From assembly GCA_041391965.1 (NCBI GenBank), contig JAWKMZ010000003.1, positions 68,102-132,101 on the forward strand: DNA of 64,000 bases. Reading direction: 5' to 3'. The position numbers and the translations under genes were made by a program. The notes beneath the pieces are model-generated. The model was not told the DNA's origin. It saw only the letters and a program-made list of their open reading frames with translations, and made no database searches. Positions 1 to 64,000 of the stretch are shown in pieces; within the stretch, counting starts at the first letter, position 1, and the number at the start of each line of letters is the position of its first letter. Source of the stretch: Gelidibacter sp. (lineage in GTDB: Bacteria; Bacteroidota; Bacteroidia; Flavobacteriales; Flavobacteriaceae).

Positions 1-368
1 GAGAGTTGCGTTTTGTTGTAAGGTCTTCCTAAAAGTTCATTAATGGCAAACACGCTTCCCGAAGCACTTGCCGAACTGCTACCAATACCACTTCCTGGTT
101 TGATGTGTTTATAGATTTCAATCTCAAAGCCACAATTGGGTTGCGCATTTGCTATCAAAGCCAAAGCCGAAACACCAGCAACATTTTTTTCAGTTTCAAA
201 AGGCAAATTAAACCCTTCAATTTTGCTAATATAAATACCTTTCTTATCTGTTTTTCTAATGACCATTTCGTCACCAATGTTATCAAGACAAAACCCAAGG
301 ACGTCAAAGCCACAAGTCACATTAGCAACCGTTGCAGGTGAAAATATTTTTATTTCATTTTTTACCAC
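1..368 (-). CDS. thrB: Homoserine kinase, N-terminal ~122 aa (gene runs off the left edge)
   Basis: Not in the ORF track (no ATG, open at window edge). My minus-strand translation from 368 reads VVKNEIKIFSPATVANVTCGFDVLGFCLDNIGDEMVIRK...YKHIKPGSGIGSSSASASGSVFAINELLGRPY. This carries the N-terminal SPATxANxxCGFDxLG block and the GHMP-kinase PGSGxGSSxAS motif. It lies 35 nt downstream of thrA on the same strand. Start codon uncertain (GTG at 368-366; no in-frame ATG). Confidence 0.8.
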   Translation of the reverse strand, partial: MVKNEIKIFSPATVANVTCGFDVLGFCLDNIGDEMVIRKTDKKGIYISKIEGFNLPFETEKNVAGVSALALIANAQPNCGFEIEIYKHIKPGSGIGSSSASASGSVFAINELLGRPYNKTQL

Positions 369-402
369 TAATACACTATTTTATTATGCTATACATTACA
401 AC

Positions 403-2850
403 TTATTTATTTCCAATTCTGATAATATCGGCAAACAACCCAGAAGCGGTTACATCTGCTCCAGCACCTGCACCTTTAATAATCATAGGTTGTTCAGGAT
501 AGCGCTGTGTATAAAACATCACGATATTATCTTTTCCTTTTAGGTTGTAAAACGGATGGTCTTGCGGAATTTCTCTCAAGCACACTTTGGCGTTTCCATT
601 ATTAAATTCTGCCACATATTTTAACTGACAGTTTTTTGCTTTTGCTGAAGCATATAATTTTTGAAAATGTGCTTCATCAGCAATTAAAGTGTTGTAAAAA
701 TCATCAACTGAGCAACTTTCTAAATTCGCTTTGGTCAAAAACGACTCATTTTTAATGGTTTCTAAATGGAGTTCAGTACCACTTTCACGAGCTAAAATAA
801 GGATTTTTCGAGCTACATCCACACCACTTAAATCAATTCGAGGATCAGGCTCTGTGTAGCCTTCTTTTTGAGCCTGTTTGACCACATCATGAAACCTTTT
901 GCTGTCATCAAAGTTATTGAAAACAAAATTCAAACTTCCTGATAACACCGCTTGAATACTAGTGATTTTGTCACCAGAAGCAATTAGATTATTTAAGGTG
1001 TCTATCACTGGCAAACCTGCACCAACGTTGGTTTCAAACAAAAAAGGTGCATTGTATTTTAAGGAAAGTCGTTTTAATTCTTGATAGTGGTGATAATCAC
1101 TTGAACAGGCAATTTTGTTGCAAGCAACTACAGCAATACTTTGGCGCAAATAATCAGGATACATCCTTGCAACATTCTTATTTGCAGTTATGTCTATAAA
1201 AATACTGTTACGCAAATTGAGTAATTTAATTCGGTCTAAAAACCCTTGAAGCGAAGCAGTTTCCCCTTGTTTTAAATCGTCTTTCCAATTTTTGAGTGCT
1301 AATCCGTTGTCATCAAAAATCATGGTTCTTGAATTGGACAAACCAATAACTCTAAGGTTGATTTTAAGGTTGTCTTTTAAGTATTTTCGTTGTTGTTTAA
1401 TCTGTTCTACCAAACGTTCACCAACATTTCCAACACCTGTAATAAACACATTGAGTTGTTTGATGTTGCCTTCAAAAAAGGCTTCATGTAAGGTGTTTAG
1501 GGCTTTTTTTACATCTTTTTGGGCAATAACAGTCGAAATATTTTTTTCTGAAGCACCTTGAGCAATTGCTCTAATATTGATATTGTTTTTCCCTAAGGCA
1601 CTAAACATTTTACCACTAATGCCTTGATGGTTTTTCATGTGGTCACCAACCAAGGCGACAATAGATAAATCGGTTTCTACCAATAATGGGTCAATTTTGT
1701 GTAGTGAAATTTCGTTTTCAAAAGCTGTGTCAATAGCTGTTTTTGCTTTTTGTGCATTAGTGTCATCAATGCCAAAGCAAATAGAGTGTTCGGATGAGGC
1801 CTGAGTAATCAAAATCACATTGATTTTTTCTTGAGCCAAAGTTTCAAACAATCGTTTTGAAAACCCAGGAATACCAACCATTCCGTTACCTTGAAGTGTG
1901 AGTAATGCAATATTACTGATGTTGCTAATTCCTTTGGCAATGGTTGCTGTACTGTTAGTATTTTCATTAGTGATTATGGTGCCAATCGCATCAGGCTCTA
2001 AGGTGTTTTTGATGTGAATAGGAATATTCAAATCCAAAACAGGTTGAACCGTTGGAGGATACAATACTTTAGCACCAAAATGAGACAACTCCATGGCTTC
2101 TTGGTAAGAAAGTCTTTCAATAGGATAGGCTTGCTTTACTAATTTTGGATTGGCTGTAAACATCCCACTAACGTCAGTCCATATTTCTAATTGCTCCACA
2201 TGCAAAGCTGCAGCAACGATAGCCGCTGTAAAGTCCGATCCACCGCGACCAAGTGTTGTAATGTCTCCAGATTCTGATTTTGAAATAAAACCAGGAAGGA
2301 TAGTAATGCTTTGAGTCACTTCTTTAAAATAAGTTTGAATGGCAGCATTGGTTTTTTTGTAATTGACTTCTGCTTTTGTGAAATTAGAGTTAGTGACAAT
2401 CAATTCTTGGCTGTTCTTTCTAACCGTATTTATGCCTCTGTGCTTCATGGCTTCGGCAATAATATAAGACGAAAGAAGTTCGCCAAAACTCACCAATTTA
2501 TCTGATGTTTTTGGCGAAAGCTCATTGATGAGATAAATGCCATCTAACAAACTTTTTAAAGCGTGCAATTTGCTTTCTAAATAGTCTTTTGCAGCTTCGT
2601 TTTGCGTTGGAATTAATTGAAACAATAAATCTAAATGAATTTGCTTAATTTCTTTAAAATCAGACAAATAAGATTCATTTTTACTTTGAGCTAAAGCGCC
2701 TGCTTTTAGGAGTTTATCTGTAATGCCACCAACAGCCGAAACAACACATATAATGGTGTCATTTTTGGCATAACGTTCCAAAATATGGATGACATGGTTT
2801 ATGTTTTCAACAGAACCGACAGAGGTTCCTCCAAATTTTAATACTTTCAT
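403..2850 (-). CDS. thrA: Bifunctional aspartokinase / homoserine dehydrogenase
   Basis: 823-aa ORF (403..2874). It has the N-terminal aspartokinase signature KFGGTSVG, a central ACT-like region and a C-terminal homoserine dehydrogenase half (ITGVGNVG Rossmann motif). I place the start at the second Met (MKVLKFGGTS, ATG at 2850-2848), which gives the usual N-terminus. Confidence 0.9.
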   Translation of the reverse strand: MKVLKFGGTSVGSVENINHVIHILERYAKNDTIICVVSAVGGITDKLLKAGALAQSKNESYLSDFKEIKQIHLDLLFQLIPTQNEAAKDYLESKLHALKSLLDGIYLINELSPKTSDKLVSFGELLSSYIIAEAMKHRGINTVRKNSQELIVTNSNFTKAEVNYKKTNAAIQTYFKEVTQSITILPGFISKSESGDITTLGRGGSDFTAAIVAAALHVEQLEIWTDVSGMFTANPKLVKQAYPIERLSYQEAMELSHFGAKVLYPPTVQPVLDLNIPIHIKNTLEPDAIGTIITNENTNSTATIAKGISNISNIALLTLQGNGMVGIPGFSKRLFETLAQEKINVILITQASSEHSICFGIDDTNAQKAKTAIDTAFENEISLHKIDPLLVETDLSIVALVGDHMKNHQGISGKMFSALGKNNINIRAIAQGASEKNISTVIAQKDVKKALNTLHEAFFEGNIKQLNVFITGVGNVGERLVEQIKQQRKYLKDNLKINLRVIGLSNSRTMIFDDNGLALKNWKDDLKQGETASLQGFLDRIKLLNLRNSIFIDITANKNVARMYPDYLRQSIAVVACNKIACSSDYHHYQELKRLSLKYNAPFLFETNVGAGLPVIDTLNNLIASGDKITSIQAVLSGSLNFVFNNFDDSKRFHDVVKQAQKEGYTEPDPRIDLSGVDVARKILILARESGTELHLETIKNESFLTKANLESCSVDDFYNTLIADEAHFQKLYASAKAKNCQLKYVAEFNNGNAKVCLREIPQDHPFYNLKGKDNIVMFYTQRYPEQPMIIKGAGAGADVTASGLFADIIRIGNK

Positions 2851-3144
2851 TTGTAATGGTTTGTAGGGTTGCAATAAACAATTTAATATTTAAAAATTTA
2901 TATTAAATCACAATAAAAAGGTGCTGAAGGAAAATATAGAGACTAACCCCAAAGGGTTGTAGAAAAGGTAGAAAAAGTAAAAATGCTTTCAATCAAACTG
3001 AAAGAAAAACCAAAATTATTTATTTGACTTAAGTTGTACATTTTTACTGCTTTACTTTTCAAATGTATTATTTTTACAGAAATAAAAAAATATAAAGTCT
3101 TTTTTTAGAGTAACAAACCCTTTTTTTCGTTAAAAAAACCAAAA

Positions 3145-4737
3145 ATGAAAATATTTTCAAAAGAACAAATTTATGAAGGCGATAAGCTGACCGCCAAAAA
3201 ACAGCATATTACGTCCACTGAACTTATGGAGCGTGCAGGAATCCAAATTTTTAATTGGATTCATAAACGAATGCAAGGTGCGCAAGTGCCCATTCATGTG
3301 TTTTGTGGCATTGGCAACAATGGAGGTGATGGTTTGGTTTTGGCAAGGTGCTTAATAAATTATGGCTATAACGTGCATACTTATATTGTTAATTATAGTG
3401 ATAAGCGTTCTAAAGATTTTTTAATTAATTATGACCTGATTAAACAAGCTACAAAAGAATGGCCAACACTGTTATGTAAAGACGATGATTTTCCGGTAAT
3501 AGCTCCAGAAGATATTATTGTAGATGCTGTTTTTGGTATTGGATTGAATAGGCCAACCGATTTATGGGTTAAAAACTTGTTTCAACATTTTAAAACATCA
3601 AAAGCGTTTACCCTTTCTATTGATATTCCTTCAGGTTTAGAAACAGATAAAGTGCCTAAAGATGAAAATGATGTGGTTTGGGCTGCCTATACATTGAGCT
3701 TCCAATCGCCTAAATTGGTGTTTTTTTTACCAGAAACCGCTAAATATACTGTGCAATGGGAAATCTTAGATATTGGTATTGACCCTGAATTTTTGTACAC
3801 CACACCAACAGATGTGGAGCTTGTTGGCAAATTTGAAATGCTACCAGCTTACAAACCAAGAGATAAGTTTGCTCATAAAGGACTATTTGGACATAGTTTG
3901 ATTATTGGAGGTAGTTATGGTAAAATTGGCGCTGCAATTTTGGCAAGTAAAGCTGCTTTAACTTCAGGTGCTGGCTTGGTAAGTGCTTATGTTCCAAAAT
4001 GTGGCTATATACCTTTGCAAAGCAGTTTTCCAGAATGTATGGTTATAACAGATGTTGAAGAAGAATTTATTTCAAAAATTAATTTTGATTTGGAGCCATC
4101 AGCTATTGGCATAGGTATCGGACTTGGAACACAAGATAAAACGATTACCGCTTTTGAAACTTTTTTAAAAACCAATAAAACACCTTTAGTTATTGATGCT
4201 GATGGTATTAATATCTTATCAAAAAAGAAAACCTTATTAAAATTAGTACCACCACAAACCATCTTGACACCACATTCAAAAGAGTTGGAGCGTTTGATAG
4301 GGAAGTGGACGGACGATTTTGACAAACTAAAAAAAGTAAAAGCCTTTTCTAAAAAACACCAATTTATTGTTGTTTTAAAGGGCGCTAATACTATCACTGT
4401 TTTTGAAAACAATCTGTATGTTAATGCCACAGGAAATCCTGGGCTTGCCACTGCTGGTACAGGTGATGTGTTGACAGGAATAATTACAGGATTTTTATCT
4501 CAAGGTTATGAGCCTTTAATTGCAACTTTATTTGCAGTGTATTTGCATGGAAAGGCGGCTGATATTGCAGTTGAAGATTTTGGTTACCAAAGCTTATTGG
4601 CAAGTCATGTTATTGAGTATTTGGGCGAAGCTTATATAGATTTATTCAAACAACCAGAGTTGCCAAAGCAAGAAGAAGATGATAATGACGATGATGCTAA
4701 CGAACAAGACGTTACAGAAAACAAAGAAGCCACTTAA
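3145..4737 (+). CDS. nnr: Bifunctional NAD(P)H-hydrate repair enzyme (NAD(P)HX epimerase / ADP-dependent dehydratase)
   Basis: 530 aa. YjeF_N motif GIGNNGGDGLV in the N-terminal half; carbohydrate-kinase/dehydratase motif GTGDVLTGII in the C-terminal half. Ends in an acidic tail (QEEDDNDDDANEQD). Confidence 0.85.
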   Translation: MKIFSKEQIYEGDKLTAKKQHITSTELMERAGIQIFNWIHKRMQGAQVPIHVFCGIGNNGGDGLVLARCLINYGYNVHTYIVNYSDKRSKDFLINYDLIKQATKEWPTLLCKDDDFPVIAPEDIIVDAVFGIGLNRPTDLWVKNLFQHFKTSKAFTLSIDIPSGLETDKVPKDENDVVWAAYTLSFQSPKLVFFLPETAKYTVQWEILDIGIDPEFLYTTPTDVELVGKFEMLPAYKPRDKFAHKGLFGHSLIIGGSYGKIGAAILASKAALTSGAGLVSAYVPKCGYIPLQSSFPECMVITDVEEEFISKINFDLEPSAIGIGIGLGTQDKTITAFETFLKTNKTPLVIDADGINILSKKKTLLKLVPPQTILTPHSKELERLIGKWTDDFDKLKKVKAFSKKHQFIVVLKGANTITVFENNLYVNATGNPGLATAGTGDVLTGIITGFLSQGYEPLIATLFAVYLHGKAADIAVEDFGYQSLLASHVIEYLGEAYIDLFKQPELPKQEEDDNDDDANEQDVTENKEAT

Positions 4738-4749
4738 AAAGTGGCTTCT
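4725..4749. terminator. Hairpin between convergent nnr and thioredoxin-like genes (bidirectional terminator)
   Basis: agaagccac-ttaaaaa-gtggcttct: 9-bp perfect stem, 7-nt loop containing the nnr stop codon. T/A-rich flanks on both strands. Confidence 0.6.
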
Positions 4750-4771
4750 TAAAATTAGTTGCTATGTCTTA

Positions 4772-5806
4772 TTATATTTTTAACTCATTAAACAATTCAA
4801 TAAGTTTATCACTTGATGGTCTTGGAGCATCAGCACTCACAATATTTCCATCAGGATCTAACAAAATAAATCTCGGAATTCCGTTGATTTTATAATTTTT
4901 AACAAAATCTGAATTCCAGTTATTATCTGAAAGTAGTTGGATACCACCTAATTCTTTATCAGCAATCATAGCTTTCCATTTTTCTTTGGCAACGTCCATA
5001 CTTCCACCACCAGTACGTCTTTCATCATCAACAGAAATACTTACAAACTGAATATTTTTGCCTTCATAAGCTTCTTCAACCTTTTTTAAATAAGGAATTT
5101 CGGCTTTACATGGTCCACACCAAGTAGCCCAAACATCAATATAAACATATTTGCCTTTTAAGTCAGCCAATGATGTAGTGCCACCTTTATAATTTTCGTA
5201 ATTTTCAAAAATTGGTGATGGTGTGCCTTTAGGAAAAGCTTCTCTTAATGCAATAGCACCTGCAAAATAGTTTTTATACATATGGAGCATAGGTTCTAAA
5301 TCTTTCGTTGCATTTTGCATTAGTAAACTGTCAATTCCAGTTTTAGACGTGTAAAACTCGTTAAGCTGTGTTTTGATGTGATCCATTTCAGAATTTAGTC
5401 CATCAGATGTTAAGCTGCTCAATTTGTCTTGATCTAACAATTTTTCTTCCAATAAAGCCTTCTCTGCAAGAAAATTGTTGTCTTCGGCACCAATACCAGA
5501 AAATTTTATGCTTTCATCAAATTGTTTGGCATCCATATTTAAATTGATGTCAAAACCGTTTTTCAAAAATACTGAGGTTGATTCTGTACCATCATAAAGG
5601 TTATAAACTCCTGGTTCTACTTTTAATGTGTCTTTAAATGTTCCATCATTATTCACATGAATCGTTTTAGAAAAAGTACGAGTTCTTAAAACGATAGAGT
5701 CACTATTTTTATTAATAATTTTCCCTGAAAAAGTCACATAATTTTTAGGTTCTTGCTTGCATGCAACAATTGAAATTGCGCATAATAATAAAAGTAATTG
5801 TTTCAT
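4772..5806 (-). CDS. TlpA-like thiol:disulfide oxidoreductase (thioredoxin fold) lipoprotein
   Basis: C-terminal thioredoxin domain with VWATWCGPCKAEIP (CxxC) motif. Start moved to MKQLLLLLCAISIVAC (ATG 5806), which gives a signal peptide with a lipobox Cys; the ORF-track start at 5848 adds 14 aa before it. Confidence 0.8.
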   Translation of the reverse strand: MKQLLLLLCAISIVACKQEPKNYVTFSGKIINKNSDSIVLRTRTFSKTIHVNNDGTFKDTLKVEPGVYNLYDGTESTSVFLKNGFDINLNMDAKQFDESIKFSGIGAEDNNFLAEKALLEEKLLDQDKLSSLTSDGLNSEMDHIKTQLNEFYTSKTGIDSLLMQNATKDLEPMLHMYKNYFAGAIALREAFPKGTPSPIFENYENYKGGTTSLADLKGKYVYIDVWATWCGPCKAEIPYLKKVEEAYEGKNIQFVSISVDDERRTGGGSMDVAKEKWKAMIADKELGGIQLLSDNNWNSDFVKNYKINGIPRFILLDPDGNIVSADAPRPSSDKLIELFNELKI

Positions 5807-6472
5807 TGTATATTTTTTAGTTATCCAAAAATAAGAGTTTGAAATCATATTTTAGTATTTAAAATAAATTTTATTTTATTATTAACAGTACAGCTATAAA
5901 ATTTGTATATAACAATGCTAAATACTTATCAAATAATTGATTTATTGTGTATTAAAACCCTTTTTTTAGTGTCAAAAAATTAATTATAAGGATAAAAATT
6001 GATTAAAATTTGTAAAATAAGCAAACAAATCATTTACATTTTATCGATGAATTTTGCATAGAAAAAGAATAGCTTTTCGATTAAAAGCAAAAAAAATTGA
6101 TTAACTGTTTAATATAAAAAAAAATGTTAAATTTATTTGGCAGTCAGTATTTTAAAATATACTTTTGAAAGTAAGTAGATGAAATTTAGTTTTATTTACT
6201 CGGTATAAATAATACTTTTTTTGAAAGTAGTTTTACACCTCTTACCAAAAAAATTGTTTGATAGCACAACAATTGATTATTAGCACATTTATTATTTTTT
6301 GAATAGTATATCTATTTGAAGCAAGAGTTGGTTTGTTTGACTTTGCAGTTTAACACATCAATAACGTTTGGCCCCAAACCTACGTACTCATAAGCGACCA
6401 CTTTTGTAAGGTATTGGCAATTTTATTGCCATCAATAAATGTTAAGATAATTTTAATTTAAAACCAAATGTT

Positions 6473-9400
6473 ATGTTTATGAGCAATTTTACCCGAAGTG
6501 GTGGACGCGCCAATTTTTGGCAAGCCACCAGTAATTTATCGTGTTGTAGCATTGATTCTTTTACAAAACAACTTAAAGGCATAAAGGCATTCGCTTTTTT
6601 AGCCCTTTTCTTGTTTAGTATAAGTTCGGTGCTCGGACAGTCAACAGAAAGAACGTCTTTCTATAATTTATGTATTAACAATGTGCCATCTGGTCCTTCT
6701 GAAGCAGATGTTGCAGCTATGTTTGCAAGTCAGTGTCCTAATGATGACGCTTACGTTGTAAAATCATCAGTTTTATCTGGTGATAACTGTGATTGGCAAG
6801 TTATATATACATATGATGTTAAATGCGGCGAGTTTGAGACTCAAATTAAGATTTTAATGATTGGTGGCGATAGAACTGCACCAACATTAAATTCAGGAGC
6901 ACAAATTCCAGAAAATCAAGAAAATCTGAATTTGTGTTTCAGTGCAATTCCTGAAGGACCATCAGAGGCTGATATTGCCGCATTGTACTCTGACAACTGT
7001 ACCAGTGTTAATGTGACTAAAACAGGAACACCATCTGGAACAGATTGTGAATGGAGTGTAACTTACACATATACTATTGTGGATGATTGTGGAAATGCAG
7101 CTCCAAATGTTGAAATCACTTATAGTGGTGGTGATACAAAAGCACCTAAGCTTAAAAAAGGCTCCACAATTCCTCAAGGAGATTTGAATGTAAACGCATG
7201 TTTCTTAAACAAATCTCAAGGACCAACTGAAGCTGAAATTGCTGCTTTATATCAAGATAACTGCAGCAGTGAAATTACAGTTGTAAAAACATCATACTCT
7301 AAAGGTACTGATTGTAAATGGTTAGCAATTTATGATTATACTATTAGTGATGCTTGTGGTAATTTTGCACCACCAATAAAAATAACATACCAAGGTAGAG
7401 ATATGGACGCTCCAACACTTAATGGAGTTCCACAAGATATTACAGTAAATTGTATTGATGAAATTCCAAATCCTAAAAAAGTTTCTGCGACAGATAATTG
7501 TGCTCAAAACTTAGGCAAAGTTAGCTATAGTCAAGATTCTAGTAATTTAGGGTTAGCCTGTGCAGGTGGAACTGTTGTTAGAACTTGGACAATTTCTGAC
7601 CCTTGTGGTAATACAACTACTGCTTCTCAAACCATTACAGTATTGCCTGCTCCAGAAGCTGAATTTAGTACACCTCAAGATTATACAATTAGTTGTGATG
7701 AAGTGCCAAACTTTCAGCCAATACCTTTACACTATAGTAATGGAATAGAAGCTGGTGCTTGTGCAATTAATGGTGATGCACAAGGAACTTATGAGCCATT
7801 TGCAGGTTCTTGTGGTTCTTTTGTTGTTAATTATACATTTTCTGATGCTTGTGAACGCACAATTAATGCAAGTTTAACTGTAACAGTAGTTGATAATACA
7901 CCTCCTGTTGTGACACCTGCTCAAGATATGACTGTTCAATGTGATGGTCAAGGAAATGTAGATGCTTTAGCAGCATGGTTAGCTTCTAATGGTGGTGCTA
8001 CAGGTACAGATACCTGTTCAGATGTGACTTGGACCAATAACTTTACAGCCTTGTCTGATGATTGTGGTGCTACAGGTTCAGCAACCGTTGAGTTTACAGC
8101 GCATGATGCTTGTGGTAATACAGAAAAAACATCTGCAACATTTACAATTGTAGATACTGAAAACCCTTCTATTGATGAAGTTGCACATGATATGACTGTT
8201 GAATGTGATGGCCAAGGAAATGCAGATGCTTTAGCAGCATGGTTGGCTTCTAATGGTGGTGCCGAAGCTTCTGATAATTGTTCGGGAGTGACTTGGTCTA
8301 ACAATTTCCAAGCATTATCTGATGGTTGTGGAGCAACGGGTTCTGCAACAGTCGTATTTTTAGCTACAGATGCTTGTGGTAACAGTTCCAAAACAATAGC
8401 AACTTTTACCATTGAAGATACCACTGCTCCAGATGTTGTTCCTGCCCAAGATATGACTGTAGACTGTGATGGCCAAGGAAATACAGAGGCTTTAGCAGCT
8501 TGGTTAGCATCTAATGGTGGCGCAACTGCTACTGATGCATGTTCTGATGTTACTTGGTCAAATAATTTTGATGGTTTATCAGATGGTTGCGGTGCAACTG
8601 GCTCTGCAACTGTTGAATTTACTGCAACAGATGCTTGTGGTAATGATACAAAAACATCGGCTACTTTTACAATTAGAGACATTAACAGTCCGCCTATTAC
8701 ATTAGCAGCTCAAGATATGACTGTAGAATGTGATGGTCAAGGAAATACAGAAGCTTTAGCAGCTTGGTTAGCTTCTAATGGAGGTGCAAGTGCTTACGAT
8801 CTTTGTTCTGAAATTACTTGGTCTAATGACTTTGAAGCTTTATCTGATGATTGTGGCGCTACAGGATCAGCTACAGTAATGTTTACGGTGTCTGATGAAT
8901 GTGGAAACAGTTCTTCAACTACTGCAACCTTTACAATTGAGGACACAACACCTCCTTCTATTGAGCCAGCATCTGATATGACTGTTCAATGTGATGGTGC
9001 AGGAAACCTAAAAGATTTACAAGACTGGTTAGCTGCTAATGGTGGCGCTTCTGCTTCAGACTCTTGTTCTGAGGTTTATTGGTCGAATGACTTTACAGCT
9101 TTATCTGACGATTGTGGAGCTACAGGTTCAGCTACAGTAACATTTACTGTTGAAGATGCTTGTAAGAATATGACTAGTACTACGGCTACTTTCACTATTG
9201 TAGATACTATTAACCCTTCTATTGATTTAGAAGCTCAAAATATGACTGTAGAATGTGATGGTCAAGGAAATGCAGACGCTTTAGCAGCTTGGTTAGCTTC
9301 TAATGGTGGTGCAGCTGCCTCTGATGGATGTTCAGGTGTAACTTGGTCTAATGACTTTACAGCATTATCTGATGATTGTGGTGCAACAGGCTCAGCCTTA

Positions 9401-12400
9401 GTTGTATTTACAGCACATGATGATTGTGGTAACACGTCTAAAACATCAGCAACCTTTACAATAGTTGATACAACAGCACCAACTATTACTGATGCTGAAG
9501 ATATGACAGTAGAATGTGATGGACAAGGAAATGTAGAAGCACTTAACGCTTGGTTAGCCAACTATGGTGGAGCCACTGCAGAAGATACGTGTTCAGGTGT
9601 GACTTGGTCAAATAATTTTGAAGCTTTATCTGATGATTGTGGTGCAACTGGTTCAGCAACTGTTGAATTTACAGCAACTGATGATTGTGGTAATTATTCA
9701 AAAACATCAGCTACTTTTACTATTGTGGATACAACTGCACCAACTATTACTGATGCTGAAGACATGACAGTAGAATGTGATGGACAAGGAAATGTAGAAG
9801 CACTTAACGCTTGGTTAGCCAACTATGGTGGAGCTACTGCAGAAGATACGTGTTCAGGTGTGACTTGGTCAAATAATTTTGATGGTTTGTCTGATGATTG
9901 TGGTGCTACAGGTTCAGCAACTGTTGAATTTACAGCAACTGATGATTGTGGTAACTATTCAAAAACATCAGCTACCTTTACTATAGTAGACACTACAGCT
10001 CCAGGATTTGAAGTTGAAGCACAAGATATGACCGTTGAATGTGATGGTCAAGGAAATGCAGATGCTTTAGCAGCTTGGTTGGAAAGTAATGGAGGGGCTT
10101 TAGCTTATGATAATTGTTCTGGTGTTACTTGGACAAATGACTTTACAGCTTTATCCGATGATTGTGGTGCAACAGGTTCAGCAACTGTTGAATTTACAGC
10201 AACCGATGATTGTGGTAACAATTCTAAAACATCAGCCACGTTCACTATAGTAGATACTACAGCACCTACGTTTACCTATGTGCCAGAAAATCTTTTATTA
10301 GAATGTGATGAAACCGCACCTGAAGGTAATGCTACTGCAGGTGATACATGTGGTGATACTTCGGTAACGTATCAAGATTATACAGTTAATACACCTTGGA
10401 CTGCTTTTGAACAAGGAAATGGTACTGTTGATTTTAGTAATTTGCCAAGTGGATTTACCGCAACAGGTTCTAATAACTCAGGTGTAAGTGATTCATATTT
10501 TACTGTAGGTTTAACAACTGTTACCAACGTAACCATTTCTTTTGATTGGAGTTTTTCATCAAATGATACAGGTGGTGTATTTGATCCATTAGTGGTTATT
10601 GTTAATAATCAATATGGTGAATTATATAGTGGAAGTAATTCTACAGCATCAGGATCTTTCTCTCAAAGTTTCCCAGCTGGAACTACTTTTGGAATAGGTA
10701 TTTTGACAGAAGATGATATTTTTGGAAGTGCGAGTGTGGTAATCAGTAATATAAATATTTCGGTTGCACCATACGAATGTCCATTGACAGATGCCTTTAT
10801 ACGTCAATTTACAGCAACAGATGCTTGTGGTAATACATCAATTGCAAATCAGGTGATTGCTTTCCAAGACACTACTGCACCAGTTATTGAGCCTCAAGCT
10901 CAAGACATGACTGTTGAGTGTGATGGACAAGGTAATCAAGCAGCATTAGAGGCATGGTTAGCTTCTAATGGAGGTGCATCAGCAACAGATAATTGTTCTG
11001 AAATTACTTGGTCTAATGACTTTGAAGCCTTATCTGATGATTGTGGTGCAACAGGTTCCGCTACAGTAACGTTTACTGTTACAGATGCTTGTGGAAATGC
11101 TTCTACAACATCAGCAACCTTTACAATAGTTGATACAACAGCACCAACTATTACTGATGCTGAAGATATGACAGTAGAATGTGATGGACAAGGTAATGTA
11201 GAAGCACTTAACGCTTGGTTAGCCAACTATGGTGGAGCCACTGCAGAAGATACGTGTTCAGGTGTGACTTGGTCAAATAATTTTGACGGTTTATCTGATG
11301 ATTGTGGTGCAACTGGTTCAGCAACTGTTGAATTTACAGCAACTGATGATTGTGGTAACCATTCTAAAACATCAGCCACTTTCACTATAGTTGATACAAC
11401 AGCACCAACTATTACTGATGCTGAAGATATGACAGTAGAATGTGATGGGCAAGGTAATGTAGAAGCACTTAACGCTTGGTTAGCCAACAATGGTGGAGCT
11501 ACTGCAGAAGATACGTGTTCAGGTGTGACTTGGTCAAATAATTTTGACGGTTTATCTGATGATTGTGGTGCTACAGGTTCAGCAACCGTTGAATTTACAG
11601 CAACTGATGATTGTGGAAACCATTCTAAAACATCAGCAACCTTTACTATTGTTGATACAACTGCACCAGACATTACAGACGCTGCAGATATGACAGTAGA
11701 ATGTGATGGTCAAGGTAATGTGGAAGCACTTAACGCTTGGTTAGCAAACCATGGAGGTGCAACTGCTGAAGATACGTGTTCAGGTATTACTTGGACTAAT
11801 GACTTCACAGCCTTATCCGATGATTGTGGTGCAACAGGTTCAGCAACCGTTGAATTTACAGCAACCGATGATTGTGGAAATTATTCTAAAACATCAGCTA
11901 CTTTCACTATTGAAGATACAACCTTGCCAGTATTGATTGGTCAATTACCAGTGGGTGAGTCTAATGTAAATGCTTGTTTTGCTAATATGCCTCAAAGTTT
12001 GAGCGAAGCAGAAATGGCAGCATTGTACTCTGATGGTTGTAGTGGTATTGTTGTTACAAAAACATCTGTACCATTAGGTGATGATTGTTCTTGGTCAGTA
12101 TTACACAGATATGTGATTTCTGATGAGTGTGGTAATGAATTGCCTCCAGTGAAAGTATATTTCTGGGGTGGTGATAAAACAGCACCTGCTTTAGTTGATG
12201 GTGCCCAAGTACCACAAGGTCAATTAGACATGGAAGCTTGTTACAATGCAATTCCAGAAGCACCAAGTATTGATGATATTAGAGCTTTATATGCTGATAA
12301 TTGTGGTGGTGACGTAATTGTTACTAGCAAAAACAGTGTTACAGGCGATAATTGTTCATGGGATGCAACCTACACCTATACGATTATGGATGGTTGTGGT

Positions 12401-14011
12401 AACAAAGCTGACAACTTAGTTATTAGATATACTGGTGGCGATCATACACCTCCAACTCAAATTGGCGATATTCCTAATGGAGCTAACAGTTTAGACTTGT
12501 GTTTATCTGCAGCACCAGAAGGACCATCAGCAGATGATATCAAGGCATTATTTACAGACAACTGTAGTGATGTAGTAGTTACTAAATCTGATATGGTTTG
12601 GGGCGATGATTGCTCTTGGAATAAAGTATATATCTACCAAGTAGCAGATGAGTGTGGTAACGCATTACCAGAAGTTAAGGTTTGGTATAATGGTGGTGAT
12701 GTTTCAGCACCAGTACAAGAAGCTTGTTTTGATGACGAAGTGATCACTGTTTACACAAACAATGGTGCTGAGTGTCCAGCAGAAGCTGAAGTATCTTTAA
12801 CTGTTGGTCAAGAAGTAACCAATACAACGCAATGGACAGTTGCAGGAATTACGACTAAATCTATATTTGGTTGTTTCTCTGATAACTGTACAGCTGCTGA
12901 TGATTTAACTTATGTGGTTACAGATAAGTCTAAAACACAAGATGGTTGCTCAGCAATTTTAACAGTATCCTTTGATGTTGTTGACCACTGTGGCAATGCT
13001 ACACCATTTGTTGCAACCTTTGTTGTGGTAGATGATACTGCACCTGTGGTAACTTGTCCAGAAGACCAAGACTTTGGTTTAAACCCAGCAATGAATAATG
13101 ATGGAACACCAGTTGGTGTAGCTGATAAAGCTGCCTATACTGATAACTGTCAAGGTGCTGGTGAGACGACCACTTATACAGATGAGTTAAGTTCTTCAAC
13201 AGGTAGTGCTACTGAGAAACAAATTACATTCTCTTGTACCACACCAAATGGAGTATTTTCTTATGTATTTGAGCGTAGTAATTATTGGAATCCTGATGGT
13301 ACATATGAAGGGCATCCATATTACCAAGCGGTTAACTTGCCTTATTTTGTAGAGTTATTCTATTACGATAGCGGTTATTATATATTTGACGAAGAACAAT
13401 ATGCAAATCCACTTATTGCATATGGAACTTATGATGATGCACCATGTGATATCAATTCATATACTAATAATACACAATGTGAATTTGAGGTTTCATGTAC
13501 AGCAACTGGTGGTAGCCCAGATAATTACACTTTAGTAAGAACATTTACTGCTGACGATGGATGTGGTAATGTTGGAACATGTAGTGTAACTTATACTTGG
13601 GCAGAAGGTGCTCAAGCAGTTCCTTCACAAAACCAAGGAAATGCTCTTACTCAATTACCATGTAGTATTATTAATGGTTCATTAAATAATAGCACAAATA
13701 GTGGTACAACTGCAAGAGTGGCTCAAGGAGATGTGAAGATAGACTTTACAGCATATCCTGTACCATTTGATAAAGAAGTGAACATTGCTTACTCATTTGA
13801 TTTTGATACCAACGTAACTATTGAATTATATGATACTAAAGGATTGTTAATCCACAGTGTTGTTAACAATAGATATGTTAAAGGTTCTAAAGACAAAGCT
13901 TATTTTGACTTGTCAAGAACTGCTAATCAAATGTTCTATGTGAAGTTGACTACAAGTCAAGGTTCGGTTACTAAGAAAATTGTTTCTTCGTCACCAAACA
14001 GACGTAATTAA
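6473..14011 (+). CDS. Giant (2,512 aa) secreted cysteine-rich repeat protein with T9SS type-A C-terminal sorting domain; probable cell-surface adhesin
   Basis: Single uninterrupted ORF. Hydrophobic signal-like core (AFAFLALFLFSISSVLGQ) at aa ~38-56. About 25 Ig/HYR-like units, each ending DxCGN...(I/V)xDxxxP. C-terminus (YPVPFDKEVNIAYSF...IELYDTKGLLIHS...FYVKLTTSQGSVTKKIV) matches the Por/T9SS sorting-domain pattern. Start could be ATG 6473 or 6479. Confidence 0.85.
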   Translation: MFMSNFTRSGGRANFWQATSNLSCCSIDSFTKQLKGIKAFAFLALFLFSISSVLGQSTERTSFYNLCINNVPSGPSEADVAAMFASQCPNDDAYVVKSSVLSGDNCDWQVIYTYDVKCGEFETQIKILMIGGDRTAPTLNSGAQIPENQENLNLCFSAIPEGPSEADIAALYSDNCTSVNVTKTGTPSGTDCEWSVTYTYTIVDDCGNAAPNVEITYSGGDTKAPKLKKGSTIPQGDLNVNACFLNKSQGPTEAEIAALYQDNCSSEITVVKTSYSKGTDCKWLAIYDYTISDACGNFAPPIKITYQGRDMDAPTLNGVPQDITVNCIDEIPNPKKVSATDNCAQNLGKVSYSQDSSNLGLACAGGTVVRTWTISDPCGNTTTASQTITVLPAPEAEFSTPQDYTISCDEVPNFQPIPLHYSNGIEAGACAINGDAQGTYEPFAGSCGSFVVNYTFSDACERTINASLTVTVVDNTPPVVTPAQDMTVQCDGQGNVDALAAWLASNGGATGTDTCSDVTWTNNFTALSDDCGATGSATVEFTAHDACGNTEKTSATFTIVDTENPSIDEVAHDMTVECDGQGNADALAAWLASNGGAEASDNCSGVTWSNNFQALSDGCGATGSATVVFLATDACGNSSKTIATFTIEDTTAPDVVPAQDMTVDCDGQGNTEALAAWLASNGGATATDACSDVTWSNNFDGLSDGCGATGSATVEFTATDACGNDTKTSATFTIRDINSPPITLAAQDMTVECDGQGNTEALAAWLASNGGASAYDLCSEITWSNDFEALSDDCGATGSATVMFTVSDECGNSSSTTATFTIEDTTPPSIEPASDMTVQCDGAGNLKDLQDWLAANGGASASDSCSEVYWSNDFTALSDDCGATGSATVTFTVEDACKNMTSTTATFTIVDTINPSIDLEAQNMTVECDGQGNADALAAWLASNGGAAASDGCSGVTWSNDFTALSDDCGATGSALVVFTAHDDCGNTSKTSATFTIVDTTAPTITDAEDMTVECDGQGNVEALNAWLANYGGATAEDTCSGVTWSNNFEALSDDCGATGSATVEFTATDDCGNYSKTSATFTIVDTTAPTITDAEDMTVECDGQGNVEALNAWLANYGGATAEDTCSGVTWSNNFDGLSDDCGATGSATVEFTATDDCGNYSKTSATFTIVDTTAPGFEVEAQDMTVECDGQGNADALAAWLESNGGALAYDNCSGVTWTNDFTALSDDCGATGSATVEFTATDDCGNNSKTSATFTIVDTTAPTFTYVPENLLLECDETAPEGNATAGDTCGDTSVTYQDYTVNTPWTAFEQGNGTVDFSNLPSGFTATGSNNSGVSDSYFTVGLTTVTNVTISFDWSFSSNDTGGVFDPLVVIVNNQYGELYSGSNSTASGSFSQSFPAGTTFGIGILTEDDIFGSASVVISNINISVAPYECPLTDAFIRQFTATDACGNTSIANQVIAFQDTTAPVIEPQAQDMTVECDGQGNQAALEAWLASNGGASATDNCSEITWSNDFEALSDDCGATGSATVTFTVTDACGNASTTSATFTIVDTTAPTITDAEDMTVECDGQGNVEALNAWLANYGGATAEDTCSGVTWSNNFDGLSDDCGATGSATVEFTATDDCGNHSKTSATFTIVDTTAPTITDAEDMTVECDGQGNVEALNAWLANNGGATAEDTCSGVTWSNNFDGLSDDCGATGSATVEFTATDDCGNHSKTSATFTIVDTTAPDITDAADMTVECDGQGNVEALNAWLANHGGATAEDTCSGITWTNDFTALSDDCGATGSATVEFTATDDCGNYSKTSATFTIEDTTLPVLIGQLPVGESNVNACFANMPQSLSEAEMAALYSDGCSGIVVTKTSVPLGDDCSWSVLHRYVISDECGNELPPVKVYFWGGDKTAPALVDGAQVPQGQLDMEACYNAIPEAPSIDDIRALYADNCGGDVIVTSKNSVTGDNCSWDATYTYTIMDGCGNKADNLVIRYTGGDHTPPTQIGDIPNGANSLDLCLSAAPEGPSADDIKALFTDNCSDVVVTKSDMVWGDDCSWNKVYIYQVADECGNALPEVKVWYNGGDVSAPVQEACFDDEVITVYTNNGAECPAEAEVSLTVGQEVTNTTQWTVAGITTKSIFGCFSDNCTAADDLTYVVTDKSKTQDGCSAILTVSFDVVDHCGNATPFVATFVVVDDTAPVVTCPEDQDFGLNPAMNNDGTPVGVADKAAYTDNCQGAGETTTYTDELSSSTGSATEKQITFSCTTPNGVFSYVFERSNYWNPDGTYEGHPYYQAVNLPYFVELFYYDSGYYIFDEEQYANPLIAYGTYDDAPCDINSYTNNTQCEFEVSCTATGGSPDNYTLVRTFTADDGCGNVGTCSVTYTWAEGAQAVPSQNQGNALTQLPCSIINGSLNNSTNSGTTARVAQGDVKIDFTAYPVPFDKEVNIAYSFDFDTNVTIELYDTKGLLIHSVVNNRYVKGSKDKAYFDLSRTANQMFYVKLTTSQGSVTKKIVSSSPNRRN
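6660..7420 (+). repeat. Three tandem in-frame type-A units (~85 aa) at the N-terminal side of the giant protein
   Basis: Units share CFxxxPxGPSEA(E/D)IAALYxDNCxxxxVxKT...G(T/D)DCxWxxxYxYTIxDxCGNxxPxxxIxYxGGDxxAP. Confidence 0.8.
7900..10265 (+). repeat. Nine tandem in-frame copies of a 261-264 bp (87-88 aa) type-B unit
   Basis: Consensus from the translation: A(Q/E)DMTVECDGQGNxEALxAWLAxxGGAxAxDxCSxVTWSNxFxALSDDCGATGSATVEFTATDxCGNxSKTSATFTIVDTTAPxIxx. Copies 7 and 8 (9481 vs 9742) are about 95% identical at nucleotide level by eye. Confidence 0.9.
10870..11925 (+). repeat. Four further type-B units after the expanded unit
   Basis: Same consensus as 7900-10265. 11107-11286 differs from 9442-9621 at a single position in my by-eye alignment. 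Confidence 0.9.
11940..12720 (+). repeat. Three type-A units on the C-terminal side of the type-B array
   Basis: NACFANMPQSLSEAEMAALYSDGC..., EACYNAIPEAPSIDDIRALYADNC..., LCLSAAPEGPSADDIKALFTDNC...; each ends ...DxCGNxxxxxxVxYxGGDxxxP, as in 6660-7420. Confidence 0.8.
13740..14008 (+). other. Region encoding the T9SS type-A C-terminal sorting domain of the giant protein
   Basis: Last ~90 aa: DFTAYPVPFDKEVNIAYSFDFDTNVTIELYDTKGLLIHSVV...MFYVKLTTSQGSVTKKIVSS. This shows the (Y)P(N/V)P...I.(L/I)YD..G..V...G.Y.V.L pattern. Confidence 0.8.
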
Positions 14012-14035
14012 CTGGTTAAATCCTAATTAATTTAA

Positions 14036-14065
14036 AAGGCAGCTATTTTATAGCTGCCTTTTTTT
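14036..14065 (+). terminator. Intrinsic terminator of the giant gene
   Basis: aaggcagcta-tttta-tagctgcctt: 10-bp perfect stem followed by a T-run, 25 nt after the stop codon. Confidence 0.85.
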
Positions 14066-14221
14066 ATACTTTACTTTTTTAAACGTTGCAAGCTAAAATG
14101 CAAACGTCATAAAATATCCATGTTTTTTAAGTGTGTTTTGTGGCTTTTTTAAATAAAGAGCCTTGTCTGTTAGGAGTCTTGCTTAAGATAAAAAAGGAGA
14201 GAAGAACAGAAGTAATGCTTT

Positions 14222-14614
14222 CTATTTGAATTCAATATTCAAAATAGATTTTGACCATTTAATGGCTTCTTCTATAGTATCAAAGATTTCAAAAGGTTTG
14301 TTTAAAAAAAGCTTTTCAACTTCAGCATTTGACTTTGCTTTAAAATCTTTAGATACTACAGCAAATCCTTGAAGGTTATCTATTTTAGAAGTTTCAAAAT
14401 AGATTGCAGGATCAACGGAATAAGAATTAATACGATGTGTGATGTAAACAAACTTTTTGTTTACATAATAAGTATCAACAACATTGATTAAAGTTTCATT
14501 ATGTGCAGGCGTTAACGTTACACCTTCATTTATAATAACGACAACGTAATTATCATAAATGTGCATTTCGCAAAAATCGAATTTTAATAAATCTGTCATA
14601 CCTAAAGTTAGCAC
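14222..14614 (-). CDS. Hypothetical small cytoplasmic protein (125-130 aa)
   Basis: ORF-track ORF with no signal peptide and no motif I recognise with confidence; loosely STAS/SpoIIAA-like in size and alternation. Alternative start MTDLLKF at 14599. It sits immediately after the clpC terminator. Confidence 0.45.
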   Translation of the reverse strand: MLTLGMTDLLKFDFCEMHIYDNYVVVIINEGVTLTPAHNETLINVVDTYYVNKKFVYITHRINSYSVDPAIYFETSKIDNLQGFAVVSKDFKAKSNAEVEKLFLNKPFEIFDTIEEAIKWSKSILNIEFK

Positions 14615-14631
14615 ATCTAAAAATCAAAACC

Positions 14632-14671
14632 AAAAAAAAAGCACCTTTAAATTTAAAGGTGCTTTTTTTTT
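14632..14671. terminator. Bidirectional intrinsic terminator downstream of clpC
   Basis: A9 - gcacctttaaatttaaaggtgc (22-nt perfect palindrome) - T9, located 14 nt after the clpC stop. Confidence 0.9.
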
Positions 14672-14684
14672 GGTTATCAGTATA

Positions 14685-17231
14685 TTAAGATTCTGTGTGT
14701 TTTTCAGATTTTTCAATCTTTACAACCAATTCATTAGTCTTGCTATCTAAATCCATAATAATTTTGTCACCTTCGTGTATATGAGCTGTAATTATTTCTT
14801 CGGCCAAAGTGTCTTCTACATACTTTTGAATGGCACGTTTTAATGGTCTTGCGCCATATTGCTGGTCAAATCCTTTATCAGCAATATAATCTTTAGCTTT
14901 TGAAGTCAGCTTAAGTTCATATCCTAAATCTTTAATTCTGACAATGAGTTTTTCCAATTCAATATCAATAATTTTATTAATATCATCTTTTTCTAAGGTG
15001 TTGAATACCATAACATCATCAATTCTATTTAAAAATTCTGGCGCAAAAGCTTTTTTGAGTGCATTTTCAATAATACTTTTTGAATTTTCATTGGCTTGAG
15101 CTTCTTTTGCAGCAGTTCCAAAACCGACACCTTGTCCAAAATCTTTTAATTTGCGAGCTCCAATATTGGAAGTCATGATAATAATGGTGTTTCTAAAATC
15201 TATTTTTCTGCCAAGGCTGTCTGTAAGGTAGCCATCATCTAATACTTGTAATAGCATGTTAAACACATCTGGATGTGCCTTTTCAATTTCATCTAATAAA
15301 ACAACTGCATAAGGTTTGCGTCTAATTTTTTCTGTTAATTGACCACCTTCTTCATAACCAACATAGCCTGGAGGCGCGCCAACTAATCTTGAAATTGCAA
15401 ATTTTTCCATGTATTCACTCATGTCAATTCTTACCAAAGCATCTTCACTATCAAATAACTCACGTGCCAATACTTTAGCTAATTGCGTTTTACCAACGCC
15501 TGTTTGTCCTAAAAAGATAAAGGAGCCAATAGGTTTGTTTGGGTCTTTAAGTCCTGCACGATTGCGTTGAATAGCTTTAACCACCTTGGCAACGGCTTCA
15601 TCCTGACCAATCACTTTTCCTTTAATGAGTTCTGGTAATTTGGCAAGTTTGTTGCTTTCGGTTTGGGCAATTCTATTAACAGGAATACCAGTCATCATTG
15701 AAACGACGTCTGCAACATTGTCTTCAGTCACAATTTCTTTGTGTAATTTGGTTTCTTCTTCCCATTTTTCCTGAGCAATAGCTAAGTCTTTTTCAAGGCG
15801 TTTTTCGTCATCTCTAAGTTTAGCAGCCTCTTCATATTTTTGTTTTTTAACAACGGTGTTTTTGGTTTCTTTAACGGCTTCCAGTTGTTTTTCGAGTTCT
15901 AAAATTTGTTTTGGAACATCAATATTAGTGATATGAACACGAGAACCTGCTTCATCTAAAGCATCAATGGCTTTGTCTGGCAAAAAGCGTTCCGTCATGT
16001 AACGGTTGGTTAATTTTACACAGGCTTCAATGGCTTCGTCAGTATATTCAACATTGTGATGCTCTTCATATTTTTCCTTGATATTATTAAGGATTTGAAT
16101 GGTTTCTTCAACCGTTGTTGGCTCTACAATTACCTTTTGAAAGCGACGTTCTAAAGCACCATCTTTTTCTATATATTGTCTGTATTCATCTAAAGTTGTA
16201 GCGCCAATACATTGAATTTCACCTCGCGCCAAAGCAGGCTTAAACATATTGGAAGCGTCTAAACTTCCTGTTGCACCACCAGCACCAACAATGGTATGAA
16301 TTTCATCAATAAAAAGGATGATGTCATCATTTTTTTCCAATTCATTCATAACGGCTTTCATGCGTTCTTCAAACTGTCCACGATATTTTGTGCCAGCAAC
16401 CAAACTTGCTAAATCTAAGGTAACAACCCGTTTGTTGAATAATATTCTGGACACTTTTCGTTTAATGATTCTTAATGCCAAACCTTCGGCTATGGCTGAT
16501 TTACCAACTCCTGGTTCGCCAATTAATAATGGGTTATTTTTTTTGCGTCTGCTCAAAATTTGAGACACGCGTTGTATTTCTTTTTCTCGGCCAACCACAG
16601 GATCTAATTTACCTTCTTCAGCAAGCACAGTTAAATCGCGTCCAAAATTATCTAAAACAGGTGTTTTAGATTTTTTGTTTGTTTTAGACCCAGATTGGTT
16701 AAAAGGGTTTTGTTTGTCATCATCTTCATTGATATCATCATCAGAAAAAGACTCCGCTTTTGGAGTTTCTGTATAATCATCATCGTTTGTTATCATAAGT
16801 TTAAATTGTTCTTTTACGTTATCATAATCAACTTTAAGCTTGTTTAAGAGCTTAGTGGTTGGATCATTTTCATTTCTTAAAATGCACAATAATAAATGTG
16901 CTGTGTTAATAGAGGTGCTTTGAAACAGTTTTGCTTCTAAAAAGGTAGTTTTTAAAGCACGCTCAGCTTGTCTGGTTAAGTGTAGGTTCTTTTTTTCATT
17001 AGAAGTTGTTGAAACTGTTGGGTTGGCAGGACTCAGTATTTCTACTTTTCGCCTTAGGTGGTTTAAGTCCACCTCTAAAGCGTTGAGTATGTCAATAGCT
17101 TTACCATTGCCATCGCGAAGCAAGCCCAACATTAAATGTTCAGTTCCTATAAAATCGTGTCCTAAACGTAAGGCTTCTTCTTTGCTGTACGCTATAACAT
17201 CCTTAACTCTTGGGGAAAAATTATCGTCCAT
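14685..17231 (-). CDS. clpC: ATP-dependent Clp protease ATP-binding subunit ClpC (class I AAA+ chaperone)
   Basis: 848 aa. Duplicated Clp_N repeat at the N-terminus. Two Walker A boxes (GEPGVGKSAIAEGLA; GQTGVGKTQLAKVLA). UVR-like coiled linker (KKQKYEEAAKLRDDEKRLEKDL) between the AAA modules. Confidence 0.9.
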   Translation of the reverse strand: MDDNFSPRVKDVIAYSKEEALRLGHDFIGTEHLMLGLLRDGNGKAIDILNALEVDLNHLRRKVEILSPANPTVSTTSNEKKNLHLTRQAERALKTTFLEAKLFQSTSINTAHLLLCILRNENDPTTKLLNKLKVDYDNVKEQFKLMITNDDDYTETPKAESFSDDDINEDDDKQNPFNQSGSKTNKKSKTPVLDNFGRDLTVLAEEGKLDPVVGREKEIQRVSQILSRRKKNNPLLIGEPGVGKSAIAEGLALRIIKRKVSRILFNKRVVTLDLASLVAGTKYRGQFEERMKAVMNELEKNDDIILFIDEIHTIVGAGGATGSLDASNMFKPALARGEIQCIGATTLDEYRQYIEKDGALERRFQKVIVEPTTVEETIQILNNIKEKYEEHHNVEYTDEAIEACVKLTNRYMTERFLPDKAIDALDEAGSRVHITNIDVPKQILELEKQLEAVKETKNTVVKKQKYEEAAKLRDDEKRLEKDLAIAQEKWEEETKLHKEIVTEDNVADVVSMMTGIPVNRIAQTESNKLAKLPELIKGKVIGQDEAVAKVVKAIQRNRAGLKDPNKPIGSFIFLGQTGVGKTQLAKVLARELFDSEDALVRIDMSEYMEKFAISRLVGAPPGYVGYEEGGQLTEKIRRKPYAVVLLDEIEKAHPDVFNMLLQVLDDGYLTDSLGRKIDFRNTIIIMTSNIGARKLKDFGQGVGFGTAAKEAQANENSKSIIENALKKAFAPEFLNRIDDVMVFNTLEKDDINKIIDIELEKLIVRIKDLGYELKLTSKAKDYIADKGFDQQYGARPLKRAIQKYVEDTLAEEIITAHIHEGDKIIMDLDSKTNELVVKIEKSEKHTES

Positions 17232-17491
17232 AGTAAATTCCTTTCTGCATTAAAAATAATAAAAACAAGAACATAAAGTCAAAAACTATACCTTAAATGT
17301 TTTCATTATGGCTAATAGACTAAAAAAACTTCAAAAATTCAAAACATTTAACAAGATACTTATCAAATAAAATGGAGATGATATTGTTAATAAAAAAACC
17401 TAAAAAAGCAGTATTAAAATGGCACTACAACTATCAAAATAGTTATCTTAGCACGATTTGAAAACCTACAAAAAATCTAATTAATTTATAT

Positions 17492-20062
17492 ATGGCAGAA
17501 GGAGAAAAATTGATTCCAATTAATATTGAAGATGAAATGAAATCGGCTTACATTGATTATTCAATGTCAGTCATTGTGTCACGTGCTTTACCAGATGTAA
17601 GAGATGGGTTAAAACCAGTTCATAGACGTGTGCTTTATGGCATGCACGAGCTTGGTGTGAGATCTAACACAGCGCACAAAAAATCAGCAAGAATTGTTGG
17701 TGAAGTTTTAGGAAAATACCATCCACATGGTGATACATCGGTTTATGACACGATGGTACGTATGGCTCAAGAATGGAGTTTGCGTTATATGTTGGTAGAT
17801 GGACAAGGTAACTTTGGGTCTATTGATGGTGATAGTCCTGCAGCAATGCGTTATACAGAAGCTCGCATGCGTAAAATATCTGAGGACATGTTGGCAGATA
17901 TTGACAAAGAAACAGTTGACCATAAACTGAATTTTGACGATACATTACAAGAGCCAACAGTATTGCCAACACGTATTCCTGGACTTTTAGTTAATGGAGC
18001 TTCGGGTATTGCGGTTGGTATGGCAACCAATATGCCACCACATAACTTAACTGAAGTTGTTGATGGAATAGTTGCTTATATTGATAATAACGACATAGAA
18101 ATTGATGAGTTAATCACACATGTTAAAGCTCCCGATTTTCCTACTGGAGGCACCATATATGGTTATGATGGCGTTAGAGAAGCCTTTAAAACAGGACGTG
18201 GACGTATAGTTATTAGAGGAAAAGCTAATATAGAAGAAGTTCATGGACGTGAATGTATTATTGTAACTGAAATTCCTTATCAAGTTAACAAAGCAGATAT
18301 GATTAAAAAAACGGCTGATTTAGTTAACGAGAAAAAAATTGATGGAATTTCAACCATTAGAGATGAGTCAGACAGAAATGGCATGCGCATTGTTTACGTT
18401 TTAAAGCGCGACGCTATTCCAAACATTGTATTAAATACTTTATATAAATATACTGCTTTACAATCATCATTTAGTGTTAATAACATTGCATTAGTTAATG
18501 GTCGTCCACAATTGCTGAATCTTAAAGAGATGATTCATCATTTTGTTGAGCATCGTCATGAAGTAGTTGTTAGAAGGACTACTTATGAACTTCGCAAAGC
18601 TGAAGAACGCGCTCATATTTTAGAAGGTTTAATCATTGCTTCAGATCATATTGATGAAGTTATAGCATTAATCAGGGCCTCATCTAATGCTGACGAAGCT
18701 CGTGAAAAATTAATAGAACGCTTCAAACTTTCAGAAATTCAGGCAAAAGCCATTGTTGAAATGCGTTTACGTCAATTAACAGGCTTAGAGCAAGACAAAC
18801 TTCGCTCTGAATATGAAGAGTTAATGATAACTATTGAAGATTTAAAAGACATTCTTGCTAAAAAAGAACGTCGAATGGAAATTATCAAAGACGAATTATT
18901 GGTTGTTAAAGATAAATATGGTGATGAGCGTCGTTCAAACATTGAATATGCTGGAGGCGATTTGAGTATTGAAGACATGATTGCTGACGAACAAGTGGTT
19001 ATAACCATTTCTCATGCTGGATATATTAAACGTACCTCATTGACCGAATACAAGACCCAAAACAGAGGAGGTGTTGGTCAAAAAGCATCTACTACACGTA
19101 ATGAAGACTTCTTAGAGCATTTATTTGTTGGTACCAACCATCAATACATGCTATTCTTTACCCAAAAAGGAAAATGTTTCTGGATGCGTGTGTATGAAAT
19201 TCCTGAAGGCAGCAAAACATCAAAAGGAAGAGCTATTCAAAATCTTATCAATATCGAACAAGATGATAAAGTAAAAGCATTTATCTGTACACAAGATTTA
19301 AAAGATGAAGATTATATCAATAATCATTATGTGATTATGGCAACTAAAAAAGGTCAGGTTAAAAAGACCTCTTTAGAGCAATATTCTCGTCCACGTACTA
19401 ATGGTATCAATGCCATCACTATTAAAGAAGATGACGAATTATTAGAAGCAAAATTAACCACAGGAAATAGCCAAGTGATGTTAGCGTTACGTTCAGGTAA
19501 AGCCATTCGTTTTGAAGAAGCTAAAACAAGACCAATGGGAAGAAGTGCTTCAGGTGTTAGAGGTATCACACTTGCCAATGCTAAAGACGAAGTGATTGGT
19601 ATGATTGCTATTGAAAACCCGCAAGAAGAATCTGTATTAGTTGTTTCTGAAAATGGTTATGGTAAACGTACCTTTATAGACGACCCAGAAGATGGTGAAG
19701 CAGTTTATAGAATTACCAATAGAGGCGGAAAAGGCGTTAAAACCATTTCTATCACTGAAAAAACAGGAACCCTTGTTGCCATAAAATCCGTTAGTGATGA
19801 TGATGATTTGATGATTATCAACAAATCAGGAATTGCTATACGTATGGCTGTTAATAACTTAAGAGTTATGGGACGTGCTACCCAAGGAGTTAAATTAATT
19901 AACCTTAAAGGAAGTGATTCTATCGCTGCAGTAGCAAAAGTGATGAAAGATGATGAAGATGAGATTGAAAACGATGTAATCTTAGACGAATCATCTGAAA
20001 ATCAATCATCTATAGAAGATGGCACAACTCTTGATAACTCAGATGACGAAAACAATAATTAA
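17492..20062 (+). CDS. gyrA: DNA gyrase subunit A
   Basis: 856 aa. QRDR block [20 protein letters not shown], catalytic-Tyr block [11 protein letters not shown]-terminal beta-pinwheel repeats and an acidic tail. Confidence 0.95.
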
Positions 20063-20087
20063 CATTAACATTCAAAAACAACTAAAA

Positions 20088-21353
20088 ATGAAGAAACAAA
20101 TAATCATAGCTTCGGCACTTTTGGTCAGTACATTTTCATTTGCTCAAAAAGATGAATTAAAAACGGCTGAAAAAGCAATAAAAAATAGCAATTATGCAGA
20201 AGCAAAAACAGCAATTAAAGCTGCCGAACCTTTAATAAGTACTGCAGATGATAAGTTGAAAGCCAAGTTTTATTTCCTTAAAGGTGAAGCACTTTATGCT
20301 AATGGAGCAGGTTCAAGTGTAGATACAGATGCTGCCATAGAAAGTTTAAACATGGTTGAACAAGTAGATAATGGTAAATATGCTGATGATGTTGCAACTT
20401 TAAAACAGTCTATGCTGTCTAATTTTTTAACTAAAGCGAATGCAGCTTTAGAAAATAAAAATTACGCAGTATCTTCAAGTGGTTTTGACAAAGCATATCG
20501 CATGTCAACTAAAGACACTTTGTATCTTTACTATGCAGCAGCTACTGCTGTAAATGGACAAGATTATGATACTGCTTTGAAATACTATGAAAAACTAAAG
20601 GATTTAGGGTATAAAGGTGTTGAAACACAATATATTGCAACTGACAAAGATACAGGAGAAGAAAAAGTTTTTGATTCTAAAAGCACAAGAGATCTTTCTG
20701 TAAGAAGTGGAGCATATATTAGTCCAAAAGATAAAAAAACAGAATCTAAATCTGCTGAAATCGTTAAGAATATTGCGTTGATTTATGTTAGCAAAGGGCA
20801 AAATGACAAAGCGATGGCAGCCATGAAAGATGCCAGAGCAGCCAATCCTGACGATTTGAATTTAATTCTTTCTGAAGCCAATTTGCAATTAAAAGTAGGG
20901 AATAAAGAGGCTTTTAAATCTTTAATTCAAGAAGCGTTAGTAAAAGATCCAAAAAACCCTGAATTATTATTCAACTTAGGAATTGTTGCCGCAGAAGCTG
21001 GCGATGTGGATGCAGCCAAATCTTATTACAATCAAGCGTTGGCTTTAAAACCAGACTATGCTGATGTTAATAACAACATGGCTGTTTTGATTTTAGGAGG
21101 TGAACAAAAAATTATTGATGAGATGAATTCTTTAGGAACTTCAGCAGCAGATAATAAAAAATATGATGAGTTGAGAGACTCAATTAATCAATTATATAGA
21201 GAGGCTATTCCTTATTTGCAATCAACAATTAACTTAAGACCAAATGACCTTCAAGCTGCAAAAACGTTGATGAATATTTATAGCTCTTTAGGTGAAACAG
21301 CAAAATTTAAAGAAATGAAAGCGAAAGTGGAAGCTATTGAAGCTGGAAACTAA
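20088..21353 (+). CDS. Secreted tetratricopeptide (TPR) repeat protein
   Basis: Start moved to MKKQIIIASALLVSTFSFAQ (ATG 20088; signal peptide); the ORF-track start at 20019 overlaps the gyrA tail. Multiple TPR-like A/Y/L heptad patterns (e.g. AKSYYNQALALKPDYADVNNNMA). Confidence 0.8.
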   Translation: MKKQIIIASALLVSTFSFAQKDELKTAEKAIKNSNYAEAKTAIKAAEPLISTADDKLKAKFYFLKGEALYANGAGSSVDTDAAIESLNMVEQVDNGKYADDVATLKQSMLSNFLTKANAALENKNYAVSSSGFDKAYRMSTKDTLYLYYAAATAVNGQDYDTALKYYEKLKDLGYKGVETQYIATDKDTGEEKVFDSKSTRDLSVRSGAYISPKDKKTESKSAEIVKNIALIYVSKGQNDKAMAAMKDARAANPDDLNLILSEANLQLKVGNKEAFKSLIQEALVKDPKNPELLFNLGIVAAEAGDVDAAKSYYNQALALKPDYADVNNNMAVLILGGEQKIIDEMNSLGTSAADNKKYDELRDSINQLYREAIPYLQSTINLRPNDLQAAKTLMNIYSSLGETAKFKEMKAKVEAIEAGN

Positions 21354-21371
21354 TACTTTATTATTAAGCAT

Positions 21372-21408
21372 AAAAAAAAAGCTACTCATTTTGAGTAGCT
21401 TTTTTTTA
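21372..21408. terminator. Bidirectional intrinsic terminator between the TPR gene and the C40 peptidase gene
   Basis: A9 - agctactca ttt tgagtagct - T8. The stop codon of the minus-strand gene lies in the T-run. Confidence 0.85.
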
Positions 21409-22155
21409 TATAATCTTTTTGATAACTCTTAATTTATGTGTGTGTAGTTTTCGTTCTACATTATATATTCCAGAATGATCTAATCTGTCAATACGCACTT
21501 TGCCATGTGCATGTATAATATAATTATCTTCCATGATAATACCAACATGTGTAATTTTTCCTTCGGCATTATCAAAAAAAGCCAAATCACCAGGTTCACT
21601 TTCTTCAATAAAACTCAATGCTTCACCTTGAGTTGCTTGTTGTGACGCATCACGTAATAATTTATAACCATTAAGTTTGTAAACCATTTGTGTAAGTCCA
21701 GAACAGTCAATACCAAAAGGTGTTTTTCCGCCCCAAAGATAAGGAGCGTTTAAGTAATTAAAAGCTGTTTGTATGATATTTGATTTTGGCTGAACAGAAC
21801 TAATACTGTTTCCATCATACGAATGCTGCAAAATTTGCAACCCATTTAAGGTAGAACCCAGCGGAATAGTAAGCAACCCATTAGTTTCATCTTGTACAAA
21901 CTCAACTAAATCAGTTGATAGTTTTAATGGTATATGCTTTAATGATTTATAATGGTCTTCTGTAATTTCTTTATACTGCTTATTATCAATCCAACCTTCA
22001 TATTTGTCAAATGCTAACCTAATTTTACTCCAGTTTTTGCGTTGCTCTATAACTTTAAAAAAATCACCATACAATACTTGAGAAATTAATTCGCAAGTAT
22101 CATCAGGTTCAAGTCTTAAAGGGACAATGCTTAAATTACAGATTCCGTATTGCAT
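21406..22155 (-). CDS. C40 (NlpC/P60) family peptidoglycan peptidase with N-terminal SH3-like domains
   Basis: 249 aa. Catalytic block GGKTPFGIDCSGLTQMVY and downstream ITHVGIIMEDNYIIHA (Cys/His core of NlpC/P60). Confidence 0.85.
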   Translation of the reverse strand: MQYGICNLSIVPLRLEPDDTCELISQVLYGDFFKVIEQRKNWSKIRLAFDKYEGWIDNKQYKEITEDHYKSLKHIPLKLSTDLVEFVQDETNGLLTIPLGSTLNGLQILQHSYDGNSISSVQPKSNIIQTAFNYLNAPYLWGGKTPFGIDCSGLTQMVYKLNGYKLLRDASQQATQGEALSFIEESEPGDLAFFDNAEGKITHVGIIMEDNYIIHAHGKVRIDRLDHSGIYNVERKLHTHKLRVIKKII

Positions 22156-22279
22156 ACAAATATATATGTCTATTGATTATTTTTAATTTATAGTTTATGA
22201 GTAATCAAAACAGAATCTAAAATAAAGAAAGTATATTTTGGCTTATAGGTCATCAAATAAAAAATAGAAATACTAAATA

Positions 22280-23458
22280 TTAGTTGCGTTCAATAACAAT
22301 TGCTGAGGCACCACCACCACCATTACAAATGGCTGCTGCTCCAATTTTGGCATTGTTTTGTTCTAAAACATTAAGGAGCGTAATAATAATTCTCACACCT
22401 GAACATCCTAAAGGATGACCTAAAGAGACAGCTCCGCCATTAACATTGACGTTACTATCACTAAGTCCTAAAATTTTCATATTGGCTAAACCAACAACTG
22501 AAAATGCTTCATTAAATTCAAAATAATCAACATCATTGATAGAAATTTTTGCTTTATCTAAAGCTTTTGGTAAGGCTTTAGCAGGAGCTGTTGTAAACCA
22601 CTGAGGTTCATGCGCTGCATCAGCATAACTTTTAATAGTTGCTAAAACTTTTAAACCCAACTCATTAGCTTTTTCTTTGCTCATCAACACCATAGCGCCA
22701 GCGCCATCATTAATTGTGGAGGCATTTGCAGCAGTTACGGTTCCATCTTTTGTAAAAGCAGGACGTAATGACGGAATTTTATCCATCATTACATTGGTAA
22801 ACTCTTCATCTTTAGTAATAATCAAAGCATCACCGCGACGTTGTGGTACTTCAACAGGAACCACTTCATTATCAAATTTTCCAGCGTCCCAAGCAGCAGC
22901 CGAACGTTTATAAGATTGAATTGCAAAAGCATCTTGGTCTTCTCGTGAAAAATGATATTCCTTAGCACAAGCATCAGCGCAAACACCCATTGCATTTTGG
23001 TCATAAGCATCAACTAAACCATCACGCTGCATCCCATCTTCTAATGTAGCAGGACCAAATTTTGTAGCTGAACGTGCATGGTAATAGTGCGGAATTAAAC
23101 TCATATTCTCCATACCACCAGCAACAATAATTTCTGCGTCACCAAGTGTAATTGCTTGTGCAGCTTGCATAACCGCTTTCATCCCAGAAGCACATACTTT
23201 ATTAACTGTTGTACAAGGTACTGTATTTGGAATACCTGCATAAATCGCAGCTTGACGTGCTGGTGCTTGTCCAGTTCCAGCTTGTACCACATTGCCCATA
23301 ATGACTTCTTGCACTAACTCTGGTTTTAGATTGATTTTATCTAAAGCACCTTTGATAGCAATAGCGCCTAATTTTGGTGCAGGAATTGTAGATAAAGCTC
23401 CTAAAAAGCTGCCAATTGGTGTTCTTGCTGCGGATACAATTACGACTTCTTTACTCAT
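22280..23458 (-). CDS. Acetyl-CoA C-acetyltransferase (thiolase II)
   Basis: 392 aa. Active-site Cys block NKVCASGMKAV, plus C-terminal GHPLGCSG and CNGGGGASA thiolase signatures. Confidence 0.9.
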   Translation of the reverse strand: MSKEVVIVSAARTPIGSFLGALSTIPAPKLGAIAIKGALDKINLKPELVQEVIMGNVVQAGTGQAPARQAAIYAGIPNTVPCTTVNKVCASGMKAVMQAAQAITLGDAEIIVAGGMENMSLIPHYYHARSATKFGPATLEDGMQRDGLVDAYDQNAMGVCADACAKEYHFSREDQDAFAIQSYKRSAAAWDAGKFDNEVVPVEVPQRRGDALIITKDEEFTNVMMDKIPSLRPAFTKDGTVTAANASTINDGAGAMVLMSKEKANELGLKVLATIKSYADAAHEPQWFTTAPAKALPKALDKAKISINDVDYFEFNEAFSVVGLANMKILGLSDSNVNVNGGAVSLGHPLGCSGVRIIITLLNVLEQNNAKIGAAAICNGGGGASAIVIERN

Positions 23459-23587
23459 TTTATATACGTTTGATTATAATTGGTGCAAAATTAATCAATT
23501 TTTAATAAATTTTAGAATGAAAGCCAACTATAAACCCAAAAACTCTTTTATATTTTATTACTTTTGATAGTCTATTGAAACATCTAA

Positions 23588-25633
23588 ATGAAGCATTTTA
23601 TAAACAAATGGTATAAAAACCATGCACTTATCTACAAAATTCTTTTGTTTTTAAGTACCACTTTTCTGATTGTCTATCTTTTTCCAAAAAGTGGAAAATT
23701 CAAATATAGTTTTGACAAAGGAAAACCATGGCAATCTGAAAACTTATATGCGCCATTTGATTTTGCAATACAAAAATCAGCTGATGAAATTGCTCAAGAA
23801 AAGGATGCTATAACAAAAAATAGCACTGTGTATTTTGAGTTAAACAAGTCAATTAAACCTTTGGTTTTTGAAGCATATGATACTAAATTTAATAGCATTT
23901 TTGTCGATTCATTAACCAGAAATAAAGCACAACTTTATACTATTGGAAAAACGATTTTAAATCGCATTTATGCGTATGGTGTTTTAGATGAAAATTACGA
24001 TTATCCTGATGATAGAACAGCGGTTATATTGGAGGATCAAACAAAAAAGGCAACTACCACTTTTGTAGAACTTACAAAGATGGACGCATTTAGACCTCTT
24101 TTAGAACAAGCTTTAGACGCTAAAAACTTTTCAAATTATAAACCAGCATTTGTTTCGATATTTTTTGACATTGTTAAGCCCAACCTCAGTTTAAATACAT
24201 CGTTAACTCAAAATGCACTACAAGAACAATTTGATAAAATATCACCACTTAGAGGAAGCATAGATAAGGAAACGCTTATCATTTCTAAAGGCGAAATTGT
24301 AGAAGGTCATAAATATGATGTTTTAAAATCATTAGAAGCAGAATATGAAAATCAAGTTTGGAGCGCTTCTACCTATAATTGGATTGTGTTTTCTTATGCG
24401 TTGTTGGTGGCATTAACGCTGTTGATGTTGCTTCTTTTTTTAAGAAAATATAGGAATGAAGTGTTTTTAGACAATACTAAAGTCACATTTATCTTTTTTA
24501 ATATACTGTTGATGGTATTGCTAACGACTTTAATCATTAATTACAATTCCAAATATGTTTATGTGGTACCTTTATGTGTGCTCCCTTTAGTTTTAAAAGC
24601 TTTTTTTGATGCCAGATTAGGACTTTTTACGCATGTACTTACTGTTTTGTTATTAGGATTTATTGTACCCAACAGCTATGAATACATGTTTTTGCAAATA
24701 ATTGCAGGTATAGTCACCATATTGACCGTTTCAGAATTGTATAAACGTGCTAATTTATTTATTTCTGTTGGACAAATTACACTGATTTATATTATAGCGT
24801 ATTTTGCTTTTTTTGTGATTCATGAAGGAAATATCTACACGCTCAAAATAGAAACATTCGGGCTCTTTATTTTGTGTGGTCTTGCTACTTTGTTTGTACA
24901 GCCTTTAATTTATATTTATGAAAAATTATTTGGTTTGGTTTCAGATGTATCACTTTTAGAGCTATCAGATACAAATACAAAACTTTTAAAAGAATTATCC
25001 AACAAAGCACCAGGCACATTTCATCATTCGTTAAACGTTGCCAATTTAGCAGAAGCCTCAGCCAACGAAATTGGAGCAAATGCTATGTTGGTTAGGGTAG
25101 GAGCGTTATATCATGATATTGGAAAGATGAAAAATCCAACCTATTTTACTGAAAATCAATCTACAGGAATCAATCCTCATGACGAGTTATCATCTCAAGA
25201 AAGCACCAAAATTATCATCAACCATGTTATTGATGGCGTTGAAATTGCTAAAAAAAATAATTTACCAGATAGAGTGATTGATTTTATAAGGACGCATCAT
25301 GGCACCAGTTTAGTTTACTATTTCTTTATGAAAGAAAAGGAATATGATGATAGCTTAAGTGATGAAGATTTTAGGTATCCAGGACCAAGACCTTATAGTA
25401 AAGAAACTGCAATTTTGATGATGTGTGATAGTGTAGAGGCTGCTTCAAAAAGTTTAAAAGAACCTTCATCTACAAAAATTGACCATTTTGTTGAAAATAT
25501 TATTAATAAGCAATTGGAAGATGGACAGTTCTTAAATGCCAATATCACTTTTAAAGAAATAGAATCTATTAAGAAAGTTCTTAAAAATAAACTGGCTAAC
25601 ATCTTTCATCTCAGGATAGAATACCCAGAATAA
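23588..25633 (+). CDS. 7TM receptor with intracellular HD/HDIG phosphohydrolase domain (PgpH-like family)
   Basis: 681 aa. N-terminal extracytoplasmic domain, about 7 hydrophobic helices (aa ~265-450), C-terminal HD domain with HHSLNVANL and LYHDIGKMKNP. Confidence 0.85.
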   Translation: MKHFINKWYKNHALIYKILLFLSTTFLIVYLFPKSGKFKYSFDKGKPWQSENLYAPFDFAIQKSADEIAQEKDAITKNSTVYFELNKSIKPLVFEAYDTKFNSIFVDSLTRNKAQLYTIGKTILNRIYAYGVLDENYDYPDDRTAVILEDQTKKATTTFVELTKMDAFRPLLEQALDAKNFSNYKPAFVSIFFDIVKPNLSLNTSLTQNALQEQFDKISPLRGSIDKETLIISKGEIVEGHKYDVLKSLEAEYENQVWSASTYNWIVFSYALLVALTLLMLLLFLRKYRNEVFLDNTKVTFIFFNILLMVLLTTLIINYNSKYVYVVPLCVLPLVLKAFFDARLGLFTHVLTVLLLGFIVPNSYEYMFLQIIAGIVTILTVSELYKRANLFISVGQITLIYIIAYFAFFVIHEGNIYTLKIETFGLFILCGLATLFVQPLIYIYEKLFGLVSDVSLLELSDTNTKLLKELSNKAPGTFHHSLNVANLAEASANEIGANAMLVRVGALYHDIGKMKNPTYFTENQSTGINPHDELSSQESTKIIINHVIDGVEIAKKNNLPDRVIDFIRTHHGTSLVYYFFMKEKEYDDSLSDEDFRYPGPRPYSKETAILMMCDSVEAASKSLKEPSSTKIDHFVENIINKQLEDGQFLNANITFKEIESIKKVLKNKLANIFHLRIEYPE

Positions 25634-25730
25634 AAATATTCGAATAAAAAATTAAAAAAATAGTTGTGTTCTTTGTAATGAAAACTTACATTTGCATCCG
25701 CATTTTAAGAGAAGTTCTTTAAATAATTTA

Positions 25731-25814
25731 GGAGAGGTGCCAGAGTGGTAATGGAGCAGATTGCTAATCTGTCGACGGGAAACTGTCGCCAGGGTTCGAG
25801 TCCCTGTCTCTCCG
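25731..25814 (+). tRNA. tRNA-Ser (anticodon GCT)
   Basis: Folded by hand. Acceptor GGAGAGG/TCTCTCC. Anticodon stem caga/tctg with loop TTGCTAA. Long variable arm (gtcgacgggaaactgtcgcc). T-arm caggg-TTCGAGT-ccctg. No encoded CCA. Confidence 0.9.
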
Positions 25815-25833
25815 CAAAATTTGATGACCATTT

Positions 25834-25908
25834 CGGGGTGTAGCGTAGCCCGGTTATCGCGCCGCGTTTGGGACGCGGAGGTCGCAGGTTCGAATCCTGC
25901 CACCCCGA
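25834..25908 (+). tRNA. tRNA-Pro (anticodon TGG)
   Basis: Acceptor CGGGGTG/CACCCCG. Anticodon stem ccgcg/cgcgg with loop TTTGGGA. T-arm gcagg-TTCGAAT-cctgc. Confidence 0.9.
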
Positions 25909-25958
25909 CAAAGACTATCTTTTTGATATTTTTACATTCAGAACACAAGTTCTTGAAT

Positions 25959-26032
25959 GGGCTCGTAGCTCAGCTGGATAGAGCACCTCCCTTCTAAGGA
26001 GGCGGTCATAGGTTCGAATCCTATCGGGCTCA
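25959..26032 (+). tRNA. tRNA-Arg (anticodon TCT)
   Basis: Acceptor GGGCTCG/CGGGCTC (two G-U pairs). D-arm AGCTCAGCTGGATAGAGC. Anticodon stem cctcc/ggagg with loop CTTCTAA. T-arm atagg-TTCGAAT-cctat. Confidence 0.9.
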
Positions 26033-26040
26033 CTGTTTTA

Positions 26041-26068
26041 AACCTTGTATAACCATACAAGGTTTTTT
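26041..26068 (+). terminator. Intrinsic terminator after the tRNA cluster
   Basis: aaccttgtat-aacc-atacaaggtt: 10-bp perfect stem followed by a T-run. Confidence 0.85.
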
Positions 26069-26097
26069 GCTTTTTATAAGATTTTGAATTTCAAATT

Positions 26098-26769
26098 TTA
26101 TTTTGAATTGACACGAAAATACGACTGAAGTTTTGCATAATGGATTTCTTCAAAACGCTTAATCACTTTGTTTGCCTTACTGTAATCTTGATTTATAGAG
26201 TTTTGGCTTTTAAACCCAATGCAATAAATACCTGCTGCTTTGGCTGCTTCAATACCATTGGTAGAGTCTTCAATAACAATGCACTTATGTTTATCAAAAC
26301 CAGAAGCTTTTGCAGCATTGATAAAAATTTCAGGATGTGGTTTAGATGCTTTTAAATCAGCACCACTTAATTTTGCTTTAAAATAGGAGTTCAAATTAAA
26401 ACGTTCAAAAATTTGATTGATATTGGACATAGAAGCTGAAGAGGCGAGCACTAAAGTAAGTCCATTGTTGTGATAGTTTGTGATAAGGTCTAAAACACCT
26501 TCAATAAGTTGAAGTTCTGTATCATGTTCAAACAAAAACTTAAAATGGTCGCGTTTAATATCAACCAAAGTTTGAGGTGCTAATCTTAAGTTATATTTTT
26601 TACATAAAAACTCACAAATAGCATAGGTAGATTGCCCTGTAAATGTTTTGTAAAGCGTATTAGGAACTTTAATATTAACATCATCAAACATTTTATGATA
26701 GGCTTTGTGGTGTAAAGGCTCTGTATCAACAATAACACCATCCATATCAAAAATAACTGCTTTAATCAT
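26098..26769 (-). CDS. HAD-superfamily hydrolase (beta-phosphoglucomutase-like subfamily IA)
   Basis: 223 aa. Motif I FDMDGVIVDTEP, motif III K (SKPHPEIF), motif IV EDSTNGIEAAKAAG. Confidence 0.85.
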   Translation of the reverse strand: MIKAVIFDMDGVIVDTEPLHHKAYHKMFDDVNIKVPNTLYKTFTGQSTYAICEFLCKKYNLRLAPQTLVDIKRDHFKFLFEHDTELQLIEGVLDLITNYHNNGLTLVLASSASMSNINQIFERFNLNSYFKAKLSGADLKASKPHPEIFINAAKASGFDKHKCIVIEDSTNGIEAAKAAGIYCIGFKSQNSINQDYSKANKVIKRFEEIHYAKLQSYFRVNSK

Positions 26770-27044
26770 GTTTTCTCTATTTTTGCGAATATACTTAAAA
26801 AAGCAGTTTTGAATGCCTCTTTTTATAGTAATAAGTTGATTTTAAGCGATTCTATCGTTATTTGTTTTTATAAGATATTAAAATTCAGCCAATTAACCTT
26901 GTCGTTAAAATGTTATAATTTGTAAGATATTTCATATTTAACACTTTTAATCGAATAAAATATACATTTTATCGAATTTTTATTGTGATAATCAAATTTT
27001 ATGTTCTACATTTGACATATAATTTCATTTAAACCCAAATCAAA

Positions 27045-27476
27045 ATGAAAACCAACCTACTATCTCGCATTGCGTGTGCAATGCTATTATTTTCTGCGTT
27101 CAATTGTTCTGTAGAACCTGTCGAACAAATACAATCTATTTCAAATAGTATTAATGCAGTTGTATCAATCAATGATGAAACCAATCCGCCTTGTACTGGT
27201 TTAGATCCAAAAGTTAGAATTACTAATAATGGAACTTTAATTATAGATTTAGAGATTTATAATGATGAAGGAGCATTTATCAATTCTGAAATAGGAATTG
27301 CTCCAGGCTCAGTTTCTGATTGGATGACTTTTACTGAAGGCACCACCTTATTTGTTGTTAGAAGTACCAATGTGTATGGTGAAAAAGCGCAGTACATAAT
27401 GAGCAATTGTACAGCTTTAAATATGGAATTGGGTGCAGACAACCATTTAGTAGCTGTAGAGCCTGAAACCCTTTAA
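27045..27476 (+). CDS. Hypothetical small secreted protein or lipoprotein (143 aa)
   Basis: N-terminal signal peptide ending ...LLFSAFNC. No recognisable catalytic motif. Confidence 0.5.
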   Translation: MKTNLLSRIACAMLLFSAFNCSVEPVEQIQSISNSINAVVSINDETNPPCTGLDPKVRITNNGTLIIDLEIYNDEGAFINSEIGIAPGSVSDWMTFTEGTTLFVVRSTNVYGEKAQYIMSNCTALNMELGADNHLVAVEPETL

Positions 27477-27525
27477 TATATTGAATAGTTAGTATTATTA
27501 TATATTAATTAATACCGCTAAATAA

Positions 27526-27556
27526 AAACAACTCTAATTTTAGGGTTGTTTTTTTG
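27526..27556. terminator. Hairpin terminator between convergent genes (27045-27476 and the TonB-dependent receptor)
   Basis: aaacaactcta-attt-tagggttgttt: 11-bp stem with one G-U, followed by a T-run. Confidence 0.75.
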
Positions 27557-27561
27557 CTTTT

Positions 27562-30078
27562 TTAAAAGCTAACTCTGATAAACATATTTGGTGTGACGCC
27601 AAGAGCATTTTGAGTTGTGTGAATGAGCATATTTTCATTCGCATCATAAAAACTATTAATGGTATTTTTAGTGTTTAATACATTCCAAAGGGCAACTCCA
27701 ATTTTTGCATTGATATGATGGCATAATTTTAAATTATATAAAGCCGAGACATCAACGCGCATATAATTTTTTAGCCTACCGCTATTTGCAGATTTATATT
27801 GAACTTCATTATTTATAACAGAATTGGACGCTAAAGGTAATGTTGTTGGTTTGCCTGTTTGCCAGTTTATTCCTGTAGCGATTTTTAATTTTTTTCTTGC
27901 ATAAGTAGTTCCTAAGGTAAGGGCATGAGTAATGTCATAATTGCTTGGAAATTGCTTTTCAGTCAAATCATTAAAGGCGTAAGTGTTGTTCATAAATGCA
28001 TAACTTAACCATATATTGAAAGCATTTATTCGTTTTCTCAACAAAAGGTCAATACCATTAACCTCATAAAATCCATTTGTCTTATTTAATTTATATTGAT
28101 TTTGAAAGCCTTGACTTTGCGTTGTAATACCATCTACCTTTTTATAATAACCTTCTATACTACTAAGCCAACCTTGATGATTATAACTAAAGCCTACTGA
28201 AATTTGCTTGCTCGTAATTATAGGAATATCTTTATTGTTTGATAGTTGCCAACGGTATTTTTCTATACCCAAAAAATCATTTTGAAAATTGACAATTTGT
28301 GAAGTGTATTGATGTTTAAGCTCACCAAGGACCTCAACGGTAAAATAATTTAAAAAACGCTGATTGAAACTTATCCGAGGTTCCCATAGTTGTCTTTTAA
28401 ATTTGTTCAAATAATTAAAGCGCACACCAGCATTAAAATGAGTTTTTTTGTTTAAGGAAATATATTTTATTTCTGAAAAACCACTGTGTGTTCGAATAAC
28501 TTCTGATACGAATAAATGATATAATGGATTATCTACATCATCTAAATTTGTGACTTGTGTTTCAACAAAATGGTAGCCACTCTGCAATTGCAGTGTTTTA
28601 TTAATTCTGTAATTTGCTATTGCCTTTAAACTGGTTTCAGAAACGCTGTTTTTTTGAAGAAAGCGTTGAGAGTCTAATATATTGGCATTAATTGATTTGA
28701 GCGTGTAATCAGTTTCATAGACCTCTAAAGTAGTCTTCCATTGATGATTCCATGTACGATTATAAAAGATACCACCAGCTATACTGTTTTGGCTTAAACT
28801 ACTTCTACGAGATACTTCATTGTTATTGATCATAGCATTTTCATTAAAAAGAAGTTCATTGCCTACATTAATAAAGTTAAGTCGCAACTCATCTTTATCA
28901 CTTATTTGATAATTCCATCGCAATGATGTATCATAAAAATCAAAAGCTTTATCAGAATTGATTATACTATTACCATTGGTTTCAACTTCGGTATTTTGTG
29001 AGATGCGTTCAAAAAACTCATGATAGGTTGGGGTTTTTATAAAATCGCTAATTGATTTTCTTGCAGCTATTTGAACTGATGATTTTTTTCCAACAGGAGT
29101 ATCAACAAAGCCATTGATATCAATAAAATTTGCACCAAGACTTCCATTAAAAATTGTATTTACTACATTGTCAGTTTCCATTGAAATTGTACCAGAAACA
29201 CCATCTGTTTGGCTAACGTCTGAACCATTTTTGCGTAAAGTTACCCTTTGTGTGATTTGTGGATTGTACATAGAGATGAGTCCAAAAAAATGTCCAGATT
29301 GGTACATTTTAATATGATCCCAAAGAATTAGGTTTTGGTCGTGAGATCCACCTCTAATATTAAGGTTAGAAACGGTTTCGTTACTGCTTTGAATGCCAGG
29401 AAATGCTTGTACTGACTGAAGTACATCAGTATCTACTACACCAGGCAAAATATCAAAATTAGAAAAATCTATTTGAAAAGAACCATCACTTAGCTTATTA
29501 ATTCCATTAATGATATAATTAGAAATCATTACTTCTGATAAGGATTGAAAGTTGGGAGTTAAATGTATGGTTGTACAAGTTTTTGAATCAAAATCTGAAT
29601 AGGTTAAAGCTGCTGTTTTATAACCCAAATGTCTGATTGTAACCACTTCTGAAATTGTATTGACCAAAAGCTGGAAAAAGCCGTTTTCATCACTAATTGC
29701 GGTGTTTTCTTGCCCTTGTATAGTAACGAATGCTATAGGTGTATTACTGTCTTTATCTTTTAAATAGCCACAAATTAAAAGCCTTTTGGTTTTAGTGACT
29801 AAAACAAAGTTTTCATTATCAATCACAAAAGTTAGCCCTGTTGCCTTTTCAAGATAGGCGAGTGTTTGATTAAAGGTTAAATCTTTAGAAGGTGGAATTA
29901 TATATAAGTCATCTACGCTGTCTTTTGCATAATTGAATTGGTAATGATATTGATTTTGAATTGTTTCCAAAATGCCAAAAAGCGGTTGCTTTTCTGTTTT
30001 ATTCTGAGCATTTATACCCAAAATAAAAAGGAAAAAGAGAAAGACTGATATTGGATACTGTCTATTCTTTATTGTCAT
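27562..30078 (-). CDS. TonB-dependent outer-membrane receptor of the transducer type (N-terminal signalling extension + carboxypeptidase-regulatory-like domain)
   Basis: 838 aa with a signal peptide. STN-like segment (LTFNQTLAYLEKATGLTFVIDNENFVLV). CarbopepD_reg-like segment (ICGYLKDKDSNTPIAFVTIQGQENTAISDENGFFQL). Plug, then a long beta-barrel ending ...NMFIRVSF (terminal aromatic). Its start overlaps the fecR-like gene by 17 nt. Confidence 0.8.
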   Translation of the reverse strand: MTIKNRQYPISVFLFFLFILGINAQNKTEKQPLFGILETIQNQYHYQFNYAKDSVDDLYIIPPSKDLTFNQTLAYLEKATGLTFVIDNENFVLVTKTKRLLICGYLKDKDSNTPIAFVTIQGQENTAISDENGFFQLLVNTISEVVTIRHLGYKTAALTYSDFDSKTCTTIHLTPNFQSLSEVMISNYIINGINKLSDGSFQIDFSNFDILPGVVDTDVLQSVQAFPGIQSSNETVSNLNIRGGSHDQNLILWDHIKMYQSGHFFGLISMYNPQITQRVTLRKNGSDVSQTDGVSGTISMETDNVVNTIFNGSLGANFIDINGFVDTPVGKKSSVQIAARKSISDFIKTPTYHEFFERISQNTEVETNGNSIINSDKAFDFYDTSLRWNYQISDKDELRLNFINVGNELLFNENAMINNNEVSRRSSLSQNSIAGGIFYNRTWNHQWKTTLEVYETDYTLKSINANILDSQRFLQKNSVSETSLKAIANYRINKTLQLQSGYHFVETQVTNLDDVDNPLYHLFVSEVIRTHSGFSEIKYISLNKKTHFNAGVRFNYLNKFKRQLWEPRISFNQRFLNYFTVEVLGELKHQYTSQIVNFQNDFLGIEKYRWQLSNNKDIPIITSKQISVGFSYNHQGWLSSIEGYYKKVDGITTQSQGFQNQYKLNKTNGFYEVNGIDLLLRKRINAFNIWLSYAFMNNTYAFNDLTEKQFPSNYDITHALTLGTTYARKKLKIATGINWQTGKPTTLPLASNSVINNEVQYKSANSGRLKNYMRVDVSALYNLKLCHHINAKIGVALWNVLNTKNTINSFYDANENMLIHTTQNALGVTPNMFIRVSF

Positions 30079-30973
30079 GTATTACAACTTCATTTGCTTT
30101 ATGGATGTCATAGGTTAAATCCATTGGTTGCGTTACGGATTTTAGAGCACTCTCTAAATCATTATGTGTAAAACCTCCAGTAAATAAACGATTATCTGTT
30201 ACTTTAATAAGCGTTATCTTAATATTATATTGTCGTTCTAATTCATCTAAAACTTCACTTAAAGGAACATTATTAAAAGAGCTTTTGCCGTGAGTCCATT
30301 GAGGATCTACAAATGGTGTTGTGTTTTTTTCTTCCTGATTGTTTATGATTCTATATGTATCTCCTGCATATAACGTATTGGTTGCATGGTTTGTTACAAC
30401 TTTTACAACACCTTCATAACATTGCACTTCATAATAGGCGTTGCGTTGCTTTACATTAAATTGAGTACCAACTACTGTAACCACGCCATCGGAAGTGATG
30501 ACATCAAATGTTTTTCCTTTTTGTACTTTAAAATAAGCTTCGCCATTTAATTTGAGCGTTCTGTGATTGTTCCATGTGTTTTTATTAAAGCTAATTTTAG
30601 TTGAAGCGTTTAATGTTACTAAAGAATTATCAGGAAGCTTAACCGTTGTTGTTTCGTGTGCCAAGGTTTTGACTTCAGTTGTATGCATATTAAAAAAAGT
30701 AAAATAAATTCCTAAAGCTATCACAACAATACTTGCAATACGCATAATAGGAGTTAACCAATTTAATTTTTTTATTGGCTTTTTTCGTGATTCATACATT
30801 GCTTTAAATGTTTCAAAATCTGTTTTGTTTTCAGAATCTGAAACTTTAAAGTAGTTGGCATCATCAACAATGGTCTTATAAAACTCATAGTCCTCTAATT
30901 GCTTAAATGCTTTTTCTTCATCAGCAGTTAGGGCATTGTTCAACCATTGCTTTAATAAGTAATCTTTATCCAT
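30062..30973 (-). CDS. FecR-family transmembrane anti-sigma factor / sensor
   Basis: 303 aa. Cytoplasmic N-domain, single TM (IASIVVIALGIYFTFF), periplasmic FecR block (LPDNSLVTLNASTKISF...GEAYFKV...F.V.T....V.V.GT.FNV). Confidence 0.85.
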   Translation of the reverse strand: MDKDYLLKQWLNNALTADEEKAFKQLEDYEFYKTIVDDANYFKVSDSENKTDFETFKAMYESRKKPIKKLNWLTPIMRIASIVVIALGIYFTFFNMHTTEVKTLAHETTTVKLPDNSLVTLNASTKISFNKNTWNNHRTLKLNGEAYFKVQKGKTFDVITSDGVVTVVGTQFNVKQRNAYYEVQCYEGVVKVVTNHATNTLYAGDTYRIINNQEEKNTTPFVDPQWTHGKSSFNNVPLSEVLDELERQYNIKITLIKVTDNRLFTGGFTHNDLESALKSVTQPMDLTYDIHKANEVVIHDNKE

Positions 30974-31019
30974 TGTGGGTTCTTATTTAATTATATAACA
31001 ACTGTTTTTGTATTTCTCC

Positions 31020-31550
31020 TTATTTTATTTTAAAGGATTGTAGTTCTTTTCTTAAAATATCAAAAGCACTATAAATCCTATATTCCACCACTTTTTGTGT
31101 CACCCCCAAAAATTCAGCAATTTCACTGTGTTTTTTGCCTTCAACTTTACTCAATAAAAAAGCGACACGTTGCTCGTCGGTAAGATGGCTCAATACCTTT
31201 TGATATTTTTCAAAATATTGTTCTTTTTCTAAAAGAAATTCAGGTGTTTCGTTGGTGTAGTTTTTATGCCCTAATTGTTGATGCTTTAGCACTACTTTAT
31301 GGTGTTTAACCTCGTTAAGAGCTAAATTATTAGCAACCGTAAATAAAAAAGACTTTGCTTTGTTTAAAGAGACACTTTTGCAATTGTCCCACAATTTAAT
31401 AAAAGCTTCTTGTACTTTATCTTCAGCATCAAATTGAGCTCCATATTTATAATAAAGAAAATTATGCAAGTCTTTTGCATATTTTTTGTAAACCTGTTCA
31501 AAAACAGAAGTTTCGCAAATGTTTGTATGGAGTTCTTTTGGCAAGTTCAA
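31020..31550 (-). CDS. ECF (group 4) sigma-70 family RNA polymerase sigma factor
   Basis: 176 aa. Region 2 (EDKVQEAFIKLWDN) and region 4 HTH (KKHSEIAEFLGVTQKVVEYRIYSA). Directly upstream of the fecR-like gene. Confidence 0.9.
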   Translation of the reverse strand: MNLPKELHTNICETSVFEQVYKKYAKDLHNFLYYKYGAQFDAEDKVQEAFIKLWDNCKSVSLNKAKSFLFTVANNLALNEVKHHKVVLKHQQLGHKNYTNETPEFLLEKEQYFEKYQKVLSHLTDEQRVAFLLSKVEGKKHSEIAEFLGVTQKVVEYRIYSAFDILRKELQSFKIK

Positions 31551-31646
31551 TTATTTAGTTTTCTAAATATATGTAAATATTTTTTAAATTTTTTTCAGGA
31601 GATTTTTAAAGTAGGTTGTTTTAATATAAACAGCAATGCTAAGTAT

Positions 31647-32723
31647 ATGAAAATTAAGAGCCACCTATTTTTTACATGTTGTATTGTTTTTTCTGTCTTG
31701 TTTACTTCTTGTAGAAAAGAAGAAATAGAATTTAAGCAAGCACCACAAGAAGAAACACTCCAAGCAAATTCAAACATTGCATCTTTAATGCAGCGTACAG
31801 CTATGAATGATGGTTCAGTTGATAATATTATTGATAATTCTAACTGTTTTACAGTGCAACTTCCAGTAACCGTTGTGGCAAATGGTTTAGAAATTACAAT
31901 AAATTCTTTAGACGATTTAGATAGCATTGAAGGTGTTTTTGATGAGTTTGATGACGATACAGATGAGCTCGAAATTAATTTTCCAATTACCATTATATTT
32001 AATGATTTTACATCTACTATTATAACAGACAGCAACCAATTGTATAGCTATTCCATCAATTGTAATGGCGAAAATGAGCCTGATGATGATATTGAATGTG
32101 TCGATTTTGATTATCCTATCTCAGCTTCAATTTTTAATGCCAATGAAGAGCTATTGTACAGTATTACATTAACTTCAGATTATCAACTTTATACTTTTAT
32201 TGACTCCATTGATGTGAATGATTTTGTTACAGTCGATTTTCCGATTACAATATCTCTTTTTGATGGTACACAATTGATAATAAGTGATTTAAACGAATTA
32301 GAAACCACCATTGAGAATTATGTCGATGCTTGCGATGAAGACGATGATAACGATTATACTGATGATGATTGTGACACCTGCACACCACTAGAATTCACTA
32401 ACATTTTGACACAATGTACAGATTGGTCAGTTGACAAGCTTAAACGAAACGATACTGATTATGAAGATTATTACATAGGTTATACCTTCAATTTTATGGC
32501 AAATGGAACCTTAACAGCCCAATACTTAGGAAATACATACCCAGGAACATGGACTACTGAAGGTACAGGCAACAATATTACAGTCACTATAAATATTCCT
32601 TCTTTGCCATACTGCAATAGTGATTACTGGATTTTACATGAAATTGAAACTTATTCAGGTGAAACAAAAATTGATTTAAGAGATAGTAATGATAGATTCA
32701 GGTTGGAAAGTAATTGTAATTAA
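31647..32723 (+). CDS. Highly acidic lipoprotein (358 aa) with four internal repeats and a C-terminal lipocalin-like module
   Basis: Start moved to MKIKSHLFFTCCIVFSVLFTSC (ATG 31647; lipoprotein signal); the ORF-track start at 31410 overlaps the sigma gene on the opposite strand. Contains Asp/Glu-rich linkers (DEFDDDTDE, CDEDDDNDYTDDDCDTC). Confidence 0.6.
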   Translation: MKIKSHLFFTCCIVFSVLFTSCRKEEIEFKQAPQEETLQANSNIASLMQRTAMNDGSVDNIIDNSNCFTVQLPVTVVANGLEITINSLDDLDSIEGVFDEFDDDTDELEINFPITIIFNDFTSTIITDSNQLYSYSINCNGENEPDDDIECVDFDYPISASIFNANEELLYSITLTSDYQLYTFIDSIDVNDFVTVDFPITISLFDGTQLIISDLNELETTIENYVDACDEDDDNDYTDDDCDTCTPLEFTNILTQCTDWSVDKLKRNDTDYEDYYIGYTFNFMANGTLTAQYLGNTYPGTWTTEGTGNNITVTINIPSLPYCNSDYWILHEIETYSGETKIDLRDSNDRFRLESNCN

Positions 32724-32771
32724 ACAAAAAGAACAACATTAAACTTTAAATAAACCTAAAACACACAAATT

Positions 32772-33257
32772 ATGAAAAAAGGATTTTTTTATGCCATGTT
32801 AATTATGTTAAATTTTTCACTAATGTCATCAATGTGCTCCTCTGATGACGATGGTGGTTCAAACAACAATAACAGCCAAGTCATTGCTCAAATAGAAGCA
32901 ACAGCAACTGCTGGCACATGGAAAATAACAAGTTTTATAGATTCAGGTCAAGATGAAACCACTGATTTTGCAGATTATAACTTTACTTTTGGAGCCAATA
33001 ATGTGCTTACTGCCAGCAATGGAAGCACTGAGCTTACAGGTGTTTGGTCAATAACCGATTCTAATAACAGTAGTGATGATAGCAACAATGATGATGATAT
33101 TGATTTTAATATCCTTTTTGCAGTGCCAGATACTAATAATTTTGAAGATTTAAATGACGATTGGGAAATAGTTTCCTATTCCAGCACTAAAATAGAGTTG
33201 ATAGACATCAGTGGAGGAAATGGAGGAACAGATACCTTAACCTTTGAAAAAAACTAA
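32772..33257 (+). CDS. Acidic lipoprotein (161 aa) sharing the C-terminal module of the preceding gene
   Basis: Signal/lipobox ...LMSSMCSSDDDGG. WKITSFIDSGQDETTDFADYNFTFGANNVLTASNGSTELTGVWS aligns by eye with WSVDKLKRNDTDYEDYYIGYTFNFMANGTLTAQYLGNTYPGTWT of the upstream protein. Confidence 0.6.
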   Translation: MKKGFFYAMLIMLNFSLMSSMCSSDDDGGSNNNNSQVIAQIEATATAGTWKITSFIDSGQDETTDFADYNFTFGANNVLTASNGSTELTGVWSITDSNNSSDDSNNDDDIDFNILFAVPDTNNFEDLNDDWEIVSYSSTKIELIDISGGNGGTDTLTFEKN

Positions 33258-33348
33258 GCTAGAAATTTAGAAAATTGAAAAAGAAAAATTGATTGGTCAA
33301 ATGCTCTCTCTTTATTAGCCAAAAAACACATTTGACAACTAGCTGAAG

Positions 33349-33383
33349 ACGGCTTCAGCAACTTAAAGTTTGAAGCCGTTTTT
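33349..33383 (+). terminator. Intrinsic terminator after the lipoprotein pair (competes with an upstream hairpin)
   Basis: acggcttca (33349-57) pairs with tgaagccgt (33371-79): 9-bp stem, 13-nt loop, then TTTT(T). The 5' arm can alternatively pair with gctgaag (33342-48). Confidence 0.6.
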
Positions 33384-33432
33384 AAAATTAAAGCCTCAAC
33401 ATAATAAACCTACACATAAAACAAATCTAAGG

Positions 33433-33807
33433 ATGCGTAAATGGATTTTAATAGGATTGTTGGTTATAGCAGGCATTGTGGCTTATAATTACATCTATCA
33501 AGCTCATAGAGATATTAAAAATGAACCTGCTTCGTTCACAGTCTTTGCAAAAGACATAGACAAAGAGTTTGCATTTAACTCAATAAAAGCAGAGCAAAAA
33601 TATTTTAATAAAACCATTGAAATCTCTGGAATAATCTCAACACAAAATGATAAAACACTCACTTTAAACAATGCCGTGTTTTGCCAATTTGAACAGCCCA
33701 TTAAATCTATTAATACTGCTAAAAAACTGACAATAAAAGGACGCTTTATTGGCTATGACGATTTGCTTAAACAAGTCAAATTAGATCAATGTTATATAAT
33801 TAATTAA
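33433..33807 (+). CDS. Membrane-anchored OB-fold (tRNA_anti-like family) protein
   Basis: Start moved to MRKWILIGLLVIAGIVAYNYIY (ATG 33433; N-terminal TM anchor). The pattern F..N...AEQKY.NKTIEISG.I......TL.LNN.V.C.F........KL.IKGR.IGYD is typical of small OB-fold envelope proteins in Bacteroidota. The TTG at 33370 lies inside the terminator stem. Confidence 0.6.
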   Translation: MRKWILIGLLVIAGIVAYNYIYQAHRDIKNEPASFTVFAKDIDKEFAFNSIKAEQKYFNKTIEISGIISTQNDKTLTLNNAVFCQFEQPIKSINTAKKLTIKGRFIGYDDLLKQVKLDQCYIIN

Positions 33808-33827
33808 CCTTAAATAAAATTTGTATT

Positions 33828-34424
33828 ATGAAAAAAACATTACTTCTAATGATGCTTTTTGTAGCATTAAGCATGAATTCGCAAACCACTTACAACCTAA
33901 ATTGGGAGCGTTTTGCAAATGGACCTGAAATGGACATTACCATTGAAATTGGCGATATTGTTGTTTGGACTTGGACCGATGCGTTTCCACATACAGTGCA
34001 AAATGTTGTAGGTAGCTCTGTTGAAACTTTTAATAGTGGTACTCTAACAGGTCTTGGCGAAACCTATTCACATACATTTACTGTTGAGGGGACTAATGAC
34101 TATTTTTGTGGTATTCATGGGGCTGCAAGTATGTCAGGTACCATAACAGTTGTGAATAACTTGAGTGTAGATGATGAAATTTTAAAAAGTTTTAAAATTC
34201 TCAACAATCCAACTAAAAATAGTTTGAATATAGAGTTTTCTCAAAATATTTTTAATGGTCAAGCCATCATTCAAAACCTGTTAGGAAAAGTTGTACTGAC
34301 TCAGGTTATTGACAATGAACAAACACTAATTATAGATGTATCTGCCTTAAATTCAGGATTATATCTCATAACCATCAAAACAGATAATCTTCAGCGTCAA
34401 ACCAAACGTTTTATTAAAAAGTAA
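33828..34424 (+). CDS. Type-1 (blue) copper protein, plastocyanin/pseudoazurin-like, fused to a T9SS type-A C-terminal sorting domain
   Basis: 198 aa with a signal peptide (MKKTLLLMMLFVALSMNSQ). Cupredoxin ligands in canonical spacing: FPHTV (His) and YFCGIHGAASMSG (Cys-x2-His-x4-Met). The C-terminal ~80 aa (FKILNNPTKNSLNIEF...IIQNLLGKVV...SALNSGLYLITIKTDN...KRFIKK) matches the T9SS sorting pattern. Confidence 0.75.
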   Translation: MKKTLLLMMLFVALSMNSQTTYNLNWERFANGPEMDITIEIGDIVVWTWTDAFPHTVQNVVGSSVETFNSGTLTGLGETYSHTFTVEGTNDYFCGIHGAASMSGTITVVNNLSVDDEILKSFKILNNPTKNSLNIEFSQNIFNGQAIIQNLLGKVVLTQVIDNEQTLIIDVSALNSGLYLITIKTDNLQRQTKRFIKK

Positions 34425-34436
34425 CTAAAACAAAAA

Positions 34437-34467
34437 GCTGTTTCGCATGTTGAAGCAGCTTTTTTTT
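34437..34467 (+). terminator. Strong intrinsic-terminator-like hairpin between the cupredoxin and beta-barrel genes
   Basis: gctgtttc-gcatgtt-gaagcagc: 8-bp stem with one G-U, followed by T8 (34460-67). The next ATG (34468) abuts the T-run. Confidence 0.7.
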
Positions 34468-35331
34468 ATGTCTATGAAAATGAATTGTTTAATTATATGT
34501 TGTGCTCTTTTTATGTCGTTATATGCTAATTCGCAAAACGATTTATTAGATGAAATAGATACTGATTCTATTGGCAACCAATATGCTATAGCCACTTTTA
34601 AAGGGTTGAAAGTTGTTAATTTTGAGTCCACAAAGTTAGTCGCAAAAAAGGAATTTACTCTTGTAGTGTCTCACAGGTTTGGAAGTATTGAAAAAGGGTT
34701 TAACAACTTTTTTGGTTTAGATGATGCAGTAACACGATTAAATTTTGTGTATGGTTTGTCAGATGGGTTTAATATCAGCGTTTCGCGTAGCACCTTTCAA
34801 AAAATATATGAATCATCTATAAAATATCGATTGTTGAGGCAAGTTAGCAATGGATTTCCATTCACAGTTGTTGGTTACAATTCTATTCTTTTAAATACTG
34901 CTTTAGAGAAAGATAATTTGCCAAAGTTAAAATTTAAACATCGCTTGGGTTATACGGTTCAGATATTAATATCGAGAAAAATTAACACCAATTGGTCCTT
35001 TGAGATAGCACCAACATTTTTCCATGATAATTATGTGGCAATTGATAATCAAGACAATTCACAATTTGCATTAGGCTTTGGTGGACGATACAAATTGGGC
35101 AAACGTTGGTCATTAAATGCAGATTATGGTTGGCACCTCAATAGGACAAAAGTGTCTCCATTTAGAAATCCTTTATCTATAGGTTTAGATTTAGAAACTG
35201 GAGGACATGTATTTCAAATGCACTTTACCAATGCACAAGCCATGAATACAAATGGGTTTTTAGGTCAGGCTACAGGAAATTGGAGTGATGGCAATATTTA
35301 TTTTGGTTTTAACCTGAGTCGTACTTTTTAA
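34468..35331 (+). CDS. Predicted outer-membrane beta-barrel protein (resembles the DUF5777-type family; recognition from memory only)
   Basis: Signal peptide MSMKMNCLIICCALFMSLYANSQ. Alternating amphipathic strands. TGGHVFQMHFTN block. C-terminal ...YFGFNLSRTF with terminal Phe. The ORF-track ATG 34447 lies in the loop of the preceding hairpin, so I use 34468 (34474 and 34480 also possible). Confidence 0.6.
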   Translation: MSMKMNCLIICCALFMSLYANSQNDLLDEIDTDSIGNQYAIATFKGLKVVNFESTKLVAKKEFTLVVSHRFGSIEKGFNNFFGLDDAVTRLNFVYGLSDGFNISVSRSTFQKIYESSIKYRLLRQVSNGFPFTVVGYNSILLNTALEKDNLPKLKFKHRLGYTVQILISRKINTNWSFEIAPTFFHDNYVAIDNQDNSQFALGFGGRYKLGKRWSLNADYGWHLNRTKVSPFRNPLSIGLDLETGGHVFQMHFTNAQAMNTNGFLGQATGNWSDGNIYFGFNLSRTF

Positions 35332-35340
35332 GTTTTGCAT

Positions 35341-35703
35341 ATGAAAACGATAAATATTTTATTTATAGGTGTAGCTCTAATGAGTATTTCATGCAGCAAT
35401 TCAAGTGAAAGTGATTTAATTGACAACACAGAAATTCCTAATTTGGTAACATATACTTCAGATGTTAAGCCCATCATCAGTAATAATTGTATTTCTTGTC
35501 ATACGAATCCACCAGAAAATGGTGCTCCAATGTCTTTGCTCATGTATAACAATGTAAAAGACGCTATACTAAACAGAGGATTAATAAACAGGATATCATC
35601 TGAAGACTTAGGCTTTTTGATGCCATTTGGAGGTCCAAGATTGCCACAAAATCTTATTGATGTCATAATACAATGGGAAGCTGACGGATTGTTGGAAAAC
35701 TAA
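35341..35703 (+). CDS. Small lipoprotein with a single c-type haem-binding motif (PSCyt1-like)
   Basis: MKTINILFIGVALMSISC (lipoprotein signal). VKPIISNNCISCHTNPPENGAPMSL contains CxxCH. Downstream FLMPFGGPRLP and IIQWEADG resemble planctomycete-type cytochrome c domains. The ORF-track start is TTG 35335; ATG 35341 is preferred. Confidence 0.6.
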   Translation: MKTINILFIGVALMSISCSNSSESDLIDNTEIPNLVTYTSDVKPIISNNCISCHTNPPENGAPMSLLMYNNVKDAILNRGLINRISSEDLGFLMPFGGPRLPQNLIDVIIQWEADGLLEN

Positions 35704-35721
35704 TTTATAAATAATTATATT

Positions 35722-36267
35722 ATGAAAATTGCACTATATTTTTTGTTTCTTGCCTCTGCGACTGTTTTTTCGCAAGCCAAATACATTACTAAATCTGGAC
35801 AGGTAAATTTTGAAGCTTCTGTGCCTTCGTTTGAGGAGGTTGCTGCTAAAAATAATTCTGTTACTGCTATTCTTGATAGTAATACTGGAGAATTTGCTGC
35901 ATTGGCATTTATTAATGCTTTTAAATTTAAAAACGCTCTGATGGAAGAGCATTTTAATGAAAATTATGCTGAATCCCGTATGTATCCAAAGGCTATTTTT
36001 AAAGGTCAAATAGATGATTTTCAGTTTGATAACCTAAGTGGCTCTGAAACTAAAAGAGCAATTACAGGAACACTAACATTTCATGGTGTTACAAAAGCCA
36101 TAAAAACTATTGAAGTAACACTAATACTAAAGGATGGCATTCTATCAATGTCTGGAAAAATGAGTGTATATCCAAAAGACTATAATATTAAAATTCCTAA
36201 AATTGTAGCCAATAAAATAGCCAATAAAGTTACTGTTGAATTTTATTTTGAATTAGTACAACAATAA
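35722..36267 (+). CDS. YceI-family (polyisoprenoid-binding, lipocalin-like) periplasmic protein
   Basis: 181 aa with a signal peptide. SGQVNFEASVPSFEEV..., NALMEEHFNENYAESRMYPKAIFKG and TGTLTFHGVTKAI are the characteristic YceI blocks. Confidence 0.8.
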   Translation: MKIALYFLFLASATVFSQAKYITKSGQVNFEASVPSFEEVAAKNNSVTAILDSNTGEFAALAFINAFKFKNALMEEHFNENYAESRMYPKAIFKGQIDDFQFDNLSGSETKRAITGTLTFHGVTKAIKTIEVTLILKDGILSMSGKMSVYPKDYNIKIPKIVANKIANKVTVEFYFELVQQ

Positions 36268-36336
36268 ATTTACACTCAGTGTTATAATTGTCTTCAAAGC
36301 AGTAATTACTTTAGTTGTATTGAAGATTTTAATTTT

Positions 36337-37557
36337 TTAAAAATGAGACTTTTTACAAAGCATTCCTATTTTTTCGTTTTTTAAATTGGTTGTAAAAAAC
36401 AAATAGGTGCTTCCTCCATCCTTAATATTTAGTTTTTTTCGAATTTGCTGAACCGATTCTGGAAAATTTCTTACGGTTATATTAGCCTTTTTTATGCCAA
36501 AATACTTCAAAGCTTTTTTGTTATATAAAAAAACGGTTTCTATTTCAAAACAGCGTCCTGGGAAATCTATAAACACATCGCTTGTATATAAATGTGAGTG
36601 TTTATGTAGTTTTTTGACATTAAAAGTCTGTGTGATGGAATCAAATCCACCAGATTTTAAAATAGCAGCATTAGGTTCAAATAAATAGGCAAGTGGCTCA
36701 CTAAAATCGGATTCTGAATTAGCCTCTTGCGTTAAATAAAAGTCAAATTTTTCGATGGCTTCACTTTTGATATTAGCCGTTTTAATTTCTATGTCGCCTT
36801 TAAAATTGTTTTCTAAAACCCAAAGGAGTTCTTTAACCTCATTATTTACAGCAACAACATGAATGCTTTTTACATGATTTAATTCATTAATGCCTACTGA
36901 AAAATCTAATAAAGGCGATGTTTTTATAAGGATATTGTTTGAGTGTGCAAACAAATCATCTAAATACTCAGGAACGTTTGGTAAACAATCTTTTAAGAAA
37001 AATACTTTGCCTTTAGAGTCATGTCTTCGTGATGGATCAATATAAATCCAATCAAATGTTGCCTTATGATTTAATATAAAAGCGATACCATCAACCGCTA
37101 AAGTTTGAATATTTGAAACGTTAAGTTGCTGATAATTATGAGCTGCTATTTGAGAAAGCTCAGGATTCAACTCGCAATGTGTGACATTATCAAAATGCTT
37201 AGAAAAGTAGAATGCATCTACTCCAAAACCACCTGTAGTATCAATAACCGTTTTTCCAGAAATTAAATTTGCTTTATAAGCTGCGGTAAGTTCAGAAGAT
37301 GTTTGCTCAATATTGAGCTTGTTTGGATAATAAATATTGGATGCAGTAAACCATGCTGGCAACTTCTTTTGGCAGCGTTTTTTGGCTTCAATTTGCTCTG
37401 CAAGTTCTTGTATTGTAACGTTATCAAAAGGTGTACCTTTTAATAGCAATGAAGTAATTTCAAAATTTATATTTTTTTTTATAAAATTTTGAATATCAAC
37501 ATTTAATATATTTTTATTCAAAGTAATACTATAATCCTTTTGTGAGTTTTTGAACAA
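36337..37557 (-). CDS. Class I SAM-dependent methyltransferase with C-terminal THUMP-like domain
   Basis: 406 aa. Motif I VIDTTGGFGVDAFYFS, and D-loop IYIDPSRR. Its start overlaps the upstream gene by 29 nt, so the true start may be further downstream. Confidence 0.7.
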   Translation of the reverse strand: MFKNSQKDYSITLNKNILNVDIQNFIKKNINFEITSLLLKGTPFDNVTIQELAEQIEAKKRCQKKLPAWFTASNIYYPNKLNIEQTSSELTAAYKANLISGKTVIDTTGGFGVDAFYFSKHFDNVTHCELNPELSQIAAHNYQQLNVSNIQTLAVDGIAFILNHKATFDWIYIDPSRRHDSKGKVFFLKDCLPNVPEYLDDLFAHSNNILIKTSPLLDFSVGINELNHVKSIHVVAVNNEVKELLWVLENNFKGDIEIKTANIKSEAIEKFDFYLTQEANSESDFSEPLAYLFEPNAAILKSGGFDSITQTFNVKKLHKHSHLYTSDVFIDFPGRCFEIETVFLYNKKALKYFGIKKANITVRNFPESVQQIRKKLNIKDGGSTYLFFTTNLKNEKIGMLCKKSHF

Positions 37558-38617
37558 CCTTATATTCTGATAAAAACTCTTTTAAAATGACTTTGATGAC
37601 TGTATAAGTTGGAATCGCTATAATCATTCCCATAACTCCAAACAATATGCCTGCAATGATAATTACCAGAAAAATTTCTAAAGGATGTGATTTTACACTT
37701 TTTGAAAAAATAATAGGCTGACTTACAAAATTGTCAATAAGCTGCCCAATAGCTAACACAATTACAACACCAATTACCTTATTGACAACCACGTCATTAA
37801 AAGTAGCTCCTAAATTGCTGGTAAGTGTTAAGGTTAGCATCAAAATGGCTCCAATAAGTGGACCAACATAAGGAATAAGGTTGAGCAATGCACATAAAAA
37901 AGCTATTACAACAGCATTGTCAACGCCAACAATGAGTAAACCAATAGTATAAATGACAAAAATGATAAGAATTTGAAAGATAAGACCTATAAAATAACGT
38001 GAGAGTAAATCGGAAATTTTTGAAATCACTTTTTTAGTTGCAGTTTCATTTTTTTGCGGAATAAACGCCATAATCCCATTTTGAAATAAGCTGGAATCTT
38101 TTAAAAAGAAAAACGAAATAAATAAAACCGACATAAGGCCTATACTAAAACTTCCAAAACCAGACAAAACACTGTTCAGAAAATTAGGGATTAATGCCAA
38201 ATCTAATTTTGATAATAGTTTTGATTCTTTTAAAGATTGCTCAACATCTATGTGGTTGACGCTAAAATAATGCGTTAGGTTTATATATAAATCTTCAATA
38301 TTAGTTTGCAGTTGGTCTATGTTTAAAAGTGATAAATTATGTCCTTGTTCTGTAATTAAAGGAATAAACATACCAATTAATCCTACCAAAAAACCAACCA
38401 AAAACAGCATAGTAACTACTACAGCAAGGGTGTTATTAAATTTTAATTTGCGCCGCAAAAACCTAACAATAGGTTTGCCAATAAGCGATACCACAGCAGC
38501 AATGGCAATATAAACAATAACAGATTGGATTTTGTAAAGAAAAAAAAGCACTAAAAGAATAGCAAGTATAATGCCTACTGCACGCAAAATTCCGTTAGCA
38601 ATTAGTTTTGAATTCAT
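37529..38617 (-). CDS. AI-2E family (PerM/UPF0118) transporter
   Basis: 362 aa, about 8 TM helices. Characteristic LLNLIPYVGPLIGAI block. Confidence 0.8.
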   Translation of the reverse strand: MNSKLIANGILRAVGIILAILLVLFFLYKIQSVIVYIAIAAVVSLIGKPIVRFLRRKLKFNNTLAVVVTMLFLVGFLVGLIGMFIPLITEQGHNLSLLNIDQLQTNIEDLYINLTHYFSVNHIDVEQSLKESKLLSKLDLALIPNFLNSVLSGFGSFSIGLMSVLFISFFFLKDSSLFQNGIMAFIPQKNETATKKVISKISDLLSRYFIGLIFQILIIFVIYTIGLLIVGVDNAVVIAFLCALLNLIPYVGPLIGAILMLTLTLTSNLGATFNDVVVNKVIGVVIVLAIGQLIDNFVSQPIIFSKSVKSHPLEIFLVIIIAGILFGVMGMIIAIPTYTVIKVILKEFLSEYKVVQKLTKGL

Positions 38618-38659
38618 CCTGTAAATATAATAGATTTATTTGTGCTGTAAATAAAGAAA

Positions 38660-39163
38660 TTATAAAGACAGCTGTTTTGTGATTTCGTATAAGGCAACAG
38701 TAGTGGCTTGCACGACATTCATACTGCTATTTTGTCCATACATATCAATGTGTAGCACAGTGTCTGCTTGTTGCAACACAGCTTCTGAAATGCCAAAATT
38801 TTCATCACCAATAATTAATGCAATAGCTTGTGATTTATTAAACGTATGATTTTGAATAGATTGGCTGTTAGTCGTGATTTCTAAAGCAACAATATGATAT
38901 CCATTGGTTTTAAGTGATTTAATAACTTCTGAAATATCAGAATGCATCTCATAATTGACATATTTTTCTGTAGCACGTGATGTTTTTGTCATCTTTCGGC
39001 CTAAAGATATATTAGCACCACAAAACACCAATTTTTCAACACCAAAGGCATCGGCAGTTCTAAATAAACTTCCGAGGTTAGGAGCGTTGGTAACGTGATC
39101 ACAAACCAAAGTAATCAAAAATTTTTGCTTTTTAAATGGTGATGTATTGTGAGAGAGTTGCAT
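38660..39163 (-). CDS. TrmH/SpoU-family RNA 2'-O-methyltransferase
   Basis: 167 aa. SpoU motifs NLGSLFRTADAFGV, LIIGDENFGIS, SMNVVQATTVALYE. Confidence 0.8.
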   Translation of the reverse strand: MQLSHNTSPFKKQKFLITLVCDHVTNAPNLGSLFRTADAFGVEKLVFCGANISLGRKMTKTSRATEKYVNYEMHSDISEVIKSLKTNGYHIVALEITTNSQSIQNHTFNKSQAIALIIGDENFGISEAVLQQADTVLHIDMYGQNSSMNVVQATTVALYEITKQLSL

Positions 39164-39210
39164 CTGATAGTTTGCTATAAATCGAATTTTAAAAATAAAT
39201 CTTATAAAGA

Positions 39211-39855
39211 TTAGTGTTCAAAAACGTATTTAACAATATTAGCACCCATTTTAAGTGCTTTTTCTCTAATTTCCCAAGGGTCGTTATGTACTTCTTCGTC
39301 TTCCCAACCATCACCTAAATCACATTCATAAGTAAAAAGTAACACCAATCTGCCTTTGTAAAAAAGTCCAAAAGCCTGAGCGCGTTTGCCATTGTGCTCG
39401 TGTATTTTTGGTAAACCTTCAGGAAACTTATAGGCTTCAGAAAAAATAGGATGAGTTTTTGGAAGCTCAATCAACTCTTGGTCAGGAAATATTTTTTTGA
39501 GTTCTTTATTCAAATAAGGTTGCATGCCATAATTATCATCAATGTGCAAAAAACCTCCAGACATAAGATAGTTTCTAAGATTTTCAGCTTCAGTATCACT
39601 AAAAAAAACATTGCCATGTCCTGTCATATGAACAAATGGATACTGAAAAATATCGGAACTTCCTGGTTCTACAACTTGGGTTTTTGGGTTAATTTTGGTA
39701 TTGATGTTGGCATTGCAATAGCTTACCAAATTAGGCAAAGACGTTGGGTTGGCATACCAATCGCCACCACCTTTGTACTTTAAAAGCGCGATTTCTTGTG
39801 AAAATGAGACACAAGATAAAATGCAAAAGACAAAAGAGAAAATAATTTTTTTCAT
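39211..39855 (-). CDS. DUF4159-type secreted protein
   Basis: Signal peptide MKKIIFSFVFCILSCVSFSQ (start ATG 39855, 1 nt after the rsmE stop). Blocks LKYKGGGDWYANPTSLPNL and GGFLHIDDNYG, as I remember them for DUF4159 proteins. Confidence 0.65.
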   Translation of the reverse strand: MKKIIFSFVFCILSCVSFSQEIALLKYKGGGDWYANPTSLPNLVSYCNANINTKINPKTQVVEPGSSDIFQYPFVHMTGHGNVFFSDTEAENLRNYLMSGGFLHIDDNYGMQPYLNKELKKIFPDQELIELPKTHPIFSEAYKFPEGLPKIHEHNGKRAQAFGLFYKGRLVLLFTYECDLGDGWEDEEVHNDPWEIREKALKMGANIVKYVFEH

Positions 39856-39856
39856 G

Positions 39857-40561
39857 CTATTCATTTACAAAGGCAACGCTATGACAAGCAACTATGGCTG
39901 CGGTTTCTGTTCGCAATCGGGTTGTTCCCAAAGTTACAGGAATAAAATTATTTTTAATGGCTGTTTCAATTTCTTTAACACTAAAATCGCCTTCTGGACC
40001 AATTAAAACAGTGATATTTTGATGCGCTTTTAATTCGTTTTTTAAAGATTTTTTATCCGTTTCTTCGCAATGTGCTATAAATTTTTGCCCAATAAATGAC
40101 TGTTCTATAAACTTTTGAAATGCTATTGGTTCATTTAAAGTTGGCAAATGACACTGCAACGATTGTTTCATAGCTGCTTGTATGATTTTTTCAAATCGGT
40201 CTGTTTTAACAACTTTGCGCTCGCTATGGCTACAAATAATAGGAGTGATGCTGTCAATACCAATTTCGGTTGCTTTTTCTAAAAACCATTCGTATCTATC
40301 GTTCATTTTTGTTGGAGCAACAGCCAAATGCAAATGATAGTTGTGCTTCGGTTGAAGTGTTTTGGATGTTATATTTGCCAAACAATTTTTGATGTCTGCA
40401 AGCGTAATTTCTGCAATAAAAAGAAATCCCTTACCATTTGTAATATATAATGTGTCGCCCACATTTTTGCGTAAAACCTTGACAATATGTTTGCTTTCTT
40501 CTTTGTCAAATGTAATTTGAGTAGTGGTTTCGGCAATATGTGGATTGTAAAAAAGCTGCAT
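39857..40561 (-). CDS. rsmE: 16S rRNA (uracil1498-N3)-methyltransferase
   Basis: 234 aa. N-terminal PUA-like part (HIVKVLRKNVGD) and C-terminal SPOUT blocks VLIGPEGDFSVKEIE and LGTTRLRTETAAI. Confidence 0.85.
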   Translation of the reverse strand: MQLFYNPHIAETTTQITFDKEESKHIVKVLRKNVGDTLYITNGKGFLFIAEITLADIKNCLANITSKTLQPKHNYHLHLAVAPTKMNDRYEWFLEKATEIGIDSITPIICSHSERKVVKTDRFEKIIQAAMKQSLQCHLPTLNEPIAFQKFIEQSFIGQKFIAHCEETDKKSLKNELKAHQNITVLIGPEGDFSVKEIETAIKNNFIPVTLGTTRLRTETAAIVACHSVAFVNE

Positions 40562-41196
40562 TAATTAAGAGGTTCAGTAACTTTTAAGACTTTAATTTCT
40601 TCAATATTTTTAGAATCATAAGTTTTTACAACCACATAATATGCTTGTTTTTCAGGAACATCAACGGTAAAAATAGCATCAATCGTATGAGGCTCCTTTA
40701 TAACTGCTTGTTCAAATTCAGGATTGAGTTCACCAGCTTTAAACCAACCAGTATCACCACCTTTTTTGGCACTTTCGTCCATAGAATAGTTTTTTGCTAA
40801 GGCCTTAAATTGAACGCCTTTATTATATTTGGCAATAATTTCTTGGCGTAATTTTGTGATGTCTTCAATTGATTTTTTAGAACCATCTAAAAACACATAG
40901 CTCACTCTGTAATAAGGGGTTTCATATTTATCAATGACTTTGTAAAACGTTTTATCCACATCAGTTTTAAATATTTTTTTACTGCCAGAACCTAAAGTAA
41001 ACAATGCTTTTGCTAATTGGCTTTTATGTTTTTCTTTATTGAATACCAATAGTTTACCTTGATTATGCTTGTGGTTTTGGATAAATGAGGAGGCTTGGGT
41101 TTCATTTTGAATGGAATCCAATTGTTTTTCAAAATCATTTTGTGCAAAAGTATTAGTTGAAAAACTAAAAAGAACAAAAAGTAAAAGGTAACGCAT
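40561..41196 (-). CDS. Parvulin-type peptidyl-prolyl cis-trans isomerase (secreted)
   Basis: 211 aa with a signal peptide. PpiC block DESAKKGGDTGWFKAGELNPEFEQAV. Stop overlaps the rsmE start by 1 nt. Confidence 0.7.
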   Translation of the reverse strand: MRYLLLFVLFSFSTNTFAQNDFEKQLDSIQNETQASSFIQNHKHNQGKLLVFNKEKHKSQLAKALFTLGSGSKKIFKTDVDKTFYKVIDKYETPYYRVSYVFLDGSKKSIEDITKLRQEIIAKYNKGVQFKALAKNYSMDESAKKGGDTGWFKAGELNPEFEQAVIKEPHTIDAIFTVDVPEKQAYYVVVKTYDSKNIEEIKVLKVTEPLN

Positions 41197-41291
41197 ACAT
41201 TAAGTGGTTTAATGAGATTCAAATTTAAAACGAAAACTGTAGTCTAAAACAGAATTTATTTTAATTTTTTAAGAATTAATTGTTTATAACT

Positions 41292-42314
41292 TTAAAATTT
41301 TAATCGTGCAGAGGCTGAAACACTTGATTCGGCAAAAGTACCTTCTAAATATTTTAGATAACCAACAATTGCTATCATGGCCGCATTATCAGTAGTAAAC
41401 TCAAATTTTGGCACATAGGTGGTCCATCCAAATTTAGCTTCGCCATTTTTTAAAGCATTTCTGATGCCAGAATTTGCCGAAACGCCTCCACCAATAGCAA
41501 TATGATTAATGCCAGTTTGTTTTGAAGCCAATTTTAATTTATCAATCAAAATGCCAATAATAGTGTATTGTATAGAAGCGCAAATGTCATTTAGGTTTTC
41601 TTCAATAAAGTTAGGATTTGCTTTGCTTTCCTTCTGAATAAAATAAAGTATGGCAGTTTTTAATCCTGAAAAGCTAAAATTAAGACCATCCACTTTTGGT
41701 TTGGTAAATTTAAACGCTTTCGGGTTGCCCAATTTTGCGCGTTTGTCAATTTCGGGTCCAGCAGGATAACCAAGCCCAAGAAGTTTTCCGCTTTTATCAA
41801 AGGCTTCGCCAACAGCATCGTCAATGGTTTCGCCAATGACTTCCATATCAAAATAGGTGTTCACTTTTACAATTTGTGTATGGCCACCAGAAATGGTCAT
41901 CGCCAAAAACGGAAAAGGAGGTTTGTTAAAACCATCTTCATCAATAAAATGTGCTAAAATATGCGCTTGCATATGGTTGACATCAATTAGCGGAATATGC
42001 AATCCATAGGCTAAAGATTTTGCAAAGGATGTGCCAACCAATAAAGAACCCATTAAACCAGGACCACGTGTAAACGCAATAGCATTTAATTGTTCTTTAC
42101 TAACGTTAGCTTTTTTAAGTGCTTGGTGCACCACAGGAACAATGTTTTGCTGGTGCGCTCTTGATGCTAATTCTGGCACAACACCACCATAAGCTTCATG
42201 TATTTTTTGGTTTGCAACAACATTGCTCAAAATACGTCCGTTGAGCATTACGGAAGCTGCTGTATCATCACAAGACGATTCAATAGCAAGAATATATATA
42301 TTTTGTGAAGCCAT
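41292..42314 (-). CDS. tsaD: tRNA N6-adenosine threonylcarbamoyltransferase
   Basis: 340 aa. ILAIESSCDDTAAS, metal-binding HMQAHI...H and GGGVSAN blocks of the Kae1/TsaD family. Confidence 0.9.
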   Translation of the reverse strand: MASQNIYILAIESSCDDTAASVMLNGRILSNVVANQKIHEAYGGVVPELASRAHQQNIVPVVHQALKKANVSKEQLNAIAFTRGPGLMGSLLVGTSFAKSLAYGLHIPLIDVNHMQAHILAHFIDEDGFNKPPFPFLAMTISGGHTQIVKVNTYFDMEVIGETIDDAVGEAFDKSGKLLGLGYPAGPEIDKRAKLGNPKAFKFTKPKVDGLNFSFSGLKTAILYFIQKESKANPNFIEENLNDICASIQYTIIGILIDKLKLASKQTGINHIAIGGGVSANSGIRNALKNGEAKFGWTTYVPKFEFTTDNAAMIAIVGYLKYLEGTFAESSVSASARLKF

Positions 42315-42420
42315 TAGTAAAAATTAGGCACAATAATTGTTAATTTTGGCTTCAAAGTTATAACTTTAAACACGTATCAAAAAATTTTTAAAAATAGTAT
42401 CTAAAATTGCAGCAATTATT

Positions 42421-45400
42421 TTGCTGCTTTTCATCATTTTGGTGTTGGTACTCTCTATTCCTGCAGTTCAAACTTATCTTGGCAAAAAAGCTACCAAGCG
42501 TATTAATGACGATTTTGGAACTCATATTTATATTGGTAAAGTGGGTTTACAGTTTAATGGCGATGTAGAACTCAAAAATATTTACATTGAAGATTATAAA
42601 AAAGATACACTCATTGGTATTGATGAACTTAACACTTCTATTTTAAATTTTAAGAATTTGGTCAATAGCAAATTAGCCTTTGGTGATATTGATATTGAAG
42701 GGTTGACGTTTAATATCAGAACTTATAAAGGTGCTGACGAAACCAATTTAGATGTTTTTGTGGCTAAATTTGATGAAGACAATCCAAGGAAACATAAAAG
42801 CGATTTTTTATTATCGTCCAGCGACGTGTCAATTTATGGTGGCACTTTTAGAATGATTGATGATAATAAAGAAACTCCAAAAATTATTGAGTTTAGTAAA
42901 TTAAATCTTAACGCAACCAACTTTTTGATTGATGGAAGTGATGTAAGTGCTCGCATCAACACCTTTGCTTTTAAGGACAGTAGAGGTTTGGAAGTTAAAA
43001 ATATGGTCACCAATTTTGAATATACGTTAGACCACATGAGTTTTAAGGATTTGAGCCTAAAAACTCCCAATTCGATATTAAAAGGCGAGGTTACGTTTAA
43101 ATACAAGCGTGAAGATTTAAAACAGTTTACCGATAAAGTAGAAGTAGTTGCCAATTTTAAAGATTCGGATGTTTTATTGGACGAACTCAATACCTTTTAT
43201 AATGAGTTTGGTGTCAACCAACATGCCAAATTGAGTGTTCATCTTACAGGAACACTTAACAACTTACAGGCTAACAACTTAAAATTGAACACCAATGGAC
43301 AAACTAAAATTTATGGTGACATCAATTTTAAAAACTTATTTAATACCAAAGAAAACAACTTTTCAATGCAAGGTAATTTTGATAATTTGTCCTCAAATTA
43401 TTTTGAATTAAAAGCACTCTTGCCAAATGTTTTGGGCGAATCTATACCAAGTATTTTTTCAAAATTAGGCAGCTTCAAAATTAACGGAACTACCTATATT
43501 ACAGCAACAACCATTGATGCTAATTTGAAGATTAATACAGAGCTTGGTCATATTGACTCTAACCTAAGTATGCAACGTATTGATGACATTGATAATGCAA
43601 GTTATAAAGGAAATGTAGTGTTTGACAGTTTTGATATTGGTCAACTTTTAAATGATCCAATGGTTAAAGAAACCTCGTTTAATGTAGATGTAGATGGAAA
43701 AGGGTTCACTTTAAAAAACCTTAAAACCAATGTACAAGGACAGGTGTTTTCTATAAATTATAACAATTATAATTATCAAGACATTACTATTTCTGGTAAA
43801 CTTGGTAATAATGTGTTTAATGGGTTGTTGGTGTCAAACGATCAAAATTTTAAATTCAAATTTAACGGTTTGGCAGATATGTCAAAAGACATAAAAACCA
43901 TGGATTTTACGGCAGATGTTGCATATGCCAATTTAAGAGCACTCAACTTTATTAAAAAAGACAGCATCTCAGTGTTTAAAGGCAATGTTACCATGTCTAT
44001 GAAAGGGAAAGGTATTGATGATGCTTTTGGTACGTTGAATTTTAAAAACACAACCTATATTAATCAAAATGACGAGTATTATTTTGAAGATTTTGATATA
44101 ACCTCAAAATTTGATGGCAAAAAAAGAGTCATTGAAGTCAACTCGCCAGATATTATTGAAGGAACTGTAAGTGGTATTTTTAAATTTGAAGATATTGGTA
44201 AATTGGTCGAAAATTCAGTTGGTAGTATTTACACCAATTATGTGCCTCATAAAATAGAAACCAATCAATACCTCGATTTTAACTTTACTATTTACAACAA
44301 AATTGTTGAAGTATTTTATCATAAATTAGAATTAGGCGCAAACACCTTTGTAAAAGGACGAATTGAAAGTGACGAAAGTGGATTTAATCTAACTTTCAAA
44401 TCGCCAAAAATAAAACTATTCAATTATTTTGCTAACGACATTCAGGTTAAGATTGACAATAGCAATCCATTGTTTAACACCTATGTTCAAATAGATTCAC
44501 TAAACACCAAATACTATAATGTATCCAAATTTAACCTTATTAATGTGACGGTTAGAGATACACTTTTTATAAAATCGGAATTTAATGGTGGTAAGGCCAA
44601 CAAAGATAATTTTAACCTGAGTTTGTTTTACACTATTGATAAAAACAACAAATCGGTTATTGGGTTTAAAAAATCGGACATTACTTTTAAAGACAACACA
44701 TGGACCATTAATGAAGATAAAAACAGGTTAAACAAGGTGGCTTTTGACCGAGATTTTAAAGAATTTGATATTTCAAACTTATTGATGAGTCATGCTGAAG
44801 AAGAAATTGAACTTTCAGGAACTGTAAGAGATTCAACCTATAAAGACATCAAACTTAATTTTAAAGATGTCGATTTAACCAAAATCACACCAACATTAGA
44901 CAGCATGACTTTTGCAGGAACAGTTAATGGTAAACTGGACATATTGCAGCAAAATGGCATCTATTTACCAAATTCAAAAGTTACTATTGCCAATTTTAAA
45001 TTTAATGAACATCATTTAGGAAACCTCAAAGCAGATGTTGTTGGTAACGAATCGCTAACAAATTACAAGGTCGATTTGTTACTTCAGAATGACAATTTAA
45101 AATCGTTAGACGCAAAGGGCACTATTGATGTGAGCAATGCCAATTCTTATATTGATTTGGATATTGCTTTTGATGAGTTTTTGCTCAATCCATTAAATGT
45201 GTTTGGAAAAGATGTTATTACCAACATAAGAGGTTACACCTCCGGAAACGTAAAAGTTACAGGAAGTCTTAAAAAACCTAATATAAATGGCGATTTAATC
45301 CTTAATAATGCAGGTCTTACCATTCCATATCTCAATGTTGATTATGCTTTTGATTTTGATTCTGAAGTCAAACTTCAAGACCAAAAATTTATTTTTAACG

Positions 45401-46830
45401 ATGTAACTTTAACAGATTCTGAGTATTTCTCAAAAGCTATTTTAAACGGTTATATGAGTCATACTAATTTTTCCGATTGGAAACTTGGCTTGGATATTAC
45501 AACCGATAGACTTTTGGTTTTAAACACCAAAGACTCCGAAGAGTCGTTATATTACGGAACAGCATTTATGAGCGGAAAAGCCAGTATTTATGGACCAACT
45601 GACGAATTGGTTATTAAAGTAGATGGAAGCACAGCACAAGGAACCGTTTTTAAAATTCCGCTAAATGATGTCGAAAGTTTTGGTGACAACTCATACATCC
45701 ATTTTTTGACACCTGAAGAAAAACAAGCACGACTTAAAGGAGAAACCATCACTGAAACTGAAGTTAAAGGACTCAAACTTAAGTTTGATTTGAACGTTGA
45801 TCAAAATGCAGACATAGAAATTGTAATTGACCGAAAATCAGGAAGCACCATTGAAGGTCGTGGCGAAGGAATTTTGCAGTTTGATATTGATACCAACGGA
45901 AAATTTAATATGTATGGCGACTTTACAGTATTTAAAGGAACTTATAATTTTGCCTATGGTGGTTTGATAGAAAAGCAACTTTCAGTAGAACCAGGTGGAA
46001 GTATCCGTTGGGATGGAGATCCACTCAAAGCCCAAATCAATTTAAAAGCCATCTATAAAACAGAGGCAAACCCATCTGTTTTATTAGATAACCCAATTAA
46101 TAGAAGTATTGATGTCAATGTAGAAATTAACCTGACAGGACAGTTAGAACAACCTGATCCAGATTTTAGCTTTACTTTTCCAGGAGTAAGTTCTACCATA
46201 AAATCAGAGTTAGAATATCGATTAGAAACAAAAGAAAGCAGAGCTAACCAAGCCTTGTTTTTGTTAGCAACGGGTTCATTTGCCAGTGATTTAAGTTTGG
46301 GACAACAAGCCTACGGAACCATTGCTGATAGAGTTAATAATTTGTTTAATAATTTGCTATCAAGTGATGACGACAAGTTAAAACTTGGCTTAAATTATGA
46401 AGCAGGAGAAGAAACCACAGATTATAAAACCGACAGCAGATTAGGGTTGACATTAAGCACAAAAATTAGTGATCGTGTACTATTTAATGGTAAAGTAGGT
46501 GTGCCAATTGGAGGCGTTAATGAAACCGTTATAGCTGGTGATGCAGAAATTGAATTATTATTAAATGATGACGGAACACTTTCGGCTAAATTTTTTAACA
46601 GAGAAAATAGCATTCGTAATTTTGGTGAAGAAATTGGCTACACACAAGGTGTTGGTTTGTCATATAATGTAGAATTTGATACCTTTAAAGAATTGCTACA
46701 AATCATCTTTTCTGGAAAAAATAAGAAAACCAAAGAAAACAAGAAGAAACCTAAAGAAGCAAAAAAGGATGAAAATCCACTTCCAGATTATATAAATATG
46801 AAATCAGAATCTGATAAAAAAGGAAATTAA
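42421..46830 (+). CDS. tamB: Translocation and assembly module protein TamB-like (very large envelope-spanning protein)
   Basis: 1,469 aa. N-terminal TM anchor, long beta-rich body, C-terminal DUF490-like region, Lys-rich tail. Divergent from tsaD. Start is TTG 42421; the frame is open back to 42370 without ATG/GTG. Confidence 0.7.
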   Translation: MLLFIILVLVLSIPAVQTYLGKKATKRINDDFGTHIYIGKVGLQFNGDVELKNIYIEDYKKDTLIGIDELNTSILNFKNLVNSKLAFGDIDIEGLTFNIRTYKGADETNLDVFVAKFDEDNPRKHKSDFLLSSSDVSIYGGTFRMIDDNKETPKIIEFSKLNLNATNFLIDGSDVSARINTFAFKDSRGLEVKNMVTNFEYTLDHMSFKDLSLKTPNSILKGEVTFKYKREDLKQFTDKVEVVANFKDSDVLLDELNTFYNEFGVNQHAKLSVHLTGTLNNLQANNLKLNTNGQTKIYGDINFKNLFNTKENNFSMQGNFDNLSSNYFELKALLPNVLGESIPSIFSKLGSFKINGTTYITATTIDANLKINTELGHIDSNLSMQRIDDIDNASYKGNVVFDSFDIGQLLNDPMVKETSFNVDVDGKGFTLKNLKTNVQGQVFSINYNNYNYQDITISGKLGNNVFNGLLVSNDQNFKFKFNGLADMSKDIKTMDFTADVAYANLRALNFIKKDSISVFKGNVTMSMKGKGIDDAFGTLNFKNTTYINQNDEYYFEDFDITSKFDGKKRVIEVNSPDIIEGTVSGIFKFEDIGKLVENSVGSIYTNYVPHKIETNQYLDFNFTIYNKIVEVFYHKLELGANTFVKGRIESDESGFNLTFKSPKIKLFNYFANDIQVKIDNSNPLFNTYVQIDSLNTKYYNVSKFNLINVTVRDTLFIKSEFNGGKANKDNFNLSLFYTIDKNNKSVIGFKKSDITFKDNTWTINEDKNRLNKVAFDRDFKEFDISNLLMSHAEEEIELSGTVRDSTYKDIKLNFKDVDLTKITPTLDSMTFAGTVNGKLDILQQNGIYLPNSKVTIANFKFNEHHLGNLKADVVGNESLTNYKVDLLLQNDNLKSLDAKGTIDVSNANSYIDLDIAFDEFLLNPLNVFGKDVITNIRGYTSGNVKVTGSLKKPNINGDLILNNAGLTIPYLNVDYAFDFDSEVKLQDQKFIFNDVTLTDSEYFSKAILNGYMSHTNFSDWKLGLDITTDRLLVLNTKDSEESLYYGTAFMSGKASIYGPTDELVIKVDGSTAQGTVFKIPLNDVESFGDNSYIHFLTPEEKQARLKGETITETEVKGLKLKFDLNVDQNADIEIVIDRKSGSTIEGRGEGILQFDIDTNGKFNMYGDFTVFKGTYNFAYGGLIEKQLSVEPGGSIRWDGDPLKAQINLKAIYKTEANPSVLLDNPINRSIDVNVEINLTGQLEQPDPDFSFTFPGVSSTIKSELEYRLETKESRANQALFLLATGSFASDLSLGQQAYGTIADRVNNLFNNLLSSDDDKLKLGLNYEAGEETTDYKTDSRLGLTLSTKISDRVLFNGKVGVPIGGVNETVIAGDAEIELLLNDDGTLSAKFFNRENSIRNFGEEIGYTQGVGLSYNVEFDTFKELLQIIFSGKNKKTKENKKKPKEAKKDENPLPDYINMKSESDKKGN

Positions 46831-46966
46831 ACAAACTGTTTTTTATCAATTTAAATCTTTTTTATTAACGAAAACGTTTGAGTTTTTACACACTTGTAAA
46901 ATTATCTTAAATACTATACCATTTATAATTTTAGTTTATTAGTTTTACTTACTAATCAAAATTTGA

Positions 46967-47953
46967 ATGGCAAAAAACATAAAAAAAATTGGAGTAATGA
47001 CCTCAGGAGGTGACGCTCCAGGAATGAACGCAGCCATCCGCTCAGTTGTTAGAACTTGTGCTTACCATCAAATAGAATGCGTTGGTATATATCGTGGTTA
47101 TGAAGGGATGATGGAAGGCGATTTTAAAGAAATGAATGCACGAAGTGTTAAAGGCATTATCAATAAAGGAGGAACTGTTTTAAAGTCGGCTCGCTCAAAA
47201 GAATTCAAAACACCAGAAGGTCGAAAAATTGCACATCAAAAATTGATGGAAGCCCAAATTGATGCGTTGGTAGTTATTGGAGGCGATGGGACTTTTAATG
47301 GTGGTTTAGTGTTTAATAAAGAATATGATTTTCCAGTTATTGGCATTCCAGGGACAATAGATAATGATATTTATGGAACTACAAATACACTTGGCTATGA
47401 TACTGCTTTAAATACTGTTGTAGAGTGTATTGATAAAATTAGAGATACCGCAAGTTCTCACAATCGTTTGTTTTTTGTTGAAGTAATGGGACGTGATGTT
47501 GGCCACATAGCCTTAAACGCTGGTGTCGGAGCAGGAGCCGAAGAAATTCTAATCCCTGAAGAAGACTTAGGTTTAGACCGCCTTTTAGACTCTTTAAGAC
47601 GCAGTAAACAATCTGGTAAGTCATCAAGTATTGTAGTGGTTGCAGAAGGCGATAAAATTGGTAAAAACGTCTTTGAATTAAAAGATTATGTAGAGGCCAA
47701 TATGACTGAATACGAAGTAAGAGTGTCTGTTTTAGGCCATATGCAAAGAGGAGGATCCCCTTCGTGTTTTGACCGAGTTTTAGCTTCAAGAATGGGTGTA
47801 AAAGCGGTTGAAAGTTTATTAGAAGGTAAAACTAACTATATGGTTGGGCTAATCAACGATGAAATGGCATTGACACCTTTAGAACAAGCTGTAAAAGGAA
47901 AATCAAAAATAAATTTAGAATTATTGCGAGTGTCAGATATAATGACAACTTAA
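46967..47953 (+). CDS. pfkA: ATP-dependent 6-phosphofructokinase
   Basis: 328 aa. GVMTSGGDAPGMNAAIR, GGDGT, PGTIDNDI, MGR and GHMQRGG motifs. Confidence 0.9.
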   Translation: MAKNIKKIGVMTSGGDAPGMNAAIRSVVRTCAYHQIECVGIYRGYEGMMEGDFKEMNARSVKGIINKGGTVLKSARSKEFKTPEGRKIAHQKLMEAQIDALVVIGGDGTFNGGLVFNKEYDFPVIGIPGTIDNDIYGTTNTLGYDTALNTVVECIDKIRDTASSHNRLFFVEVMGRDVGHIALNAGVGAGAEEILIPEEDLGLDRLLDSLRRSKQSGKSSSIVVVAEGDKIGKNVFELKDYVEANMTEYEVRVSVLGHMQRGGSPSCFDRVLASRMGVKAVESLLEGKTNYMVGLINDEMALTPLEQAVKGKSKINLELLRVSDIMTT

Positions 47954-47996
47954 TTAAGAGCAATTAATTCAAATAGAAACTATTAATAAAACATAA

Positions 47997-49010
<1,014 letters not shown>

Positions 49011-49072
49011 TCCTAAATATTTTTCTATATTAACATAAAAGATATATTTTCGGATTTTTTGCATCTAAATTT

Positions 49073-49933
49073 ATGATATTAATTGTTGATAGTGGTTCTA
49101 CCAAAGCAGATTGGATTTCTGTAGATACGAATGGGAAGCAACTTTTTGAAAAAATTAGGACTAAAGGTCTAAATCCTGCCATCTTAAAAGAGAAAAAGCT
49201 CAAAAAAACAATTAGAAAAAGTGATGTATTGATGACGCATAGGCACGATGTGTCACATGTCTTTTTTTATGGAGCAGGTTGCGGAACAGAAAACCCTCGA
49301 TTGTTGCTAAAAGGTATTTTGGAAGATATTTTTAATAACGCCGAAGTTGAAGTCCACGAAGATACCATGGCAGCTGTTAGAGCAACACTCAACCATGATA
49401 ATGAAGCTGCTGTTGTTTGTATTTTAGGAACAGGGTCTAATTGTAGTTATTTTGATGGAGCGTTATTACACCAACGTGTAAAATCTTTGGGCTATACACT
49501 TATGGATGATGCCTCTGGAAATTATTATGGCAAACAATTAATTAGAGACTACTATTTTAATCACATGCCAGAATCTATTAAAGTAGCATTTGCAGATAAA
49601 TATAATTTAGATGCCGACTATATAAAATACAACTTATACAAACAACCTAACCCAAATGCTTATTTAGCAAGTTTTGCTGAATTTATGTTTTTAAATAACG
49701 ATTCAGAATATATCCAAAATTTAATTAAAGAAGGTGTCAAACGCTTTGCAAAAAATATGATTCTTCAATTTAAAACTGAAATTGAACAAGTACCAGTCCA
49801 TTTTGCAGGTTCTATCGCATTTTTTGCACAAAACGAAATTAAAGCAGTAGCTAAAGAACTGAACTTTGAAGTTGGTAATATTGTTAGACGACCTATTGAA
49901 GGATTAGTAACCTATCATACTAAATATCTATAA
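49073..49933 (+). CDS. BadF/BadG/BcrA/BcrD-type ATPase (N-acetylglucosamine-kinase-like sugar kinase)
   Basis: 286 aa. ASKHA-fold phosphate-1 motif LIVDSGSTKADW and ILGTGSN. Confidence 0.7.
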   Translation: MILIVDSGSTKADWISVDTNGKQLFEKIRTKGLNPAILKEKKLKKTIRKSDVLMTHRHDVSHVFFYGAGCGTENPRLLLKGILEDIFNNAEVEVHEDTMAAVRATLNHDNEAAVVCILGTGSNCSYFDGALLHQRVKSLGYTLMDDASGNYYGKQLIRDYYFNHMPESIKVAFADKYNLDADYIKYNLYKQPNPNAYLASFAEFMFLNNDSEYIQNLIKEGVKRFAKNMILQFKTEIEQVPVHFAGSIAFFAQNEIKAVAKELNFEVGNIVRRPIEGLVTYHTKYL

Positions 49934-50295
49934 TGGAAATAGCAATCATAGCACATGATGGGAAAAAACCTGAAATGGTTCAATTTATTAATGAACATAA
50001 AGCCATTTTTCATCAAAAACAAATAACCTTAGTTTCTACTGGTACTACAGGCGAAAAAGTATTAAAAGCAGGATTTGAAGTTACCTGCTTGCTCTCTGGA
50101 CCACTTGGAGGTGATGCGCAAATTGCAGCACGTGTAGCAGAAGGAAAGTGCCACATGGTTTTATTTTTTAGAGATCCATTAGAAAAACATCCGCATGAAC
50201 CTGATGTTTTAATGTTAATGCGTTTATGTGACGTTCATAATGTACCATTAGCAACCAATCCTGCAACTGCTGAGTTATTGTTGCGAGGATTGTAA
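49933..50295 (+). CDS. mgsA: Methylglyoxal synthase
   Basis: 120 aa. IAIIAHDGKK, TGTTG and GPLGGD motifs. ATG overlaps the upstream stop (TAATG). Confidence 0.9.
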   Translation: MEIAIIAHDGKKPEMVQFINEHKAIFHQKQITLVSTGTTGEKVLKAGFEVTCLLSGPLGGDAQIAARVAEGKCHMVLFFRDPLEKHPHEPDVLMLMRLCDVHNVPLATNPATAELLLRGL

Positions 50296-50514
50296 AAATT
50301 AAAAATATTCTTTTAATTAATTTGAATCCTTACATAAAACCATAATTTGGTTTAATAGAATTACACACTAATATTAGTGAACAAATTCCAGAAATGATTG
50401 CCGTTGGAGTTTTAGGAAAGAGGACAGACAGCTTGCAAACCTTACATTAAAGGGTGTTGATAGTGGCAATTAGATAAATTGTTAGAAACAAAAAAAAAGA
50501 TTGATAACGTATAA

Positions 50515-50895
50515 TTATTTTACAGCAATGAGGCTTATTTCAACGTTTACATCTTTTGGCAAACGAGCAACTTGAACGGTTTCTCGAGCAGGTGCTGTAT
50601 CATTATTAAAATAGCTTCCATAAACCTCATTAATTTGTGCAAAATTATCCATATTGCTAATAAAAATGGACACTTTTATCACGTTTTCAAAAACCATATT
50701 GGCAGCTTCTAAAACAGCTTTTAGGTTTTCCATAACTTGCTTGGTTTCTGTTTTAATATCATCTAAAACCAATGTCATCGTTTCTGGGTTTAATGCAATT
50801 TGACCTGAAGTATATAACATATTTCCTGATAAAACAGCTTGACTATAAGGTCCAATAGGTGCAGGAGCATTTGATGTATTAATAATGGTTTTCAT
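50515..50895 (-). CDS. ridA: RidA/YjgF-family reactive-intermediate (enamine/imine) deaminase
   Basis: Start moved to MKTIINTSNAPAPIGPYSQAV (ATG 50895), giving the usual 126 aa; the longer ORF-track version overlaps the upstream gene. C-terminal PARETVQVARLPKDVNVEI block. Confidence 0.85.
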   Translation of the reverse strand: MKTIINTSNAPAPIGPYSQAVLSGNMLYTSGQIALNPETMTLVLDDIKTETKQVMENLKAVLEAANMVFENVIKVSIFISNMDNFAQINEVYGSYFNNDTAPARETVQVARLPKDVNVEISLIAVK

Positions 50896-50906
50896 AATTA
50901 TGAGTA

Positions 50907-53663
50907 TTATAATTGCTGATCGGGTTGTTTTTGTTTGTCGTATTTGATGTCTTTTAATAAGCTCGATTTGATGCCAATAAAGAAATTCCAAGAACTTCTG
51001 GTACTAAACGGAATCCAACTAAAGTTAAGTCGCCAACTTAACAAATCACGCTCAAACCTAAATTGTGTATAAGTAAAACCTTTGTTTTTAAAATCATAAC
51101 CTGAAGAAGCGCCTACTGTCCACCTTGGCGATAAATCGATATCGCCAGAAAACATCAAAGAATTGGATGATATTTCATTTTCTCTTGCATTATTGGTATA
51201 GTTAATAGCATAGGCTAAACGCAAACTCCAATCAATTTTGTAATTGTACAATTCGGTTGGTTTTTTGTCTTTATCATCTTTATCATTGTCAGATAAACGT
51301 TTGTCGGCAAAATCTTCTGGCTTTCCAAACAGGTCATCAGCACGTCCACCACTACGTAACGATTCTTTTTCTGCAGCGCTATCTGGAGCACTTTTACCAG
51401 AAAATGTTTTGCTTGTCAAGGTATAACCCATATTAATGTTGGCCGAAGTTAAACGGAATAAACTACCACCATTATCAATATTGAATTTGTCTATTTTGCG
51501 GTTGTTGTTGTCTAAAGCATAAGGGTCTAATGTAGCTCCAAAATTAATGCTCATTTTGCTGTCAAACAATTGCGTACCTCCTGAGACTTTGAGTGGGCTC
51601 CATTGCAAAGAATCGCCTGCAAAATTATACGAAGTAGAAAAATTTAGATTGTTTAAAAGCACTACTTTTTTTGGTTCGGTTTTGGTTGAGTCTTTGTCAC
51701 GTACTTTGGCTTCAAAATTGTTACCAAGTGAAAACCCCATAGAACTCGAAAAGTTTTTGTTTGGAGCACCATAAATAGATTGTTCAAATCGGCTGTATTC
51801 TTGACGTGTCAAGTCGCCATCAGCAGTAATTATATCAAAACTGTCGTAATAATTGTCAAAAGCTGGATTGATATTGTAGCTAATTGAAGGACGCATCACA
51901 TGTCGAATGGCTTGTATTTTTGGGTCTTTTCCTTCTTTTTTAAAGTTAAACAACCCGTAGATAGTGGTTCCAATACTTGTGCTAAAATTATAAGTTCTAA
52001 AAGCATCAAACCCTTTAATATTTTGTATTACAATTTCTTGATTGATATTGTCATATGATTTTTTAATGGTATTAAACGTCCAGCTTTCTTCAAAATTAGT
52101 ACTAGCACTCATACTAAAATATTTAAAGACTTTAAAGTTGGTTGTGAGTGGAATGCTATGCTGAAATCCCATTTTAGCATCATCAAACATTTCCTTTTTA
52201 AAGAATAAGGAATCGGTTGTATGAATTCTGTTTTCTGCTCTTACATTGTATTGAAAGTTGATGTTTTGCAGAGCTCCTTTTTTTGTGCCTTCTTTTGGTG
52301 CAAAAGGGTAGACACGACTTACACTGGCTTGAAAGGTTGGCAAAGTCATATCAATATTTTGTGTACGTGTATTTTGCGAGTGGGTTGCAGTAACACTCAT
52401 ATTTACTTGTGGTTCGCCTTGAAATGTTTTTGAGTATGATACAGAAGACGATAAGGTGTTATTCAAAAAATTTGAAGCATTCAACTGATTGACCGATTGT
52501 TGATAGTATTTGCTACTTCCTAAATTGACAGAAGCCGAAAACCGAGAACTCGGATTAGATTTAGCATCTTGGTTATGCGACCATCTAATGTTGTAAATAG
52601 ACGATTTAGTATAATCAGGAAAACCACGTTCACTGGTAATCAAGTTTTCAAACCTAAAACTGAGGTTGCCTCTAAATTTATAGCGTAACGCGTAGTTGCT
52701 TTCTACGCGCAATCCATAACTGCCATTGGTGTAATAATCGCCTAAAACAGCCAAATCAGCATAATCACTTATGGCAAAATAATAACCACCATTTTGCAAA
52801 AAGTAACCTCTGCTATTTTGCTCACCAAACGATGGAAATATGACACCAGACGTTTGTTTTTGGGTTAATGGAAAATAGGCAAAAGGCAAACCAATTGGTG
52901 TTGGCACATTATAAATAAACATATTAGTTAAGCCTGTAACCACTTTTTTGCCAGGAACAATTTTAGCTTTACGCATTAAAAAGTAATATTCAGGATCGTC
53001 TCTATCTTCAGACGTGGTAAATTTTCCTCTATTAATAAAGTAAACCGAATCATTTTCTTTTTTGGTAATATCGGCAATAATATAACCACCACTTTGTTCT
53101 GTTCTGGAATTATAAATAATCGATTTTTTGGTTTCAGTATTGAAAATGATAGAATCAGGTTCTACCACATTACTTCCTTGTTTAAAAACTGGCGACTGTG
53201 TATAAACACCTGCAGAATCTTTTAGTCGTCCAGCATACACTAAGTTTTTACTATAATCAATGACGATAATACCAGACTTAATATTCATATCTTGGTAAGT
53301 CACTTCTGCTTCGTTATATAAATATATTTTTTGCAAACGTTGGTTCATAAGCCCGTATTCTTTTGCTGTATAAGTCACTTTATCAGTTAAAAACTCCTTC
53401 TTTTTCGGAATAGAATCGGAAGCAATAGAGTCACCTTCTTTAATATTGACAGGTTTAGGTAGTATAGAATCAACTACAACAGTAAGCGTATCACTCTGTG
53501 GTTTTGCAGGAATAGTTGGCTTCGGTTTAGAAACTTCTTGTGCAAAGCTAAAAGTGTTAATAAACACTGTAAAACTTAGAAAAAAAAGTATGTGGAAGCT
53601 TTTTGTATGCAATGCTTTTAAATGTATTTTTGTAAAAGTATGGCTCGGTTTTTGAAAAGCCAA
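50907..53663 (-). CDS. lptD: Large outer-membrane beta-barrel protein, LptD-like (putative LPS-assembly protein)
   Basis: 918 aa. Signal peptide (FFLSFTVFINTFSFAQ), N-terminal OstA-like beta-jellyroll region, long beta-rich C-terminus. Size and position next to the divergent amidase gene fit flavobacterial LptD-like genes as I recall them. No diagnostic motif, hence moderate confidence. Confidence 0.55.
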   Translation of the reverse strand: MAFQKPSHTFTKIHLKALHTKSFHILFFLSFTVFINTFSFAQEVSKPKPTIPAKPQSDTLTVVVDSILPKPVNIKEGDSIASDSIPKKKEFLTDKVTYTAKEYGLMNQRLQKIYLYNEAEVTYQDMNIKSGIIVIDYSKNLVYAGRLKDSAGVYTQSPVFKQGSNVVEPDSIIFNTETKKSIIYNSRTEQSGGYIIADITKKENDSVYFINRGKFTTSEDRDDPEYYFLMRKAKIVPGKKVVTGLTNMFIYNVPTPIGLPFAYFPLTQKQTSGVIFPSFGEQNSRGYFLQNGGYYFAISDYADLAVLGDYYTNGSYGLRVESNYALRYKFRGNLSFRFENLITSERGFPDYTKSSIYNIRWSHNQDAKSNPSSRFSASVNLGSSKYYQQSVNQLNASNFLNNTLSSSVSYSKTFQGEPQVNMSVTATHSQNTRTQNIDMTLPTFQASVSRVYPFAPKEGTKKGALQNINFQYNVRAENRIHTTDSLFFKKEMFDDAKMGFQHSIPLTTNFKVFKYFSMSASTNFEESWTFNTIKKSYDNINQEIVIQNIKGFDAFRTYNFSTSIGTTIYGLFNFKKEGKDPKIQAIRHVMRPSISYNINPAFDNYYDSFDIITADGDLTRQEYSRFEQSIYGAPNKNFSSSMGFSLGNNFEAKVRDKDSTKTEPKKVVLLNNLNFSTSYNFAGDSLQWSPLKVSGGTQLFDSKMSINFGATLDPYALDNNNRKIDKFNIDNGGSLFRLTSANINMGYTLTSKTFSGKSAPDSAAEKESLRSGGRADDLFGKPEDFADKRLSDNDKDDKDKKPTELYNYKIDWSLRLAYAINYTNNARENEISSNSLMFSGDIDLSPRWTVGASSGYDFKNKGFTYTQFRFERDLLSWRLNFSWIPFSTRSSWNFFIGIKSSLLKDIKYDKQKQPDQQL

Positions 53664-53751
53664 AATTACATATATTTTTTTGTGATTAATTTATTATTCA
53701 ATTAAAATTTAAAAATAAAATAAACCGAGTTTTTTATCCGTTTAAACCCTT

Positions 53752-54897
53752 ATGAGAACGCACTTACAATCTATATTCGTATTAATACCATTAATATTTA
53801 CATGTTTTTTAACATCTGCTGGTACACCTCAAAAAAATAAAGACCAATTTGTGGTGGTGCTTGACGCAGGTCATGGTGGTCATGATCCAGGAAATTTAGG
53901 AAATGGCTTTAAAGAAAAAGACATTGCTTTAAAAATTGTTTTAGATATTGGCAAAGCATTAGAACGACATCCAAACATCAAAGTTATTTACACCCGAAAA
54001 ACGGATGTATTTGTCACCTTGAGAGGACGAGCTGCTATAGCCAATAAAGCTGATGCCGATTTATTTGTCTCCATACATTGCAATTCGCACAATTCTGATG
54101 CACATGGTACTGAAACGTTTGTTTTAGGAGTTGCTAATACCCAACGCAATTTTGAAATTGCCAAAAAAGAAAATGAAGTTATTTTCTTAGAATCGGATTA
54201 CAAACAGCATTATGAAGGATTTGACCCAAATTCACCAGAATCAACCATTGGTTTAATGATTCTTCAAGAAGAATATACTGATAACAGTATTAAATTAGCA
54301 CGACTTATTGAAGATAATTTTGCAGAATCTCAAAAACGAAACAGTAGAGGTGTAAAACAAGCAAGTTTGTGGGTTATGCACAATACATATATGCCAAGTG
54401 TATTGGTTGAAGTTGGTTTTTTGACCTATTTACCAGAAGGGAAATTTTTAAATTCTCCAAAAGGACAACATGAAATGGCAAATTCCATCTACAGTTCTAT
54501 TATAAGTTATAAACGAAAATTAGATCAAAATGTAGGTGAAATGGTTTATGATAAAAAAGACACCATCCCAAAAGATAAAGAAGGTATTGAAGATGTTGCT
54601 GCCGTAACTGATACGTCTAAACGTGTTTATGACAACACAGTTTTTAAAGTACAATTAGCGGCAAGCACCAATAAGTTAGAGCCAAAGCCTTATAATTTTA
54701 AAGGACTTAAAGACGTGTCAAGAGAGCAAGAAGGTAAATTCTACAAGTATTTTTATGGTGCTACGTCCGATTATAATAAAATCAAAGAACTTCAAGAAGA
54801 AGCCAAACAAAAAGGCTTTAGCTCCTGTTTTATTGTGGCTTACAAAAACGGAAAACGTACTGACTTAGACGAGGTCCTAAAAAGTCCTGCTAATTAA
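53752..54897 (+). CDS. N-acetylmuramoyl-L-alanine amidase (Amidase_3) with C-terminal SPOR domain
   Basis: 381 aa. VVLDAGHGGHDPGN, FVSIHCNS and ETFV blocks. C-terminal FKVQLAAS...YKYFYGATSDYNKIKELQEEAKQKGF...FIVAYKNGKR is SPOR-like. Confidence 0.85.
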   Translation: MRTHLQSIFVLIPLIFTCFLTSAGTPQKNKDQFVVVLDAGHGGHDPGNLGNGFKEKDIALKIVLDIGKALERHPNIKVIYTRKTDVFVTLRGRAAIANKADADLFVSIHCNSHNSDAHGTETFVLGVANTQRNFEIAKKENEVIFLESDYKQHYEGFDPNSPESTIGLMILQEEYTDNSIKLARLIEDNFAESQKRNSRGVKQASLWVMHNTYMPSVLVEVGFLTYLPEGKFLNSPKGQHEMANSIYSSIISYKRKLDQNVGEMVYDKKDTIPKDKEGIEDVAAVTDTSKRVYDNTVFKVQLAASTNKLEPKPYNFKGLKDVSREQEGKFYKYFYGATSDYNKIKELQEEAKQKGFSSCFIVAYKNGKRTDLDEVLKSPAN

Positions 54898-54951
54898 AAA
54901 CATTCTTAATATATTTATCCCTAATTTTGTGAGTAACTAAATAGTATAACA

Positions 54952-55905
54952 TTGAAAATATCAAGAGAAGTTAAAACCGCAATATTAGTAATAGCAGGCG
55001 TTGTATTACTGGTGTTTTTATTCAATTATTTAAAAGGCACCAACCTTTTTGATTCAACAGATAAATATTATACCGAGTTTGATTATAATGCGCTCAACAA
55101 AGCATCACCTGTAACCATAAAGGGGAACAAAATAGGAAAAATTGAAAGTATTACTTACAATTCTAAATCAAGAAAAACACGTGTCGCTTTTTCTGTTGAT
55201 GACGATTTACAATTTTCAAAAAACAGTATTGTTCGTATGTACGAAACGGGTTTGATGGGCGGAAATGGACTTGCCATAATACCTGCAAATGATACAGATT
55301 ATGCCAAAGATGGCGATATGCTAAAATCTGAAGTAGAATACGGTTTAGTAACAACACTATCAAAAAACTTTTCAGGCATTAGCAACAATCTCGATTCTAC
55401 ATTAAAATCTGCCGATTCCTTAATGACTAATCTAAATAAGCTTGTTAAAGACGATTCTGACAAAGGCTTAAAAAATGCTATAGCAGAGTTAAATACTACT
55501 ATTACTTCGTTTAAAAATGTATCATATTCATTAAATTCACTCATTACAAAAAATGATAAAAAATTAAGTTCTGCAATTACAAGTTTTGATTCTATTTCAA
55601 GTAATTTGGCTGTTATCACTTCAGATTTAAAAGAAGTTAAATTTTCGCAAACCGTTGCTAAACTTGATGAGACCTTAAATTCAGTTAATGCGTTAATGGC
55701 AGATTTAGAAAACGGAAATGGATCTTTAGGCAAATTGTTAAAAGATGAAGGTTTGTATAATAACTTAGAAGGTGCTTCAAAACAATTAAAAGAACTTTTA
55801 CAAGATATGAAACTCAATCCAAAACGTTATGTACACTTTTCACTCTTCGGAAAAAAAGCAAAACAATATGACGCAGAAGGCAATGAGCTAAAAGATAAAA
55901 ATTAA
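54952..55905 (+). CDS. mlaD: MlaD/MCE-family lipid-transport protein
   Basis: 317 aa. TTG start. N-terminal TM anchor (AILVIAGVVLLVFLF), MCE beta-barrel core (SPVTIKGNKIGKIESI), long coiled C-terminal region. Confidence 0.7.
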   Translation: MKISREVKTAILVIAGVVLLVFLFNYLKGTNLFDSTDKYYTEFDYNALNKASPVTIKGNKIGKIESITYNSKSRKTRVAFSVDDDLQFSKNSIVRMYETGLMGGNGLAIIPANDTDYAKDGDMLKSEVEYGLVTTLSKNFSGISNNLDSTLKSADSLMTNLNKLVKDDSDKGLKNAIAELNTTITSFKNVSYSLNSLITKNDKKLSSAITSFDSISSNLAVITSDLKEVKFSQTVAKLDETLNSVNALMADLENGNGSLGKLLKDEGLYNNLEGASKQLKELLQDMKLNPKRYVHFSLFGKKAKQYDAEGNELKDKN

Positions 55906-55908
55906 GCC

Positions 55909-57216
55909 ATGAACTACATTCCCAACATACTTTTTGCCATAGCACTTGTTTTAGGCATTGGTTATTTTGCAAAAAATGTAAAAAAACTCATTCGAAACAT
56001 TAAACTTGGGCATGATGTTGATGTAAACGACAACAAAGCGCAACGCTGGAAAAATATGGCAATGATTGCACTTGGGCAAAGCAAAATGGTACGTCGGCCT
56101 ATTGCAGGTTTTTTGCATGTTATCGTGTATGCTGGTTTTATAATCATAAATATTGAAGTTTTAGAAATCATCATTGATGGTTTGTTTGGTACACATCGTA
56201 TATTTTCAACCCTTATTCCACAAGGCTTATACGGCTTTTTAATTGGAAGTTTTGAAATTTTAGCAGCACTCGTTTTTATAGCAGTAACCATATTTTGGAT
56301 ACGAAGAAATATCATCAAATTACAACGTTTTTGGAAACCAGAAATGAAAGGTTGGCCAAAAAATGATGGTAATTTTATTCTGTATTTTGAAATGATTTTG
56401 ATGACTTTGTTTTTAGTGATGAATGCAACAGATAGCCATTTTCAAAGTCTTAATTCTGGAAATATTGTCAGTCAATTAATTAAACCATTATTTAATAATT
56501 TTTCAGAAAACACGATTCATGTTATAGAACAAAGCGCTTGGTGGTTGCATATTTTAGGAATTTTGATATTTCTAAACTACTTATATTTTTCTAAGCATTT
56601 ACATATTTTATTAGCATTTCCAAACACTTTTTATGGCAAATTAACACCAAAAGGACAATTCAATAATTTAGAATCGGTGACTAATGAAGTTAAAATGATG
56701 ATGGATCCTAATGTCGATCCGTTTGCCGCTCAACCAGAAAGTACCGAAGCACCTGCAAAATTTGGAGCAAGCGATGTACAAGATTTAAGTTGGGTCAACC
56801 TTCTTAACGCTTATACCTGTACAGAATGTGGACGTTGTACCAGCGAATGTCCTGCAAATCAAACAGGGAAAAAATTGTCACCTCGTAAAATTATGATGGA
56901 TACACGTGACAGATTGGAAGAAGTTGGTAAAAATATAGATGCTAATAAAGGTGAATTTAAACCCGACGGAAAACAATTGTTGGACGATTATATTACACGC
57001 GAAGAACTTTGGGCATGTACCAGTTGCAATGCTTGTGTAGAGGCTTGCCCTGTAAGTATCGACCCATTGTCTATCATTATTGAAATGCGTCGCTATTTAG
57101 TAATGGAACAGTCTGCAGCGCCAATGGAACTCAATAATATGATGACCAACATTGAAAACAATGGAGCGCCTTGGCCTTACAACCAAATGGATCGTTTAAA
57201 TTGGAAAAATGAATAA
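55909..57216 (+). CDS. Integral-membrane (Fe-S)-binding oxidoreductase subunit (polytopic N-domain + 2x[4Fe-4S] ferredoxin domain)
   Basis: 435 aa. About 5-6 TM helices with several intramembrane His (FLHVIVYAGF, WWLHILGILIF, KHLHILLAF). Then CTECGRCTSECP and CTSCNACVEACP cluster motifs. Confidence 0.75.
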   Translation: MNYIPNILFAIALVLGIGYFAKNVKKLIRNIKLGHDVDVNDNKAQRWKNMAMIALGQSKMVRRPIAGFLHVIVYAGFIIINIEVLEIIIDGLFGTHRIFSTLIPQGLYGFLIGSFEILAALVFIAVTIFWIRRNIIKLQRFWKPEMKGWPKNDGNFILYFEMILMTLFLVMNATDSHFQSLNSGNIVSQLIKPLFNNFSENTIHVIEQSAWWLHILGILIFLNYLYFSKHLHILLAFPNTFYGKLTPKGQFNNLESVTNEVKMMMDPNVDPFAAQPESTEAPAKFGASDVQDLSWVNLLNAYTCTECGRCTSECPANQTGKKLSPRKIMMDTRDRLEEVGKNIDANKGEFKPDGKQLLDDYITREELWACTSCNACVEACPVSIDPLSIIIEMRRYLVMEQSAAPMELNNMMTNIENNGAPWPYNQMDRLNWKNE

Positions 57217-57385
57217 ATTGCTTAATTATAAAGCAAAACATATAATTTTAAGTGGTTTTATCTTGCTAATTGCAGGAATAAGTTATCCGTATATTATGCC
57301 TCATGCGAACAATTTTATGAGAGGCATGTTAATAGGAATGGGCTTTGGTGTAATTTTTTCAAACGCATTCCGATTATTAAAATAA
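57209..57385 (+). CDS. Possible small (58 aa) two-helix membrane protein
   Basis: Below the ORF-track cutoff; my translation is MNKLLNYKAKHIILSGFILLIAGISYPYIMPHANNFMRGMLIGMGFGVIFSNAFRLLK*. The ATG overlaps the upstream stop by 8 nt. Two hydrophobic segments. Fills the otherwise empty 232-nt gap between the two Fe-S genes. Confidence 0.35.
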   Translation: MNKLLNYKAKHIILSGFILLIAGISYPYIMPHANNFMRGMLIGMGFGVIFSNAFRLLK

Positions 57386-57448
57386 AATATTTTTAAAAAA
57401 TAAAAGGCTATTAATTTAGTGTTTTATTTAATTTTAAAAACCCTAAAA

Positions 57449-58240
57449 ATGAGCGAATTACTTAAAGTGCCAACTATGGCAGAGTTTATGGCACAAGGCA
57501 AACAACCAGAAGTTTTATTTTGGGTTGGATGCGCTGGAAGTTTTGACGATAGAGCAAAAAAAATAACTAAAGCTTTTGTAAAGCTTCTCAATAAATCGAA
57601 TGTAGAGTTTGCAGTGCTTGGTACAGAAGAAAGCTGTACAGGAGATCCTGCAAAACGTGCAGGAAATGAGTTTTTGTTTCAAATGCAAGCTATGACCAAT
57701 ATTGAAGTGATGAATGCTTACGAAATTAAAAAGATTGTTACGGCTTGTCCACATTGTTTCAACACCATTAAAAATGAATATCCAGAATTGGGTGGTAATT
57801 ATGAAGTGATGCACCACACACAATTTCTAAAAACACTTTTAGATGAAGGACGTTTAACTATAGAAGGTGGTCAATTTAAAGGCAAACGCATTACTTTTCA
57901 CGATCCATGCTATTTAGGTCGTGGCAATAATGTGTATGAAGCACCACGAGACCTTATTCGTAAGTTGGATGCCGAATTGGTTGAAATGAAAAACTGCAAA
58001 CGCAATGGTTTATGCTGTGGAGCAGGAGGCGCACAAATGTTTAAAGAACCAGAAAAAGGAAAAAAAGATGTGAATGTAGAACGTACAGAACAAGCTTTAG
58101 ACGTTAAACCAGAAATTATTGCAGCAGGTTGTCCATTTTGTAACACAATGATGACAGATGGTGTCAAAGCTAAAGAAAGAGAAGCTGATGTAGCCGTTAT
58201 GGATATTGCTGAACTAATTGCTAATGCTCAAGATTTGTAA
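57449..58240 (+). CDS. (Fe-S)-binding protein with two cysteine-rich CCG domains (HdrB/HdrD C-terminal, GlpC/LutA-like)
   Basis: Start moved to MSELLKVPT (ATG 57449). CCG-type patterns: WVGCAGSFD...ESCTGDP...CPHCFNT and HDPCYLGR...CCGAGG...GCPFCNTMM. Confidence 0.8.
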   Translation: MSELLKVPTMAEFMAQGKQPEVLFWVGCAGSFDDRAKKITKAFVKLLNKSNVEFAVLGTEESCTGDPAKRAGNEFLFQMQAMTNIEVMNAYEIKKIVTACPHCFNTIKNEYPELGGNYEVMHHTQFLKTLLDEGRLTIEGGQFKGKRITFHDPCYLGRGNNVYEAPRDLIRKLDAELVEMKNCKRNGLCCGAGGAQMFKEPEKGKKDVNVERTEQALDVKPEIIAAGCPFCNTMMTDGVKAKEREADVAVMDIAELIANAQDL

Positions 58241-58319
58241 TTTAATAACTTCTTTGTCTAAACCTTTTAAAAATCAAATAACAATAAGTTTATAACCTTC
58301 CAAACCATAACACAAAATA

Positions 58320-59555
58320 ATGTCTAAGGAAATTTTCCTATTAAATATCTCTGGACAAGACAAACCTGGGTTAACCTCCAATTTAACAGGTGTTTTGGCA
58401 GAATATGGTGCTAAAGTATTAGATATTGGTCAAGCAAACATACATGACACCTTGTCTTTAGGGATTTTGTTCGAAATTCCAGCAGGAAAAAAATCGGCAG
58501 CGGTATTAAAAGACTTACTTTTTAAATCTTATGAACTTGGTATTAAAGCTAAGTTTACACCAATTACACTCAGTAATTATGAACATTGGGTCAGCCTTCA
58601 AGGTAAAGATAGGTACATTGTCACTATTTTAGGAGAAAAATTGACAGCAAATCAAATATCAGAGGTAACAAAAGTCATTTCTGATAAAAACCTAAATATT
58701 GATGCTATAAAAAGGCTTACAGGTAGAACATCACTTGTAAAAGAAAACGAATATCCAAGAGCTTCTATAGAACTTTCCATCAGAGGAAAAATAGATGATA
58801 AGTCGGAATTTACTGAAAAATTTATGCAAATTTCAAAAGATTTAGATGTGGACATTGCATTTCAAGAAGACACAATTTATAGACGTAACAGACGCTTGGT
58901 TTGTTTTGATATGGATTCTACACTTATTCAAGCAGAAGTTATTGACAAATTAGCAGAATTAGCAGGTGTTGGTGATAAAGTTAAGGCAATTACAGAAGCT
59001 GCGATGCAAGGTAACATCGATTTTAAAGAAAGTTTTATAAGTAGAATGAAACTTTTAAAAGGGTTGAAAGAAGAAGTCCTTCAGGAAGTTGCTGTCAATT
59101 TGCCAATCACTAAAGGCGCCAAGCGACTTATTGATACATTAAAAACCTATGGGTTTAAAACAGCCATTCTATCAGGTGGATTTACCTACTTTGGCGAGTA
59201 TTTGCAAAAAGAATTAGGAATAGATTATGTGTATGCCAATCAATTAGAAATTAAAGAAGGTGTTTTGACAGGGAACTATCTTGGCGATATTGTTGATGGC
59301 GAAAAAAAAGCAAAGTACCTTAAAGAAATTGCGCAAAAAGAAGGCATTAACATTAATCAAACCATCGCTATTGGTGATGGTGCTAATGATTTACCTATGC
59401 TTAATCTTGCAGGATTAGGCATAGCGTTTCATGCAAAACCAACAGTTAAAGATAATGCGCAAAACTCAATATCAAGCATAGGTTTGGATGGTGTGTTGTA
59501 TTTGTTGGGTTATCATGACAGACATATTGATTTATTTAATACCGAACAACGATGA
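58320..59555 (+). CDS. serB: Phosphoserine phosphatase with N-terminal tandem ACT domains
   Basis: 411 aa. ACT-like N-half. HAD motif I FDMDSTLIQ, motif IV GDGANDLPML. Confidence 0.85.
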   Translation: MSKEIFLLNISGQDKPGLTSNLTGVLAEYGAKVLDIGQANIHDTLSLGILFEIPAGKKSAAVLKDLLFKSYELGIKAKFTPITLSNYEHWVSLQGKDRYIVTILGEKLTANQISEVTKVISDKNLNIDAIKRLTGRTSLVKENEYPRASIELSIRGKIDDKSEFTEKFMQISKDLDVDIAFQEDTIYRRNRRLVCFDMDSTLIQAEVIDKLAELAGVGDKVKAITEAAMQGNIDFKESFISRMKLLKGLKEEVLQEVAVNLPITKGAKRLIDTLKTYGFKTAILSGGFTYFGEYLQKELGIDYVYANQLEIKEGVLTGNYLGDIVDGEKKAKYLKEIAQKEGININQTIAIGDGANDLPMLNLAGLGIAFHAKPTVKDNAQNSISSIGLDGVLYLLGYHDRHIDLFNTEQR

Positions 59556-59767
59556 CTAAAAATAAAATATCCACACACAAAATTTTAATTGCAGGACTGG
59601 TTTCAGGCTTTGTTTTTGCAGGAATAATGGCTTTATTTGACCTTTATAATCAAAAGCCTTTTTCACTTTGGAAATTCATTCTTTTCTTTTTATGGATGGG
59701 AGCTTTTAATGGTTTTTTACAGTATCGAACACAACGAAAATTAAATAAAAATAATCCTTCAAAATAA
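59552..59767 (+). CDS. Small (71 aa) two-helix membrane protein
   Basis: ATG overlaps the serB stop (ATGA). Two hydrophobic helices (ILIAGLVSGFVFAGIMALF; FILFFLWMGAFNGFL). Confidence 0.45.
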   Translation: MTKNKISTHKILIAGLVSGFVFAGIMALFDLYNQKPFSLWKFILFFLWMGAFNGFLQYRTQRKLNKNNPSK

Positions 59768-59772
59768 TTATA

Positions 59773-60258
59773 ATGTTAGTCGATTTCAACACCTTACCAC
59801 AAGAATCACGCGTTTGGATTTACCAAGCCAATCGTTCATTTACAGATGACGAAATTTCTGAAATACAATCTAAATTGGATGTGTTTATAGAAAATTGGAC
59901 TGCACATGGAAGCGATTTACAATCGAGTTATCTTATTAAATATAAACGTTTTATAATAATAGCTTTAAACCAAAACTTAAACAAAGCAACAGGATGTTCA
60001 ATTGATGCTTCTGTTCGTTTTATTCAAGATTTAGAAAAAGATTACAATGTAGATTTAATGGATAAAATGAACGTGTCATATAAACAAGGTGATTTTATTG
60101 CTTATAAATCTTTGATGGACTTTAAAAAGATGGCAAAAGAAAAAGCAGTTTCTAAAAACACCATTGTTTTTAATAATTTAGTGATTAATATTGCCGAATT
60201 TAATGATAATTGGGAAGTTCCTGCAAGCGAAAGTTGGCATTCAAGATTTTTGAATTAA
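59773..60258 (+). CDS. Conserved hypothetical cytoplasmic protein (161 aa)
   Basis: ORF with no signal peptide. I recall homologues in Flavobacteriia being labelled ABC transporter ATPase, but no Walker A (GxxxxGK[ST]) is present in this sequence, so I leave it unassigned. Confidence 0.55.
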   Translation: MLVDFNTLPQESRVWIYQANRSFTDDEISEIQSKLDVFIENWTAHGSDLQSSYLIKYKRFIIIALNQNLNKATGCSIDASVRFIQDLEKDYNVDLMDKMNVSYKQGDFIAYKSLMDFKKMAKEKAVSKNTIVFNNLVINIAEFNDNWEVPASESWHSRFLN

Positions 60259-60417
60259 GAAAAAAAAATGAAAACTTTAATTTTTCAATTTTTAGCGTCC
60301 TATTCAATTTATAAATTCTTAATAACCTTATTGATAAATCTATCTTAAAGTCTTTCAATCTTCTTTTAAAAATGGTAATTTGGCACAGTTTTTAATTCTA
60401 AAACAGAAACTGATTTC

Positions 60418-63336
60418 ATGAAGTCCATCGTATCCCTTATCTCCTTATTTTTTATTTTAACAGTTGGCAGCTTACACGCACAAACCAATCCATTACAAAC
60501 TAAAGATTTTGAAGCTCAGCAAAAATGGGTAGATAGCATCTATAACAGCATGACTTTGCAAGAAAAAATTGGGCAATTGTATATGATTCAAGTGTTTTCT
60601 AATCAGGATGAACCAACAAAAAGCAAAGTTGTAAAACTGATATTAGACCAAAAAATAGGTGGTATTATTTATTCTAAAGGCGATCCTGTAAGTCAAGCAA
60701 AACTTAATAATGAATTGCAAGCTGCTTCTAAAGTGCCTTTGCTGATTGGGATGGATGCTGAATGGGGTTTGAATATGCGTTTGGATTCTACATATGCGTT
60801 TCCTTGGAACATGACCCTTGGCGCTATTCAAGACAATGATTTAGTTGAGCAAACTGGACGTTATATAGGCGAACATTGTAAACGTTTAGGCGTTCATTTT
60901 AATTTTGCTCCAGATGTTGACATCAACACCAATCCAAAAAATCCAATTATAGGAAATCGTTCTTTTGGCGAAGATAAAGATAATGTAACTGCCAAAGCTT
61001 TGGCGTTTATGAAAGGCATGCAAAGTGTTGGTGTATTGGCAAATGCAAAACATTTTCCTGGTCATGGTGATACTGATACCGATTCGCATAAATCATTACC
61101 AACGATCAATTTTGATAAAGAACGGATTGATTCCGTAGAGTTGTATCCTTATAAAAAATTGATAAAAGCAGGATTATCAAGTGTGATGGTGGCACATTTA
61201 AACGTGCCAAGTTTAGAACCAAGACAAGGCATTCCATCATCCTTATCAAAACCTATCGTTACAGGCATTTTAAAAGAAAAACTTCAGTTTAATGGCTTGA
61301 TATTTACAGATGCACTTAATATGAAAGGCGCTTCAAATTTTAGTGATTCGGCAGATGTAGATTTGGCTGCTTTTTTGGCTGGAAATGATGTGTTACTGAT
61401 TTCTGCTGATGTTGAAAAAGGCATAGATAAATTGGTAAACGCTTATTATAACAAAGATTTTACTGAAGAGCGTTTAGCACTTTCGGTAAAAAAGATTTTA
61501 ATGGCAAAATACAAAGTAGGGCTTAATCATTACAGCCCAATTGGAACAGCTCATTTGGTGGACGATTTGAATCGTTTAAAAGATGACATGCTATATGAAA
61601 AGTTGATGGAAAATGCCATTACAGTAGTACGCAATCAAAAACAAATTTTGCCTATACGTCATTTTGAAACTAAAAAAATAGCTTATGTAAAATTTGGTGA
61701 TGATGATGGTTCTCCGTTTTTGGATGAACTCAAAAAATACACTAAAGTTCACGAGGTTACAGCTGATAAATTAGACGAACTTATCACAAAATTGCAAAAC
61801 TATAATACAGTTGTTGTTGGGTTTCATAAATCTAATGAAAGTCCTTGGAAACCCTATCAGTTTACAGATCAAGAATTAGTTTGGCTTTATGAGATAGCCA
61901 GAACAAACACTGTAATTCTCGATATTTTCGCAAGACCTTATGCGTTAATAGATTTACATTCCATTGAAAACATAGAAGGAATTGTCATAAGTTATCAAAA
62001 TAGTGAAATTGCACAACGTAAATCGGCGCAAATGTTGTTTGGCGCTATTCCTGCTAAAGGACGTTTGCCTGTTTCAACAGGAGAACATTTCAACGTGGGT
62101 GATGGCATTTCGTATAACACCATTCAATTATTGAGTTATGGATTGCCCGAAGATGTTGGAATGAGTTCTGAAAAATTAAAGAAATTAGACTCCATGGCTG
62201 AACTTGCAATACGCCATAAAACTACTCCTGGATTGCAATTGTTAGTGGCAAGAAAAGGAAAAGTGATTTATAATAAATCTTTTGGAAAGCATACTTATGA
62301 TGGCAATGAGCTTGTAAAACCAGACGATATTTACGATGTTGCATCACTTACCAAAATATTAGGAACTTTGCCATTATTAATGGAACTTTATGATAAAGGT
62401 GTCATTTCGTTAGATTCAAAACTATCTCAGCTACTTCCAGAATATAAAGATTCGAACAAAAAGAGCATCACGTTAAAACAAATGTTATCGCATTATGCAC
62501 GTTTAAAGCCTTGGATTCCATTTTATATGGCAACTTTAGATTCAGTGACTAAAAAACCATCAGCTACATACTACAGACGCAAATACAGTCCAATGTTTAG
62601 TATTAAAGTTGCTGACGAAATGTATTTGAGACATGATTATCCAGACACCATTCAAAAAATAATTAAAGACAGTGATCTCTTATCAACACTGAGATACAGA
62701 TATAGTGATTTACCTTATTATATTTTAAAGAAATATATTGAGAAACATTACGACAAAGGATTGGACGCATTGGTGCAAGAACACTTTTATCAGTCGCTTG
62801 GAGCAAATCACACAACCTATAATCCATCAAAATTGTTTAGTGACACACAAATAATTCCGACCGAAGAAGATAATTACTATCGCTACCAACAAGTTCATGG
62901 CTATGTACATGATATGGGAGCCGCTATGCAAAATGGTGTTGGTGGACATGCTGGTATTTTTAGCAATGCAAATGATGTAGCAAAAATAATGCAGATGTAT
63001 TTACAAAAAGGGTATTATGGAGGAAAACGCTATTTTAAAACCCAAACATTTGATGCCTTTAATACCTGTTATTATTGTAGCAAAGGAAATAGGAGAGGTA
63101 TTGGATTTGACAAACCTCAATTAGGTGACGAAGGTCCAACCTGTGGTTGTGTGTCAATGTCAAGTTTTGGACACTCAGGCTTTACAGGAACCTATGCTTG
63201 GGCAGATCCTGATAAAGATATTGTGTATGTATTTATGTCCAACAGAACCTATCCAGATTCCAGAAACAATGCATTGTTAAAAGAAGGGATTAGAACAGAA
63301 ATACAGCGCTTAATCTATGAAGCAATTATAGAGTAG
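60418..63336 (+). CDS. Secreted fusion of a GH3 beta-N-acetylhexosaminidase (NagZ-like) and a serine beta-lactamase/PBP4*-like hydrolase
   Basis: 972 aa with a signal peptide. GH3 blocks GMDAEWG and KHFPGHGDTDTDSH. C-terminal half has the S-x-x-K nucleophile (VASLTKILG), YSD and GHSGFTG motifs of class-C-like serine hydrolases. Confidence 0.85.
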   Translation: MKSIVSLISLFFILTVGSLHAQTNPLQTKDFEAQQKWVDSIYNSMTLQEKIGQLYMIQVFSNQDEPTKSKVVKLILDQKIGGIIYSKGDPVSQAKLNNELQAASKVPLLIGMDAEWGLNMRLDSTYAFPWNMTLGAIQDNDLVEQTGRYIGEHCKRLGVHFNFAPDVDINTNPKNPIIGNRSFGEDKDNVTAKALAFMKGMQSVGVLANAKHFPGHGDTDTDSHKSLPTINFDKERIDSVELYPYKKLIKAGLSSVMVAHLNVPSLEPRQGIPSSLSKPIVTGILKEKLQFNGLIFTDALNMKGASNFSDSADVDLAAFLAGNDVLLISADVEKGIDKLVNAYYNKDFTEERLALSVKKILMAKYKVGLNHYSPIGTAHLVDDLNRLKDDMLYEKLMENAITVVRNQKQILPIRHFETKKIAYVKFGDDDGSPFLDELKKYTKVHEVTADKLDELITKLQNYNTVVVGFHKSNESPWKPYQFTDQELVWLYEIARTNTVILDIFARPYALIDLHSIENIEGIVISYQNSEIAQRKSAQMLFGAIPAKGRLPVSTGEHFNVGDGISYNTIQLLSYGLPEDVGMSSEKLKKLDSMAELAIRHKTTPGLQLLVARKGKVIYNKSFGKHTYDGNELVKPDDIYDVASLTKILGTLPLLMELYDKGVISLDSKLSQLLPEYKDSNKKSITLKQMLSHYARLKPWIPFYMATLDSVTKKPSATYYRRKYSPMFSIKVADEMYLRHDYPDTIQKIIKDSDLLSTLRYRYSDLPYYILKKYIEKHYDKGLDALVQEHFYQSLGANHTTYNPSKLFSDTQIIPTEEDNYYRYQQVHGYVHDMGAAMQNGVGGHAGIFSNANDVAKIMQMYLQKGYYGGKRYFKTQTFDAFNTCYYCSKGNRRGIGFDKPQLGDEGPTCGCVSMSSFGHSGFTGTYAWADPDKDIVYVFMSNRTYPDSRNNALLKEGIRTEIQRLIYEAIIE

Positions 63337-63380
63337 AAAAGTCAAATTTGAATCGCTTTATAAAACTTAAAATTTAAAAA

Positions 63381-64000
63381 ATGAAAATAGGCATCGTTTG
63401 TTATCCAACCTTTGGAGGAAGTGGCGTAGTAGCTACAGAACTGGGTTTAGCACTTTCAAAACGCGGACACGAAATCCATTTTATAACCTACAGTCAACCT
63501 GTACGACTCGAATTATTGGGCAACAATGTACATTTCCATGAAGTAACCGTTCCTGAATATCCTTTGTTTTTGTACCAACCTTATGAGCTGGCTTTATCGA
63601 GTAAATTGGTAGATATGGTAAAGCTCCATAAAATTGAAATTTTGCATGTACATTATGCCATTCCGCATGCTTATGCAGCATATATGGCTCAAAAAATGTT
63701 GCAAGAAGAAGGCATTTATGTGCCAATTGTTACCACACTTCACGGAACCGATATTACCTTGGTTGGTAGCCATCCGTTTTATAAGCCTGCTGTGACGTTT
63801 AGCATCAACAAATCAGATGCTGTAACAACAGTATCACAAAGCTTAAAGGATGACACTTTGCGTTTATTTTACATAAAAAAGGAAATTCATGTAGTGACTA
63901 ATTTTATCGACATCAACAAATACAAACATGTTTTTACCGATTGTCAGCGTGCTATGATGGCAAAAGAGGATGAACGAATAATTACACACATTAGTAATTT
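63381..64000 (+). CDS. bshA: N-acetyl-alpha-D-glucosaminyl L-malate synthase (bacillithiol biosynthesis glycosyltransferase), N-terminal ~206 aa; runs off the right edge
   Basis: Not in the ORF track (open at edge). My translation is MKIGIVCYPTFGGSGVVATELGLALSKRGHEIHFITYSQPVRL...HVHYAIPHAYAAYMA...TTLHGTDITLVGSHPFYKPAVTFSINKSDAVTTVSQSL, with no stop up to 64000. This is the GT4 BshA N-terminal pattern. Confidence 0.8.
   Translation, partial: MKIGIVCYPTFGGSGVVATELGLALSKRGHEIHFITYSQPVRLELLGNNVHFHEVTVPEYPLFLYQPYELALSSKLVDMVKLHKIEILHVHYAIPHAYAAYMAQKMLQEEGIYVPIVTTLHGTDITLVGSHPFYKPAVTFSINKSDAVTTVSQSLKDDTLRLFYIKKEIHVVTNFIDINKYKHVFTDCQRAMMAKEDERIITHISN

Follow-up and report, generated by a model that had tools for sequence, protein, structure and literature searches.

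A conserved four-gene envelope module of Bacteroidota with an accessory T9SS-exported cupredoxin and a possible role in a redox relay

The question raised by this locus of Gelidibacter sp. is whether a run of five genes for exported proteins forms one functional unit, and of which kind. The window, that is the whole 64,000-nucleotide stretch analysed, contains five same-strand ORFs with gaps of 20, 43, 9 and 18 nt, all of which carry export signals (Table 1). A sequence-only reading had described them as a candidate five-gene redox or copper module of the outer envelope, organised in the manner of MtrCAB-type conduits. The answer proposed here is a four-gene module with the cupredoxin as an accessory, in which the lipocalin would mediate a redox relay at the outer membrane. 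The probability of this statement as a whole is put at roughly 0.5.

The gene cluster and its conserved core

The coordinates and gaps of the earlier description were reproduced, and all five of its domain assignments were correct. Pfam matches, counted when above curated cut-offs, were obtained for four proteins. The OB-fold protein matched tRNA_anti-like (PF12869; 36.2 bits, 5.6e-9), the barrel DUF5777 (PF19089; 300 bits, 1.2e-89) and the lipocalin YceI (PF04264; 45.3 bits, 1.5e-11). The cupredoxin protein matched Copper-bind (PF00127; 39.2 bits, 1e-9), Por_Secre_tail (PF18962; 41.8 bits, 1.3e-10) and TIGR04183 (39.9 bits, 3e-10). The 120-aa lipoprotein, recognised by its CxxCH motif, was below the threshold of every family, including Haem_bd, Cytochrome_CBB3 and PccH.

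Table 1. Features of the locus (window positions)
Feature	Position	Strand	Description
SusD-less TonB-dependent transducer-like receptor	27562-30078	-	Pfam
FecR anti-sigma	30062-30973	-	Pfam
ECF sigma	31020-31550	-	Pfam
Neighbouring non-core unit	27562..31550	-	ECF sigma, FecR anti-sigma, TonB-dependent receptor (Pfam)
ECF-type promoter-like motif	31596..31618	+	CAGGAG-N12-13-(A/G)GTTG, upstream of Lp360
Neighbouring non-core unit	31641..33257	+	Two lipoproteins, 360 aa (Lp360) and 161 aa (Lp161)
Strong hairpin and T-run	33344..33384	+	After the Lp161 gene; dG -19.9 kcal/mol
Core gene 1	33433..33807	+	Inner-membrane-anchored periplasmic OB-fold protein, PF12869
Accessory gene	33828..34424	+	Signal peptide, type-1 copper (cupredoxin) domain, T9SS type-A C-terminal sorting domain
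Terminator-like hairpin	34432..34464	+	Cupredoxin/barrel gap; 14 bp stem, 5-nt loop, T-run
Core gene 2	34468..35331	+	DUF5777 outer-membrane 12-stranded beta-barrel, PF19089
Core gene 3	35341..35703	+	Mono-haem c-type cytochrome lipoprotein (PSCyt1/PccH-like), about 100 residues
Core gene 4	35722..36267	+	Periplasmic YceI-family lipocalin, polyisoprenoid/quinone-binding fold, PF04264
Hairpins	36272..36327	.	Between convergent YceI and methyltransferase genes; dG -11.9 kcal/mol

Co-occurrence was followed in 80 Flavobacteriaceae species loci around the DUF5777 barrel. The barrel is accompanied by the OB-fold gene in 76/76, by the small CxxCH lipoprotein in 76/77 and by YceI in 75/76. All four families are also found together in the 17 assessable loci of a distant metagenomic clade, while Panacibacter and three other distant contigs hold the same four in four different gene orders. 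Together these are ~95 independent loci; they represent three or more lineages and show no fewer than four gene orders. The clustering is far in excess of chance expectation. The cupredoxin is present in 33/74 Flavobacteriaceae loci, and the order of the four families is reshuffled in distant Bacteroidota.

As near-absolute co-occurrence persists through this reshuffling, the four core genes are functionally linked and not merely adjacent. An explanation by unrelated neighbouring genes, which the earlier reading had kept as an alternative, is refuted for the core and is extremely improbable for the locus; for the cupredoxin alone, chance adjacency is conceivable. The OB-fold protein, the DUF5777 barrel, the mono-haem cytochrome and YceI almost certainly constitute a conserved, previously undescribed module to which the cupredoxin is accessory. 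The literature searched contained no description of the module and no paper on DUF5777, in agreement with the earlier statement that no system of this composition had been characterised.

The surface cargo slot

The cupredoxin domain (aa 36-108) carries FPH and C-x2-H-x4-M and is followed by the T9SS sorting domain (aa 127-198). The copper ligands H55, C94, H97 and M102 are kept in 35/35 orthologues, which indicates an electron-transfer T1Cu site and not a chaperone site. Judged by these motifs, the window protein is a true type-1 copper protein and bears a T9SS CTD.

Relative to the core, the cupredoxin is an exchangeable accessory specific to certain lineages, so that the module has four genes instead of five. 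It occupies the second slot in ~45% of Flavobacteriaceae loci and in 0/17 of the distant metagenomic clade. Elsewhere the slot is empty or holds a different T9SS cargo, such as an LTD-like or a DOMON protein; 12/74 loci are without an adjacent cargo, as are all the distant loci. The commonest replacement is LTD-like, for which we know of no redox function. Within -2.3 to +4.6 kb of the barrel there are 90 ORFs with a T9SS CTD, compared with 4 in the remaining flanks, an enrichment of ~30-fold. Cupredoxin and DOMON are among the recurrent cargo classes and occur in two positions and orientations. Since both are classical redox domains, and given this enrichment, a functional link from the core to surface redox proteins is possible.

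The hairpin between the cupredoxin and barrel genes (dG -15.1 kcal/mol) is more stable than all 500 shuffled sequences (-3.5 +/- 2.1) and is conserved in two further loci (L003 and L004). Of 61 related loci, 13 have a comparably stable hairpin 3′ of the gene in slot 2, and four of these also have a T-rich tail. The position of the hairpin in the window suggests that the cupredoxin gene may be transcribed apart from barrel, cytochrome and YceI.

Buffering or detoxification of copper in the envelope had been another alternative. It would account for a cupredoxin in the window, and one homologue of the cytochrome bears the automatic JGI label ‘NlpE involved in copper resistance’. However, most of the family's range is without cupredoxin, its four ligands are those of an electron-transfer site, and no core protein matches CopA/B/C/D, CusF, PCuAC or NlpE. 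Copper detoxification is unsupported because the conserved core has no copper-handling family, and this role is highly improbable.

Core proteins and a proposed relay

The barrel has three candidate starts (ATG 34468, 34474 or 34480) and ends in ...LSRTF. Its AF2 model (pLDDT 85.4, pTM 0.79) has 12 strands, and a conserved N-terminal segment outside the strands covers aa 23-62. The best Foldseek matches were NanC, FapF, OmpG, FadL and COG4313 (TM about 0.5), with E of about 1e-6 to 1e-7 and about 10-12% identity to the small 12-strand channels. DUF5777 resembles NanC/KdgM, FapF and COG4313 in fold and size but is far more conserved, with invariant motifs of its own (SHRFG and ETGGHVFQxHFTN) across a family of 1655 clusters at 50% identity; between genera the barrel is 75-94% identical. 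Residues were placed by strand-phase analysis alone, which puts invariant charged residues in the lumen-facing phase and invariant His69, His186 and His247 in the lipid-facing phase. Conservation is unusually high in the putative external loops. The charged, invariant lumen and these loops point to a specific ligand or partner and not to a general pore. One member (P0329) has a CxxCH-bearing Reeler domain fused to the barrel N-terminus, an argument for docking of a haem domain on the barrel. Tandem-barrel fusions also exist in the family and suggest a barrel dimer.

The cytochrome shares the N-terminal helix-CxxCH...MP...W layout with PSCyt1 (PF07635) and PccH cytochromes. Unlike these, it reaches the threshold of no Pfam cytochrome family, and it forms a lipoprotein by itself instead of the N-terminal part of a large protein of the planctomycete type. 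Lipobox Cys18, C50-x-x-C53-H54, M94-P95 and W112 show no variation among 25 homologues, and His/Met ligation of the haem is predicted. By hhalign the protein matches the distant clade's small cytochrome (98% probability, E 2.5e-13) and a PSCyt1 domain (68%); in the PDB there are weak matches to PccH and to the haem domain of hydrazine synthase. The gene is duplicated in 13/75 Flavobacteriaceae loci, and distant clades add lipoproteins with 2-3 PSCyt1 domains above the family threshold, so that haem dosage appears to vary around a redox role.

The OB-fold protein has an N-terminal TM segment without a cleavage site, followed by invariant H25-R26, and an invariant C84. YceI retains the signature F.F..ALMEEHFNENYMES..YP.A.F.G even in distant clades.

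The MtrCAB-type logic of the earlier reading would have electrons pass from the haem lipoprotein through or along the barrel to a surface cupredoxin or DOMON, with YceI feeding in quinol-derived electrons. As in MtrCAB, PioAB and porin-cytochrome systems, the locus combines genes for a haem protein on the periplasmic side, an outer-membrane barrel and a redox protein of the cell surface. The intact copper ligands and T9SS CTD, the alternation with DOMON, the cargo enrichment kept in two orientations, the conserved external loops and the Reeler fusion are in its favour. However, the barrel has 12 strands against about 26 and is too small to enclose a cytochrome, and there is one haem against 10 + 10; the barrel has no demonstrated redox cofactor site that would span the distance of about 30-40 Å. 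The surface partner is a T9SS-exported copper protein in place of a T2SS-exported multihaem lipoprotein. Most of the family can do without this partner, which is missing from many loci, is most often replaced by a non-redox domain and is set off by the hairpin. Such a conduit is decidedly unlikely, and the module is not a porin-sheathed multihaem wire. An MtrB-like sheath was ruled out by the NanC/FapF-like model (pLDDT 85). Cyc2, the fused mono-haem cytochrome-porin of iron oxidisers, resembles the module in combining a single CxxCH domain with a modest-sized barrel, and P0329 has the same arrangement of domains. In the window, by contrast, the cytochrome and the barrel, which is smaller with its 12 strands, are encoded separately; no sequence similarity to Cyc2 was found, and YceI and the OB-fold protein have no counterpart there.

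FapF, a 12-strand polypeptide transporter, is also the basis for a surface-lipoprotein exporter of FapF/Slam-like logic, in which the barrel would move the cytochrome to the surface as a partner of T9SS proteins. The two genes adjoin, and an invariant acidic stretch follows the lipidated Cys (S-E-E/D-D-L-I-D), extending into distant clades (C-Y-Y-D-N-E-E). Its acidic residues, however, are at +6 to +8, whereas the LES is defined by those at +3 to +5 (PMC5080379). A folded, haem-loaded cytochrome is unlikely to traverse a 12-strand pore, and YceI and the OB-fold protein are left unexplained, which makes this reading very unlikely.

Alternatively, the barrel could handle an isoprenoid lipid, either as its channel or as an enzyme of the outer membrane; the lipid might be a quinone, a carotenoid or flexirubin-type pigment, or a lipid A or phospholipid derivative. 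YceI would be the periplasmic carrier, the OB-fold protein the inner-membrane end and the cytochrome ancillary, for example in sensing or activating. FadL and the hydrophobic-substrate channel COG4313 are among the structural neighbours, and there are sub-threshold Phenol_MetA_deg matches. YceI proteins bind polyisoprenoids (PMC9113575), the high conservation and lipid-facing histidines recall outer-membrane lipid enzymes, and a dimer is suggested by the tandem fusions. The cytochrome, however, is as invariant as YceI (76/77; 17/17) and is multiplied, not lost, in other clades, which fits poorly with an ancillary role, and the module encodes neither an energy source nor an inner-membrane transporter. 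This function is considered unlikely.

The closest characterised precedent for the module is BcnA-LcoA, which is the same gene pair as yceJ-yceI of E. coli. In BcnA-LcoA, a YceI lipocalin and a cytochrome b561 quench envelope lipid radicals via bound quinone, a detoxification of lipid peroxyl radicals in Burkholderia and other Gram-negatives; ubiquinone-8 has been found in YceI proteins (PMC9113575). The earlier idea of a YceI-quinone-cytochrome link thereby has an experimental precedent (PMC9113575). Both systems couple a secreted or periplasmic lipocalin genetically to a cytochrome, and in both a lipocalin-held isoprenoid quinone is proposed to mediate between cytochrome and envelope. The module differs in its soluble-domain c-type mono-haem lipoprotein, in place of an integral-membrane di-haem b561, and in two further obligatory partners, the DUF5777 barrel and the inner-membrane-anchored OB-fold protein. 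It also recruits T9SS surface proteins in Flavobacteriaceae. Its quinone would be menaquinone, the isoprenoid quinone of Bacteroidota.

In the proposed relay, YceI would carry menaquinone across the periplasm, and the outer-membrane-tethered haem-c lipoprotein would exchange electrons with the lipocalin-bound quinone or radical. The barrel may be the docking or lipid-access site in the outer membrane, and the OB-fold protein may tether or regulate assembly from the inner membrane. As a net effect, the relay would maintain the redox state of the outer membrane, e.g. by quenching lipid-derived radicals, with a possible extension in Flavobacteriaceae to electron exchange with surface redox proteins such as the cupredoxin. 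This mechanism, with its optional coupling to T9SS-displayed redox proteins, is tentative and is held at somewhat less than even odds. The analogy hangs on YceI, the sole shared family, plus a cytochrome. His/Met c-type haems are normally of high potential, and such a haem would oxidise rather than reduce menaquinone, in contrast to what has been proposed for LcoA. The module itself encodes neither a quinol dehydrogenase nor any other redox protein of the inner membrane. For the surface branch, the LTD-like cargo is not known to have a redox function, and some loci have no cargo.

Neighbouring units

The hairpin 3′ of the Lp161 gene divides the lipoprotein unit on its upstream side from the unit running from OB-fold to YceI, and the hairpins beyond YceI are likely the end of the latter. 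Lp360 and Lp161 had no family match in Pfam/NCBIfam-type profile searches. Both carry surface-export signals of the Bacteroidota type (C-R-K-E-E and C-S-S-D-D-D), and they lie near the barrel in 57/76 and 21/76 Flavobacteriaceae loci, respectively. In Flavobacteriaceae the ECF sigma/FecR/TonB unit recurs at conserved offsets (54-58 of 73-76 loci); the module loci of distant clades lack it. The promoter-like motif was not seen upstream of the OB-fold gene; it precedes Lp360 on the + strand in 39 loci and faces the ECF gene on the - strand in ~33.

Composition and conservation of the module

The five plus-strand ORFs lie where the sequence-only reading had placed them, separated by 20, 43, 9 and 18 nt (Table). 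Its domain calls were borne out by a Pfam/NCBIfam HMM search, in which the OB-fold, Copper-bind, T9SS CTD, DUF5777 and YceI assignments all scored above curated thresholds.

Table. Coordinates and signatures of the features discussed. Positions refer to the window unless a fetched locus (L-number) is named; bit scores are followed by cut-offs in brackets.
Feature	Position	Strand	Signature
OB-fold protein, tRNA_anti-like	33433-33807	+	Pfam 36.2 bits
Cupredoxin with T9SS sorting domain	33828-34424	+	PF00127 39.2 (21.2), PF18962 41.8 (27), TIGR04183 39.9 (23) bits
Hairpin and T-run	34432-34464		dG -15.1, shuffles -3.5 +/- 2.1
DUF5777 barrel (PF19089)	34468-35331	+	300 bits, profile positions 1-247 of 247
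Mono-haem cytochrome lipoprotein (by signature), 120 aa	35341-35703	+	Lipobox Cys18, CxxCH, distal Met
YceI lipocalin (PF04264)	35722-36267	+	45.3 (23.7) bits
TonB-dependent transducer, SusD-less	27562-30078	-
CAGGAG-N12-13-(A/G)GTTG motif	31596-31618	+	Divergent intergenic region 31551-31640
Lipoprotein Lp360	31641-32723	+	C-R-K-E-E, matches Bacteroidota surface-export signal; family-less
Lipoprotein Lp161	32772-33257	+	C-S-S-D-D-D, matches Bacteroidota surface-export signal; family-less
T9SS cargo, 2,512 aa	6473-14011	+	HYR-like and Ig-like domains, C-terminal Por_Secre_tail
TamB-like protein, 1,469 aa	42421-46830	+	PF04357
Cupredoxin-class T9SS cargo	L075 9856-10491	-	CALNRALM
Ankyrin-repeat protein	L067 6684-7205		Signal peptide
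Tandem double barrel P0391	L085 7001-8773
Larger PSCyt1 lipoproteins	L085 5315-6007; L086 5606-6592; L088 5459-6454		Two or three repeats
71-74-aa protein	L086 8962-9186; L088 9286-9501; most of L089-L168		No signal peptide

The proteins of the window were mapped onto 80 species loci taken from GTDB genomes. In the Flavobacteriaceae loci the barrel gene is flanked, in constant order, by the genes for the OB protein (76/76), the small cytochrome (76/77) and YceI (75/76). A diverse profile search then reached DUF5777 members sharing just 35-42% identity with the window barrel, and their genomic contexts were read. Panacibacter has the order OB, PSCyt1 cytochrome, small cytochrome, YceI, tandem barrel, YceI. 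Two further distant contigs carry PSCyt1 cytochrome, small cytochrome, barrel, YceI and OB, and a fourth has small cytochrome, OB, YceI and barrel. Among 80 metagenomic loci of a distant clade, the cytochrome(s), YceI and OB genes surround the barrel gene in all 17 that are sufficiently flanked. The YceI gene, which follows the cytochrome gene so closely in the window, is linked to it in 75/76 and 17/17 loci of the two groups.

That the four families stay together while gene order varies among at least four arrangements argues strongly, from comparative sequence, that they constitute a functional module. The possibility that these are merely adjacent genes is thereby refuted for the core four, and chance adjacency retains a negligible probability. 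The proposal of a five-gene unit holds for these families and fails for the cupredoxin, which is found in 33 of 74 long loci; neither a cupredoxin nor a T9SS CTD was seen in any of the 17 assessable metagenomic loci of the distant clade.

Two other genes were recorded during this comparison. Throughout the second clade, a conserved protein of 71-74 aa (…IPHxIRSYHDSAYDGLWQxQxGWGHxEAP…) is encoded 3′ of the gene for the OB protein. A TamB-like protein, an envelope-spanning lipid/protein transport component, is encoded on the same strand 6 kb from the module; conserved linkage was not seen in the other loci.

The DUF5777 barrel and the small cytochrome

By exhaustive search, DUF5777 members fall into no fewer than 1,655 clusters (50% identity), and just two of its peptide patterns sufficed to give hits in more than 540 GTDB species genomes. 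Barrel sequences from many genera share 75-94% identity, an uncommon degree of conservation in an outer-membrane protein. A look-up of the window barrel by exact sequence returned zero matches. PDB sequence searches found nothing for the barrel or OB protein and zero matches for the YceI protein at E<=0.01. Literature searches located no mention of DUF5777 or of this gene combination, and nothing on the module under cupredoxin with T9SS, YceI with Flavobacteria, or PSCyt1/PF12869/PF19089.

With few sequences in the alignment, AF2 gave a model too uncertain to use (pLDDT 61.5), and the run was repeated with 83 diverse sequences. The resulting AlphaFold model (pLDDT 85.4, pTM 0.79) predicts 12 strands; ahead of them, residues 23-62 form a conserved segment that contains no strand and is itself well predicted. 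On this model the barrel would be too small to enclose a cytochrome in the manner of MtrB. Its Foldseek neighbours are generic small barrels at TM ~0.5 (NanC/KdgM, FapF, OmpG, FadL, COG4313), with no specific functional family among the matches. Strand-phase analysis assigns invariant charged or polar residues to the lumen-facing phase (R70, K119, Q165, K171, R207, K209, D241, E243). Conservation extends to the putative external loops, and the motifs SHRFG and ETGGHVFQxHFTN persist at a mean family identity of 26%. For these three reasons the DUF5777 barrel is not an ordinary porin. Among the outcomes that would refute it, the sequence-only reading had named a barrel that models as an ordinary small porin with no lumen or interface for the partners, and in its small size and inability to sheath a cytochrome the model does count against that reading. 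A hydrophobic-molecule transport or lipid-enzyme system, to which the cytochrome would be ancillary, is a doubtful alternative, with neighbours such as FadL in its favour and a cytochrome that is as constant a partner as YceI against it.

The three invariant histidines of the barrel, H69, H186 and H247, were considered as one haem or metal site. This was rejected as unsupported, since the strand phase places them lipid-facing and at different positions round the barrel. Rare fusions of DUF5777 are informative. Tandem double barrels of ~590-615 aa occur in family members P0391, P0242 and P0392; P0329 has a Reeler-like domain with CTECH joined N-terminally to the barrel; and P0284 has a C-terminal extension of 230 aa, Lys/Glu-rich plus unknown.

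The 120-aa protein has the motifs expected of a mono-haem c lipoprotein with His/Met ligation. The lipobox Cys18, C50-x-x-C53-H54 and M94-P95 are invariant in 25 homologues, and the CxxCH and distal Met are conserved in distant clades too. The gene encodes one CxxCH and no other haem motif. The best Pfam matches all fall below threshold (Haem_bd 16.4/27, Cytochrome_CBB3 16.4/27, PccH 15.7/24.4), and only marginal matches were found in a PDB sequence search. An hhalign comparison of the window cytochrome with a PSCyt1-positive protein reached 68% probability (E 4.7e-5), and the small cytochromes of both clades align end to end (98%, E 2.5e-13). A Gelidibacter sp. MAG encodes a protein with 100% identity to the window cytochrome, a match that assigns the window to the Flavobacteriaceae.

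The acidic lipoprotein export signal (LES) lies between +2 and +6, counted from the lipidated Cys, as in C-X-K-(D/E)2, SDDDD and SDDFE (PMC5080379). The mature cytochrome begins C-S-N-S-S-E-S-D, and its invariant acidic stretch, at +6 to +8, is outside the LES window defined in that study. A Slam/FapF-like exporter placing the cytochrome on the surface is a quite improbable reading; FapF is among the fold neighbours of the barrel.

A tandem second small CxxCH lipoprotein, with a Pro/Asp-rich linker after the lipobox, is encoded between the cytochrome and YceI genes in 13/75 Flavobacteriaceae loci (L010, L014, L015, L019, L032, L037, L040, L041, L044, L063, L067, L077, L081). In the larger PSCyt1 lipoproteins of distant clades, the upstream repeats have C-x4-C-H-D (such as CAKSGCHD and CAISGCHD) in place of CxxCH, with an MPP motif after each; these may be variant haem-attachment sites.

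T9SS cargo and a candidate redox role

The cupredoxin of the window is, judged by its sequence, a bona fide type-1 copper protein. The ligand set H55, C94, H97 and M102 is kept in 35/35 orthologues, selected on the C/H/M ligands with H55 outside the filter. The amicyanin, plastocyanin and halocyanin models of NCBIfam match below their equivalog cut-offs. The protein has an N-terminal signal peptide and a T9SS CTD at aa 127-198 of 198. The use of a T9SS by the organism is confirmed by the 2,512-aa Por_Secre_tail protein encoded elsewhere in the window. One cupredoxin-class cargo (in L075) has lost the second His, H97, and looks like a degenerate copper site.

The position between the OB and barrel genes is polymorphic: it holds a cupredoxin with a CTD in 28 loci and another protein, always ending in a T9SS CTD, in ~31, and is empty in 17. 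The same cargo classes either occupy this slot or form a convergent array just 3′ of YceI. Beside the module in the 74 long loci, cupredoxins occur in 33, LTD-like proteins in 27, a ~290-aa ‘QVDDFEDGT’ class in 12, DOMON proteins in six and a ‘TIW’ class in three, while 12 have none of these. A CTD HMM found 90 CTD-bearing ORFs at -2.3 to +4.6 kb from the barrel and 4 across the other 727 kb of flanking sequence, with the caveats that local CTDs were used to train the HMM and that the loci are phylogenetically related. This concentration and the recurring classes show that, in Flavobacteriaceae, the module is persistently accompanied by a guild of small surface proteins exported by the T9SS. 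The cupredoxin is accessory and no single cargo class is required; as a function for these genes, copper homeostasis is very improbable.

A stable hairpin with a T-run is present between the cupredoxin and barrel genes in the window, so the five genes are not necessarily a single transcript. Most other loci have no hairpin between the slot gene and the barrel gene. In Aestuariibaculum sediminum (L067) an ankyrin-repeat protein is encoded between the OB and DOMON-CTD genes.

The outer membrane has no energy source of its own. To our knowledge, how its redox balance is maintained in Gram-negative bacteria is largely unknown, especially in the abundant marine and soil Bacteroidota, and the proteobacterial LcoA-BcnA system is the only experimentally studied coupling of a YceI lipocalin to a cytochrome. 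Mutants of LcoA, a cytochrome b561, and BcnA accumulate membrane lipid peroxidation. The authors proposed that the cytochrome recycles a lipocalin-bound quinone, which quenches lipid peroxyl radicals; octaprenyl compounds or ubiquinone-8 are present in YceI crystal structures (PMC9113575). The module likewise links a YceI lipocalin gene to a cytochrome gene. It differs in that its cytochrome is a c-type lipoprotein with no b561 family match, and in the addition of an obligatory outer-membrane barrel, an OB-fold anchor and optional T9SS cargo.

The analysis shows the composition and conservation of the module, its export signals and cofactor motifs, and the size of the barrel; by analogy with LcoA-BcnA, we infer a ligand, a direction of electron flow, physical contacts and a physiological role for the four proteins. 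YceI would carry menaquinone and have the haem-c lipoprotein as redox partner at the outer membrane, while the barrel would serve as a membrane docking or lipid-access element and the OB protein as an inner-membrane tether. In Flavobacteriaceae, T9SS cupredoxin or DOMON proteins, two classes with classical redox domains, may carry the relay on to the cell surface. In its widest form this would be a phylum-wide, hitherto unrecognised Bacteroidota route linking the respiratory membrane with the outer membrane or surface by transfer of reducing equivalents without multihaem wires: YceI would ferry menaquinone/menaquinol to the 12-strand barrel, and the mono-haem lipoprotein, with T9SS blue-copper/DOMON proteins in Flavobacteriaceae, would complete extracellular electron exchange. 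The probability of this reading is put at roughly 0.2. Against the relay, haem c with His/Met ligation should have a high potential, no inner-membrane quinol-oxidising protein is encoded, and the commonest alternative cargo, LTD-like, has no known redox role. The hints of stress induction are indirect: YceI genes are induced in Zobellia attached to algae and in iron-limited Riemerella, in data that do not distinguish the module YceI from a paralogue.

The sequence-only reading had likened the genes to MtrCAB with a copper protein at its tip, which is unsupported in that form. The MtrCAB porin has ~26 strands and sheaths a cytochrome, in a chain of multihaem periplasmic and extracellular haem proteins, whereas the module has a predicted 12-strand barrel, a single CxxCH and a copper protein as external partner. 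A trans-outer-membrane conduit to the cupredoxin, to which the copper site and its export signals lend themselves, is decidedly unlikely. In Cyc2 a mono-haem domain is fused N-terminally to a 16-18-strand porin; in the window the two are separate genes and the predicted barrel has 12 strands, and a fusion is found only in the distant member P0329.

With three obligatory partners, DUF5777 acquires a testable frame as part of a widespread, uncharacterised candidate lipocalin-cytochrome redox system of the envelope, sited at the outer membrane. Such a system in Bacteroidota, with a component in the outer membrane, would broaden the LcoA-BcnA concept, and the cupredoxin/DOMON link, if functional, would be the first extracellular redox use of T9SS.

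The upstream ECF and lipoprotein genes

Upstream of the module lie divergent genes for an ECF sigma factor, a FecR anti-sigma factor and a SusD-less TonB-dependent transducer, and the genes of the lipoproteins Lp360 and Lp161 (360 and 161 aa). This arm accompanies the module in ~75% of Flavobacteriaceae loci and is absent from distant clades. Across the corresponding intergenic regions of L005-L084, the CAGGAG...GTTG motif is position-fixed. It is found ~60/40 nt 5′ of the Lp360 start in 39/57 loci, with an inverted second copy facing the ECF sigma gene in ~33, and ~72/98 matches in 2.5 Mb are within the Lp360-ECF intergenic region. The pair looks like an autoregulated ECF promoter and one target promoter.

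The motif was not found before the OB gene. A k-mer search upstream of that gene gave no promoter motif at a fixed position, a scan for the sigma-70 consensus did not outperform shuffled sequence (36 vs 29 +/- 6), and TAnnTTTG was absent from the three intergenic regions checked. Given the lack of the CAGGAG...GTTG motif before the OB gene, a strong hairpin 3′ of the Lp161 gene and the absence of the arm from distant clades, it is treated as a separate, adjacent ECF regulon. Lp360, Lp161 and the transducer are possibly an uncharacterised surface-lipoprotein/TonB-dependent uptake system. Both lipoproteins have very acidic Asp/Asn-rich segments and adjoin the transducer.
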